Assembly: GCA_963708025.1 (NCBI GenBank)
Contig: CAVPSB010000010.1
Coordinates: 64,001-128,000 of the forward strand
Direction of reading: 5' to 3'
DNA length: 64,000 nt
Source of the DNA: an uncultured Candidatus Rokubacteria bacterium
GTDB lineage: Bacteria > Methylomirabilota > Methylomirabilia > Rokubacteriales > DASRDR01
Of this stretch, positions 1-64,000 are shown piece by piece. The position numbers were made by a program, and so were the translations under genes. Positions within the stretch are counted from its first letter, which is position 1; every line of letters begins with the position of its first letter. Below the pieces are notes generated by a model, which ran no database searches, had not been told where the DNA came from, and worked only from the letters and a program-made list of their open reading frames with translations.

Positions 1-380
1 CGTTCCCGCCCGGCCACCCCGAGCTGCCCGAGGCCTACCGGGCGCTCGGTCAGCCGGTCCTCATCCCCGGGGACATGGGCCGGTACTCCTACGTGCTCGT
101 CGGGACGCCGGGGTCGATGCGCGAGACCTTCGGCAGCACCTGCCACGGCGCCGGCCGGGTGCTGAGCCGGACCGCGGCGGTGAAGGCGGCCCGGGGACGC
201 TCGATCGCCCAGGAGCTGGCCGCCCGGGGGATCGTGGCCCGGGCCGCCGGCCGGGAATCCCTCGCCGAGGAGATGTCCGAGGCGTACAAGGACGTCCGGA
301 GCGTCGTCGAGGTGGTGGAGCGGGCCGGACTCTCGCGCATCGTCGCCCGCCTCCGCCCGCTCGGCGTCGTCAAGGGATGA
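1..380 (+). CDS. rtcB: RtcB family RNA ligase, 3' part (truncated by window edge)
   Basis: Frame reads FPPGHPELPEAYRALGQPVLIPGDMGRYSYVL...GSTCHGAGRVLSR...EEMSEAYKDV...ARLRPLGVVKG, the RtcB C-terminal motifs. Confidence 0.93.
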   Translation, partial: FPPGHPELPEAYRALGQPVLIPGDMGRYSYVLVGTPGSMRETFGSTCHGAGRVLSRTAAVKAARGRSIAQELAARGIVARAAGRESLAEEMSEAYKDVRSVVEVVERAGLSRIVARLRPLGVVKG

Positions 381-387
381 GAGGCGC

Positions 388-453
388 CTCCGACTCCCCC
401 CTCCCCCCAGTGGGTGGGGGAGGGGGGTTGGGGGGGGTGGGTGGGAGGTCCCC
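388..453 (+). repeat. Family A C-rich/G-rich palindromic repeat
   Basis: CTCCGACTCCCCCCTCCCCCCAGTGGGTGGGGGAGGGGGG..GGGTGGGAGGTCCC; about 15 related copies in the window. Confidence 0.85.
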
Positions 454-465
454 AAAGACCACGCC

Positions 466-494
466 TTGACCGCCCGCGTGCCGCCTGTTAGAGT
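466..494 (+). promoter_or_regulatory. Sigma70-type promoter
   Basis: TTGACC-17bp-TAGAGT with TG extension. Confidence 0.6.
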
Positions 495-506
495 CAGGTG
501 ATCCGT

Positions 507-2237
507 ATGTCGTGGAAACTCAAGGAAAAGATGGATCGGCTCCTCGGCCAGGAGGAGGGCGCCGTCCGCAAGGACTGGGGCGGCCGGGTCGCGTTCGCCC
601 TGGTCTACCCCAACACCTACGCGGTCGGGATGTCGAACCTCGGCTTCCAGACCATCTACCGCCACCTGAACGCCCTGCCGGACGTCGTCTGCGAGCGGGT
701 CTTCCTGCCCGATCCCGAGGACCTCCCGGAGTATCGGCGCACCGCCACGCCCCCCCTCTCGCTCGAGTCCAAGCGCCCGCTGTCCGACTTCGACCTCGTC
801 GGCTTCTCGATCACCTACGAGGGCGACTACATCCACACGTTACGGCTCCTCCGGATGGCCGGGATCCCGCTCGACCCGGCGGCCCGGCGGCCCGAGGACC
901 CGATCGTCTGCATGGGCGGCGTCTGCGCGTTCGCCAACCCGGAGCCGATCGCACCGTTCATGGATTTCGTGGTGGTGGGCGAAGGCGAGGAGATCGTTGG
1001 CGAGATCGTGGCCGCCTATCGCGAGAGCTTCGGCGGCACGACGTGGACCGAGCGCCGTCGCGAGGCGCTCTGGGACCGCCTCCAGCCGATCCCCGGGATC
1101 TACCTGCCGAACCGGTACGCGGTGGAGTACCGCGGGGACGGCACGATCGCGTCGGTGCGCCCGACCCACGGGGGCCCGGCGGTCGTCGTCAAGCGTCGGC
1201 TCAAGCAGGTGGACGACTTCCAGACCGTGTCGCTCCTCCGCACGCCCAACGCCGAGTACGGACACCTGGCGCTCCTGGAGGTGGGCAAGGGCTGCGGGCG
1301 CGGCTGCCGCTTCTGCCTGGAGGGCGAGATCTACCGTCCGGTCCGCCACCGAAGCCTCGAGGCGCTCCGGGCGTCGGTGAAGGAGATCGCGCAGCACAGC
1401 AAGCGCGTGGGACTCGTCGGCGCCTGCGTGTCGGACTACCCGTGGATCGGCGGGCTCCTCCAGATCATCGAGGAGGAAGGGCTCGAGCTGTCGATCTCCT
1501 CGCTCCGCGCCGACAGCCTCACCGAGGACCTGGTGGCGTCGCTCCAGCGCGGCGGCCACCGGACGCTCACGATCGCGCCCGAGGCGGGCACCGAGCGCCT
1601 GCGCCGGGTGATCCGCAAGAACATCTCCGACGAGCAGCTCTATGCCGCCTGCGCGCTGGTGCGCGCTCACGGCATCCCGAACCTCAAGTGCTACTTCATG
1701 ATCGGGCAGCCGACCGAGACGGACACGGACGTCCAGGCGATCCCCGACCTGGCCATCCGGCTGCTGGAGCGGCTCCGGACACCCTCCAAGGACGGCCAGC
1801 CCTTCGGGCGCCTCACGCTGTCGGTCAGCTCCTACGTCCCCAAGCCGTGGACGCCGTTCCAGTGGGAGCCCTTCGACCGGACCGCCGCGCTGGAGACCAA
1901 GCTCCAGACGATCAAGGCCGGCGTCCGGCGCCACTCGAACGTCCGCGTGCTCCACGAGAATCCGCGCGAGGCGTTCCTGCAGGCGCTGCTGGCTCGCGGG
2001 GACCGGCGGGTGGCCGGCTTGCTCGAGCGGGCGGCCGAGCTGGAGGGGGACTGGCGGACGGCGCTCCGGGAGTGGGACGGTGACGCCGAGTTCTACACGC
2101 ATCGGCGGCGTCCGCTCGACGAGACGCTTCCCTGGGATCACTTCGAGGTGGGCGTGAAGAAGACGGGCCTCGTGCGGGAGCACGAGCGGGCCGGGCTGGC
2201 GCCGGTGGTGGGAGCGTCGGCGCCGGCTCAGGGGTGA
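507..2237 (+). CDS. B12-binding-domain/radical SAM protein (TIGR03960-like)
   Basis: YPNTYAVGMSNLG, GCGRGCRFC (CX3CX2C), TIAPEAGTERLR, YVPKPWTPFQW; alternative start GTG 498. Confidence 0.88.
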   Translation: MSWKLKEKMDRLLGQEEGAVRKDWGGRVAFALVYPNTYAVGMSNLGFQTIYRHLNALPDVVCERVFLPDPEDLPEYRRTATPPLSLESKRPLSDFDLVGFSITYEGDYIHTLRLLRMAGIPLDPAARRPEDPIVCMGGVCAFANPEPIAPFMDFVVVGEGEEIVGEIVAAYRESFGGTTWTERRREALWDRLQPIPGIYLPNRYAVEYRGDGTIASVRPTHGGPAVVVKRRLKQVDDFQTVSLLRTPNAEYGHLALLEVGKGCGRGCRFCLEGEIYRPVRHRSLEALRASVKEIAQHSKRVGLVGACVSDYPWIGGLLQIIEEEGLELSISSLRADSLTEDLVASLQRGGHRTLTIAPEAGTERLRRVIRKNISDEQLYAACALVRAHGIPNLKCYFMIGQPTETDTDVQAIPDLAIRLLERLRTPSKDGQPFGRLTLSVSSYVPKPWTPFQWEPFDRTAALETKLQTIKAGVRRHSNVRVLHENPREAFLQALLARGDRRVAGLLERAAELEGDWRTALREWDGDAEFYTHRRRPLDETLPWDHFEVGVKKTGLVREHERAGLAPVVGASAPAQG

Positions 2238-2248
2238 CAGGAGGGGAC

Positions 2249-2983
2249 ATGAGCTACGACGCCAAGGCAGCTCCCCGCGAGCACGCGATCGATGTCCGGG
2301 AGAAGGGCGCGCCGCGGGACGGCGTCCCGCAGACCTCCGACCGGCGGCTGTTCGTGCAGTTCCTGGCCTTCGGTGACTGCGATGACGCCGGCGCGGTCGC
2401 ACGGGTTTTGGAGGGCGCCGGCCTGGCCGCGGCCGTCTACGCCGACCTTCACGACCCTCGGGGGATTGGCGTGGTGATCATGGACGAGAGCCCCGACACC
2501 TTCGTCACCGGGGCGCGGGAGGTGTTCCTAAAGCCCCCGCTCGCCGCGCTCCGCCTGAAGCCCGAGCACGCGCTCCTGGGCCGGACGTACGGCACGGGTT
2601 TCGAGCCGAACCTGGAGGACTGGCTGCTGCACCGCCCCCGGCGCGTGATCCAGGGCGAAGCCGCCCGCTGGGCGGTCTGGTACCCGCTACGGCGGCAGGG
2701 GGCCTTCGCCAGTCTGACCCCGGAGGAGCAGGGCGCGATCCTCCGCGAGCACGGACGGATCGGGCACACCTTCGGGGACGCCGGGCTGGTCCAGGACATC
2801 CGCCTGGCCTGCTTCGGGCTGGACAAAGACGACAACGACTTCGTCATCGGGCTCCTCGGGCGGGAGCTCCACCCGCTATCGGCGTGCATCCAGGCCATGC
2901 GCGGGACCCGCCAGACCTCCCAGTACATGCAGCACATGGGCCCCTTCTTCATCGGGCGCACGATCTGGCAAAGCCCCCTGTAG
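2249..2983 (+). CDS. Chlorite dismutase / coproheme decarboxylase family protein
   Basis: WYPLRR...EEQGAILREHGRIG...GLDKDDNDFVIG...MRGTRQTS..GPFFIG; SD GGAGG upstream. Confidence 0.75.
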   Translation: MSYDAKAAPREHAIDVREKGAPRDGVPQTSDRRLFVQFLAFGDCDDAGAVARVLEGAGLAAAVYADLHDPRGIGVVIMDESPDTFVTGAREVFLKPPLAALRLKPEHALLGRTYGTGFEPNLEDWLLHRPRRVIQGEAARWAVWYPLRRQGAFASLTPEEQGAILREHGRIGHTFGDAGLVQDIRLACFGLDKDDNDFVIGLLGRELHPLSACIQAMRGTRQTSQYMQHMGPFFIGRTIWQSPL

Positions 2984-3015
2984 CGACCGGGAAAGGGGAG
3001 GGCGCCCGGTAGCTC

Positions 3016-4055
3016 ATGGCCAGCACGCGGGCGCCGCTGGCGCGCTTCGAGACGGCGTCGGGGGCGCGGATCTACCGGATTCCCGTCGAGACCTTCCCGG
3101 GGCACATCAACAACCTCTACCTGATCCTCGACCGGGGCGTGACGAGCCTGGTCGATGTCGGCTCCGGACTGCCGCAGTCGGTCGAGGACCTCCAGGGTGG
3201 CTTCGACGCCCTCCGGACCCACTTCGGGGAGCGGGTCCGGCTGGAAGGGGTCCAGCACGTCGTCATCACTCATTCCCACATCGACCACTTCGGCCACGTC
3301 GGCTGGTTCCAGGCGCACACCGGCGCCCACATCTACATCCACGAGCTGGACGCCCGGGTCCTCCAGAACTTCGAGGAGCGGATCGTCATGGCGTCCAAGG
3401 ACGTCCGCGTCTTCCTCGAGCGCTCTGGTCTCGAGCCGGCCGCCCGCGAGGAGCTCGAGGAGATGTACCGGGTGGGGAAGAGCTTCTTCAAGTCGGTCCG
3501 GCTGGACCGCAAGCTCAAGGACGGGGACGAGATCGGTCCCGGCTACCGTGTCCACCACGTGCCCGGACACTGCCCCGGGCAGATCTGCCTTCAGGTCGAG
3601 GATGTCCTGTTCACGGCCGACCACGTGCTGCCCCGGATCACCCCGCACCAGTCGCCGGCGGCGATCACACCCTTCTGCGGGCTGGAGCTCTACCTCCAGT
3701 CGCTGGAGAAGATCCGGCGGCTGCCAGGGATCCGGCTGGCCCTGCCCGGCCACGAGGAGGAGATCGGGGACCTGGCGGCCCGGATCGACGCCATCGCTGC
3801 CCACCACCGTGAGCGGCTCCAGCAGGTCCTCGCGATCTGCGTCGAGCCGCGGTCGCTGCTGGACGTCAGCCGGGCGCTCTTCGGAGAGCGGAGCGGGTAC
3901 ACGCGTCTCCTCGCCCTCGAGGAGGCCGGGGCCCACGTCGAGTATCTCTTCCAGCGCGGCGAGCTCGGGATCGCCAACCTCGACGAGGTGGCCGCCCAGC
4001 CCAACCCGGTCGTCCTCTACCGTCGCCCCCGGGCGGCGTACCCCGGGAAGAGTGA
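3016..4055 (+). CDS. MBL-fold metallo-hydrolase (3' end uncertain; as sequenced the ORF runs to 4428)
   Basis: THSHIDHFG, PGHCPG, FTADH, PGH motifs; similarity appears to end near VVLYRR (~4025) and an off-frame TGA lies at 4053. Confidence 0.8.
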
Positions 4056-4072
4056 GGAGCAAGGAGGCCATC

Positions 4073-4474
4073 GTGACGGAACCGCGAAGGCTGCTCGGGT
4101 GGCCGATGCTGGTCGCGCTGGTGGCCCTGGTGGCAGCGGGGTGCATCGGACTCACGCGCGGCGACTACTGGACAGGGATCAGCACGGGCGATCTCGGGCC
4201 GTGCCCGTCGTTCGACTTCGAGCTCGTCGTCGAAAACGACAAGGTCAGCGGGTCGGCGACGTCGGAGTTCGACTGGGGCACGGCGCTGTGGGAGGTGCGC
4301 GGCCTGGTCGGGCCCGACCGACGGGTCACGCTCCAGGCCAAGACGGGGGATCCCCGGGTCTCCCCGCCGACCCTGACGTGGACCGGGACCTACAATGTCC
4401 TGCTGTGGGACGTTACCCTGACGCCTGACTCGAGGTGTCCGAAGCCCCGGGTGGCCCGGCTCCAGCGCCGGTAA
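4073..4474 (+). CDS. Putative lipoprotein, hypothetical
   Basis: AAGGAGG SD then GTG; signal peptide with lipobox VAAG-C; beta-rich mature part. Confidence 0.7.
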   Translation: MTEPRRLLGWPMLVALVALVAAGCIGLTRGDYWTGISTGDLGPCPSFDFELVVENDKVSGSATSEFDWGTALWEVRGLVGPDRRVTLQAKTGDPRVSPPTLTWTGTYNVLLWDVTLTPDSRCPKPRVARLQRR

Positions 4475-4510
4475 CGGCTACCAGACCGGGCGGCGGCGGT
4501 GCTCATAACC

Positions 4511-4539
4511 TTGCTTTGCTCAAGGGCTTTGGGTACGAT
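4511..4539 (+). promoter_or_regulatory. Sigma70-type promoter for CBS-korAB
   Basis: TTGCTT-17bp-TACGAT in an AT-richer patch. Confidence 0.5.
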
Positions 4540-4623
4540 GAAAGCTCGGATGCGTCCGGTCCCGGCGCGGTCCGTTCCTGCCTGCCGTGCCCGCCCGGAT
4601 GACCTCGCAGGGGGAGCAGAGCC

Positions 4624-5148
4624 ATGACGGAATTCGAGGACGAGTACTCGGCCGGCCTGGAAGGTGAGTTCCGGGAGCTGGGTGGGGCGCTCCTGAGCGA
4701 CACGATCAATACACTGTCCCCGAACGAGCCGGTCTGCCTGAAGGAGACGACCAGCGTCCACGACGCTGTCACCCGCATGCTGGCGGCTCGGCAGCCCGGT
4801 GTCCTGGTCATCGGAGGCGACGGCCGGCTGACCGGCATCTTCACCGAGCGCGACCTGTTGACCCGGGTGGTGGGGCGCGACCTGGATCCCGGGACGACGC
4901 CCCTGGCCGCGGTCATGACGCGGGACCCGGAGGCTCTGACCCCGCGCGACCGGGTCTGCTACGCCGTGAACCGGATGAGCGTGGCCGGGTACCGGACCAT
5001 CCCCCTGGTGGACGAGGCCCATCGCCCGGTCGGCATCGTGACCGTGCACGACTTCATCAAGTGGCTGGCTCACCTGTTCCCAGAGGCCGTCCTGAACATG
5101 AGGCCGGGGGACGTCATCAAGCATCCCCTCGAAGTGGACGCGGGATAG
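4624..5148 (+). CDS. CBS domain protein
   Basis: LTGIFTERDLL, VMTRDP, PVGIVTVHD. Confidence 0.88.
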   Translation: MTEFEDEYSAGLEGEFRELGGALLSDTINTLSPNEPVCLKETTSVHDAVTRMLAARQPGVLVIGGDGRLTGIFTERDLLTRVVGRDLDPGTTPLAAVMTRDPEALTPRDRVCYAVNRMSVAGYRTIPLVDEAHRPVGIVTVHDFIKWLAHLFPEAVLNMRPGDVIKHPLEVDAG

Positions 5149-5167
5149 CTGGAGGAGATGAGCCTTC

Positions 5168-8067
<2,900 letters not shown>

Positions 8068-8364
8068 GTCGGGCCGATAACCTTCGCAGTGGTCATCTCG
8101 GTCGTGACGCGCTCGGCCTACGGCCTCGCGTCCGTCCCGACCTTTTGGCGTCCTCGGTCGTCGCCGGACCTCCCGCAAGGGAGAGACGTCCCGAGGGCCG
8201 CAGGCCCGAAGCGTCGCGACCAGATGGACGTATGCGGCATACGGTTCGGCCCGCCTCCTCCCTGCGTCGATTGGACGGCCTTCGGCCTGTGGGGGCTGCT
8301 CGGTTCTCGGCCCGACCTGCGGCTGTCGGGCATCCCGGATGCCGGCAAGTATCGCTATCGATGA
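8068..8364 (+). repeat. Family B repeat element (carries short ORF 8089-8364)
   Basis: ATCTCGGTCGTGACGCGCTCGGCCTACGGCCTCGCGTCCGTCCCGACCT is identical to the reverse complement at ~46556-46605; GGACGGCCTTCGGCCT hairpin; begins at the korB TAG. Confidence 0.85.
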
Positions 8365-8396
8365 CCGCCTGAAGCCAGAGCCGCCCCGGAGCCGCC

Positions 8397-9832
<1,436 letters not shown>

Positions 9833-9836
<4 letters not shown>

Positions 9837-11140
9837 GCGACGTCGCCGCCGGCCTGGTGGCGATCGTCGGGCCGTCGCACGTGGCGACGGGCGATGCGGC
9901 GGCGGCCTTCGCGATCGATGGCCGCGCGCCGCGCTGGGCCGTGGCTCCCGGCACCGCCGAGGAGGTGAGCCGCTGCCTGGCGCTCGCCGCCGCGCGCGGC
10001 CTGGCGGTGGCGCCGGCCGGGAGGAGGACCCGGCCCGGCTGGGGCGGGACCCCGCGGGCGCTCGACCTCGTGCTCTCGGTTCGCCGCCTGGACCGGATCC
10101 TCGCTCACGAGCCGGCCGACCTGACGATGTCACTCGAGGCCGGCGTGACGCTCGGCGCCATCGCCACCCACCTGGCCCCCCACCGCCAGCTCTTTCCGCT
10201 CGACCCGCCCCGGGCCGCCGGCTCGACGGTGGGCGGCATCATCGCCACCGCCGCCAGCGGTCCCTGGCGCGCCCGCTACGGAACGATCCGGGACCTCCTC
10301 CTCGGCGTGACCGTCGCGCGGGCCGACGGCACCCTCGTCAAGGGCGGGGGCCGGGTCGTGAAGAACGCGACCGGCTACGACATGCCGAAGCTCCACGTCG
10401 GTGCGCTCGGCACGCTGGGCGTCATCGTGGCCGCGCATCTCCGCCTCCATCCCCGGCCGGCGGAGGAGACGAGCTGGCTCTTCGGGTTCGGCGGACCGGA
10501 GGCCGCCCTCGAGGCGGCCCTCGGCGTCATGGACGCGCCGGTCGTGGTGAGCCGGCTCCAGCTCCTCGACGCGGCGACGCTCGCCTGGCTCGGCCACCCG
10601 TCCCCGGCCGCGGCCGCGCTGGCGGTGACGGTCGGAAGCGTGCCCGAAGGCGTGCAGGCCCAGGGGTCACGGATCGCGGAGATCTGCGGGCGCGGCGGGG
10701 CGCGACCGGAGCCGGTGCGGGAGCCGGAGGCCTGGTGGGCGCGCGTGAGCGAGGCGAGCTGGCCGGTGACCGGCCAGGCGACGCTCACGCTGCGGGTCGG
10801 CGCCCGGCCCACCGACGTGGTGAAGGCGCTCCACGCCGCCGAGGCGGCCGGGCGGGGCACGGTGGCGGTCCGCGCCACCGCGGAGGTCGGGAACGGAGTG
10901 CTCCACCTCACCCTCACCGGGACCGGGCTGGCGGACGCGGGCAGCCTGCTCGGTCGCGTGCGCGAGGGCCTGGCCCCCCTCGGGGCCACGTGCGTGGTCG
11001 AGCACGCGCCGCTCGCCGCCAAGCCGGGACTGGACGTCTGGGGCGACGTGGGCCCGGCCCTCGAGTCGATGCGCCGGCTGAAGGCCGAGATGGACCCGAA
11101 CGGAATCCTGAACCCCGGCCGCTTCGTAGGAGGCATCTGA
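9833..11140 (+). CDS. glcE: Glycolate oxidase FAD subunit GlcE
   Basis: GGRVVKNATGYDMPKL..GALGTLG, DPNGILNPGRF; GTGA overlap. Confidence 0.85.
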
Positions 11141-11142
11141 GG

Positions 11143-12453
11143 GTGGGCGAGCTGGTCACTCACGCCGGGCACGCGCCGCCCCAGGGGGCCTTCGACACGA
11201 TCGACCCGCCGGACTGGGAGGCGATCCTCGACTGCGTCCACTGCGGCATCTGCTTGCCGGCGTGTCCGACCTACCGCGTCCTCGGCCAGGAGATGGACTC
11301 CCCGCGCGGCCGCCTCTACCTGATGCGGGCGGCCGCCGAGGGCCGCATCGGGCTCAGCGAGAACTTCGTCCTCCACATGGATCGCTGTCTCGGCTGCCGG
11401 GGCTGCGAGACAGCGTGCCCGTCCGGGGTCCCGTTCGGCCGCCTCCTGGAGGAGGTGCGCGGTCAGATCGAGCGGAAGGTGCCCCGCCCGCGATCGCGGC
11501 GCCTCCTCGGCCGCCTGATCCTCGGCACGTTTCCCGACCGGCGGCGCCTGGCGCTCGCGCTCGGTGTGCTGCGGCTCTACCAGCGGTCGGGCCTCCAGAC
11601 GCTGGTTCGCGGGATCGGGGTCCTTCGCCCGTTCCCCCGGCTGGCGGCGATGGAGCGGCTGCTGCCCGCGCTCGGCCCCCCGGCCCGCGAGCGCATGCCC
11701 GCGCGGCTGGAGCCGCCCGGGCCGTCGCGGGGGACGGTGGCACTGCTCACGGGGTGCGTCCAGGCGCAGCTGTTCCCGGAGGTGAACGAGGCCACCGCCC
11801 GGCTCCTGGCCCGGGCGGGGTACACGGTGCTGAACCCGGCCGGTCAGGGCTGCTGCGGCGCCCTCCACCTTCACTGGGGCGACCGGGAGCCGGCGCGGCG
11901 GCTCGCCCGCGCGAACCTCGCCGCGTTCGCCGGCAGCGACTGGGTCGTGACCAACGCCGCCGGGTGCGGGACCGCGCTTCGCGACTACGGCCACCTGCTC
12001 GCCGGGGATCCGGCGGCTTCCGCCTTCGCGGAGCGGGTGCGGGACGTCTCGGAGCTGCTGGCGGCGGCTCTGCCCGGGCCACGGCAGCCGCTGCCGCTGA
12101 CCGTGACCTACCACGAGCCTTGCCACCTCGCCCACGGCCAGCGGGTGCGCGAAGCGCCGCGGGCGCTCCTGCGCGCCATCCCGGGGCTCCGCCTGATCGA
12201 GCTCCCGGAATCGGATCTGTGCTGCGGCTCGGCCGGCGTCTACAATCTGCTCGAGCCGGAGATCGCGGGGCGGCTCCTCGCGCGGAAGCTCGACCGGATC
12301 GCCGCGACGGGCGCCGAGGTGGTCGTGAGCGGGAACCCCGGGTGTCTCCTCCAGCTCCGGCAAGGACTGGCCGAGCGGGGCCTCGCGATCCGGGCGCATC
12401 ATCCGATCGAGCTCCTCGCCTGGTCGGTCGAGGGACGAGTCGAGAGACCGTGA
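11143..12453 (+). CDS. glcF: Glycolate oxidase Fe-S subunit GlcF
   Basis: CVHCGICLPACPTY, CLGCRGCETACPSG, two CCG domains. Confidence 0.88.
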   Translation: MGELVTHAGHAPPQGAFDTIDPPDWEAILDCVHCGICLPACPTYRVLGQEMDSPRGRLYLMRAAAEGRIGLSENFVLHMDRCLGCRGCETACPSGVPFGRLLEEVRGQIERKVPRPRSRRLLGRLILGTFPDRRRLALALGVLRLYQRSGLQTLVRGIGVLRPFPRLAAMERLLPALGPPARERMPARLEPPGPSRGTVALLTGCVQAQLFPEVNEATARLLARAGYTVLNPAGQGCCGALHLHWGDREPARRLARANLAAFAGSDWVVTNAAGCGTALRDYGHLLAGDPAASAFAERVRDVSELLAAALPGPRQPLPLTVTYHEPCHLAHGQRVREAPRALLRAIPGLRLIELPESDLCCGSAGVYNLLEPEIAGRLLARKLDRIAATGAEVVVSGNPGCLLQLRQGLAERGLAIRAHHPIELLAWSVEGRVERP

Positions 12454-12560
12454 CGGAATCGACCGTGAAGCGCGAGCGGCGGACGATCCGGAGGGGGGGG
12501 CCGGGGGAGGAGCGCAGCTCCCCCCGGCCCGCTTGACGTGAGACCGTGGAGAATCGGTTG

Positions 12561-12622
12561 CTCCGGCCCCCCCCTCCCCCCCGGTGGGTGGGGGAGGGGG
12601 GTTGGGGGGGCGGGCGGGAGGT
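12561..12622 (+). repeat. Family A repeat, ending in GGAGGT upstream of lutA
   Basis: CTCCGGCCCCC..TCCCCCCCGGTGGGTGGGGGAGGGGG..GGGCGGGAGGT. Confidence 0.85.
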
Positions 12623-12629
12623 CGCGAAC

Positions 12630-13391
12630 GTGACGAGCACGTCGCGCGCCGCGATCATGGTGACCTGCCTGGTGGACCTCTTCTACCCGCAGGTCGGGGA
12701 AGCGATGGTGCGCCTTCTCGGCCGCCACGGCGTGGACGTCCGGGTGCCGGCCAGCCAGACGTGCTGCGGCCTCCCGCTCTTCAACTCGGGGTACCACCGC
12801 GAGGCGGCCCGCGTCGCGCGGCGAACCCTGCCGCTCTTCGCGGACGCCGAGGCGGTCGTGGTCCCGTCGGGCTCGTGCGCCTGGATGGTGAAGGCCGAGT
12901 ACCCGCACCTGTTCCCCGGCGACCCGGCCCTCACCGCGGCGGCCCGGGCCCTCGCGGACCGGACGTACGAGCTGTCCCAGTACCTGGTGAGCGTGCTCGG
13001 CGTCAAGGAGGCGGGCGGTCGCGCCCGGGGCGTGAGCCGGGTCACCTATCACGACTCGTGTCACCTCCTGCGCGGGCTCGGCGAATCCCGGGCGCCCCGG
13101 ACGCTCCTGGCCGGCGCCGGCGTCGAGTACGCGGAGCTGGGTGGCGCCGACGAGTGCTGCGGCTTCGGCGGCTCCTTCGCGGTGCGGCTCCCCGACGTGT
13201 CGGGGGCGATCCTCCGCCGGAAGCTGGAGAACATCCGGGCGACGGGCGCCGACACGGTCGTGGCCTGTGACGCCGGGTGCCTCATGCAGATCGCCGGCGG
13301 GGTCGAGCGGGCGGGGGAGAAGGTCCGGGTGCGCCACCTGGCCGAGCTGCTGGCCGACTCCGGCGAGCAGGACGAACGTGGCGAGGCCTGA
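12630..13391 (+). CDS. lutA: Lactate utilization protein A (CCG Fe-S)
   Basis: TCLVD, QTCCG, PSGSC, YHDSCH, CCGFGGSF. Confidence 0.88.
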   Translation: MTSTSRAAIMVTCLVDLFYPQVGEAMVRLLGRHGVDVRVPASQTCCGLPLFNSGYHREAARVARRTLPLFADAEAVVVPSGSCAWMVKAEYPHLFPGDPALTAAARALADRTYELSQYLVSVLGVKEAGGRARGVSRVTYHDSCHLLRGLGESRAPRTLLAGAGVEYAELGGADECCGFGGSFAVRLPDVSGAILRRKLENIRATGADTVVACDAGCLMQIAGGVERAGEKVRVRHLAELLADSGEQDERGEA

Positions 13392-14790
13392 GCTGGCGTC
13401 CCTCCCGGATCGGGCCCGCGCGGCGCTGGGCGACCCCTTCCTCCAGCAGGCGCTGGGGAACGCCACCGGCAAGTTCATGGCCGCTCGCCGGACGGCCCTC
13501 GCCGGCTTCCCGCAGGGCGAGGCGTACCGGGAGCGCGCGCGCCAGATCAAAGAGGCGACGCTCCAGCGGCTCGACGAGTACCTGGGGCGGCTCTGCGACA
13601 ACGTGGAGGGTTCGGGGGGTGTGGTCCACTGGGCGCGCGACGCGGCCGAGGCTCGGGCCATCGTGCTGGAGCTGGCCCGGGCCCGCGGCGTGCGGACGGT
13701 GGTCAAGTCGAAGTCGATGGCCACCGAGGAGATCCACCTCAACGACGCCCTGGCGGCGGCCGGCATCACCGCGGTGGAGACCGACCTGGGCGAGTACATC
13801 ATCCAGCTCGCTCACGAGCGGCCATCCCACATCATCGTCCCGGCCATCCACAAGACGGCCGGGCAGATCGCCGAGCTGTTCCGGGCGGAGACGGGCCGGG
13901 ACGTGCCGCCCGATCCCGAGGCGCTGACACGGGTCGCCCGCGAAGAGCTGCGCCAGCGGTTTCTCGAGGCCGACATGGGCGTCTCGGGGGTCAACTTCGC
14001 GGTGGCGGAGACCGGGACCCTGGTGCTGGTCACCAACGAGGGGAACGGCCGGCTGGTCACGACGCTCCCCCGGATCCACGTCGCCCTGATGGGGATCGAC
14101 AAGGTGATCCCCTCGCTCACGGACCTGATGGTGTTCCTCCAGTTGCTGCCGCGGGCGGCGACCGGTCAGAAGCTCACCACGTACACCAACCTGATCCGCG
14201 GGCCCCGCCGGCCGGGCGAGGCCGACGGCCCGGACGAGCTCCACCTCGTCATCCTCGACAACGGCCGCGTCGCCCAGCTCGCCGGCCCGCTCCGGGAGGC
14301 GCTCCACTGCCTCCGCTGCGGGGCCTGCCTGAACGTCTGTCCGGTCTACCGGGCGGTCGGCGGCCACGCCTACGGCCACGTCTATCCCGGCCCCATCGGG
14401 ATCCTGCTGACCGCCATGCTCGAAGGCACGCCTGCGGTCCGGGACCTGGCCCACGCCTCCAGCCTGTGCGGCGCCTGCCAGGAAGTGTGTCCGGTCAAGA
14501 TCGACATCCCGCGGATGCTGGTCGCGCTCCGGGTGAGCCTCGACCGGGAGCGGATCGCGCCGTGGCCCGAGCGGGTTCTGTTCAAGGCCTTCGCCCAGCT
14601 GCTGGCCCACCCGGCGCTGTTCCGCTTGCTGACCCGCGCTGGACGGTGGGCGCAGCGGTGGGCCATCGGTCCGGACGGGCGACTCCGCTGGCTGCCGTCT
14701 GTCCTCCGCGCCTGGACGGCGCACCGGGAGCTGCCGCCCCTCGCCCCGCGCTCGTTCACCGACGGCTGGCGCGAGCGAGGGCGGCCGTGA
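13378..14790 (+). CDS. lutB: Lactate utilization protein B (LUD + 4Fe-4S)
   Basis: KSKSMATEEI, ETDLGEYIIQL, CLRCGACLNVCPVY, CGACQEVCPVKIDIP. Confidence 0.9.
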   Translation: MARPELASLPDRARAALGDPFLQQALGNATGKFMAARRTALAGFPQGEAYRERARQIKEATLQRLDEYLGRLCDNVEGSGGVVHWARDAAEARAIVLELARARGVRTVVKSKSMATEEIHLNDALAAAGITAVETDLGEYIIQLAHERPSHIIVPAIHKTAGQIAELFRAETGRDVPPDPEALTRVAREELRQRFLEADMGVSGVNFAVAETGTLVLVTNEGNGRLVTTLPRIHVALMGIDKVIPSLTDLMVFLQLLPRAATGQKLTTYTNLIRGPRRPGEADGPDELHLVILDNGRVAQLAGPLREALHCLRCGACLNVCPVYRAVGGHAYGHVYPGPIGILLTAMLEGTPAVRDLAHASSLCGACQEVCPVKIDIPRMLVALRVSLDRERIAPWPERVLFKAFAQLLAHPALFRLLTRAGRWAQRWAIGPDGRLRWLPSVLRAWTAHRELPPLAPRSFTDGWRERGRP

Positions 14791-15521
14791 CCACGCGCGC
14801 TGCCTTCCTGGAGCGGATCCGGCGGGAGATGCCCCGGACCTCCGGGCTGTTCCCGGCGGCGCCGAGCCCCCGGCCGGCGGCGCCCCTCCATGAGGCGGCC
14901 GCGATCCGGAGCCGCGCCCGGAGGGCGACGGAGGCGCTGCTGGCCCGCTTCCGGCTCGAGGCGGAGCAGGTGGGCACGGTGGTCCACCGGGCGGCGACGG
15001 TGGAGGAGGCGAGCGGGATCGTCCGGCAGCTCGCCGCCGACCGGGAGGCGCGCCGCGTGGCGACGTGGCGGCGCAGCCGCCTCGGCGCCGTGAGCGCGGT
15101 CGCGGCGCGCCTGGCCGAGGCCGGTCTCGACGTCTACGACGGGGCGCCCGAGAACGGCGGCGGGGGCACACGGACGGCGCCGGTGGCGCGACTGGCGATG
15201 ACGGAGCTGGGGCTGACGAGCGTGGACCTGGCGGTCGCCGAGACGGGGAGCCTGGTCCTGGCGTCCGGGGTCGGCAAGGGGCGGGCCGTCTCGCTCCTGC
15301 CGCCCTGCCACGTGGCGATCTTCGGCCCGGACCAGCTCGTGGAGACCCTCGAGGAGGCGGGCGTGATCCTGGAGGCCTGGAGCGCCGACGAGACCGGCGC
15401 GACCGGATCGAACATCGTGTTCGTCACGGGGCCGAGCCGCACGGCCGACATCGAGCTGACCCTGACCCGAGGCGTGCACGGTCCCCGGGAGGTGCACGCG
15501 GTGTTCGTGGACGCGCTCTGA
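14787..15521 (+). CDS. lutC: Lactate utilization protein C (LUD domain)
   Basis: AETGSL, SLLPPCH, TGPSRTADIELTLTRGVHGP. Confidence 0.88.
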   Translation: MTTRAAFLERIRREMPRTSGLFPAAPSPRPAAPLHEAAAIRSRARRATEALLARFRLEAEQVGTVVHRAATVEEASGIVRQLAADREARRVATWRRSRLGAVSAVAARLAEAGLDVYDGAPENGGGGTRTAPVARLAMTELGLTSVDLAVAETGSLVLASGVGKGRAVSLLPPCHVAIFGPDQLVETLEEAGVILEAWSADETGATGSNIVFVTGPSRTADIELTLTRGVHGPREVHAVFVDAL

Positions 15522-15528
15522 TCTCCCG

Positions 15529-15951
15529 ATGACGGACGACGCGAAGCGATACTTCACCGTCGAGGAAGCCGAGCGGCTGATCCCGCGCCTGGAGGCGGCG
15601 ATGAACCGCGTGAAGGAGTGCCACGCCGAGGCCGGCCGCTGGCGCCAGGCGCTCCAGGAGGCCCAGCGCCAGGTGATGCTGGCGGGGGGGGCGCGGCTCG
15701 ATCAGGAGTTCTGGCGGGCACGGAAGACCCGGCTGGCGGCCGTCACCGCCGAGCTGCAGGAAAAGATCGGTGACATCATCAGCCTGGGCGGCGTGCCGAA
15801 GGACCTCGAGCTGGGGCTGGTGGACTTCCTGGCCCTGCTCGGCGAGCGCGAGGTGAATCTTTGCTGGCGGCTCGGTGAGCGGCGCATCCGGTTCTGGCAC
15901 GGCCTCGACGAGGGCTACGCCGCCCGGAAGCCGCTCCCCAGCTCCGACTGA
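15529..15951 (+). CDS. DUF2203 family protein
   Basis: FTVEEA..LIP, KDLELGLVDF, LCWRLGE..I.FWH..DEGYA.R. Confidence 0.85.
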   Translation: MTDDAKRYFTVEEAERLIPRLEAAMNRVKECHAEAGRWRQALQEAQRQVMLAGGARLDQEFWRARKTRLAAVTAELQEKIGDIISLGGVPKDLELGLVDFLALLGEREVNLCWRLGERRIRFWHGLDEGYAARKPLPSSD

Positions 15952-15953
15952 CA

Positions 15954-16215
15954 GCTCTTCCGGCTCCCCCTCCCCCGGTGGGTCGGGGAGGGGGGCTGAG
16001 GGGGTCCCGGAAATACCCGGGGCCCCGAACTGAGGCGTGTGAGCGTGGGCTCTTCCGGCTCCCTCCCCCGGTGGGTGGGGGAGGGGGCGGGGCGGGAGGA
16101 GGGAGGTCCCGGAAATACCCGGGGCCCCGAACTGAGGCGTGTGAGCTCGTGGGCTCTTCCGGCTCCCCCTCCCCCCCGGTGGGTGGGGGAGGGGGGCGGG
16201 GGGGAGGAGGGAGGT
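15954..16215 (+). repeat. Tandem array of three family A units (~95-105 bp period)
   Basis: GCTCTTCCGGCTCCC..x3; linker GGTCCCGGAAATACCCGGGGCCCCGAACTGAGGCGTGTGAGC occurs twice, identical. Confidence 0.9.
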
Positions 16216-16225
16216 TTCGAAAGTC

Positions 16226-17212
16226 ATGCGGTTGATCCCGGCTAGTACGGGCTCGTACCCCCGGATCGGGGACACCCCGGCGGCCCAGCGGCACCGGCGG
16301 GCCTATGCCCAGCGCGAGCGGGGCGAGCTGTCGGCGACGGACTGGCGGACGGTGGAGGACGAGGTCACGCGCGAGGTGATCGCCGAGCAGCTCGCCGCGG
16401 GCGTGGAGCTGCCGACCGACGGGCAGGTGCGCTGGTACGATCCAATCTCGCACCTGGCCCGCGGCCTCACGAACGTGACGGTGAACGGGCTCCTCCGCTA
16501 CTTCGACACCAACTTCTATTTCCGCCAGCCGGTGGTGCGGGGACCGATCGCCCGCTCCGGCTCGATCCTGCTCCAGGAGTTCGAGGCCGGCCGGGCGGCG
16601 GCCGCGCCCCGGGAGCTCAAGCCGGTGCTCACCGGGCCGTACAGCCTGGCCCAGGGCTCGATCCTGGATGGCGGCTACGGGAGCCGGGATGGGCTGGCCG
16701 ACGCGTACGCGGAGGTCGTGGCCCAGGAGGTGGCCGCCCTGGCCCGGGCCGGGGCGACGCTGATCCAGATCGACGAGCCCTATCTTCTCCAGCACCCCGA
16801 GGACCTGGGCGTGGTGCAGCGGAGCTTCGCGGCGCTGGCGGCCGCGCGCGGGGGCGCCCGGCTCGCCTGCTACACGTACTTCGGGGACGCGCTGCCGCTC
16901 TACGACGATCTCCAGGCCCTCCCGGTGGACGTCCTCGGGCTCGACTTCACCTACAGCCCCAAGCTGGCGGTGCGGGTCGCCGAGACGGGGTCGGCCAAGA
17001 TGCTGGGGCTGGGGCTGATCGACGGGCGCAACACCAAGCTGGAAACGCGAGAGATGGTCTTCCCCGTGCTCGATCAGATCGCCGGCCGGCTCGGGGAGAC
17101 CGCGTACCTCAATCCCTCGTGTGGCCTCGAGTTCCTGCCGCGGGCGCGCGCCCGTGCCAAGATCGAGGGGATGGCTCGGCTGGCGCGCGAGTATGCGGGC
17201 CAAGGAGCGTGA
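16226..17212 (+). CDS. Split cobalamin-independent methionine synthase, non-catalytic (MetE N-half-like) subunit
   Basis: GSYPR, TDGQVRW, RYFDTNFYFRQP, TGPYSL, QIDEP; TYFG in place of the HXC Zn motif. Confidence 0.75.
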   Translation: MRLIPASTGSYPRIGDTPAAQRHRRAYAQRERGELSATDWRTVEDEVTREVIAEQLAAGVELPTDGQVRWYDPISHLARGLTNVTVNGLLRYFDTNFYFRQPVVRGPIARSGSILLQEFEAGRAAAAPRELKPVLTGPYSLAQGSILDGGYGSRDGLADAYAEVVAQEVAALARAGATLIQIDEPYLLQHPEDLGVVQRSFAALAAARGGARLACYTYFGDALPLYDDLQALPVDVLGLDFTYSPKLAVRVAETGSAKMLGLGLIDGRNTKLETREMVFPVLDQIAGRLGETAYLNPSCGLEFLPRARARAKIEGMARLAREYAGQGA

Positions 17213-17213
17213 G

Positions 17214-18215
17214 ATGAGCCGGACGAAGCTCGAGGCCCTCGGCCTGGACCTGCCGCTCCTGCCGACCTCCACGGTCGGGAGCTTTCCCAAGCCCGACTAC
17301 CTCGTAGAGGCCCGGGGCAAGGCGGCGCGGAGCGCGATCACCCGCGAGGAGCTGGACCGACTGGAGCGCCAGGCCACCGAGTTCTGGGTCCGCGTCCAGG
17401 AGGAGCTGGGCGTGGACGTGCTCGTGGATGGGGAGCAGTACCGCGGCGACATGGTGGCCTACTTCGCAGAGACCATGGGTGGCTTCGCTCGCGGCGGGCT
17501 CGTGCGCTCCTACGGGAACCGCTACTACCACAAGCCGGTGATCGTCGGCGCAGTCGAGTGGCCGGGCCCGATCACGGTCGACTGGTGGCGGTGGACGCAG
17601 TCCCTGACCAGCCGGCCCGTCAAGGGGATGCTCACCGGCCCGTACACGATCATGGACTGGTCGTTCAACGACCACTACCCCGATCGGAAGGCCGCCTGCC
17701 TGGCCCTGGCGCGGGAGGTGCGCAAGGAGCTGGAGGCGCTCCTCGCCGCCGGGGCCAAGGTCGTGCAGATCGACGAGCCGGCGCTCTCCGTCCGTCCCGA
17801 CGAGCTGCCCTTCGCGGTCGAGGCCATGCACCTCGTAGTCGACGGGCTGCCGGCCTACTACATCGTTCATGCCTGCTTCGGGGCCTTCGAGACGATCTAT
17901 CCGGGACTGCTGGACCTCCCGGTCGACAACCTGGACCTCGCCATTTCCCACAGCGCGCTCGATCTCCTCGGCATGTTCGAGAAGAACCCGTTCACGAAGG
18001 ACCTGTCGCTCGGCGTCCTCGACGTGCACAGCCACGTCGTCGAGTCGGCCACCGAGGTCAGGGGCCGGATCGAGCGGGGGATCGGGGTGCTGCCGGTGGA
18101 GCGGATCTGGGTGGACCCGGACTGCGGGCTGAAGACGCGGACGGTGGAGGAGGCGCGCGGCAAGCTCGCCGCCATGATGGCCGCCGTGCAGGAGATCCGT
18201 TCCACCCGAAGCTGA
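17214..18215 (+). CDS. metE: Methionine synthase, catalytic Zn subunit (MetE C-half)
   Basis: VGSFPKP, DGEQYRGDMV.YF, VRSYGNR, KGMLTGPYT, QIDEPA, HAC, PDCGLKTR. Confidence 0.85.
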   Translation: MSRTKLEALGLDLPLLPTSTVGSFPKPDYLVEARGKAARSAITREELDRLERQATEFWVRVQEELGVDVLVDGEQYRGDMVAYFAETMGGFARGGLVRSYGNRYYHKPVIVGAVEWPGPITVDWWRWTQSLTSRPVKGMLTGPYTIMDWSFNDHYPDRKAACLALAREVRKELEALLAAGAKVVQIDEPALSVRPDELPFAVEAMHLVVDGLPAYYIVHACFGAFETIYPGLLDLPVDNLDLAISHSALDLLGMFEKNPFTKDLSLGVLDVHSHVVESATEVRGRIERGIGVLPVERIWVDPDCGLKTRTVEEARGKLAAMMAAVQEIRSTRS

Positions 18216-18235
18216 GGGCGCGTGAACCAACGGTT

Positions 18236-18356
18236 CCTCCGGCCCCCCCGGGGGGGTGGGGGACGGGGCGGCCGAACTGAGGGCGTCTGAAACGAACGGC
18301 TTCCTCCGGCCCCCCCCGGTGGGTGGGGGAGGGGGGCTGGGGGGTGGGCGGGAGGT
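18236..18356 (+). repeat. Two tandem family A units
   Basis: TTCCTCCGGCCCCCCC.GG.GGGTGGGGG twice; CCGAA(G)CTGAGGGCG precedes both; ends GGAGGT. Confidence 0.8.
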
Positions 18357-18364
18357 GACGAACG

Positions 18365-19114
18365 TTGCCCCGCTACACGACAGTCCTGTTCGACATGTTC
18401 GACACCCTGGTCCGGCTCAACCGCGACCGGCTCCCGAGCGTCCAGCTCGGTGGGCGCGAGGTGCGCTCGTCGGTGGCGTGCCTGTACCCGGTCGCGGCCG
18501 CCGCGCTGCCGGGGGTGACCCTCGAGGGCTTCTACGACGCCTTCCTGGGCAGCTATCGGGACGCCGAGCGCCAGCGGGGGGTGGACCATCGGGAGATCCC
18601 GGCCCTCGAACGGTTCAGCTTCTGCTACGCGAGGCTCGGTGTCGATCCTGCGACAGTCCCCCGGGAGCTGACCGAGCGGCTGATCGACCTCCACGCCGGG
18701 AGCCTCGCCGGGGTGGCCGAACCCCTGCCCGGCCGGCACGACCTGCTCCAGTGGCTGGCCGGCCGCTACCGCCTCGGCCTCGTCTCGAACTTCGACTACT
18801 CGCCGACGGTGCGGCGGATCCTGCAGGACGGCGCGATCCTGGACCGGTTCGACGTGCTGATCGTCTCCGATGCCGTGGGCTGGCGGAAGCCGAGCCCCCG
18901 CATCTTCGAGGCGGCATTCGCCCGCCTCGGCGTCGGCGCCCCGGAGTGCCTGTTCGTCGGGGACCGCCCCGATATCGACGTCGCCGGGGCCAAGGCCGTC
19001 GGAATGGACGCCGCGTGGCTCAACCCGGAGGGGCTGGCGCTCCCGGACGGGCTCCCCGGCCCCGATTTCACGCTCGGCTGCCTGGCCGACCTGCGGCCCG
19101 TGCTGGAGCGATAG
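18365..19114 (+). CDS. HAD-superfamily hydrolase
   Basis: FDMFDTL, VSN, RKP, VGDRPDIDVAGA; TTG start. Confidence 0.88.
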   Translation: MPRYTTVLFDMFDTLVRLNRDRLPSVQLGGREVRSSVACLYPVAAAALPGVTLEGFYDAFLGSYRDAERQRGVDHREIPALERFSFCYARLGVDPATVPRELTERLIDLHAGSLAGVAEPLPGRHDLLQWLAGRYRLGLVSNFDYSPTVRRILQDGAILDRFDVLIVSDAVGWRKPSPRIFEAAFARLGVGAPECLFVGDRPDIDVAGAKAVGMDAAWLNPEGLALPDGLPGPDFTLGCLADLRPVLER

Positions 19115-19201
19115 CCTCTTCGGGGGGGTCTCGGAAAGACCGTGGCGACGGCGAAGCCGCCGCGCGGAGGCTCTTCCCGCTCGCCTCACACTGAAACGCG
19201 A
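19115..19201 (+). repeat. Family C repeat
   Basis: CGGGGGGGTCTCGGAA..GTGGCGACGGCGAAGCCGCC..GCTCGCCTCACACTGAAACGCGA; matches 20725-20830. Confidence 0.75.
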
Positions 19202-19284
19202 CCCGGCGAACCGGGCGGCGCCGTCGGGCACCGGCTGCCGTGGACCACGCTCGGCAAGTAGGCGCCAGGGCTCGAAAAAACTCC

Positions 19285-19313
19285 TTGACGCCCCGAGCCG
19301 CTCCCGGTAGAAT
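19285..19313 (+). promoter_or_regulatory. Sigma70 promoter of csp gene
   Basis: TTGACG-17bp-TAGAAT with upstream A-tract. Confidence 0.75.
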
Positions 19314-19445
19314 GCCAGCCTGATTGACGGGGTAGGCTGCTTGCCAGGAGATCAAGCTCGATCCCGCCGTAAGGGCTCTCGAAATGGCCCTTGCGGTTTT
19401 TTGTTGGCCGCCAGCCCCCAGCCTTGACGGAAGGAGACCGAAGGA

Positions 19446-19649
19446 ATGCGCGAGAGCGGTGTGGTCAAGTGGTTCAACGAGGCCAAGGGGTACGGCTTCA
19501 TCGAGCGACCCGGCGGGGAGGACGTCTTCGTCCACTACTCCGCCATCCAGGGCGCGGGCTTCCGCACGCTGGCCGAAGGCCAGGCGGTGGAGTTCGACGT
19601 CGTGGAGGGCCCGAAGGGGAAGCAGGCGGCCAACGTAACCAAGAAATAG
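19446..19649 (+). CDS. Cold-shock protein (CspA family)
   Basis: [32 protein letters not shown]. Confidence 0.96.
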
Positions 19650-19666
19650 GGAGACCGGTCTACCGG

Positions 19667-19704
19667 GCGGCCCCGGGGAGCGATCCCCGGGGCCGTTTGC
19701 TTTT
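19667..19704 (+). terminator. Intrinsic terminator after csp
   Basis: GCGGCCCCGGGGA-GCGA-TCCCCGGGGCCGT followed by TTGCTTTT. Confidence 0.75.
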
Positions 19705-19773
19705 CGGGTGGCGCATCGCGCCGGACGATGGCGGCGTCATATAATCGGTGAGAGGGAAGGAGGTATCCGCCCT

Positions 19774-20724
19774 ATGGGCCCACGGGACGAGATCCGCCAG
19801 GTTCTGATCATCGGGTCGGGACCCGCCGGCCTGACCGCCGCTATCTACACCGGCCGGGCGAACCTTTCGCCCCTCATGCTGGCTGGCAGCCAGCCCGGCG
19901 GCCAGCTGACGCTGACGACCGATGTCGAGAACTACCCGGGCTTCGAGCACGGGATCATGGGGCCCGAGCTGATGGACATCATGCGTCGTCAGGCGGCGCG
20001 GTTCGGGGCCGAGATCCTGGACGACGATGCCATCGGGGTGGACCTCTCGCACCGTCCCTTCCAGGTCAAGACCGCCGAGCGCACGTATGCGGCCGAGACC
20101 CTCATCGTCAGCACGGGGGCCTCGGCCAAGATGCTCGGCCTGCCGTCGGAGAGGCAGCTTCTCGGCCGAGGGGTGTCCACCTGCGCGACGTGCGACGGCT
20201 TCTTCTTCAAGGGGCAGGACCTGGCCGTGGTGGGCGGGGGAGACTCGGCCCTCGAAGAGGCGAACTTCCTCACCAAGTTCGCGAACAAGGTGACCGTCGT
20301 CCACCGGCGCGACGCCCTCCGGGCCTCGAAGATCATGCAGGATCGGGCGCGGCGGAACGAGAAGATCGCCTGGATCTGGGACAGCACGATCGACGAGGTC
20401 ATGGACCCGGCCCAGGGGAAGGTCGTCGGGGCCCGGGTCCGGAACCTCAAGACCGGCGCGATGAGCGAGTTGCCGGTCGGCGGCGTGTTCATTGCGATCG
20501 GCCACACGCCGAACACCCAGCTCGTCGCCGGCCAGATGGAGCTGGACCCGGGTGGGTACATCGTCACCGCGTCCGGCTCGACCCGGACCAGCGTCCCCGG
20601 GGTCTTCGCGGCCGGCGACGTCGCCGACCACGTCTACCGACAGGCGGTGACCGCGGCCGGCACGGGCTGCATGGCCGCCATCGACGCCGAGCGCTTCCTG
20701 GAGGCCGAAGGCACCTCCCACTAG
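19774..20724 (+). CDS. trxB: Thioredoxin reductase
   Basis: IIGSGPAG, GVSTCATCDG, VVGGGDSA, FAAGDV..YRQA; SD AGGAGG. Confidence 0.96.
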   Translation: MGPRDEIRQVLIIGSGPAGLTAAIYTGRANLSPLMLAGSQPGGQLTLTTDVENYPGFEHGIMGPELMDIMRRQAARFGAEILDDDAIGVDLSHRPFQVKTAERTYAAETLIVSTGASAKMLGLPSERQLLGRGVSTCATCDGFFFKGQDLAVVGGGDSALEEANFLTKFANKVTVVHRRDALRASKIMQDRARRNEKIAWIWDSTIDEVMDPAQGKVVGARVRNLKTGAMSELPVGGVFIAIGHTPNTQLVAGQMELDPGGYIVTASGSTRTSVPGVFAAGDVADHVYRQAVTAAGTGCMAAIDAERFLEAEGTSH

Positions 20725-20853
20725 ATCATTCCGGGGGGCTCTCGGAAGCCCCCCCGATGCCCCCCGTCGTGGCGGCGGCGAAGCCGCCGGGCGGACGCCC
20801 TCCACGGCTCGCCTCGCACTGAACGCGATACGGCATACTCCGACAGTCTCCTT
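20725..20853 (+). repeat. Family C repeat bounded by CTAG
   Basis: CTAG at 20721 and 20854; core shared with 19115-19201. Confidence 0.75.
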
Positions 20854-20858
20854 CTAGA

Positions 20859-21672
20859 CTAGGTGCCGATGCGAAGCGGGGCCGACAGGTCGCGCAGGTA
20901 GGCGATCGTCGAGAGGTAGGAGAGCTTGCCGGTCCGCGGGTTCTCGGAGGGCACGTTCTCGATCTCGACGTAGAGCCGGCCGAAGGCGCCCTCGGCCGTC
21001 ACCGCGTGCCGATTCCGGGCGAGGCCGGGCGTCGCGAAGACCCGGATCCGGGTGGCGTCGGGACCGAGCCCGGCCAGGGACACCGCGGCCACCACGTTCA
21101 CGTTCGCCGGAAACGCCCGACACGCCTCCCGGGCCGTCCCCTCGAAGACGAGCGTCTCCTGCCGGAGGCCGTCGAGGTCGAGGCCGGCGACGCCGGGGGC
21201 GCCGGCGAGGCCGCGCGGCGGCTTGCGGGTTTCCATCACCACCGACGTCAGGTGGCCGGCGACCGCGGCGCCCTTCAGCCCGTCGAGCCCGGCGATCGCC
21301 GCCGAGGGCGCGTGGATCCGGGCACCACGGCGCGCGGCCAGCGCCGGCCACTCCGGGTGCCCGAGGAGCCCCCCGACCGAGAGGACGAGGAGATCGCGCC
21401 CGGCCTCGAGCACCGCGGGGGCCAGCTCGGCCAGGGCGCGCCTGGGTGGCGGCCTCGACGACGAGGTCGGAGGCCTCGATCAGCCGGGGCAGGCCGAGGC
21501 AGGGCGGCGCGCCCGGCAGGCTCTCGAGAAAGGCCTTGGCCTGAGCTTCGTCCCGGCTGGTCCCGCCGGCCAGGACGCATCCGGGAACGCCCTCGGCGAG
21601 CGCGCGCGCCACCGCGCGGCCGATCACGCCCAGCCCGAAGATCCCGATCCGCCGAACGCCCGTCATCGTCAT
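20859..21672 (-). CDS. nadX: L-aspartate dehydrogenase (apparent frameshift near 21440)
   Basis: IGIFGLGVIG..VVEAA in one frame; SAAIAGLD, RKPP, FPANVNV, ENPRTGKL in another. Confidence 0.85.
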
Positions 21673-21677
21673 TCTAG

Positions 21678-21838
21678 ATTCCTCGAAGGGTCGAGTTCGC
21701 GGGGCGAGGCCGAGGAGCGATCAGCGCCCAAAGGCCGAAGGCCGTCCGAAGGACGCAGGGAGTCGCCGACCGCAGGCGTACTCCGAGTACGCCGAGGATC
21801 GGCGACGACCGAGGACGACGCGATGCGAAGCTCATCAT
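21678..21838 (-). repeat. Family B repeat element (short ORF 21838-21674)
   Basis: Near-identical to 42405-42548 and 46423-46520; ends at CTAG 21674. Confidence 0.88.
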
Positions 21839-21998
21839 GGTGATCAGGGAGCCCCCGATGTTCGCGTTGTTGGACGCCTCACTCGCGATGTGGTGCGCCT
21901 CCAGCGTGTGGGGCCGGGAGAATCGCGGTCGGCGTGAGCGGCGTCATCGTAGCAACCGGCCTTCGGGAAATCAAGACGGCGTGCTATCCTAGCGCGCG

Positions 21999-22889
21999 AT
22001 GCAGGCGCGGATGTCGGCGGCGCGCGTTGCCCAATCATCTCGGAAGCTGCGCGGTCCGCTGGAACGGCTGTACCGCGACTTCGACTATCGCGGGCGCCTC
22101 GCCAACGACGCCATCCAGTACCCGCGGCGCTACGACGACCCCCTCGACCGCGAGATCGTCGCCCTCCTCGCCGCCAGCCTGGCCTACGGCCGCGTCGACC
22201 TGTTCGGACCCTGGATCGACCGGCTCCTCGGCTGGCTCCGTCCCTCGCCCCGCGCTTTCGTCCTCGCCTTCGACCCGGCGCGCGACGCGGCGGTTTTCGC
22301 CCCGTTCCACTACCGGTTCACGCGCGGCGTGGACGTGGCCGCGGCCGTGCTGGCGCTCCACCGGCTGCTCGTCCGCCACGGCTCGCTCCGCCAGGCGTTC
22401 CTGGCCGGCTACTCGGAGGCCGATCCGGACATCCGGCCGGCCCTCGACCGGTTCGCCCGCGCGATCCGCGATCAGGACTTCGGCCCGGTCGGCATGGCCC
22501 GGCCCACCCGCGGGTTCCACCATCTCTTCCCGCGACCGTCCGACGGCGGCGCGTGCAAGCGCTGGCACCTCTTCCTGCGCTGGATGGTGCGGCGGGACGG
22601 CTTCGACTTCGGCGACTGGGCCGAGGTCTCGCCGGCCAAGCTGCTGATCCCGGTCGATACCCACGTGGCCAACATGGCCGACGCGCTCCAGCTCACCCGG
22701 TTGAAGAGCCGGACGGGGCGGATGGCGGAAGACATCACGCGGAGCCTCCGCGCCGTGGCCCCGGATGATCCCGTGAAGTACGACTTCGCCCTCTGCCACA
22801 CCCGCATGCGGGGGGACTGTCTCGGACGCCGGGCGCCGGTCTGCGGGAGCTGTGGGCTGCGCCCGGTGTGCCGGCACTGGCGGCGATGA
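21999..22889 (+). CDS. TIGR02757 family protein
   Basis: LAYGRV, ACKRWHLFLRWMVR, PVDTHV, DPVKYDFAL; Cys-rich C-terminus. Confidence 0.88.
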   Translation: MQARMSAARVAQSSRKLRGPLERLYRDFDYRGRLANDAIQYPRRYDDPLDREIVALLAASLAYGRVDLFGPWIDRLLGWLRPSPRAFVLAFDPARDAAVFAPFHYRFTRGVDVAAAVLALHRLLVRHGSLRQAFLAGYSEADPDIRPALDRFARAIRDQDFGPVGMARPTRGFHHLFPRPSDGGACKRWHLFLRWMVRRDGFDFGDWAEVSPAKLLIPVDTHVANMADALQLTRLKSRTGRMAEDITRSLRAVAPDDPVKYDFALCHTRMRGDCLGRRAPVCGSCGLRPVCRHWRR

Positions 22890-24092
22890 CGGTGGGCGCC
22901 GGGGAGACGATGCTGGTCGCGGTGGGGGTCGGTCTCGGGCTGGTGGGCGTCGCCGTCGCCTGGGGGCTGTTCGCGCTGGCCACCCGCGTGCGCGAGCTGG
23001 AGACGGCGCGGGCGGCGCCCGATGCCGCGGTGACGGTGCTCCAGCGCGAGATCCAGGCGGTCCGGGGCGAGGCCCGCCAGGGCCAGGAAAACACCCTCCA
23101 GACCGTGCGCCAGGAGGTGACGCAGTTCGGCGGCCAGGTCGGCCAGCAGTTCGGCCAGCTCCAGGCCGTGGTCGTCGATCAGCTCCAGCAGGTCACCACC
23201 GAGGTCAACCGGCGGCTCCAGGAGACGATGGGGCTCATCCAGTCGGCGCAGTCGGCGATGGGGCAGCGGCTCGACCACGCCGCCGCCGCCGTGAGCCAGG
23301 TCCACGGGCAGCTCGGCACGCTCACCGAGGCCACCCGTCGCATGGCGGAGATCGGCCGTGACATCGCCGGGCTCGAGCAGATCCTCCGGGCTCCGAAGGT
23401 CCGGGGCGGGCTCGGCGAGATCCTGCTCGAGCGGCTCCTCGAGGAGATCTTGCCCGGCGGGAGCTACCGTCTGCAGCACGCCTTCCGGAGCGGCGACAAG
23501 GTGGACGCGGTCATCACCCTGGGCGAGCGCCTGGTCCCGGTGGACTCGAAGTTCCCGCTGGAGAACTTCCGGCGCCTGGTCGAGGAGCCCGAAGAGGACC
23601 GGCGCCGGGTGGCGCGCCGCGCGTTCGGCCGTGACGTCCGGAACCGGGTGGACGAGATCGCCAAGAAGTACATCCTGCCCGGACGAGGCGACGTTCGACT
23701 TCGCGCTGATGTACATCCCGGCCGAGAACGTCTACTACGAGGTGATCGTCCGGGAGGGGGACGAGGCGGACGAGGACGCCCTCCTGCCATACGCCCTGTC
23801 GCGCCGGGTGATCCCGGTGTCGCCGAACTCGTTCTACGCCTACCTCCAGGTCATCCTGCTCGGCCTCAAGGGGTTCCGCATCGAGCAGAACGCCCGGGAG
23901 ATCCTGGCCACGCTGGGCCGGCTCTCCGGGGACCTCGCCCGGTTCCGGGAGCATTTCGAGACGCTGGGCAAGCACGTCACGAACGCCAAGAACAAGTACG
24001 AGGACGCCGCGACGGCCCTCGCGCGGTTCGAAGCCAAGCTGGAGAACGTGGAGGGGCGGACCATCCAGGAAGCCCTCCCCGGAGTCCCCTGA
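22886..24092 (+). CDS. rmuC: DNA recombination protein RmuC (apparent frameshift near 23679)
   Basis: N-terminal TM segment and coiled coil, RGGLGE, VDSKFP, KKYILP | DEATFDFALMYIPAENVY, VSPN. Confidence 0.88.
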
Positions 24093-25018
24093 TGACGCTG
24101 CCGACTTCGTCGGAGTGGACCGTCGACGAGCACGGCGCCCTGACCGAGACGCGCTTCGCCGCCCCCCCCCTGGTGTCGCGGGGCAAGGTCCGCGACATTT
24201 ACGACCTCGGCGAGCACCTGCTGATCGTCACCACCGACCGGATCAGCGCCTTCGACTGGGTGCTGCCCAACGGCATCCCCGACAAGGGGAGGGTCCTCAA
24301 CCAGCTCTCGGCGTTCTGGTTCAACGTGCTCGGCAACATCGTGCCAAACCACCTGGTGTCGATCGAGATCGGCGCCGAGCGGCGGGTGCCGGCGCGGTAC
24401 CACGCGGTGCTCGGCGGCCGGGCGATGATCGCCCGGAAGGCGGAGGTCTTCCCGATCGAGTGCGTCGCCCGCGGATACCTCATCGGCTCCGGCTGGAAGG
24501 ACTACCAGAAGACGGGCGCGGTCTGCGGCATCCCGCTCCCGCCCGGGCTCGCCCTGGCCGCCCGGCTGCCGGAGCCGATCTTCACGCCAGCCACCAAGGC
24601 CGTGTCCGGCCACGACGAGAACATCGACTTCGCCGCGATGAGCCGGGTGGTGGGCGCCGACGTCGCCGGCGAGCTGCGGCAGCTCACGCTCGAGCTGTAT
24701 CGCGAGGGGACCATGCTCGCCGAGCGCTGCGGGATCATCATCGCCGACACCAAGTTCGAGTTCGGGCGCCACGCGGGGCGGATCCACCTGGTCGACGAGG
24801 CGTTGACCCCCGACTCCTCGCGGTTCTGGCCCGCCGACGCCCATGCGCCGGGGCATTCGCCGCCGTCGTACGACAAGCAGTTCGTCCGGGACTGGCTGGA
24901 GGCGACGTCGTGGGACAAGAACTCGCCGCCGCCGCGCCTGCCCGCGGAGGTCGTCGCCCAGACGCGCGCGAAGTACATTGAGGCGCTCGTGCGCCTCACC
25001 GGACAGGGCCTGCGATGA
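24092..25018 (+). CDS. purC: SAICAR synthetase
   Basis: GKVRDIY, DRISAFD, ECVARGY, ADTKFEFG, DEALTPDSSR, DKQFVRDWL. Confidence 0.95.
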   Translation: MTLPTSSEWTVDEHGALTETRFAAPPLVSRGKVRDIYDLGEHLLIVTTDRISAFDWVLPNGIPDKGRVLNQLSAFWFNVLGNIVPNHLVSIEIGAERRVPARYHAVLGGRAMIARKAEVFPIECVARGYLIGSGWKDYQKTGAVCGIPLPPGLALAARLPEPIFTPATKAVSGHDENIDFAAMSRVVGADVAGELRQLTLELYREGTMLAERCGIIIADTKFEFGRHAGRIHLVDEALTPDSSRFWPADAHAPGHSPPSYDKQFVRDWLEATSWDKNSPPPRLPAEVVAQTRAKYIEALVRLTGQGLR

Positions 25019-25064
25019 CCTTGACACGCCTCGCCGCGCGGCGAGGTTGTGCTATGATCCAACG

Positions 25065-25373
25065 GTGATGGGCTCCTTGCCGCCGTGTCAGGTCTACGGC
25101 ATCAACATCCTCGTCAAGCTCCTGCCGGAGGCGCCGCCGGGCGTGCGCCTGTACTGTCCGAAGGGCTCCCCGATCCGTTACGGCATCGTGGTGGGACGCG
25201 GGGACGGCTTCGACGAGGGCGCGAACACGTTCCGCGAGATGCCACCGATCGAGGCGGTCGTCGCCTTCGAGGAGACGGCCGAGGAAGTCGAAGGCCACTA
25301 CTTCTACGTGAGCGGCGAGGAGTTTCGGGTGTTGCGGCTGGATTCGGTGATCCTCGCCTTCCCCCGCGAGTAA
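25065..25373 (+). CDS. Divergent GroES/Cpn10-like small protein
   Basis: ~102 aa; NILVK..GIVVGRGDG..GEEFRVLRLDSVILAF echoes GroES RVLVK..GEVVAVGPG..GEEYLIL.ESDILA; start GTG 25065 or ATG 25068. Confidence 0.55.
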   Translation: MMGSLPPCQVYGINILVKLLPEAPPGVRLYCPKGSPIRYGIVVGRGDGFDEGANTFREMPPIEAVVAFEETAEEVEGHYFYVSGEEFRVLRLDSVILAFPRE

Positions 25374-25398
25374 CCCTCGCGGGAGCCCCCCGCGCGCC

Positions 25399-26637
25399 AT
25401 GGCCGCCGCCCGAGCGGACGTCGTCTCCGGGGTCCTCGCCCACCTCGCCGCGGACGAGGTCGTCGCCCTCACCCAGCGCCTGGTCCGCATCCCCAGCGTC
25501 TTCCGGCCCGGTGAGCCCGACGCCAACGAGCGGGCGGTGGCGCACGCGGTGGCGGAGTGGTGCCGGGGCGAAGGCCTCGCCATCGAGGTCCAGGACGTGG
25601 CCCCCGGACGGCCCAACGTCGTCGCTACGCTCGAGGGCGCGCCCGGGGGCCCGACGCTCTGCCTCGAGGGCCATACCGACGTCGTGACCGAGGGCGATCC
25701 CCGGGCGTGGCGCCACGGCCCGTGGAGCGGTGTTGTCGAGGACGGTCGGCTCTACGGGCGGGGTGCGGCGGACATGAAGGGCGGCCTGGCCGCCGCGATG
25801 GCGGCGGCGGCGGGGATCCGGCGAGCCGGCGTCCGCTTCACCGGCCGGCTCGTCGTGGCCGCGCTGGTGGACGAGGAGGCCGGGATGACCGGCGCTCGCC
25901 ACTTCATGCGGACGCCCGTGGGGCGCTCGGTGGACGCGGCGATCATCTGCGAGCCGGAGCAGAACGAGCTCTGCCTGGAGCAGAAGGGCGTGTTCTGGGC
26001 GCGGGTCCTGATCCAGGGCCGGATGTCCCACGGGGCGATGCCCTACGCGGGAGTCAATCCGATCGCGGCGGCCGGCACGTTCCTCGCCGCGCTCCCGCGC
26101 CTCGAGCGACGGCTGGCGCGCGGACTGCCCCGGAGCCGGTTCCTCGGGATCCCGCACGTCACCGCGACGCGCTGCGCGGCGCCGCTGGACGGCGTGGCCC
26201 AGAACAACGTGATCCCGGCCCGGGCCGGCCTCGTCCTCGACGTACGACTCATCCCGGGGCTGGCTCCCGAAGCCGTGATGGCCGCGCTGGAGAGCCTCGC
26301 CCGCGAGGCCGAGGCGCGGCAGCCGGGGATCAAGATCGAGCTGGAGACCATGGAGCCGCCGCGGCCGGCCACGCGGACCGACCGCGATGCCCCGGTCGTG
26401 CGGGCGCTCGCCTGGGCCGTCGGCGCGGTGACCGGGCGGCGGCCGCGCTGGGGTGGGGTGCCCGGCTCGACCGACGGGACGATCTTCGTGGCGGAGCGGG
26501 GGATTCCGATCGTGACGTTCGGGCCCGGCCAGCGCGAGGTGCCCCACCAGGTGGACGAGTACGTGGAGGTCGCCCAGCTCGAGGAAGCGGCCCGCTGCTA
26601 CGCGGTGGCGGCTCTCCGCTTCCTAGGGGCGGCATGA
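25399..26637 (+). CDS. M20 family metallopeptidase (ArgE/DapE-like)
   Basis: EGHTDVV, YGRGAADMKGG, VDEE, CEP, HQVDE. Confidence 0.9.
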   Translation: MAAARADVVSGVLAHLAADEVVALTQRLVRIPSVFRPGEPDANERAVAHAVAEWCRGEGLAIEVQDVAPGRPNVVATLEGAPGGPTLCLEGHTDVVTEGDPRAWRHGPWSGVVEDGRLYGRGAADMKGGLAAAMAAAAGIRRAGVRFTGRLVVAALVDEEAGMTGARHFMRTPVGRSVDAAIICEPEQNELCLEQKGVFWARVLIQGRMSHGAMPYAGVNPIAAAGTFLAALPRLERRLARGLPRSRFLGIPHVTATRCAAPLDGVAQNNVIPARAGLVLDVRLIPGLAPEAVMAALESLAREAEARQPGIKIELETMEPPRPATRTDRDAPVVRALAWAVGAVTGRRPRWGGVPGSTDGTIFVAERGIPIVTFGPGQREVPHQVDEYVEVAQLEEAARCYAVAALRFLGAA

Positions 26638-26722
26638 GAGCTTCGGGGGGGTCTCGGAAGACCTCCCCGAAGCCCCCCCACGGATGCCGCGACTGTTGGA
26701 CGGCCTTCGGCCTTTGGGCCGC
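26638..26722 (+). repeat. Composite family C start plus family B hairpin
   Basis: CTTCGGGGGGGTCTCGGAAG.. then GGACGGCCTTCGGCCTTTGGG. Confidence 0.65.
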
Positions 26723-26856
26723 GGCTCGAAGCGGAACGCCACGGCCGCGTGGCGGGAGCCAGAGGGTCGCGAGAAACCCACGGGCGGTGGGAACGCGAGA
26801 CGTCGGGATTGGTTCACGGGCTCTGCGATCCGGCGGGCGGTCGCGGGGAACTCGCG

Positions 26857-28110
26857 GTGAGTGAGGCGCCGGCCGGGCCGCGGCTCCGCCCGGTCGAGGC
26901 GTTCCCGGCGACGGTCGGCGGGCGCGAGGTCATCTGTCTGCGCGATCCCTCCGGCCTCACCGAGGCGGTCCTCACGGTTCCGCGCCCGCTGGCGGCGATC
27001 CTCGCGCTCTTCGACGGGACCCGCTCGATCCGGGAGATCCAGGCTGACATCATGCGCTACCAGGGCACGCTGGTGCCGAGCGACCAGCTCGAGAGCCTGG
27101 TGGAGACGCTCGACCGCCACCTGTTCCTAGAGGGGGAGCGGCCCCGGGCCGAGCGCGAGCGGCTGGCGGTGACGTTTCGCGCGAACCCGGTCCGTCCTGC
27201 GATCCATGCCGGCAAGGCCTACGCGGGCGACGCCGAGTCGCTCGCGGCCGAGCTTTCCGGCTTCTTCACCCATGCGGACGGTCCCGGCCCGGTCGGCGAG
27301 CGGAGGGCGGCCACGCTGCGTGGGCTGGTCGCTCCCCACATCGACTTCCATCGCGGCGGTCCCGCCTATGCCTGGGCATACGGGGTGGCGGCCGAGGCTT
27401 GCGACGCCGACTGCTTCGTCGTGTTCGGCACCGCGCACGCGGGGCTGGACGGCCATCCCTTCGCGCTGACGGCGAAGCCCTACGACACGCCGTTCGGGGC
27501 CATGCCGGTCGACGGCGAGGTGGTGGACGCCCTGGCGCGGCGGGCGCCCGGCCAGCTGTTCGCGGCCGAGCTGGCGCACCGCGCCGAGCACTCGATCGAG
27601 TTCCAGGCCGTCTGCCTGCGCTACCTCGCCGCGCATCGATGGGGCGGCAAGGACGTCCGGATCGTGCCGATCCTGGCGAGCTTCGTCCACGAGTGCCTGG
27701 CCGGGGGGCGCGACCCGCGGACCGACCCGGCCGTCGCCGGCGTGCTCGACGCGCTGCGAGAGACCATGGCGGCGGTGCCCCGGCGCTACTGCCTGGTCGC
27801 GGGGGCCGACCTCGCCCACGTGGGTCCGCGCTTCGGCGATCCGGAGCCGGTCTCGCGCACGCGGCTGGCCCGGATCGAGACCGAGGACCGCGCTCTGCTG
27901 TCGCTGGTGACGGGCGTGGATCCCGGCGGCTTCTTCGCGTCGGCGGCCGCCGACGGGGACGGCCGGCGGACCTGTGGCCTCTCCCCGATCTACTCGCTCC
28001 TGGCGACGCTGCCCGCGGGGCGGGGCCGCCTGTTGAAGTACGGGCAGTGGCCCGACCCGCAGGGGGTGGTGACGTTCGCCAGCGTCGCCTTCGAGGAGGA
28101 CGCCCCGTGA
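26857..28110 (+). CDS. MEMO1 family / AmmeMemoRadiSam protein B with N-terminal extra domain
   Basis: HAGKAY, APHID, GTAH, EHSIEFQ, ADLAHVG, CG.SP. Confidence 0.88.
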   Translation: MSEAPAGPRLRPVEAFPATVGGREVICLRDPSGLTEAVLTVPRPLAAILALFDGTRSIREIQADIMRYQGTLVPSDQLESLVETLDRHLFLEGERPRAERERLAVTFRANPVRPAIHAGKAYAGDAESLAAELSGFFTHADGPGPVGERRAATLRGLVAPHIDFHRGGPAYAWAYGVAAEACDADCFVVFGTAHAGLDGHPFALTAKPYDTPFGAMPVDGEVVDALARRAPGQLFAAELAHRAEHSIEFQAVCLRYLAAHRWGGKDVRIVPILASFVHECLAGGRDPRTDPAVAGVLDALRETMAAVPRRYCLVAGADLAHVGPRFGDPEPVSRTRLARIETEDRALLSLVTGVDPGGFFASAAADGDGRRTCGLSPIYSLLATLPAGRGRLLKYGQWPDPQGVVTFASVAFEEDAP

Positions 28111-28595
28111 GCGCCGGGCCGAGCCCCGGTCCGTTCACGCTGCCGCCCGGGACCTTCCGGATCGACCGGGACGGCGTCTGGCGTCACGAGGGCCACGAGG
28201 TGACCCACGCGGGGGTGCTCCGGAACCTCTACGCCAACCTCCGCGCCGACGCTGCCGGGCACTACCTCCAGATCGGCCCGGCCCGGATCCCGGTCGAGGT
28301 CAACGATGCGCCGTTCGTGGTGACGCGGGTGGATGGCCCCGACTCATCGAGGGATCCGGTCGGGCCCCTGCGGATCTACTTGACGGATGGCACGCACGAG
28401 GGGCTGGACCCGGCCAGCATCTGGATCGGTCCCCACGAGGCGCCCTACTGTCGAGTGAAGGAGGGGCAGCTCCACGCCCGCTTCTCCGTGGCAGCCTGGC
28501 TCCAGCTGGCCCGTTTCGTGGAGGAGGAGCCCGGGAGCGGGCGCCCGGTCCTCGTGGTGGGAGCCCGTCGCCTGGTGCTCCCGAGGCGTGGCTGA
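28107..28595 (+). CDS. DUF1285-like protein
   Basis: RIDRDGVWRHEG, PVEVNDAPFVV, PYCRVK..ARF. Confidence 0.75.
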   Translation: MSAGPSPGPFTLPPGTFRIDRDGVWRHEGHEVTHAGVLRNLYANLRADAAGHYLQIGPARIPVEVNDAPFVVTRVDGPDSSRDPVGPLRIYLTDGTHEGLDPASIWIGPHEAPYCRVKEGQLHARFSVAAWLQLARFVEEEPGSGRPVLVVGARRLVLPRRG

Positions 28596-28744
28596 CAGCG
28601 TGTGCCGGGCCCTTCACGGTCGGGCTGGCCCTGGTGACCCCGTTGATCACTTACGTGCCCTGGTCCTCGCTGGCCCGGGGAAAGCTCGTCCATTCCTGGA
28701 CCGCCCGACTATAATGGCTGTCGAACAGCGGGTCGGGGAGCGGC

Positions 28745-29485
28745 ATGCCGACGGGAGGGCGGTTCCAGCAAGGCGACCGCGTCATCGTCCGTCAGAACGG
28801 GACGCGGCTGGGAGGGCGTGTCTCCGGGGTGCTGTCGCCCTGGCGCTTCCGGGTGGTCACCGACCAGAATCGCCGGCTGGAAGTCCCCAGGCGCGATCTC
28901 CGCCGAGGTCGGAACAATGTCCTGATCCTGGAGACGCGGCTCGACGCCGCGCTTCATTCTCAGCGCCACTCGGGGACCTTCCTCCGCGAGTTCCTCCAGG
29001 CGTACGGCGTCCAGGCCCTCTACGAGCGGGTCCACACCAAGCGCGACCTCGAGCAGTTCCTGGACCAGGCCCGGCGGACGCCGAACATCCCGTACATCCA
29101 CTTCGTGGCGCACGGGAGCGTCAAGGAGCGGTCGAGTCTCCTGCTGACCTTCGAGCGCGTGAACCTGCACCGGGAGGCTGGCATGTTCAGGGCGCTCGAC
29201 GGCAAGCTGCTGATCTTCTCTTCGTGCGACATCGGCGCGGATCGGGTCGCCATGGAGCGCATCCTGGAGTTCAGCCGGGCCCGGGCGATCATCGCCTACA
29301 CCAAGGAGATCGAGGACTCTTACTCCTACCTGGCGGAGTCGCTGCTGTACGGGCTGATCCTCGATTCGCTGCTGTCGCCCGCCGAGATCGTGCGGCGAGT
29401 GCGGGCCGCCCTCCGGGAAATCCGCCTGCGCCGCACCACCAGCGCCCGCGAGGTCCGCTCGCCGCTCGTCTGCTTCCAGCGCTGA
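28745..29485 (+). CDS. Hypothetical: SH3/KOW-like N-terminus plus caspase/CHAT-like domain
   Basis: IHFVAHG...LIFSSC dyad pattern; TATAAT at 28710. Confidence 0.6.
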   Translation: MPTGGRFQQGDRVIVRQNGTRLGGRVSGVLSPWRFRVVTDQNRRLEVPRRDLRRGRNNVLILETRLDAALHSQRHSGTFLREFLQAYGVQALYERVHTKRDLEQFLDQARRTPNIPYIHFVAHGSVKERSSLLLTFERVNLHREAGMFRALDGKLLIFSSCDIGADRVAMERILEFSRARAIIAYTKEIEDSYSYLAESLLYGLILDSLLSPAEIVRRVRAALREIRLRRTTSAREVRSPLVCFQR

Positions 29486-29507
29486 GAGCGTGTGCAGGAA
29501 TGGGTCA

Positions 29508-29666
29508 GCCGACTCCCCCCTCGGGTGGGTGGGGGAGGGCTGGGGAGGTGGGCGGGAGGTCCCGAACCGAGGGCGTGCGACGGAATCGAATCGTCCGGCC
29601 CCCCTCCGCCCCGGTGGGTGGGGGAGGGGGCCAAAGGCCGAAGGCCGTGAAGGATCGGGAGGTCCC
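29508..29666 (+). repeat. Two family A units with family B hairpin, between convergent genes
   Basis: CCGACTCCCCC..GGGTGGGTGGGGGAGGG..GGAGGTCCCGAA; CCAAAGGCCGAAGGCCGT. Confidence 0.8.
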
Positions 29667-29673
29667 GAATGAT

Positions 29674-31092
29674 CTAGCCGCGCAGGTGCAGGACGACCAG
29701 CTTGAGCTCGGTCATCTCCTCCACCGCGTAGCGCGGGCCCTCCTTGCCGAAGCCGGACTCCTTGAGGCCGCCGTAGGGCATGAGGTCGGCCCGCCACTGG
29801 GGCCCCCAGTTGACGTGGAGATTCCCGGACTGCACCTCGCGGGCGAACTTCATGGCGTGCTCCAGGCTCTCGGTGAAGATGGCGGCCGCGAGCCCGTAGC
29901 GGCTGTCGTTGGCGAGGGCGATGGCCTGGTCGATGTCATCGAATGGGGTCACGGCCACCGCTGGCCCGAACAGCTCGTCGGACGAGATGCGCATCTCGGG
30001 CTTGACGTCGGCCACGACCGTCGGGGCGTAGACGGACCCCTGGCGCTGGCCGCCGGTCACGAGCCGGGCGCCGCTGCCGACCGCTTCCCGGATCCACTCG
30101 TCCACGCGGATCGCTTCCTTCTCGCGAATCATCGGCCCCACCTTCACCTTCTCGTCGAGCTGGTTGCCGGAGGTGAGGGCCTCCACCCGGGGCTTGAGCG
30201 CGGCCAGGAAGTCGGCGTACACCTGGCCGGCGGCCAGCACCCGCTGGGTCGAGATGCAGACCTGGCCGGCGTTGGCGTAGCCGGTGGCGGCGACCGCCTC
30301 GGCGACCCGGTCGAGGTTGGCGTCGGGCATGACGATGAGCGGGGCGTTCGAGCCCAGCTCCATCGTCACCCGCTTGAGGCCGGCCACCTTGCAGATGTGC
30401 TCGCCGACGTCACGGCTCCCGGTGAAGGTGATCTTCCGGACCCGGGAGTCCGCGCAGAGCCGGTCACCGATCTCGCCGCCGGATCCGGTGAGGCACTGGA
30501 TGCCCTCCGCCGGCAGCCCGGCCTCGAGCAGGATCTCGGTCAGCTTGAGGGCCGACAGCGGCGTGTCGCTGGCCGGCTTGACGATCACGGCGTTCCCGCC
30601 GGCGATGGCCGGGCCGACCTTGTGACACACGAGGTTCAGGGGGAAGTTGAAGGGGCTGATCGCCACCACGACCCCGCAGGGCACGCGGAGCGTGAAGGCC
30701 AGCTTCCCGGCGCCCCCCGGCGCCGCATCCACCGGCACCGTCTCCCCGTGGAGCCGCTTGGCCTCCTCGGCCGAGCCGAGGATCGTCTCGACGGCCCGGT
30801 TCGCCTCCAGGCGCCCCTCGGCGAGGATCTTGCCCTCCTCCTGGCTGATGGTGCGGCCGAGCTCCTCCTGGCGGGCGGCGATCAGGTCGGCCGCCTTGCG
30901 CAGGATCTTGAAGCGGTCGAGCCCCGAGAGCGTGGCCATGACCTTGGCGCCGCGGACCGCGCTCTCGAGGGCGCGCTCGACGTCGCCGCGGTCGGCGCGA
31001 GGCACGGTGTCGATGACGCTCTTGTCATAGGGATTCTCGACGGGAATCGTCTGGGGCTTCTCGATCCACTGGCCGGCGACATACATGCGCAT
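29674..31092 (-). CDS. Aldehyde dehydrogenase
   Basis: PFNFP, FTGS, ELGSN, GQVCIS, ELFGP, PYGGLKESG. Confidence 0.95.
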   Translation of the reverse strand: MRMYVAGQWIEKPQTIPVENPYDKSVIDTVPRADRGDVERALESAVRGAKVMATLSGLDRFKILRKAADLIAARQEELGRTISQEEGKILAEGRLEANRAVETILGSAEEAKRLHGETVPVDAAPGGAGKLAFTLRVPCGVVVAISPFNFPLNLVCHKVGPAIAGGNAVIVKPASDTPLSALKLTEILLEAGLPAEGIQCLTGSGGEIGDRLCADSRVRKITFTGSRDVGEHICKVAGLKRVTMELGSNAPLIVMPDANLDRVAEAVAATGYANAGQVCISTQRVLAAGQVYADFLAALKPRVEALTSGNQLDEKVKVGPMIREKEAIRVDEWIREAVGSGARLVTGGQRQGSVYAPTVVADVKPEMRISSDELFGPAVAVTPFDDIDQAIALANDSRYGLAAAIFTESLEHAMKFAREVQSGNLHVNWGPQWRADLMPYGGLKESGFGKEGPRYAVEEMTELKLVVLHLRG

Positions 31093-31250
31093 GGGGATTC
31101 CTCCTCGGTCGGCGGTGAGTGAGGCCTGCTCGTTCGATTATCGCCCCGCGCGCCGGCCGCGACAAGCCGACCGGCGCGCGGGAGGCCGGACTGCGGGTCG
31201 CCGCGCCGGGGGGTGGAGGGGGGCGCTCCGAGACGCGCGGTCGGGTCCGG

Positions 31251-32054
31251 TCAGTCGCCCGCCCGCGCGCGGCTCCGCCGGACCTCGTCCAGCGCCGCCA
31301 GCAGCTCCTGGTGGATCGGGCCGTTGGTCGCGACGACGCCCGCCTCGTCGAGCCGCCAGGGACCCCCGCGGAGGTCGGTGATCCGGCCGCCCGCCTCGAG
31401 CACCATGAGGCCACCCGCCGCCATGTCCCAGGGCCCGAGGCGCAGCTCCCAGTACCCGTCGAGGCGCCCGGCCGCGACGTAGCAGAGGTCGAGCACGGCC
31501 GAGCCGAGCCGCCGCACCGCGCGCGAGCGCAGCGCGAGCGCCGCGTACTCGGCCAGGTTGGTCGCGGGGGTCGAGCGGATGTCGTAGGGGAAGCCGGTCA
31601 CCAGCAAGCTCTCGTCGAGGACGGGGGTCGCCGACACCCGCAGCGGCTCGCCGTTGAGCGTGGCGCCCCGGCCGCGCTCGGCGACGAAGCACTCGTCGCG
31701 GGTCGGGTCGTAGCCGACCCCGAGCACGACCTCGCCCGCCCGCTCGAGGGCCACCGAGACCGAGAAGATCGGGAGGCCGTGGGCGTAGTTGGTCGTGCCG
31801 TCGAGCGGGTCGATGAGCCAGCGGTACTCGGAGCGGCCGGAGCGGGCGCCGCCCTCCTCGCCGAGGATCGCGTGGTCGGGGAAGGCCCCGCGGAGACGCT
31901 CGACGATGAGTGCCTCCGAGCGGCGGTCCATCTCGGTGACGAGATTGGTGGGGTGGCCCTTGTAGTCGATCCGGCGGGTGCCGCCCAGCGCCTCGCGGAG
32001 GAGCTTGCCGGCGCTGCGGGCAGCGTCGAGGGCGACCGGGAGGAACTCGCTCAC
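31251..32054 (-). CDS. suhB: Inositol monophosphatase family
   Basis: GEE, DPLDGTTNYAHG, GSAVLDL, WDMAAG. Confidence 0.92.
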   Translation of the reverse strand: MSEFLPVALDAARSAGKLLREALGGTRRIDYKGHPTNLVTEMDRRSEALIVERLRGAFPDHAILGEEGGARSGRSEYRWLIDPLDGTTNYAHGLPIFSVSVALERAGEVVLGVGYDPTRDECFVAERGRGATLNGEPLRVSATPVLDESLLVTGFPYDIRSTPATNLAEYAALALRSRAVRRLGSAVLDLCYVAAGRLDGYWELRLGPWDMAAGGLMVLEAGGRITDLRGGPWRLDEAGVVATNGPIHQELLAALDEVRRSRARAGD

Positions 32055-32122
32055 ACGCGGAGTCTATCACACGGCCCGGCGTCGCTTGACCCTCCCGCGG
32101 GAGGATGCTATAGGGCACCAAT

Positions 32123-32272
32123 CACGACCTGACCCACGGCAAGCGGCTCGAGCCGGAGGCGCTCCGGGGTCACGCCGTCCGCCTGGGCGCGCGCCACGGC
32201 ATTCCCACACCCGCCCTCTTCGTCGTGTACGCCGCGTTGAGACCGGCGGCGCTCGCCGCCCAGCCCGACTGA
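32123..32272 (+). pseudogene. C-terminal fragment resembling ketopantoate reductase (PanE/ApbA)
   Basis: Translates HDLTHGKRLEPEALRGHAVRLGARHGIPTPALFVVYAALRP..; in-frame TAG at 32111 with no start codon after it. Confidence 0.6.
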
Positions 32273-32309
32273 CGGGCGGCCGCGCGAGGCCGCTGGTATA
32301 ATTCTGCGG

Positions 32310-41627: not shown

Positions 41628-42284
41628 CTAGCGCGAGGTAACGACGCCGACCCGGTGACACGAGGCCCGCACCGGGCAGCGCGAGCAAAGCGGAGACAGG
41701 GGCCGGCAAACGTTCTGGCCGTGAGTGACCAGGAGGTCGTTGAACTCGATCCAGTACCGGGCGGGCAGCTTGGCCCGCAGCGCCATCTCGGTCTGCTCCG
41801 GCGTGCGGGTGCGGACGAAGCCAAGGCGGTTCGAGATCCGGTGGACGTGGGTGTCAACGCAGATCCCGGGCTTCCCGAACCCCACCGTGACGACGAGGTT
41901 GGCGGTCTTCCGGCCGACGCCCTTGAGGGTGAGGAGGGCCTCGATGTCGTCCGGCACCCGTCCGGCGAAGCGGGCCAGGAGATCCCGGCAGATGCCGAGG
42001 ATGGCGCGGGCCTTGGTCCGGTAGAAGCCGACCGGGTAGATCGCCCGCTCGATGGTCCGGGCGTCGAGACCCAGCATGGCCCGCGGCGTGTCGGCCAGTG
42101 CGAAGAGCCGCTCGGACGCCGGGCCGGTCGTCGTGTCCTGCGTGCGGAGCGAGAGCAGGCAGGCCACGAGGACGCGGAACGGATCTCGCTCGGCGGCCGC
42201 GATCTCGGAGACGACCGTGGGCCGCCACGCGCGGACGTGACGGCGGAGCGTCCGAACCACCGGGCCGATCCCCTCCGCCGTCAT
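41628..42284 (-). CDS. nth: Endonuclease III
   Basis: HhH LKGVGRKTAN, VDTHV, CRPLSPLCSRCPVRASC. Confidence 0.95.
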   Translation of the reverse strand: MTAEGIGPVVRTLRRHVRAWRPTVVSEIAAAERDPFRVLVACLLSLRTQDTTTGPASERLFALADTPRAMLGLDARTIERAIYPVGFYRTKARAILGICRDLLARFAGRVPDDIEALLTLKGVGRKTANLVVTVGFGKPGICVDTHVHRISNRLGFVRTRTPEQTEMALRAKLPARYWIEFNDLLVTHGQNVCRPLSPLCSRCPVRASCHRVGVVTSR

Positions 42285-42349
42285 CGGGGCGCGTAGGGCC
42301 GCGCGGAGCCAGCGGGGCGGGGCGGGCCGTCGCGCGATGGCTACCCTAG

Positions 42350-42558
42350 ACCTCGTGAGGCTTCAGAGCCATCGCGGACGAATCGCGCTCGTGGGGCAGG
42401 GCCGAGGAGCGAGCAGCGCCCACAGGCCGAAGGCCGTCCGAAAGACGCAGGGAGTCGCCCACCGCAGGCGTATGCCGCATACGCCGAGGATGGGCGACGA
42501 CCCCAAAGGCCGAAGGCCGTCCGACGGACGACGCGATGCGAAGCTCATCGGCCCTGCC
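42350..42558 (-). repeat. Family B repeat element bounded by CTAG (ORF 42548-42363)
   Basis: CTAG at 42346 and 42559; two AGGCCGAAGGCCGTCC hairpins. Confidence 0.88.
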
Positions 42559-43331
42559 CTAGCTCTTGTTGCGAATCTCGGAGAGTAGCCGCCCCGCGAG
42601 CGGTCGGTGGCGCACCGTCCAGCTCGCCACGTAGGTGGGCTGCCGCTCGTCGATCACCTGCTGCAGCTCCCGGCGCGCCTCGGCGTACCGGCCCTGCTCG
42701 ATGAGGACGCGCCCAAGCTCGATCCGCGCCCGGGTGAAGTGGGGGTCGAGGGCGAGCGCCTTCCGCTGGTAGCTCTCGGCTCTCGCCACGTCCCCGCCCA
42801 TGAGCCCCGGGTCTCCAAGTAGAACGTGCCGGCCAGCGCCAGGCCGCCCACGTTGTTGGGGTCGAGCCGGAGCACGGTGTCGATCTCCTCGCGGAGGGTG
42901 GAGACGAGGAAGGCCGCGCGGAGCTTCCCCTTGGTGATCGCCCAGCGGCCGAGGTTGGCCGCGTACCAGAGGTGGGCCTCGGGGTTCCCCGGCGCCAGCC
43001 CGATCGCGCGTTTGGCGATGTCGCGCCCGCGCTCGTAGCCCGCGAGCTTCTCATCCGGTGTCCGCGCGCGAAGGTCCGCCCACTCGAGGTGGACCCACGC
43101 CAGGAGGAGCAGAGCCTCGAGGGACGGCTCCCGGCTCAGCGCGCTCTCGAGGATCTCTCGGGCCCGATCGATCCGGCTCAGGTCCTCGTGGAAGGTCTGG
43201 AAGAGCGTCCAGGCCTCGGCGACCGGGCCCGTCGCCGCCACCGCGCCGGGGGTCGCGACCGGAGCCAGGAGGAGTACGCCCATCAGCGCGACGACCGCCG
43301 GACCCCGGCGACGGCGGGCGACGACTTCCAT
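42559..43331 (-). CDS. Exported tetratricopeptide-repeat protein (apparent frameshift near 42810)
   Basis: Signal peptide; TPR helices AIGLAPGNPEAHLWY, ALALDPHFTRARIELG; FYLET|PGLMGGD split across frames. Confidence 0.75.
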
Positions 43332-43396
43332 CCGGACGATGCTACCAGCGCCGCCGCGCCTTGACAACTTCGGGGCGGCCTCGCCATGATGGCGTC

Positions 43397-43867
43397 ATGT
43401 CGGGCTTCCTCCACGCGCTCGCAGCGGCCCTGCTGGGCGCCGGCCTCGGCGTCCAGGTGTTCCTCTCCTTCCAGGTCGCGCCGTCCACGTTCCGGCTCCT
43501 CGACCGGCCCCAGGCGGTGCGGCTCATGGAGGGTCTGTTCCCGGGCTACTACCTGTTCGGCATCATGACCACGACCGCGGCCCTCGGACTGATCCTCTGT
43601 CTCGCCCTCGCCGCCCCGCGGGCGCCGCTCCGGTGGGGCGCGCTCGTCCTGGTGACCGTGGTGCTCGCCGGCACGCTCTACGCCGGCCAGATCCTCCTGC
43701 CGGAGGCGCATGCCGCCCGGCTTCGCGCCCAGGCCGCGCCGGCGGGGGACGTGGCGCCCCTCGAGTTCAGCCGCCTCCATCGCCGGTCGGTGGCGGTCAA
43801 CATCGCGCTGTTCGGCGTCGGCCTCCTGGCGCTGGTGCTGCACGCCGCGGCGCGCCCCCGGCCATGA
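43397..43867 (+). CDS. DUF4149 membrane protein
   Basis: Four hydrophobic segments; APSTF..L, LFPGY, FSRLHRRSV.VN. Confidence 0.8.
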   Translation: MSGFLHALAAALLGAGLGVQVFLSFQVAPSTFRLLDRPQAVRLMEGLFPGYYLFGIMTTTAALGLILCLALAAPRAPLRWGALVLVTVVLAGTLYAGQILLPEAHAARLRAQAAPAGDVAPLEFSRLHRRSVAVNIALFGVGLLALVLHAAARPRP

Positions 43868-44286
43868 GCGAGCCGTCCCAACGTCCGCTCGAGTGCCTGG
43901 AACTGGACCACATCGTCCTCCGGGTCCGCGATCAGGCCGCCTCGCAGCGCTTCTACACCGAGGTGCTCGGCCTGACGGTCAACCACGTCAACGAGCCCAT
44001 CAAGTTGATCCACCTCCGCTGCGGCCGCCACATGATCGATCTCCTGCCGCTCGGCCCCGGCGAGCCGCCGCCGCCCACGGTACGGATGGACCACGTCTGC
44101 CTGGCGGTCCGGTGCGACGACCTGGCGGCGGCGGCGAGCTACCTCCGGTCTCATGGGGTCGAACTGGAGGGGGATGTCGTCTCCCGGCGGGGCGCCTTCG
44201 GCCAGGGCCCGTCGCTCTACATCCGCGACCCCGACGGCTACCGGATCGAGCTCAAGCCCCTGGGGCAGAGCGCTGAGGGCATGTGA
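43864..44286 (+). CDS. VOC (glyoxalase) family protein
   Basis: LDHIVLRV, FYTEVLG, DHVCL, SLYIRDPDG..IEL. Confidence 0.9.
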   Translation: MSEPSQRPLECLELDHIVLRVRDQAASQRFYTEVLGLTVNHVNEPIKLIHLRCGRHMIDLLPLGPGEPPPPTVRMDHVCLAVRCDDLAAAASYLRSHGVELEGDVVSRRGAFGQGPSLYIRDPDGYRIELKPLGQSAEGM

Positions 44287-44294
44287 AGGAAAGT

Positions 44295-44365
44295 CCTCCG
44301 ACTCCCCCTCCCCCCGGTGGGTGGGGGAGGGGGTTGGGGGGGGGCGGGAGGTCCCGAGAGGTCCC
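44295..44365 (+). repeat. Family A repeat between convergent genes
   Basis: CTCCGACTCCCCCTCCCCCCGGTGGGTGGGGGAGGGGGTTGG..GGAGGTCCC. Confidence 0.85.
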
Positions 44366-44373
44366 GAAAACCG

Positions 44374-45612
44374 CTACTCGTACCGGAGGGCGTCGATCGG
44401 GTCGAGGCGGGACGCCTTCCGGGCGGGGTAGAAGCCGAAGAAGATCCCCACCGCTCCCGAGAAGACGAAGGCCAGCCCGATCGCCTCGGGCTGGACGTCA
44501 GTCGTCCAGCCGGCGAACGAGGCGATGGCCTGGGAGCCCCCGAGGCCGCAGGCGATCCCGACCACGCCGCCGGCGATCGCGAGGGTCACCGCCTCGATCA
44601 GGAACTGGGCGAGGATGTCGCGGCTGCGGGCCCCGACGGCCATGCGGAGCCCGATCTCGCGCGTCCGCTCGGTCACCGAGACCAGCATGATGTTCATGAT
44701 GCCGATCCCGCCCACCAGGAGCGAGACCGAGGCGATGGCCGCCAGCAGCATCGTCATCACGCGGGCCGCCTCCTCCTGGGCGGCGAACAGCTCGGCCAGC
44801 ACGCGGATCTGGAAGTCGTCGTCCTGGCCGGGCTGGAGGCGGTGTCGCTGGCGCAGGAGGTCGCGGATCTGGTCCTCCGTCTCGCCCATCAGGTCGGCTT
44901 CCTTGACCCGGACGTTGACGGCCTGGACCGAGCGCGGGTTGGACTGGGTCACCCGGCCGAGCACCTTCTTCTTCGCGGTGGAGATCGGGATCAGGATCAC
45001 GTCGTCCTGGTCCTGGCCGAAGGAGGACTGCCCCTTCGCCTCCAGCACGCCGACGACGGTGAAGGGGACCTTCTTGATCCGGATCGTCTGGCCGATCGGG
45101 TCGGTGTCGCCGAAGAGGCTGGTCCACACCGTCTCGCCGAGGACGGCGACCTTGGCCGCCGCGTCCACGTCTTCAGGCCCGAACATCTTGCCGTTCCCCA
45201 CGCCCCACTCGCGGGCGATCAGGTAATCGGGGGTCACTCCCTGGATCACCGTCGACCAGTTGGTGTTGCCGAACACCGTCTGGGCGGCCCCGCGGACCGA
45301 GGGCGCCGCCACCTCCACCGGGGGCACCTCGACGGCGATGGCCCGGGCGTCTTCCTCGGTCAGCGTGAGCTGGGTCCCGAGCCCCCACCGGATGCCTCCG
45401 GAGGTGCTGGCCCCCGACATGACCACGATGGCGTTCGAGCCGAGCGAGCGGATCTGCTCGGAGATGCGCCGCTGGGCGCCGGCGCCGACCGACACCATGG
45501 CGATGACGGCACCGACCCCGATGATGATCCCAAGCATCGTCAGCGCCGTCCGCAGGAGATGCGCCCGAAGCGCGCCGAGAGCCATGCGGACGCTCGCCCC
45601 GATCATCTTCAC
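44374..45612 (-). CDS. MacB-family ABC permease
   Basis: [49 protein letters not shown]. Confidence 0.93.
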
Positions 45613-46361
45613 GCCGTCACCTCCTCGGCCGGGAGGCCCGCCAGCATGTCGTCGGCAACCAGCCGCTCCTGGACCGCGGTGTCAGCCCGCAGCCGCCCAT
45701 CCCGGAAGGTCACGACCCGGCTCGCGTAGCGCGCGATGTCGTCCTCGTGGGTCACCAGGACGACCGTGATGTGCGCCTGGTTCAGCCGCTGGAGGATGGC
45801 CATGATCTCGATGCTGGTCCGCGTGTCCAGGTTGCCCGTCGGCTCGTCGGCCAGCACCAGGCGCGGCTCGTTGACGAGGGCGCGGGCGATGGCGACGCGC
45901 TGCTGCTGGCCGCCCGAGAGCTGGTTCGGGCGGTGGCCGGCCCGGTCCCCGAGGCCGACGTCCTTGAGACGGGCCAGCGCGCGGGGGCGGCGGTCCCGGG
46001 CGGTCGCGCCATCGTAGAGGAGCGGCAGCTCGACGTTCTCGACCGCGCTCATGCGGGGGAGGAGGTTGAACGTCTGGAACACGAAGCCGATCTTCTTGTT
46101 GCGGATCGCCGCCAGCGCGTCGCGCGAGAGCCGGGAGACGTCCTCGCCGTCGAGCGCGTACGTCCCCGCGGTCGGCGTGTCGAGGCAGCCGATCAGGTTC
46201 ATGAAGGTCGATTTGCCGGAGCCGGACGGCCCCATGATCGCCACGAACTCGCCCGGCACGATGTCGAGGCTCACGCCCCGGAGGGCGTGCACGGCATGAT
46301 CCCCCAGCCGATACGTCTTCGCCAGATCCCGAACAGAGATCAGCGGTACCCGGGCGTCCAC
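45609..46361 (-). CDS. MacB/LolD-family ABC ATP-binding protein
   Basis: [26 protein letters not shown]. Confidence 0.93.
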
Positions 46362-46369
46362 AGGGCTAG

Positions 46370-46635
46370 GTTCCTCGAAGCGCCAGAGACATGGCAGATG
46401 AGGAAAGCTCCCGGGGGCGGAGCCGAGGAGCGAGCAGCGCCCACAGGCCGAAGGCCGTCCGAAGGACGCAGGGAGTCGCCGACCGCAGGCGTACTCCTCG
46501 TACGCCGAGGATCGGCGACGACCCCAAAGGCCGAAGGCCGTCCGAACGACGACCATAGGTCGGGACGGACGCGAGGCCGTAGGCCGAGCGCGTCACGACC
46601 GAGATCGACATTGCGACGCTCATCGGCCCCGCCCC
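46370..46635 (-). repeat. Family B repeat element bounded by CTAG (ORF 46623-46366)
   Basis: CTAG at 46366 and 46636; shares blocks with 8068, 21678 and 42350 copies. Confidence 0.9.
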
Positions 46636-48486
46636 CTAGAGCCGGAGGCGGGGAGCCTGGCCGCCCGTACTCCGCTGAGTGGCGCCAGTCTGCCCGGTGA
46701 GGACCTCCTGGCCCGGCTGGAGGTCGCCCTGGAGCAGCTCCGAGTAGGAGCCGTCCGAGGCGCCGGTGACGATGGCCACGGCCTTGGGCTTCCCGTCGGG
46801 CCCCAGGACGAAGACCCGCCCTGGGCTTCCGCTGGCGCCAGCCGCGCCGGCGCTGCCCTCCTGGGCCGCGGCCAGCGCGTCGTACTTCCTCTGCTGCTCG
46901 GGGGTCAGGATGGCCCGGATCTTCTCCCGGGTCTCGGCGCGAATCCGCTTCCGCTGCGCCTCGCGCGCGCGCTCGTCCAGGTCCTGGCCGCGCATCGCCC
47001 CGAAGGCCTGGCGGGACTCTCCCAGGATGGCGTCGAGGCGCCCCTGCTGCTCGGTGGTCAGTGCCAGCTCTTTCGTCAGCGTCTCGCGCAGCTGACCGGC
47101 GGCGCCGGGGCCACCCGCGCCACTGGCCCCACCGCCCACCGCCCGTCCGCCGCGCGCCTCGCCAGACGCCCCACCGGCGGCTCGTCCACCCTCGGCGGGA
47201 GCCGGTGAGGGGCCGGCCGCCGGGCCGGCGCTCTCGCCCGACGGCCGGTAGCGGAGCGCCGCGTTCGGGACCCGGACCACGTCGTCCTTCCGGTCGATCT
47301 GGATGCGGACGTTGGCCGTCATGCCCGGCATCAGCTTCCGCTCCGGGTTCGCCACCGCGATGACGGTCGTGTAGGTGACCACGTTCTGGACGACCTGGGG
47401 CGCCTTGCGGATCTGGACGATCTCCCCGCGGAAGCTCTGGCCGGGGAACGCGTCCACGCTGAAGCTGGCCGGCATGCGCTCCCGCAGGCGTCCGACGTCG
47501 GCCTCGTCCACCGCCGTCTCCACCTGCATGCGGGTGAGGTCCTCGGCGATGGTGAAGAGCGTCGGGGCCTGGAGGCTCGCCGCCACGGTCTGGCCGACGT
47601 CGATGGCGCGGGAGACGACGACGCCGTTGACCGGGGCGCGGATCTCGGTGTGCTCGAGGTCCACGGCCGCCTGCTTCAGGACCGCCTGCTTCTGCTGGAC
47701 CATGGCTTCCGCCGACTTGAGCTGGGCGTGGGCGACGCCCAGGCCCGCCTGGGCGGAGGCGGCCTGGGCCTCGGCGGCCTTGACCTGCGACTCCGTGGCG
47801 ACTTGCTGGGCCTCGGACGAGCGCAGCGCCGCCTCCGCCGCGCTCTGCTGCGAGCGGGACGCCTCGAGCTGGGCCTGGGCGGTCTCGAAGGTCGTCTGGG
47901 CCAGGTCCTTGTCGCTCTGGGAGATCAGCTCCTGGCGCAGGAGGTCCACCCGGCGATCCAGCTCGCGGCGGGCGTTGGCCAGGGTGGCGCTGTCCCGGGC
48001 GACGTTGGCCCGGGCGGTCGCGATGGCCGCCCGGGCGTTCTCGACATCGGCGCGCATCCGGCTGACGTTGGCGTGGGCGGTCACGATGCTGGCCCGGCTG
48101 TTCTCGAGATCGGCCCGGACCTTCTCGACGTTGGCGCGCTGGTTCAGCACCGCCGCCTGGGCGCCCTCCAGGTCGGCGCGGGCGGCGTTCACCTTGGCCT
48201 GGAAGGTCTCGGGGTCGAGCCGGGCGATGAGCTGGCCCTTCTTGACCGTCGAGTTGAAGTCGACCATCAGGTCCTTGATCTGGCCCGAGACCTGGCTGCC
48301 GACCAGCACGGTGGTGACGGCGTTGAGGTTGCCGGTGGCGGAGACGGAGGCGACGACGGTGCCCCGGTCCACCCGGCCGGTCCGGTACTTCGTCGCCTGG
48401 CCGCGGTTCGCGCTGAGCACGTAGCCGGCGAACGCCAGGCCCGCCACCACCAGCGCCAGCAGCACGAGGAGGCCGACCCGCTTCAT
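46636..48486 (-). CDS. Efflux periplasmic adaptor (MacA-like)
   Basis: VGSQVSGQI, IRAPVNGVV..GQTVAASLQAPTLF, PGMTA. Confidence 0.9.
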   Translation of the reverse strand: MKRVGLLVLLALVVAGLAFAGYVLSANRGQATKYRTGRVDRGTVVASVSATGNLNAVTTVLVGSQVSGQIKDLMVDFNSTVKKGQLIARLDPETFQAKVNAARADLEGAQAAVLNQRANVEKVRADLENSRASIVTAHANVSRMRADVENARAAIATARANVARDSATLANARRELDRRVDLLRQELISQSDKDLAQTTFETAQAQLEASRSQQSAAEAALRSSEAQQVATESQVKAAEAQAASAQAGLGVAHAQLKSAEAMVQQKQAVLKQAAVDLEHTEIRAPVNGVVVSRAIDVGQTVAASLQAPTLFTIAEDLTRMQVETAVDEADVGRLRERMPASFSVDAFPGQSFRGEIVQIRKAPQVVQNVVTYTTVIAVANPERKLMPGMTANVRIQIDRKDDVVRVPNAALRYRPSGESAGPAAGPSPAPAEGGRAAGGASGEARGGRAVGGGASGAGGPGAAGQLRETLTKELALTTEQQGRLDAILGESRQAFGAMRGQDLDERAREAQRKRIRAETREKIRAILTPEQQRKYDALAAAQEGSAGAAGASGSPGRVFVLGPDGKPKAVAIVTGASDGSYSELLQGDLQPGQEVLTGQTGATQRSTGGQAPRLRL

Positions 48487-48638
48487 CGCTGGCTCGCCCC
48501 CGGTTTCAGCGCGCGGTCCCGGCCACGGGCTGGATGCGGCTGCGGTCGGGTCCTGGAAGTGCTGGGCATGTCACTCAATTGTCTCACCTACAAGGGGTTC
48601 GACGGATGGACCCGCCCCGGCATTTCCCGGCCCGGCGC

Positions 48639-49976
48639 TCAGGGCCGACCCACGGCCCGATCCAGCGCCGCCAGCGCCAGCTTGTGGTCCGTCAGCGCCC
48701 GGACCTGGTCGGCCTCGGCGTTCGTCAGGTCGAACTGAGCGGTGGTCAGGTCCAGGATGGTCCCGACCCCCGCGTCGTAGCGGCCCTGGGCCAGCCGCAG
48801 GTTCTCCCGCGCCGACTCCACCGCCTTGCCGGTGGCGACGAACCGCTCGGCGGCCTCGACCACCAAGATGATCGTCTGCTCGACCTCGAGGCGCACCTGC
48901 AGCTCGAACGAGTCGTAGTTCGCCTGGGAGGCGTCCAGGTTGGCCTCGGTCTCCTTGACCCGGCTCTGCGTGAAGAAGCCCTGGAAGAGATTCCAGGACA
49001 GCGTCCCGGCGATCGCCCAGGTGTCCTGGCTGCTGCTGTAGAGGTTCAGCTCCGGATCCGACGAGAAGCCCCCGACGGACCCGGTGGCGACCAGATCAGG
49101 GAGGTAGCCGGCGCGGGCCCCGGAGAGCTGGGCCCGGGCGGCGTCGATCCGGGCCCTGGCCTGCGACAGCTCGGGCCGGTTGTTCAGCGCCTCCGCCCGG
49201 AGCGCCTCGGAGTCCAGCGGGACCGGCTCGAAGTTCAGGTTGTCCTGGATCTCGATCGCCGTCGTCGCCTCCAGGCCCAGGGCGTTGGCGAGGTTCACCT
49301 CGGAGAATCGCACCAGGTTCCGGGCCCGGATCTGGGCGACCTGGGCGTTGGCCACGTCGACCTCGGCGCGCGTCACGTCGGACTTGGGCCGGGTGCCGAC
49401 GTCGAAGAAGCCGCGAGCGCTGCGGAGGTTCAGGTCGGCCCGGGCGACCTGGGCGTCGGCCACCGCGACGAGGCGCCGCGCCTGCAGGAGCTGGTAGTAG
49501 GTCTGCCGGACGTTCAGGACGACGACCTCGCGCGTCTGCTCGAGCTGACTCTGCGACAGCCGGACATTGGCCCGGGCCTCGTCGACCAGCGCCCCGGTCT
49601 TGCCGAAGTCGTAGAGGATCTGCCGGGCCTGGAGGGCGGTGGAGAAGGCGTTGCTCTGCACCGCGCTGTTGGAGCTGTTGCTGAAGACCTGGCTGCGGCC
49701 GATCGACGTAACCCAGTCCAGGCGTGGATAGTAGCTCGACTGGGCCTGCGGCACGCGCGCGACCGTGGCGTTCACGCTCTGCTGGGCCGAGCGGAGCGTC
49801 GGCTGCTGGCGGAGCGCCAGGTCGATGGCTTCCTGCAGCGACAGCACCTGGCCCGGCGCGGGGGCCGTGCGCGGCGTGGTGTAGGAGGGCGGCGCCTGAG
49901 CGCCCGCCGGTGTCGCCGAGGCGGCGGCCACCGTCAGCAGGCAACCGAGGGCCGGCAGCGCGGATCGGAGTGACAT
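48639..49976 (-). CDS. TolC-family outer membrane efflux protein
   Basis: LSLQEAIDLAL, YYP.L, NRPEL, RYDAG. Confidence 0.88.
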   Translation of the reverse strand: MSLRSALPALGCLLTVAAASATPAGAQAPPSYTTPRTAPAPGQVLSLQEAIDLALRQQPTLRSAQQSVNATVARVPQAQSSYYPRLDWVTSIGRSQVFSNSSNSAVQSNAFSTALQARQILYDFGKTGALVDEARANVRLSQSQLEQTREVVVLNVRQTYYQLLQARRLVAVADAQVARADLNLRSARGFFDVGTRPKSDVTRAEVDVANAQVAQIRARNLVRFSEVNLANALGLEATTAIEIQDNLNFEPVPLDSEALRAEALNNRPELSQARARIDAARAQLSGARAGYLPDLVATGSVGGFSSDPELNLYSSSQDTWAIAGTLSWNLFQGFFTQSRVKETEANLDASQANYDSFELQVRLEVEQTIILVVEAAERFVATGKAVESARENLRLAQGRYDAGVGTILDLTTAQFDLTNAEADQVRALTDHKLALAALDRAVGRP

Positions 49977-50025
49977 GGTCGCGAGCTCTCCTCTGGGGGA
50001 TGGCGAGGGGCGGCGGTCCCCCCGC

Positions 50026-53000
50026 TCAGGACACGTGGGCGTCCTCCGCACGGAGCGTGCGGGGGAAGCGCTCCTCGAAGATCGTGTACAGGGTGGGGAT
50101 GAGGACGAGCGTCAGGCCGGTCGAGACCATGAGGCCTCCGATGACCGCCCGGGCCAGCGGGGCGTTGGCCTCGCTCCCGACCATCAGGCCGAGGGCCATG
50201 GGCGAGAGCCCGACGACGGTCGCAATGCTGGTCATCAGGATCGGCCGGAGCCGGGTCCGGCCGGCGGTGAGCACGGCCTCGGCGAGCGGGAGCCCGCGGC
50301 GGCGCAGCTCGTTCGTGTACTCGACCAGGAGCACGCCGTTCGACACCACGATCCCGACCATCATGATGATGCCCATGAACGAGGTCGTGGAGAGCGTCGT
50401 GCGGGTGAGGAAGAGGGCCCACAAGACCCCGATGAGACCCATGGGGACCGAGAACATGATGATGAAGGGATCCTTGAGCGACCGGAACTGGGACGCCATC
50501 ACCATGTAGACGAGCATGAGGGCCAGGATCATCGTGAACGCGAGGCTCGAGAAGGCCTCCCGCTGCTGGGCGGTCTGGCCGCCGAGCCGCACCTCGAAGC
50601 CGGCCGGCAGCCGGAGCGAGCCAAGCTTCGACTCCAGCTCGTCCGAGATCGCGCCCAGGTCCCGACCGACCGGGTTCGCCGAGATCCGGATCAGCCGCTG
50701 CTGGTACTTCCGCTCGATCTCGACGGGCGCGACGCTCCGCGAGATGTCCGCCACCGTGGACAGGACGATGGGCCGGCCGCCGGTCGCGGTGACGAAGATC
50801 TTGCCGAGGTCCTCCGGCCGCACCCGGAACGGCTCGTCGAGCTGGACGACGATGTTGTACTGGTTGCCGGTCCGGGGGTCGGTGAAGATGGCCGGGTTCA
50901 CGCTGAGGTTCGAGTTGAGCGAGAAGAGCGCGGCCTGGGCGATGTCGCGCTGGCTGAGCCCGGCCGCCGCCGCCTTCACCCGGTCCACGGCCACGCTGAA
51001 CTGGGGGTAGTTCTCCTCGCGGCTGATCTGGACGTCGGCGACGTTCGGCGTGTCCCGCATGAGCCCCGCGACCTGGCGGGCGGCCACCTGGGCCTGGGCG
51101 AGGTCGTAGCCCAGCACCTCGAGCTCCAGGGGGTTCTGGGAGCCGCGGTTGAGCACCCGGTTGACGATGCCGCCCAGGTTGAAATAGGTGACCGTGCCGG
51201 GGAACTGGCCGGCGAATTTCGGGCGGATCGCGTTGACGATCTGGGCGTCGGATCGCGTCCGCCGGTCGGGCGTGTCCAGGTAGACCTGGACCTGGCCGGC
51301 GTGGGGCCCGGTGTTGGAGGTGAAGAGGGCCGACCGGCCGCCCGGGATCCCGACCGAGGAGATGATCGTCTTGTACTCGCTCGGCTTCAGATTCGCCTTG
51401 AGGATCTCCTCCATGCGGCCGGCGATCTTCTCGGTCTCCTCGACCCGGGTCCCGATCGGCGCCCGGAAGAACACCCGGAACTGGCTCTCGTCCGAGGCGG
51501 GGAAGAACTCCGTCCCGATCAACGGGTACAGGCCCAGGCTCGCCAGGAAGGTGGCGACCACGCCGAGGACGACGGCCTTCCGGTGCCGGAGCGCCCAGCC
51601 GAGCAGGCGCTGGTAGGCGATGTCCAGGCGGTCGAGGCCGGCCTGCGTCCACCCCATGAACCGATCGCGAAACCGGCGGCTGGTGGGGTCGCGAGGGCGC
51701 TCGGGCCTGAGCCACTGCAGGCAGAGCAGCGGGGTCACCGTCCGGGAGACCAGGAAGGAGGCGAAGAGCGAGAAGGAGATCGTGAAGGTGAGGGGCAGGA
51801 AGAGGAGCTTGGCCTGACCCTCGATGAAGACCGTGGGAAGGAAGACGACGATGGTCGTGATGGTCGAGACGAAGATGGGCATCGCCACCTCGCGGGCGGC
51901 GTCGAGGACGGCGGCGCGCCGGTCCTTGCCCGGGATGGCCAGGTGCCGGTTGATGTTCTCCAGCTCCACGATCGAGTCGTCCACCAGCCGGCCGACCGCG
52001 AGGGCGAGGCCGCCCAGGGTGAAGACGTTGATCGTCTGGCCGAGGAAGTACATGGCGATGAACGTGCCGAGGATCGAGAGCGGGATCGCGATGAAGATGA
52101 TGCCCGTCGAGACGAGACTGCGGAGGAAGATCAGGATGACCAGGAAGGCGAGCACCGCGCCCTGGCCCGCCTCGTGCCAGAGGCTCTCGATGGACTGGCG
52201 GATGTAGGTGGACTGGTCGAAGGTCAGGGCGATCTGAACGCCGGCGGGGATCCCGGTGAGCTTCGGGAGGGTGCCCTTCACGGCGTCCACGATCTCCACG
52301 GTGTTGGCGCCCGGCTGCTTGTTGACGCGCAGGTAGACCGCCCGCTCGGCGTTGACCCGGACGACGCTCGTCTGCTGCTCGAAGGAGTCCGACACGTACC
52401 CGAGGTCGCGGATGTAGACCGGGACCTCGCCGATCCTCCGGACGACGATGTCCTCCATCGGCTTGACGAGCGCGAACTGGTTGTTGGTCGAGATGTTGTA
52501 GTCGACGCTGCCGATCTTGATGTCGCCCGAGGGCATCAGGAAATTGGCGTCGTTCACCGCCCGGACGACGTCCAGAACCGAGAGGCTCTTGGCGTACAGG
52601 AGGTCCCGGTTCAGGTTGACCGCGATCTGGCGGAGCTTGCCGCCGTCGACGTTGGCGGAGGCGACACCGGGCAGCCGCTCGAGCTGCGGCTCGATGGTGT
52701 TGAAGGCCAGGTCGTAGAGCTCCTTCTCGCCCAGGCCGCCGCCGGAGGCCGTGATCATGCACACCGGGATGTTGGACAGGTCGAAGCGGACGATGAAGGG
52801 CTGCTTGATCCCGGTGGGCAGCGAGTTCAGGATCTGCTGGACGCGCTGCATGATCTCGTTCTGTCCGGCGTTGACGTCGGCGTCGAAGTTGAACCAGACC
52901 TGCACCGACGAGAACCCCTGCCGGCTCTTCGACTCGACGTGGTGGACGTTGGCGACGGCGCTGACCGCCTTCTCGATCGGGTAGGTGACGGTCTTCTCGA

Positions 53001-53175
53001 TGTCCTGGACGTTGGCGCCGGTGTACTGGGTGCCGACCGTCACCACCGGCAGGTTGATGTTCGGGAAGAGGTCGATCGGCATCCGGTTGAGGGAGGTGGC
53101 CCCGAGGACGACGATGCACATGGCCGCCATCAGGACGGCGATCGCGTTGCGGATCGCGAGGAGCGTCAGCCACAT
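50026..53175 (-). CDS. RND efflux permease (AcrB/CzcA family)
   Basis: IDLFP, VDDSIVELEN, RLRPILMT, PLARAVIGGL; 1049 aa. Confidence 0.95.
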   Translation of the reverse strand: MWLTLLAIRNAIAVLMAAMCIVVLGATSLNRMPIDLFPNINLPVVTVGTQYTGANVQDIEKTVTYPIEKAVSAVANVHHVESKSRQGFSSVQVWFNFDADVNAGQNEIMQRVQQILNSLPTGIKQPFIVRFDLSNIPVCMITASGGGLGEKELYDLAFNTIEPQLERLPGVASANVDGGKLRQIAVNLNRDLLYAKSLSVLDVVRAVNDANFLMPSGDIKIGSVDYNISTNNQFALVKPMEDIVVRRIGEVPVYIRDLGYVSDSFEQQTSVVRVNAERAVYLRVNKQPGANTVEIVDAVKGTLPKLTGIPAGVQIALTFDQSTYIRQSIESLWHEAGQGAVLAFLVILIFLRSLVSTGIIFIAIPLSILGTFIAMYFLGQTINVFTLGGLALAVGRLVDDSIVELENINRHLAIPGKDRRAAVLDAAREVAMPIFVSTITTIVVFLPTVFIEGQAKLLFLPLTFTISFSLFASFLVSRTVTPLLCLQWLRPERPRDPTSRRFRDRFMGWTQAGLDRLDIAYQRLLGWALRHRKAVVLGVVATFLASLGLYPLIGTEFFPASDESQFRVFFRAPIGTRVEETEKIAGRMEEILKANLKPSEYKTIISSVGIPGGRSALFTSNTGPHAGQVQVYLDTPDRRTRSDAQIVNAIRPKFAGQFPGTVTYFNLGGIVNRVLNRGSQNPLELEVLGYDLAQAQVAARQVAGLMRDTPNVADVQISREENYPQFSVAVDRVKAAAAGLSQRDIAQAALFSLNSNLSVNPAIFTDPRTGNQYNIVVQLDEPFRVRPEDLGKIFVTATGGRPIVLSTVADISRSVAPVEIERKYQQRLIRISANPVGRDLGAISDELESKLGSLRLPAGFEVRLGGQTAQQREAFSSLAFTMILALMLVYMVMASQFRSLKDPFIIMFSVPMGLIGVLWALFLTRTTLSTTSFMGIIMMVGIVVSNGVLLVEYTNELRRRGLPLAEAVLTAGRTRLRPILMTSIATVVGLSPMALGLMVGSEANAPLARAVIGGLMVSTGLTLVLIPTLYTIFEERFPRTLRAEDAHVS

Positions 53176-53187
53176 GGCTCGGCCCCG

Positions 53188-54492
53188 CTAGGACGCTGTG
53201 GCCGGCACCGCCCGGACGGCCTGGCCTTCGCGCACGAGCTCCTTGCCCTGGACGATCAGCTGGTCTTCGGGGCCGAGGCCCTTCCGGATCTGGACCAGCG
53301 AGCCCTCGCTCGCGCCGAGCACCACCGGGGCGGTCACGACCTTGCCGTCGCGCACCAGGAGCAGGGCGGGCCGGCTCTCGCTCCCCACCAGCGCCTCCAG
53401 GGGCACGAGGAGGGCGCCGCGCTCGACCTCGATCACGAGCTGGACGCGGGCGTACATCCCGGGCTTCAGGAGCCGGTCCGGGTTGGGGATCTCCACCTCC
53501 ACGCCCATCGTCCGGGTGCGGGGGTCGAGGGCGTGGACGATCTGCCGGACGACGCCGCCGAAGCGGCGATCGGGGTAGGCGTCGGCCGTGAGGCGGACCG
53601 TGGCGCCGGGCTTGACCCGCGCCACCTCGCGCTCGGGGATCTCCATCTGGATCTTCACGGGGTTGATGTCCTGGAGCGTGAGGATGGCCACCGAGGCGTT
53701 GCTGGTCGCCGCCGCCTGGTTGCTCACGGAGGAGCCCACCTCCAGCGCCTTCTGGGAGATGTACCCGGAGAAGGGCGCGACGATCCGGGTGTCGTCCACG
53801 CGCATCTGGGCCATCCGGACCCCGGCCCGCTGCTGCTCGATCTGCGTCTCGGCGAGCCTGACCTGGCTGTCGGCGGTCTCGATCTGGACCCGCGACGCCT
53901 GGACCTGGGCCTCCTGGGCCTTGAGGACGGCCTGGGAGGCCTCGAAGGTCGTGCGGGCGTTGTCCCGATCCTGCGCCGAGACGAGCCCCTTCTGGAACAG
54001 CTCGGTCATCCGCTCCGCCTGCCGGCGGTCGTTGGCCAGGACGGCCTGGGCCTTGACCAGGTTGGCGTCCTGGCTCAGGAGGTTGGCCCGGGCGGACTCG
54101 AGGTTGGACCGCGCCACCTGGAGGCCGGCCAGCGCGGTCTGGAGCAGCGCCCGCGCCTGGTCCATCGCGGTCTCCATCTCGGTGGGCTCGATCTCCACCA
54201 GGAGCTGCCCGGCCTTCACGAACTCGCCCCGCTCGACGCGGATGGCCCGGATGTAGCCCGAGGTCTTGGCGAAGATCGGGGTCTGGCGGTTCGCCAGGAT
54301 GTCGCCGGTGTACGAGAGCGTGACCTCCAGGTCGCGCCGCTCGGCTGCCGCCACGCCGACCACGGTCTCGCGGGGCGCCCGGGTCACCGCCCGGGCCTGC
54401 TGGTCGCGCACCCGGAACACGACCAGCGTGATCATCACCGCCAGCAGGGCGACCAGCACGAAGGGGACCCGGTATCGACGGATGAAGCGCAT
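53188..54492 (-). CDS. RND periplasmic adaptor subunit
   Basis: SGYI..GEFVKAGQLL, IVAPFSG, LKPGMYARV. Confidence 0.9.
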   Translation of the reverse strand: MRFIRRYRVPFVLVALLAVMITLVVFRVRDQQARAVTRAPRETVVGVAAAERRDLEVTLSYTGDILANRQTPIFAKTSGYIRAIRVERGEFVKAGQLLVEIEPTEMETAMDQARALLQTALAGLQVARSNLESARANLLSQDANLVKAQAVLANDRRQAERMTELFQKGLVSAQDRDNARTTFEASQAVLKAQEAQVQASRVQIETADSQVRLAETQIEQQRAGVRMAQMRVDDTRIVAPFSGYISQKALEVGSSVSNQAAATSNASVAILTLQDINPVKIQMEIPEREVARVKPGATVRLTADAYPDRRFGGVVRQIVHALDPRTRTMGVEVEIPNPDRLLKPGMYARVQLVIEVERGALLVPLEALVGSESRPALLLVRDGKVVTAPVVLGASEGSLVQIRKGLGPEDQLIVQGKELVREGQAVRAVPATAS

Positions 54493-55109
54493 CAGGCGGA
54501 AGCTCCTCGGTCGAGGAAGCCATGCAGGCAGAGGTCACCGATGCGGGGGGCGAGCACCTCGGCGGGGATGTCCTCGGCGTGGTTCAGCGTGGTGCCCCAG
54601 ACCATCCCGATGAGCATCGACGGGGCCAGGACCCGGTCCACCTTGCGGAACGCCCCGGCCTCCACGCCGCGATCGATCACCTCGGCCAGCAGCCGGGCGA
54701 TGTGGACGCGCCGGGCCCGGATGACCTGTTTCTTGCGAAGGAGGAGGCGCGCCTCCACGCCCTGGATGAGCCGGAAGGAGGGCAGGTGCCGCGCGAAGGT
54801 CTCGACGATGGCCTCGATCATACCGGAGAGCGCGGTGGCCGGCGGCACCGGCGCCGCGCGCTCGGCCTCCAGGCGGTCGATGAGCAGGGCGAAGGCGTCG
54901 TCCACGATCGCCAGGTAGAGGTCCTCTTTCGAGGGGAAGTACCGGTAGAGGGTGCCCTTGCCCATGCGGGCGACCCGGGCGATCTCCTCCATCGTGACGA
55001 GGTGGTAGACTCGCGCGGCAAAGATCCGGGAGGCTGCCTCCAGAATCTGACCGCGCTTCTTTGCGCGCCGCGGCGCGCGCGAGCGGGACGTCGGGGCGTG
55101 GCCGGGCAT
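54492..55109 (-). CDS. TetR/AcrR family regulator
   Basis: ILEAA..F..TMEEIA..GKGTLYRYFPSKEDL. Confidence 0.92.
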   Translation of the reverse strand: MPGHAPTSRSRAPRRAKKRGQILEAASRIFAARVYHLVTMEEIARVARMGKGTLYRYFPSKEDLYLAIVDDAFALLIDRLEAERAAPVPPATALSGMIEAIVETFARHLPSFRLIQGVEARLLLRKKQVIRARRVHIARLLAEVIDRGVEAGAFRKVDRVLAPSMLIGMVWGTTLNHAEDIPAEVLAPRIGDLCLHGFLDRGASA

Positions 55110-55119
55110 CGAGAGTGGT

Positions 55120-55172
55120 ACTGACCGGTCAGTTCCATTCGCACTCTAGCCCGCGGCTCGCGGCGATGTCAA
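55120..55172 (-). promoter_or_regulatory. Promoter plus palindromic operator of the TetR-efflux operon
   Basis: Minus strand TTGACA-18bp-TAGAGT; perfect palindrome ACTGACCGGTCAGT at 55120-55133. Confidence 0.7.
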
Positions 55173-55250
55173 GGTGTGGGTCGGTCGCGACGGGACCGGG
55201 ACCGCCCACCGCGCTTGTGAATGTGTGCGCAAAATCCAGCCGATTTTTTC

Positions 55251-55304
55251 TTGACAGCACCAAATGTCGTATGCCAGGATTCGCCTCGCTACAATATCGT
55301 GTAT
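55251..55304 (+). promoter_or_regulatory. nrdJ promoter with tandem NrdR boxes
   Basis: TTGACA at 55251; GCACCAAATGTCGTAT (55257) and CTACAATATCGTGTAT (55289), 32 bp apart, fit acaCwAtATaTwGtgt. Confidence 0.75.
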
Positions 55305-55585
55305 GTGCCCCCTGAGAACAGGACGCCCAGCCGCATGAGTCTGGCCCGGCCGGCCGACCGGATCCGCGCCCGGGCGCTTAAGGCCCGGGCGGCCCGCTGC
55401 CCCTGGTCGGCCGGGGCGATCCGGGTGGGCCAGCCGGCGGCCACGAGCCGGCCGGCGGCCGCCGCCTTCGCGGACGGCCGGGCACCGGCGGCTGGCTTCC
55501 CGACCCGCGAGCCGGACCCCGAGACCGGTCCCTCCGAGTCGACCTGATCGTGGTCGTGGTGTCGTTGAATGAAGGAGGAGTCTGA

Positions 55586-57865
55586 ATGCGTACCGGAACC
55601 CGCCCCCCCAAGGTCGGCAAGTGGACCGAGCAGGCGTTGCGCGTGCTTCGCGAGCGGTACCTGAGCCGCGAGGGCGATGCCGTCAAGGAGACGCCGGAGG
55701 AGATGTGCTGGCGGGTGGCGACGGCGATCGCGCGGGCCGAGGAGCGGTGGGGAAAGAGTTCGGCAGTCGTCGAGGAGATCGCGGGCGCCTTCTTCGACCT
55801 GATGGTGGAGGGGCAGTTCCTGCCGAACTCGCCGACCTTGATGAACGCGGGGAAGAACAACTCGCTCCAGTACTCGGCGTGCTACGTCCTGCCGGTCGGC
55901 GACTCGATGGACGAGATCTTCGACGCGGTCAAGGACGCCGCCATCATTCACAAGTCGGGCGGTGGCACGGGGTTCGCGTTCTCCCGCCTGCGCCCGAAGG
56001 ACACGCTGGTCGCCTCCACCGGCGGCCGCGCTTCCGGGCCCGTGTCGTTCCTCCGCGTCTTCAACGCCGCCACCGAGGCCGTGAAGCAGGGGGGGACGCG
56101 CCGTGGTGCCAACATGGGCATCCTGCGGGTCGATCACCCGGACGTCCTGGAGTTCATCGAGTGCAAGCTGGACGGCGGCATCACCAACTTCAACATCTCG
56201 GTGGCGGCGACCGATCGGTTCATGGACGCCCTGGCCAAGGGCGAGGACTACGACCTGATCGATCCGCACACGAAGAAGGTGACGGGCCGGCTCAGCGCGA
56301 AGGAGGTCTTCGATCGGATCGTCACCGCCGCCTGGCGGACCGGCGATCCGGGCATGGTCTTCATCGACCGCATCAACGCCAGCCCGGCCAACCCCACGCC
56401 CGCCGTGGGGATGATCGAGGCGACGAACCCCTGTGGCGAACAGCCCCTCTTGCCCAACGAGGCCTGCAACCTCGGCTCGGTCAACGTGTCGAAGTTCGCC
56501 CAGCGGCAGCCGGATGGGGAATGGGCGATCGACTGGGCCGAGCTGGAGCGGGTCGTGCGGCTGTCGGTCCGCTTCCTGGACGACGTGATCGAGGTGAACC
56601 CGTACCCGCTGCCGGTGATCGACGACACGGTGAAGGCGAACCGCCGGATCGGTCTCGGGGTCATGGGCTGGGCGGACCTGCTCTTCCGGATGGGAATCCC
56701 GTACGACAGCCAGGCCGCCCTCGACCTGGGCGGTCAACTCATGACCTTCATCGAGGAGAAGGCCCATGACCAGTCGGCGAAGCTGGCCGAGGAGCGCGGC
56801 CCGTTCCCGAACTGGTCCCACTCGATCTACATGAGCGGCCGGCCGCTCCGCAACTCCACGGTCACCACGATCGCGCCCACCGGCACCATCTCGATGATCG
56901 CGGGCGCCTCGTCGGGGATCGAGCCGGCGTTCGCCGTGGCCTTCACCCACAAGGTCGGCGACCGGGTGCTGCCGTTCATCAACGACGTCTTCGAGCAGGT
57001 GGCGCGCGAGCGCGGCTTCCACTCGGACGCCCTCATGGACGAGGTGGCCCGGCGGGGCGTGGTGCACGGGCTGCCCGGGGTCCCGGAGGACGTCCAGCGG
57101 GTGTTCGTGACGGCGCACGAGGTGGCGTTCGAGTGGCACGTCCGGCACCAGGCCGTTTTCCAGAAGTGGACGGACAACGGCGTGTCCAAGACGATCAACC
57201 TGCCGAACTCCGCCTCGGTCGAGGACGTGGCGCGCGCCTATCTCCTGGCGTGGGAAGAGCAGTGCCTGGGCATCACCGTCTTCCGCGATGGGTGCAAGGA
57301 GGGCGTCCTCCACGTCGGCACCAAGACCAAGGCGGCCGACAAGCGCGAGGCCGAGGCGGCCGGCGCCGTGCCGGCGGTCGTCAAGCCGCGCCCGCGGAGG
57401 CTCGCCGGCCGGACCTATCGGATGGAGACGCCGCTCGGCACCGCCTTCGTCGTCGTCAACGAGAACGGCTCGGGCGAGCCGTTCGAGGTCTTCGTCTCGG
57501 TCGGCAAGGCCGGCTCCGATACGATGGCGGTCGCCGAGGCGATGGGCCGGCTCATCTCGCTGATCCTCCGCATGCCCTCGCCGTTCACGCCCACCCGCCG
57601 GGCCGAGGAGATCGTGAGCCAACTCTCCGGCATCGGTGGCGGCCGGCCGCTCGGCTTCGGGGCTCAGCGGGTCCTGTCGCTGCCGGACGGCATCGCCCGA
57701 GTCCTGGCCGAGCACCTGGGGCAGGTGAAGGTCGAGGAGGCCGGTCTCGCCGGGCAGGCGACCAAGCTGACGGCGGGGGACATCTGTCCCGAGTGCGGCC
57801 AGGCGACCTTCGTGTACGAAGAGGGCTGTAAGAAGTGCTACGGCTGCGGCTTCAACGAGTGCTGA
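55586..57865 (+). CDS. nrdJ: Class II (B12-dependent) ribonucleotide reductase with TSCPD domain and C-terminal Zn ribbon
   Basis: PNSPTLMNAG, SACYV, GGGTG, TNPCGEQ, TIAPTGT, CPECG..EEGCKKCYGCG. Confidence 0.95.
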   Translation: MRTGTRPPKVGKWTEQALRVLRERYLSREGDAVKETPEEMCWRVATAIARAEERWGKSSAVVEEIAGAFFDLMVEGQFLPNSPTLMNAGKNNSLQYSACYVLPVGDSMDEIFDAVKDAAIIHKSGGGTGFAFSRLRPKDTLVASTGGRASGPVSFLRVFNAATEAVKQGGTRRGANMGILRVDHPDVLEFIECKLDGGITNFNISVAATDRFMDALAKGEDYDLIDPHTKKVTGRLSAKEVFDRIVTAAWRTGDPGMVFIDRINASPANPTPAVGMIEATNPCGEQPLLPNEACNLGSVNVSKFAQRQPDGEWAIDWAELERVVRLSVRFLDDVIEVNPYPLPVIDDTVKANRRIGLGVMGWADLLFRMGIPYDSQAALDLGGQLMTFIEEKAHDQSAKLAEERGPFPNWSHSIYMSGRPLRNSTVTTIAPTGTISMIAGASSGIEPAFAVAFTHKVGDRVLPFINDVFEQVARERGFHSDALMDEVARRGVVHGLPGVPEDVQRVFVTAHEVAFEWHVRHQAVFQKWTDNGVSKTINLPNSASVEDVARAYLLAWEEQCLGITVFRDGCKEGVLHVGTKTKAADKREAEAAGAVPAVVKPRPRRLAGRTYRMETPLGTAFVVVNENGSGEPFEVFVSVGKAGSDTMAVAEAMGRLISLILRMPSPFTPTRRAEEIVSQLSGIGGGRPLGFGAQRVLSLPDGIARVLAEHLGQVKVEEAGLAGQATKLTAGDICPECGQATFVYEEGCKKCYGCGFNEC

Positions 57866-57951
57866 GTCCGGGCCGATGACCGTCGCAACGTCCTACCCCG
57901 CCAAAGGCCGAAGGCCGTCCAACGGTCGGGGAGGGAGGTGGGCGGGAGGTG
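57866..57951 (+). repeat. Truncated family B end plus hairpin plus family A tail
   Basis: CGGGCCGATGACCGTCGCAA right after the nrdJ TGA; CCAAAGGCCGAAGGCCGTCC; GGTGGGCGGGAGGT. Confidence 0.7.
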
Positions 57952-57955
57952 TCAA

Positions 57956-57984
57956 TTGACGGCGCGGGGTCTCTCCGCTAACAT
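57956..57984 (+). promoter_or_regulatory. Sigma70-type promoter
   Basis: TTGACG-17bp-TAACAT. Confidence 0.6.
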
Positions 57985-57996
57985 CCGGCGCCGGAG

Positions 57997-58314
57997 ATGA
58001 ATCCGCGGATCCCGGTCGGCTACGACGAGGTAGGGCGGTGGCTCCGCAACTTCGCCACGTCCCACGTCAAGCGCGAGTACCCGCGCGCGGAGGCCCACGT
58101 CGAGATGGGCGGGGATCGCGAGGGGGAGAGATACGGCCTCCGGCTCGTGCTCGATGGCCGCCTGCAGCCGCCGCCGGCGGTGCCGCCGATGGAGTTCGGC
58201 TACGCCGAGGTGGCGGAGGGCCGCACCCGGTTTGCCTGGTGCGAGACGCTGGCCCAGCGGCTTCGCGCCGAGGTGCGCCGGCTGGCTGACGAGACGACGA
58301 ACCGCTCCGCCTGA
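57997..58314 (+). CDS. Hypothetical protein
   Basis: Promoter upstream; globular-looking composition. Confidence 0.65.
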   Translation: MNPRIPVGYDEVGRWLRNFATSHVKREYPRAEAHVEMGGDREGERYGLRLVLDGRLQPPPAVPPMEFGYAEVAEGRTRFAWCETLAQRLRAEVRRLADETTNRSA

Positions 58315-58348
58315 GCGCGGACGGGAATCCGAGCGGCGCGGGGCGGGG

Positions 58349-58642
58349 TCAGGGGACCCAGTGGTCCCCGTCCTTGTGCAGGATCATGAACCCGAGGACG
58401 GACATGAGGGCGAGGGCGGCCTCGGGCGTGTCTGCGCGCCGCTGGCCCTGGCGGCGCTCGGCCGCCGTGGTGCCGTCACCGTTGCGCCGTCGCTCCCCTT
58501 CGCGCCGATCGAGGACCACCACCGTCCGCCCACCGGACTCCTGCTTCGGCTTCACGAACTCGTAGAAGCTCGCCTGATCGCGGGCGAGGATGATGATGGT
58601 GTCGTGGTCCGTGTCGGGGGCCGCGGTCCGCTCGGTCGCCAT
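58349..58642 (-). CDS. Hypothetical small protein with DRR/ERR repeats
   Basis: VVVLDRREGERRR..ERRQGQRR; TAAAAT -10 upstream. Confidence 0.65.
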   Translation of the reverse strand: MATERTAAPDTDHDTIIILARDQASFYEFVKPKQESGGRTVVVLDRREGERRRNGDGTTAAERRQGQRRADTPEAALALMSVLGFMILHKDGDHWVP

Positions 58643-58834
58643 GACGTGGAGCCTATTTTATGCCGGCCTCTCGGCCACGCTCAAGTTTTCTCGACCGACC
58701 CGCGGTCCGTTTCAACTTCTGTGGCATGCATCGTTGTCTAACTCGAAGTAGACAAATGCGAACAGACAGTCGCCTCAATCCGCGATCCACCTGATGGGCG
58801 CTCTGGCCGCCGACCCCGACCGGTCCACTCCGGC

Positions 58835-60373
58835 ATGACGTCGTACCGCTGGGCCCGGGCCGGCGACCTCAACGCGGCGTTCGGCCTCGTCGTCAACAAC
58901 ATGACCAACCTCGTCGTCCTGGCCGGCCTGTTGATCGGCGTGTTCCGATTCCCCGCCGATCTGGTCCTCTACCGCATGATTCCCGGCACCGCCCTCGGCG
59001 TCCTGATCGGCGACCTCGTGTACACGTGGCTCGCGTTCCGTCTGGCCCGCCAGAGCGGACGGGACGAGGTGACCGCGATGCCCTTCGGCATCGACACGCC
59101 CTCGCTCTTCGGGATGACGTTCGCGGTGATCGGCCCCACCATGGTGCTGACCCGGGATCCGGTGCTGGCCTGGAAGGTCGGCATGGGAACGACCGTGGCG
59201 ATGGGCGTCGCCAAGCTGGTCCTGTCCTTCGGCGGCGAGTGGGTGCGGCGCGTGGTGCCCCGGGCGGGCCTGCTCGGATCCATCGCGGGCGTCGCCATCC
59301 TGCTGATCGCCTTCCTGCCGGCGCTGAAGGTGTTCGCGGATCCGCTGGTCGGCCTGGTCGCCCTCGGGCTGATCCTGGTGACCTTGACGGGCAGGATCGC
59401 GCTGCCCGGCCGCATCCCCGGCGCGCTGGCGGCGGTGGTCGCGGGTTCGCTGGTCTACGCCGCCGAGCGGGGCCTCGGCATCAGCGGCGTGCCGGCCGCC
59501 CTGGCGCTGCCGGGCGAGTGGCGCTTCGCGGTGCCGTGGCCCACCCTGGCCTGGCTCGACGCGCTGCCCCAGACGTGGGCGGCCCTCTCGGTGGCGCTCC
59601 CCTTCGCGGTGGCGACGGTCATCGGGGGCATCGACAACACGGAGAGCGCGATCGCCGCCGGGGATCACTATCGCACCCGCGACATCCTGCTCACCGAGGC
59701 GTGCGCGACGCTCCTGGCCGGGCTCTGCGGCGGCGTGATCCAGAACACGCCGTACATCGGGCACCCGGCGTACAAGGCGATGGGAGCGCGCGCGGCCTAC
59801 ACGCTGGCCACCGGGCTCGTCATCGGTCTCGGCGCCATGGCCGGCGTGATCTCCGTCCTGGTGGGCATCATCCCGGAGGCCGCGGTGGCGCCGATCCTGA
59901 TCTTCATCGGGCTCGAGATCACGGCCCAGGCCTTCCTGGCCACGCCGGCTCGGCACGCCCCCGCGGTGGCGCTGGCCTTCGTGCCGGTCGTGGCCGCGCT
60001 GCTCCTCATCGAGATGGGAAGCCTCCTGGCGGGGCTGGGCCGGGGACCACAGGACCTCACGGGCGAGGCGGCCCGCACGCTGGAGACGATCCGGGTCCTG
60101 GGCAACGGCTTCATCCTCACCGCGCTCCTGTGGGCCTCCGGGGTGGCGCAGATCATCGATCGCCGGCTCCGGGCGGCCGCGGCCGTCTTCGCCGTCGCCA
60201 GCGCCGCCAGTCTCTGCGGCATCATCCACTCGCCGCTCCTCACGGGTGGGCTGTTCTGGCCCGGCGGCATCGACTCCCGATGGCCCGGCCTCCTGGCCGG
60301 CGGCTACGGCCTCCTGGCCGCCACGCTGGCCCTGCTGGCCCCCTGGGCGGGTGAGGCGCGGCGCGAGGCGTGA
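58835..60373 (+). CDS. Permease (NCS2/AzgA-related)
   Basis: Many TM segments; TAMPFGIDTP, DNTESA..AGD.Y, YIGHPAYKAMGAR. Confidence 0.8.
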   Translation: MTSYRWARAGDLNAAFGLVVNNMTNLVVLAGLLIGVFRFPADLVLYRMIPGTALGVLIGDLVYTWLAFRLARQSGRDEVTAMPFGIDTPSLFGMTFAVIGPTMVLTRDPVLAWKVGMGTTVAMGVAKLVLSFGGEWVRRVVPRAGLLGSIAGVAILLIAFLPALKVFADPLVGLVALGLILVTLTGRIALPGRIPGALAAVVAGSLVYAAERGLGISGVPAALALPGEWRFAVPWPTLAWLDALPQTWAALSVALPFAVATVIGGIDNTESAIAAGDHYRTRDILLTEACATLLAGLCGGVIQNTPYIGHPAYKAMGARAAYTLATGLVIGLGAMAGVISVLVGIIPEAAVAPILIFIGLEITAQAFLATPARHAPAVALAFVPVVAALLLIEMGSLLAGLGRGPQDLTGEAARTLETIRVLGNGFILTALLWASGVAQIIDRRLRAAAAVFAVASAASLCGIIHSPLLTGGLFWPGGIDSRWPGLLAGGYGLLAATLALLAPWAGEARREA

Positions 60374-60500
60374 CACACTCGCGAGCGCTTGACCGTCCGG
60401 CGGCTCCGGTGGTACATAGAGGTACGTCACTTTGTGAATTCGGTCACGACATCGTCCCACCGATGTCTGAACACGATGTCTGAACACAGAGGAGGTCCCG

Positions 60501-60938
60501 ATGACACGCACCGTCACCCTGGCCAGCCTGGCCGCCGCCGGCTTGCTCCTGGCCACCCCCGCGATGGTCGGCCCCGCCTGGGCGCAGGCCGCCGCCAAGT
60601 GGGAGCTGACGAAGGAGCAGAAGGAGCGGGTCGCCAAGCTCAAGAACCCGGTGGCCGCCGACAAGCGGGCGCCGTCGGTCGAGAACGGCAAGAAGATCGC
60701 GGCGACGAACTGCGCGCCCTGTCACGGTCCCGGCGGCAAGGGGGACGGCCCGGGGGCGTCGGCGCTGCCGAAGAAGCCCGCCGACTGGACATCCAAGGCG
60801 GTCCAGGACGAGTCCGACGCGGCGATCTTCGTCCGGATCAGCGACGGGAACCCGCCGATGCCGCCCTGGGCCAGCCTGCCCGAGAAGGATCGGTGGGACC
60901 TCGTGAACTACGTCAAGAGCCTCGGCAAGAAGTCCTAG
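60501..60938 (+). CDS. Periplasmic monoheme cytochrome c
   Basis: Signal peptide, CAPCH, distal Met (PMPPW); SD GGAGG. Confidence 0.92.
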   Translation: MTRTVTLASLAAAGLLLATPAMVGPAWAQAAAKWELTKEQKERVAKLKNPVAADKRAPSVENGKKIAATNCAPCHGPGGKGDGPGASALPKKPADWTSKAVQDESDAAIFVRISDGNPPMPPWASLPEKDRWDLVNYVKSLGKKS

Positions 60939-60955
60939 GCCGCCGTCTCGCCATC

Positions 60956-60995
60956 GACCGCCCCTCTCGGCCAGATCGGGAGGGGCGGTTCTGTT
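60956..60995 (+). terminator. Intrinsic terminator after cytochrome c
   Basis: GACCGCCCCTCTCG..CGGGAGGGGCGGTT followed by CTGTT. Confidence 0.65.
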
Positions 60996-61205
60996 CCGCC
61001 CCCGAACCACACCCGGGTTCCCGGGAGCGCGGAGCGGGAGACGGCGAGCCGCTCCAAGAACTTCGGGAAGACCCTGGCGCGGATCGCGGGCCGCCTCGAC
61101 GACCTTGCCACGGGCCTGGCCCGGCTGGCCCCGGCGGCCGAGGCCGCGCCGGTCGGGGAGCCGCTGAGAGAGAGCGAGCGGCAAGGCCTGGCCCGCATCG
61201 AGAGC

Positions 61206-64000: not shown

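Follow-up and report, generated by a model that had tools for sequence, protein, structure and literature searches.

Within the window, meaning the whole 64,000-nt stretch of DNA analysed here, four copies of a short repeat (family B, copies c1 to c4) bridge operon genes (Table 1). Copy c4 lies between an upstream ORF (46636..48486) and an ABC ATPase gene with a GTG start at 46361, and c2 precedes a gene starting at ATG 21672, which the initial annotation labels nadX. When the coordinates were re-examined, all four copies were found where that annotation had placed them, each oriented with its neighbouring genes. As it had described, CTAG bounds c3 and c4 on both sides (42562-42559 and 42349-42346 in c3) and c2 on its 3' side only. 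The TAG stop codon of the upstream gene stands directly before c1 (as part of GTAG), c3 and c4 (both CTAG); it occupies 8065-8067 in c1, where it ends the ORF 5857..8067, and 42561-42559 in c3. No transposase lies inside the element, again in agreement with the first description. Because c2 has lost its 5' end, its closing stem cannot form. The modules of c1 are M2, a further module type and M3'; its 3' limit, given as 8317, may extend further.

Table 1. Coordinates of the family B copies and of their parts in the window
Feature	Position	Strand	Description
c1	8064..8317	+	Older subtype, ATAACC replaces ATGAGC; arms GGTCGGGCCGATAACC and GGTTCTCGGCCCGACC
c2, 5'-truncated	21674..21838	-	M4, M3', 3' arm, tail; 3' CTAG 21677-21674
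c3	42346..42562	-	CTAG, 5' arm GGGCAGGGCCGA, M3, M4, M3', 3' arm TCGGCCCTGCCC, tail, CTAG
c4, full element	46366..46639	-	CTAG, 5' arm, M2, M3, M4, M3', 3' arm, tail, CTAG
c4 5' CTAG tag	46636..46639	-	Its TAG (46638-46636) terminates the upstream gene
c4 closing-stem 5' arm	46617..46635	-	GGGGCGGGGCCGATGAGCG; holds ATG 46623-46621 of the 85-aa ORF
c4 module M2	46557..46604	-	54-nt optional hairpin; limits approximate
c4 module M3 core	46529..46543	-	GGACGGCCTTCGGCC; 21-nt optional hairpin, TTCG loop
c4 module M4	46475..46522	-	Apical hairpin GTCGTCGCCGATCC..GGTCGGCGAC; covarying pairs
c4 module M3'	46446-46460	-	Second M3 copy
c4 closing-stem 3' arm	46413..46432	-	CGCTCCTCGGCTCCGCCCC
c4 unstructured tail	46366..46412	-	Shine-Dalgarno-like GAGGA 46376-46372; terminal CTAG 46369-46366

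The repeat occurs far beyond chance: 304 BLAST loci, the four window copies included, were found in the 8.17-Mb genome (71% GC; assembly of 49 contigs, 99.7% complete), and nhmmer gave 230-242 matches. Both element arms are present in 189 of the 304 loci. Family B comprises some 200-300 small, hairpin-forming, apparently mobile repeats on TAG stop codons. The units consist, in this order, of (i) a (C/G)TAG tag; (ii) a long imperfect hairpin; (iii) optional nested hairpins; (iv) a 3' tail. The long imperfect palindrome has a closing stem of about 18 bp and a minimal form of 128 nt, and the optional hairpin modules, of 21, 41 or 54 nt, are placed at fixed internal junctions. Among the 189 pairs of head and 3' arm, the body lengths form the classes 113 + 21a + 54b, plus 72; whole elements measure 120-290 nt, short, present in many copies and devoid of a coding signal. 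Copies of a young subfamily lie at unrelated genes and share 90-97% identity. Rfam 15 gave no match at the gathering score over the whole window; relaxing the threshold to E up to 10 yielded matches at chance level only. Over c4 the strongest of the weak matches was the ybhL leader, with 25 bits where 50 are required, and most of it falls upstream of the element.

The tail, about 54 nt long in this genome, is unstructured and often ends in a second CTAG. That tetranucleotide closes 50 of the 71 recognisable tails, only 25 of which carry CTAG at both ends, the 5' TAG being absent in 16. The 5' TAG is preceded by C in 76 copies, G in 61, T in 30 and A in 22 of the 189, unlike the nearly constant CTAG of the 3' end, so that at most TAG would be duplicated. 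The initial annotation saw no terminal inverted repeats. An inverted repeat of about 18 bp was nevertheless found, GGGCGGGGCCGA.GAGCG pairing with CGCTC.TCGGCCCCGCCC; its 5' arm is terminal, and its 3' arm precedes the 3' CTAG by about 54 nt. The two ends themselves share only CTAG, and the terminal inverted repeats at both ends that characterise classical MITEs are absent.

Placement relative to genes rests, for all distances and orientations, on a crude GC3-based gene caller covering 69% of the genome. By these calls, 122 of the 189 copies begin within 20 nt after an upstream stop codon on the same strand. The stop is TAG in 99 of the 122, and 61 of these 99 share one exact spacing of 12 nt, at which the upstream stop and the ATG are in the same frame. 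Co-directional gaps hold 203 sense and 37 antisense copies (85:15), convergent gaps 46 copies and divergent gaps 16. Antisense loci are represented by short fragments, with median values of 75 nt for length and 106 nt for the distance from the upstream stop. More than half of the locus overlaps with a called gene at only 20 of the 304 loci. A replication-strand bias was rejected as the source of the orientation by the GC-skew cross-table, with 58 copies oriented with the gene against the skew and 13 with the skew against the gene.

The fold of the element was assessed on 19 copies of this genome and three from other genera, picked for differing stem variants. It contains 38 pairs, 18 of them with changes on both sides. 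Paired cells amount to 96.4%, compared with 82.7% after shuffling (none of 500 shuffles reaches the observed value) and 33-43% with the partner slid; the covariation score is 0.332 versus 0.101 shuffled and at most 0.066 slid; the rows were picked for unlike stems, and relatedness inflates such scores. The two arms change in matching variants (GAGCG/CGCTC 105, ACCCG/CGGGT 21, AACCG or AACCT/CGGTT 17), the core folds with z = -4.6 to -8.4, and the stems vary but the junction sequences do not. The tail lacks a consensus structure (mean z = 0.08), and no hairpin lies near the 3' end. Family B is a conserved structured nucleic-acid element whose compensatory changes support one fold. At two pairs U.G is conserved, where the other strand would give A.C mismatches. 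Deviations from the consensus, 38 G.U versus 35 A.C, are without strand asymmetry, and a DNA-level palindrome thus fits equally well. UUCG loops were set aside as an argument for the RNA level, the same GGCCTTCGGCC motif outside family B being mostly antisense to transcription (168 vs 55). An intrinsic terminator was also rejected, the consensus having no T-run after the closing stem.

According to the initial annotation, all copies keep the same short ORF. ORFs of 91, 54, 61 and 85 aa do exist in the window copies, and the ATG stands 12 nt (c4) or 10 nt (c3) past the upstream TAG. The further claim that the ORF ends just before the next start is borne out in c2, 1 nt before ATG 21672, and in c4, where 4 nt separate the terminal TAG from the ATPase GTG; in c3 the ORF stops at TGA 42365-42363, 13 nt before the terminal CTAG, and not at its TAG. 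The statement that all indels preserve the frame applies to these four copies, which differ by whole 21- and 54-nt modules and keep the frame for that reason; genome-wide it fails. Bodies of deviating size were found in 55 of the 189 copies, and the difference is a multiple of three in only six, the other 49 shifting the frame. Modules measuring 21 and 54 nt are by themselves enough to account for the common frame, an outcome that the annotation itself had listed as contradicting a kept ORF.

Substitutions were counted in 83 clean copies of the 189 (443 substitutions). In frame 0, nonsynonymous changes number 301 (297 expected), synonymous ones 138 (141 expected) and nonsense ones 4 (5.4 expected), so that stops are not depleted; the changes are spread evenly over the three codon positions (150, 147 and 146), and a set that included length classes of mixed architecture gave the same result. 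The frame-0 GC2 of 0.65-0.67 and GC3 of 0.69-0.80 differ from the values in called ORFs (0.42-0.62 and 0.83-0.98), a comparison set drawn from both strands and pre-filtered for GC3 >0.80. Nor is the open frame beyond chance. Frame 2 is as open as frame 0 (174 and 170 of the 189 bodies), the antisense frames are open in 130, 137 and 84 bodies, five of the six frames thus being open in most copies, and among random 255-nt segments of this genome 86% contain one or more open frames on a given strand. Judged by these sequence tests, the shared ORF is not maintained and is probably a by-product of very GC-rich sequence. It may represent a side effect of the base composition (the bodies contain 8% A), of recent common descent and of module lengths in multiples of three.

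A mobile family of small-peptide genes whose product has its own function was suggested by the peptide blocks common to the four window copies. These blocks are translated hairpin arms, and the neutral substitution pattern, flat across codon positions, the divergent GC2 and GC3, the absence of a Pfam match for three family B ORFs at E up to 1 and a start codon that is not conserved make such a family hardly credible. The initial annotation also proposed a translated element that bridges operon genes; on such a model, ribosomes would restart at the ATG 10-12 nt past the upstream stop, unfold the hairpins, terminate at the final TAG and pass to the next gene. This model agrees with the presence of the ATG in 163 of the 189 heads and with the 12-nt spacing of most TAG-stop copies. 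Among the 54 copies with a terminal TAG, the ATG frame ends there in 25 (18 expected at one in three), and in 19 a downstream start lies at most 9 nt away. However, the frame stops earlier in 24 of the 54 and reads past the TAG in five, and intactness of the ORF is not linked to tight junctions (14/25 versus 11/29 elsewhere, p = 0.27). The lack of nonsense depletion, the frameshifted length variants and the openness of frame 2 likewise speak against it, as does the start codon itself: ATA replaces ATG in 19 of the 189 heads of this genome, ATG is missing in 7 of the 11 copies from relatives, and the older subfamilies and those relatives' copies carry ATA or AGG in unchanged placement. We consider ribosome passage by this route very unlikely.

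Family B is instead probably a non-coding, non-autonomous, hairpin-forming interspersed repeat of the REP, ERIC or MITE style. From the earlier interpretation, a non-autonomous, apparently mobile and CTAG-bounded element bridging operon genes stands; the maintenance of its ORF, given the neutral substitutions and frameshifting variants, does not. Insertion may occur at TAG or CTAG and would restore TAG on each side. Copies landing exactly on a TAG stop would leave the upstream protein unchanged and could for this reason survive. The sense orientation would place the unstructured tail with its GAGGA or AAGGAG, and not the very stable stem, before the next start; it may be retained because only this orientation does so.

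The tail contains a motif that may be relevant to the downstream gene. The 16S rRNA of this genome ends in CCTCC at its 3' end, SD-like 4-mers are most frequent at -13 to -9 relative to called starts, and the distance from GAGGA to the following start is 7 nt in c2 and 10 nt in c4. In 25 of the 54 copies with a terminal TAG, a long high-GC3 ORF starts within -4 to +30 nt. Proximity to a start does not improve retention of the motif (18 of the 25 copies beside a start, 22 of the 29 elsewhere), the pattern used for finding tails itself containing the motif. A Shine-Dalgarno role of the tail is at most weakly suggested. A tail hairpin hiding the motif was rejected, as the tail has no consensus structure, and inspection by eye for a promoter in the tail gave no -10 box after a TTGAC motif.

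Copy number and empty sites in other genera make family B apparently mobile. The orthologous sites of c3 and c4, the only sites tested, are empty in other genera, and the upstream gene stops at the same codon. The c4 site reads CTAG in genomes G003 and G005 and TGA in the remaining genomes; the c3 site reads CTAG in G003, GTAG in G005 and G006 and TGA in the remaining genomes. The single CTAG anticipated at empty sites by the initial annotation is thus seen as a single (C/G)TAG or a TGA stop. Metagenome contigs from four DNA runs, compared over 41800-47200, end at the borders of the element, and no contig bridges an empty site. An integron attC was rejected as a candidate, the copies being scattered among conserved housekeeping genes and the orthologous sites being empty.

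As regards the mechanism of movement, the transposase partner that the initial annotation had advised looking for was not found with family B ends in this genome. Y1_Tnp (PF01797) had no match in this genome, although control genomes were detected; TnpB had none either, and DDE_3 gave one broken 22-bit match only. The family B ends are absent from the five DDE_Tnp_1 loci and from six IS110 loci (of seven matches); none of the 12 transposase loci compared matches them, but the assembly has 49 contigs, in a gap of which a partner might sit. A rival to the preferred reading in this single respect is a single-strand element of the IS200/IS605 or REP-RAYT type, cut by a tyrosine (HUH) transposase at TAG beside a hairpin and inserted 3' of TAG, with the right CTAG being its own end and not a target duplication. 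The tetranucleotide tag beside a hairpin, the missing terminal inverted repeats, the strand-specific orientation and a duplication of at most TAG, deduced from the variable 5' and near-constant 3' base, would fit, as would GTAG-tagged REPs, which often provide the TAG stop of flanking ORFs (PMC3733652). On the other hand, no Y1_Tnp match exists in a genome that is 99.7% complete. In the order, 21 of 81 genomes carry Y1 genes; these show no correlation with the element and are absent from G001, G003, G005, G058 and G063, which are rich in DNA elements. No element sequence lies within 1.5 kb of eight of these Y1 genes, and no REPtron-like linkage was seen in relatives; the 3' end has no nearby hairpin, and orientation is independent of GC skew. 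Movement by a HUH enzyme therefore appears unlikely.

When the class was searched with a covariance model, 62 of 121 genomes yielded full-length family B copies, including genomes with a GC content as low as 58-63%. Several species retain a single copy at a common locus, namely G094, G096 and G099, and likewise G087 and G139, with TAG being the upstream stop. Class-wide conservation, the same-locus copies, the invariant junctions and the U.G pairs point to selection for function over a merely selfish element. Family B might accordingly be read as mainly a functional cis-acting RNA on the operon transcript, spread by duplication and kept by selection. Its very stable structure, immediately behind the upstream UAG, could block 3' exonucleases, provide an RNase III or RNase E processing site or slow termination of the upstream ORF. 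The strong covariation of the stems and an orientation that tracks transcription and not GC skew are further points in its favour, and published REPs, placed alike, have been proposed to act as RNA (PMC3733652). Against this, the deviations lack strand asymmetry, the operon junctions of other genera work without the element, and the near-identity of the young subfamily resembles the outcome of a copying burst. Template-switch correction of quasi-palindromes could moreover give rise to covariation without function. A predominantly RNA-level function is considerably less probable than an interspersed repeat. A narrower and doubtful proposal makes family B a cis-acting RNA of the whole class, absent from catalogues, whose function depends on the UAG stop always present at its 5' edge. 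Were it true, a very stable stem 1-2 nt past the stop would set upstream termination, survival of the operon transcript and downstream translation, the tail would reload ribosomes, and the burst would reflect a regulatory module copied into operon junctions and not simply selfish DNA.

The preferred reading, a non-coding interspersed repeat, can be compared with several known systems. Longer and shorter forms of ERIC arise from internal insertions at fixed sites. ERIC/IRU is an imperfect palindrome of about 127 nt in transcribed intergenic regions, with widely varying copy number and internal ORFs, and its presence at the 3' ends of Yersinia genes alters transcript levels (PMC10969869). To that extent family B resembles ERIC, being likewise an imperfect palindrome, intergenic and ORF-containing. 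In contrast to ERIC, which is palindromic to both ends and found in either orientation, family B has a non-palindromic 3' tail, the 85:15 bias, a TAG tag fused to stop codons, no sequence likeness and a host in a different phylum.

According to PMC3733652, GTAG-tagged REPs carry an unpaired nTAG beside a GC-rich stem, the tag often being the TAG stop of the flanking ORF, and lie at most 20 bp from 3' gene ends, mostly in co-directional or convergent gaps, where they are thought to be transcribed. As judged against that account, family B is partly alike, in its nTAG tag beside a stem, the supplied TAG stop and the placement at gene ends. REP units are, however, single hairpins of 20-40 bp, whereas family B extends over 128-270 nt with nested hairpins and a tail, carries C or G before TAG where REPs have a GTAG or CGTC tag and, unlike REP/RAYT systems, has no RAYT gene in the genome.

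Mycobacterial MIRUs are described as small operon repeats in gene direction, with an internal ORF abutting the neighbouring gene (PMC12548453); their reported insertion sites are start codons, with an overlap of -4, the ORF being deemed the point of the design and ribosome hand-over through this bridging ORF its proposed role. Family B differs in being anchored on the upstream stop, and its ORF fails every maintenance test. Rickettsia palindromic elements, of about 150 bp, have an open frame that permits residence in translated DNA (PMC10969869); they lie in frame inside genes, whereas family B sits after the stop, only the 20 loci mentioned above being mostly within a called gene.

Classical MITEs are similar to family B in small size, non-coding nature, high copy number, a palindromic target that includes TA and, for part of the family B copies, a repeat of the target on the flanks. 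IS630 and IS5 prefer TA or CTAG as targets. Family B differs from such MITEs in lacking a 3' terminal inverted repeat, and none of the transposase genes found belongs to a parent IS that shares its ends.

Uncatalogued as judged by the lack of an Rfam match, family B is present in roughly every second genome sampled from a little-studied class of soil bacteria and sits with single-nucleotide precision on TAG stops inside operons. It offers a test case for the tolerance of stable structures next to a stop codon and for what moves TAG-tagged palindromic repeats in RAYT-free genomes. In very GC-rich genomes, gene callers would report hundreds of spurious 'hypothetical proteins' of 40-90 aa from family B; these can be dismissed by their substitution pattern, the frameshifting length variants and the openness of the other frames.

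Family B, represented in the window by the four copies c1 to c4, is a TAG-tagged, covarying, modular hairpin repeat that sits on stop codons, runs along the direction of transcription and is free of coding constraint. The genome (8.17 Mb in 49 contigs, 71.2% GC; the window corresponds to C10:64001-128000) was searched in full with the four window copies as BLASTN queries, giving 304 merged loci of 25-341 nt, none of which was matched on both strands. Matches by nhmmer amount to 230-242, and fuzzy patterns recovered genome-wide 327 heads (with the 5' arm), 251 3' arms and 189 head-arm pairs. The element consists of (i) a TAG followed by the 5' arm GGGCGGGGCCGA.GAGCG; (ii) a body falling into length classes of 72, 113, 134, 155, 167, 188, 209 and 230 nt, built from a core to which hairpins of 21 nt (M3, GGACGGCCTTCGGCC), 54 nt (M2) and 41 nt (M4) may be added; (iii) the 3' arm CGCTC.TCGGCCCCGCCC, which pairs with the 5' arm and closes the long hairpin; and (iv) a tail of about 54 nt, in which no consensus structure was found. 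CTAG terminates 50 of the 71 recognisable tails. Among these 71, CTAG stands on both sides in 25 and GTAG is followed by CTAG in 7, while 16 are without the 5' TAG. The 5' TAG of the 189 cores is preceded by C (76 cores), G (61), T (30) or A (22). The positions given for the four window copies in the initial annotation, and their orientation with the neighbouring genes, are correct; its statement that terminal inverted repeats are lacking has to be revised, as an 18-bp inverted repeat is present, whose 5' arm is terminal and whose 3' arm is subterminal.

The consensus of each length class folds into a single closed structure (z -4.6 to -8.4 against shuffles), and its two strands fold about equally well. 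The arms occur as GAGCG/CGCTC (105 copies), ACCCG/CGGGT (21), AACCG or AACCT/CGGTT (17) and GACCG/CGGTC (3), with a mean of 4.20 of 5 positions paired, compared with 3.38 after random exchange of arms among the copies (at most 3.56 in 1000 trials). A structure alignment of 19 minimal copies of this genome, chosen for differing stems, and one copy each from the genomes G002, G068 and G022 yields one unbranched hairpin of 38 pairs, 18 of them changed on both sides. The share of paired cells is 96.4%. Shuffles give 82.7%, and none of 500 attains the observed value, a comparison that overstates the effect given hand-picked, related rows; with partners slid, a control free of that bias, 33-43% of cells pair. 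Deviations from the consensus are G.U in 38 and A.C in 35 cases, and thus give no indication of RNA rather than DNA as the folded form. Two conserved U.G pairs, present in 21 and 18 of the 22 rows, are a weak hint in favour of the sense strand.

The placement figures rest on a crude GC3-based gene caller (5542 genes, 69% of the genome). In co-directional gaps 203 loci are sense and 37 antisense, with a further 46 in convergent and 16 in divergent gaps, of which the genome has 742 each. The antisense loci are mainly short fragments (median 75 nt vs 150 nt); the median distance to the upstream stop is 106 nt for these and 5 nt for the sense loci. Orientation follows the gene and not GC skew: 58 copies agree with the gene and not with the skew, and 13 with the skew and not with the gene, a cross-count that rules out the replication strand as the cause. 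Of 189 complete cores, 122 start no more than 20 nt after a same-strand upstream stop; this stop is TAG in 99, and one exact spacing recurs in 61. The stops of the roughly 5530 crudely called genes comprise 1692 TAG (31%), 3553 TGA and 279 TAA; at least 99 of the TAG codons border a family B element.

The initial annotation had regarded family B as a translated mobile element whose short ORF is kept to bridge operon genes. ORFs of 85, 61, 54 and 91 aa are indeed present at the distances from adjoining stops and starts that it reported; the shared ORF is, nevertheless, under no maintenance. The body contains only 8% A, so that a given frame is open across 85 codons with probability 0.34. Of the 189 bodies, 170 are open in sense frame 0, that of the shared ORF, 174 in sense frame 2, and 130, 137 and 84 in the antisense frames. 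Among 255-nt segments drawn at random from the genome, 86% contain an open frame on a given strand. Shadow ORFs 315-474 aa long traverse both c1 and c4, using different frames and also the opposite strand, which means that an open frame says little at such GC content. In 83 of the 189 copies (classes of at least 9 copies, at least 85% identity to the class consensus), the 443 substitutions are, in frame 0, nonsynonymous in 301 cases, synonymous in 138 and nonsense in 4; the observed mutation spectrum predicts 297, 140.6 and 5.4. Stops are thus not depleted, and substitutions are spread evenly over codon positions (150, 147 and 146). The unfiltered 106 copies give 1186, 519 and 34, against 1184, 536 and 19 expected. 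GC3 and GC2 of frame 0 are 0.69-0.80 and 0.65-0.67, compared with 0.83-0.98 and 0.42-0.62 on the coding strand of the caller's retained ORFs, a rough guide only, since these were pre-filtered for GC3 above 0.80.

Nor do indels preserve the frame as had been proposed. A canonical body length is found in 134 of 189 copies, and only 6 of the 55 off-size bodies differ by a multiple of 3; the frame common to the length classes results from module lengths of 21 and 54 nt, while the 41-nt module breaks it. Of the ATG frames in the 54 copies that have a terminal TAG, 25 finish at this codon, 24 terminate before it and 5 continue beyond it. Retention for translational coupling, for which MIRU offers a precedent (PMC12548453), is not borne out: the ORF is intact in 14 of 25 copies with a long high-GC3 ORF starting within -4 to +30 nt and in 11 of 29 elsewhere (Fisher p = 0.27). 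The start is ATA instead of ATG in 19 of 189 heads of this genome, and ATA or AGG in 7 of 11 copies from other genera. Three of the ORF peptides have no match in Pfam.

At the c3 and c4 junctions, the orthologous sites of other genera lack family B. The junction holding c4 measures 338 nt here and 74 nt in G002, and the gene upstream ends at the same codon in all 7 loci compared, with TTCTAG in G003, CTCTAG in G005 and TGA in G002, G006, G004 and G011. At the c3 site, G003 has TCCTAG as the orthologous stop, G006 and G005 have GTAG, and G002 and G001 have TGA. Empty sites with a single stop, anticipated for a mobile element, are seen for both copies, the relatives being other genera; metagenome contigs from this region only break at the element edges. 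In the genome studied, both sites read TAG, element, CTAG and then a spacer resembling the short one of relatives, which would be the expected product of insertion at a TAG stop with the TAG restored. The G003 orthologue of the gene after c3 has its ATG 3 nt after CTAG; here, ATG, GTG and TTG are absent at that position (42284-42346, minus strand), the first in-frame start lying at 42284, about 20 codons later. The insertion of c3 may have been accompanied by loss or shift of this start.

Coordinates of family B copies and other features (window positions unless a contig is named)
Feature	Position	Strand	Details
c1	8064-8317	+	preceded by GTAG; TAG 8065-8067 is the stop of ORF 5857..8067
c2	21674-21838	-	5'-truncated; single CTAG, 3' side, 21677-21674
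c3	42346-42562	-	CTAG 42562-42559 and 42349-42346; ORF stop TGA 42365-42363, 13 nt ahead of terminal CTAG
c4	46366-46639	-	CTAG 46639-46636 and 46369-46366
Shadow ORF	6948-8372	+	
Shadow ORF	45747-46700	+	
Shadow ORF	45609-46556	-	
Second repeat family	388-455, 12561-12628, 15956-16011, 16046-16113, 16157-16224, 18295-18362, 29499-29566, 29591-29662, 37093-37160, 44295-44362		presumed family A
Solitary 21-nt TTCG-loop hairpin modules	26689-26718, 35275-35309, 41553-41582, 57898-57932		outside family B
IS110-family matches	C14:20670-21140, C13:384521-384946, C15:73035-73460, C31, C18:42594-42896		three places on C31

Insertion would take place at TAG or CTAG, and copies on a TAG stop would survive because the upstream protein is left unchanged. 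The sense orientation alone would leave an unstructured leader with a Shine-Dalgarno (SD) motif ahead of the next gene, which is the weakest step of the explanation. The organism uses SD pairing (16S rRNA end CCTCC; SD-like 4-mers peaking at -13 to -9). Shortly ahead of the terminal CTAG, the tail contains GAGGA or AAGGAG, an SD-like motif whose distance is 7 nt to the ATG following c2 and 10 nt to the ATPase GTG following c4. The motif is no better retained in copies adjoining a start (18 of 25) than in the others (22 of 29), a comparison affected by its inclusion in the tail-finding pattern. In 2015 Liang and colleagues reportedly observed in E. coli that a REP hairpin lying no more than about 15 nt from a stop codon stalls ribosomes and lowers upstream expression; if such stalling holds here, family B insertions are not neutral.

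A transposase flanked by family B ends, as the mobile-element model had envisaged, was found neither among 12 transposase loci of this genome nor near 8 Y1 genes of relatives. The genome, rated 99.7% complete, contains no Y1/RAYT or TnpB match; its transposase genes are a broken 22-bit DDE_3 match, 5 DDE_Tnp_1 and 7 IS110-type genes, and none of the 12 loci compared, which include 6 of the 7 IS110 matches, bears family B ends. The five DDE genes are of IS4/IS5 type, and two of the seven IS110-family matches have identical scores. Of 81 genomes of the order, 21 carry Y1 genes; none is present in G001, G003, G005, G058 and G063, which are rich in the element by DNA search, and no family B sequence lies within 1.5 kb of 8 such genes.

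Modules of family B were detected by DNA search in 29 of the 81 sampled genomes of the order, and the copies inspected from relatives share the layout described here, the tail in G002 ending in CAAGGAGTCTAG. Of the 121 genomes sampled from the class, 62 have matches to the covariance model R1 (E 1e-5 or better), often spanning the full 128 positions; the 62 include the unpublished G055 and G101. By family, 44 of 56 genomes are positive in f2, 4 of 4 in f10 (G101 included), 7 of 20 in f6 and 3 of 15 in f8. Copies from genomes of 58-72% GC all start with TAG, then C or T, then GCCG. In each of G094, G096 and G099 the only copy follows the same gene, which varies at third codon positions and still keeps the TAG in frame; a locus is likewise shared by the G087 copy and one G139 copy. 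The class-wide matches and shared loci indicate that family B is old, and single insertions can, judging from these loci, persist across species. In a distant family of 58-60% GC (loci L165 and L166 of G139, L160 of G087), TAG follows the 3' arm as ..GCGCGAG TAG ACGTCAAG.., and the common tail of two same-genome copies ends in ..AATGTGCAG instead of CTAG, so the 3' end of the element differs between lineages. Family B could conceivably also have a functional RNA role, and its class-wide conservation argues for some selection.

Family B resembles GTAG-tagged REPs in its tag, in supplying TAG stops and in placement; these differ in being 20-40 bp long and RAYT-linked (PMC3733652). With ERIC it shares size and imperfect-palindrome design (PMC10969869). 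Rfam has no matching family, and no CTAG- or stop-codon-bound repeat of this kind was found in the mostly open-access literature searched. We file family B with the REP/ERIC/MITE kind of repeat, as a variant for which no earlier description was found.

A second repeat family, presumably the family A of the initial annotation, has 8-10 copies in the window; these form a G/C-run hairpin (CCCCCCTCCCCCCGGTGGGTGGGGGAGGGGGG) and sometimes include the 21-nt module also found in family B. Outside family B this module is antisense to transcription in 168 cases vs sense in 55. In some copies located elsewhere in the genome (loci 253 and 277), the module lies inside the M2 loop. The 21-nt module behaves like a building block that different repeat families have in common.
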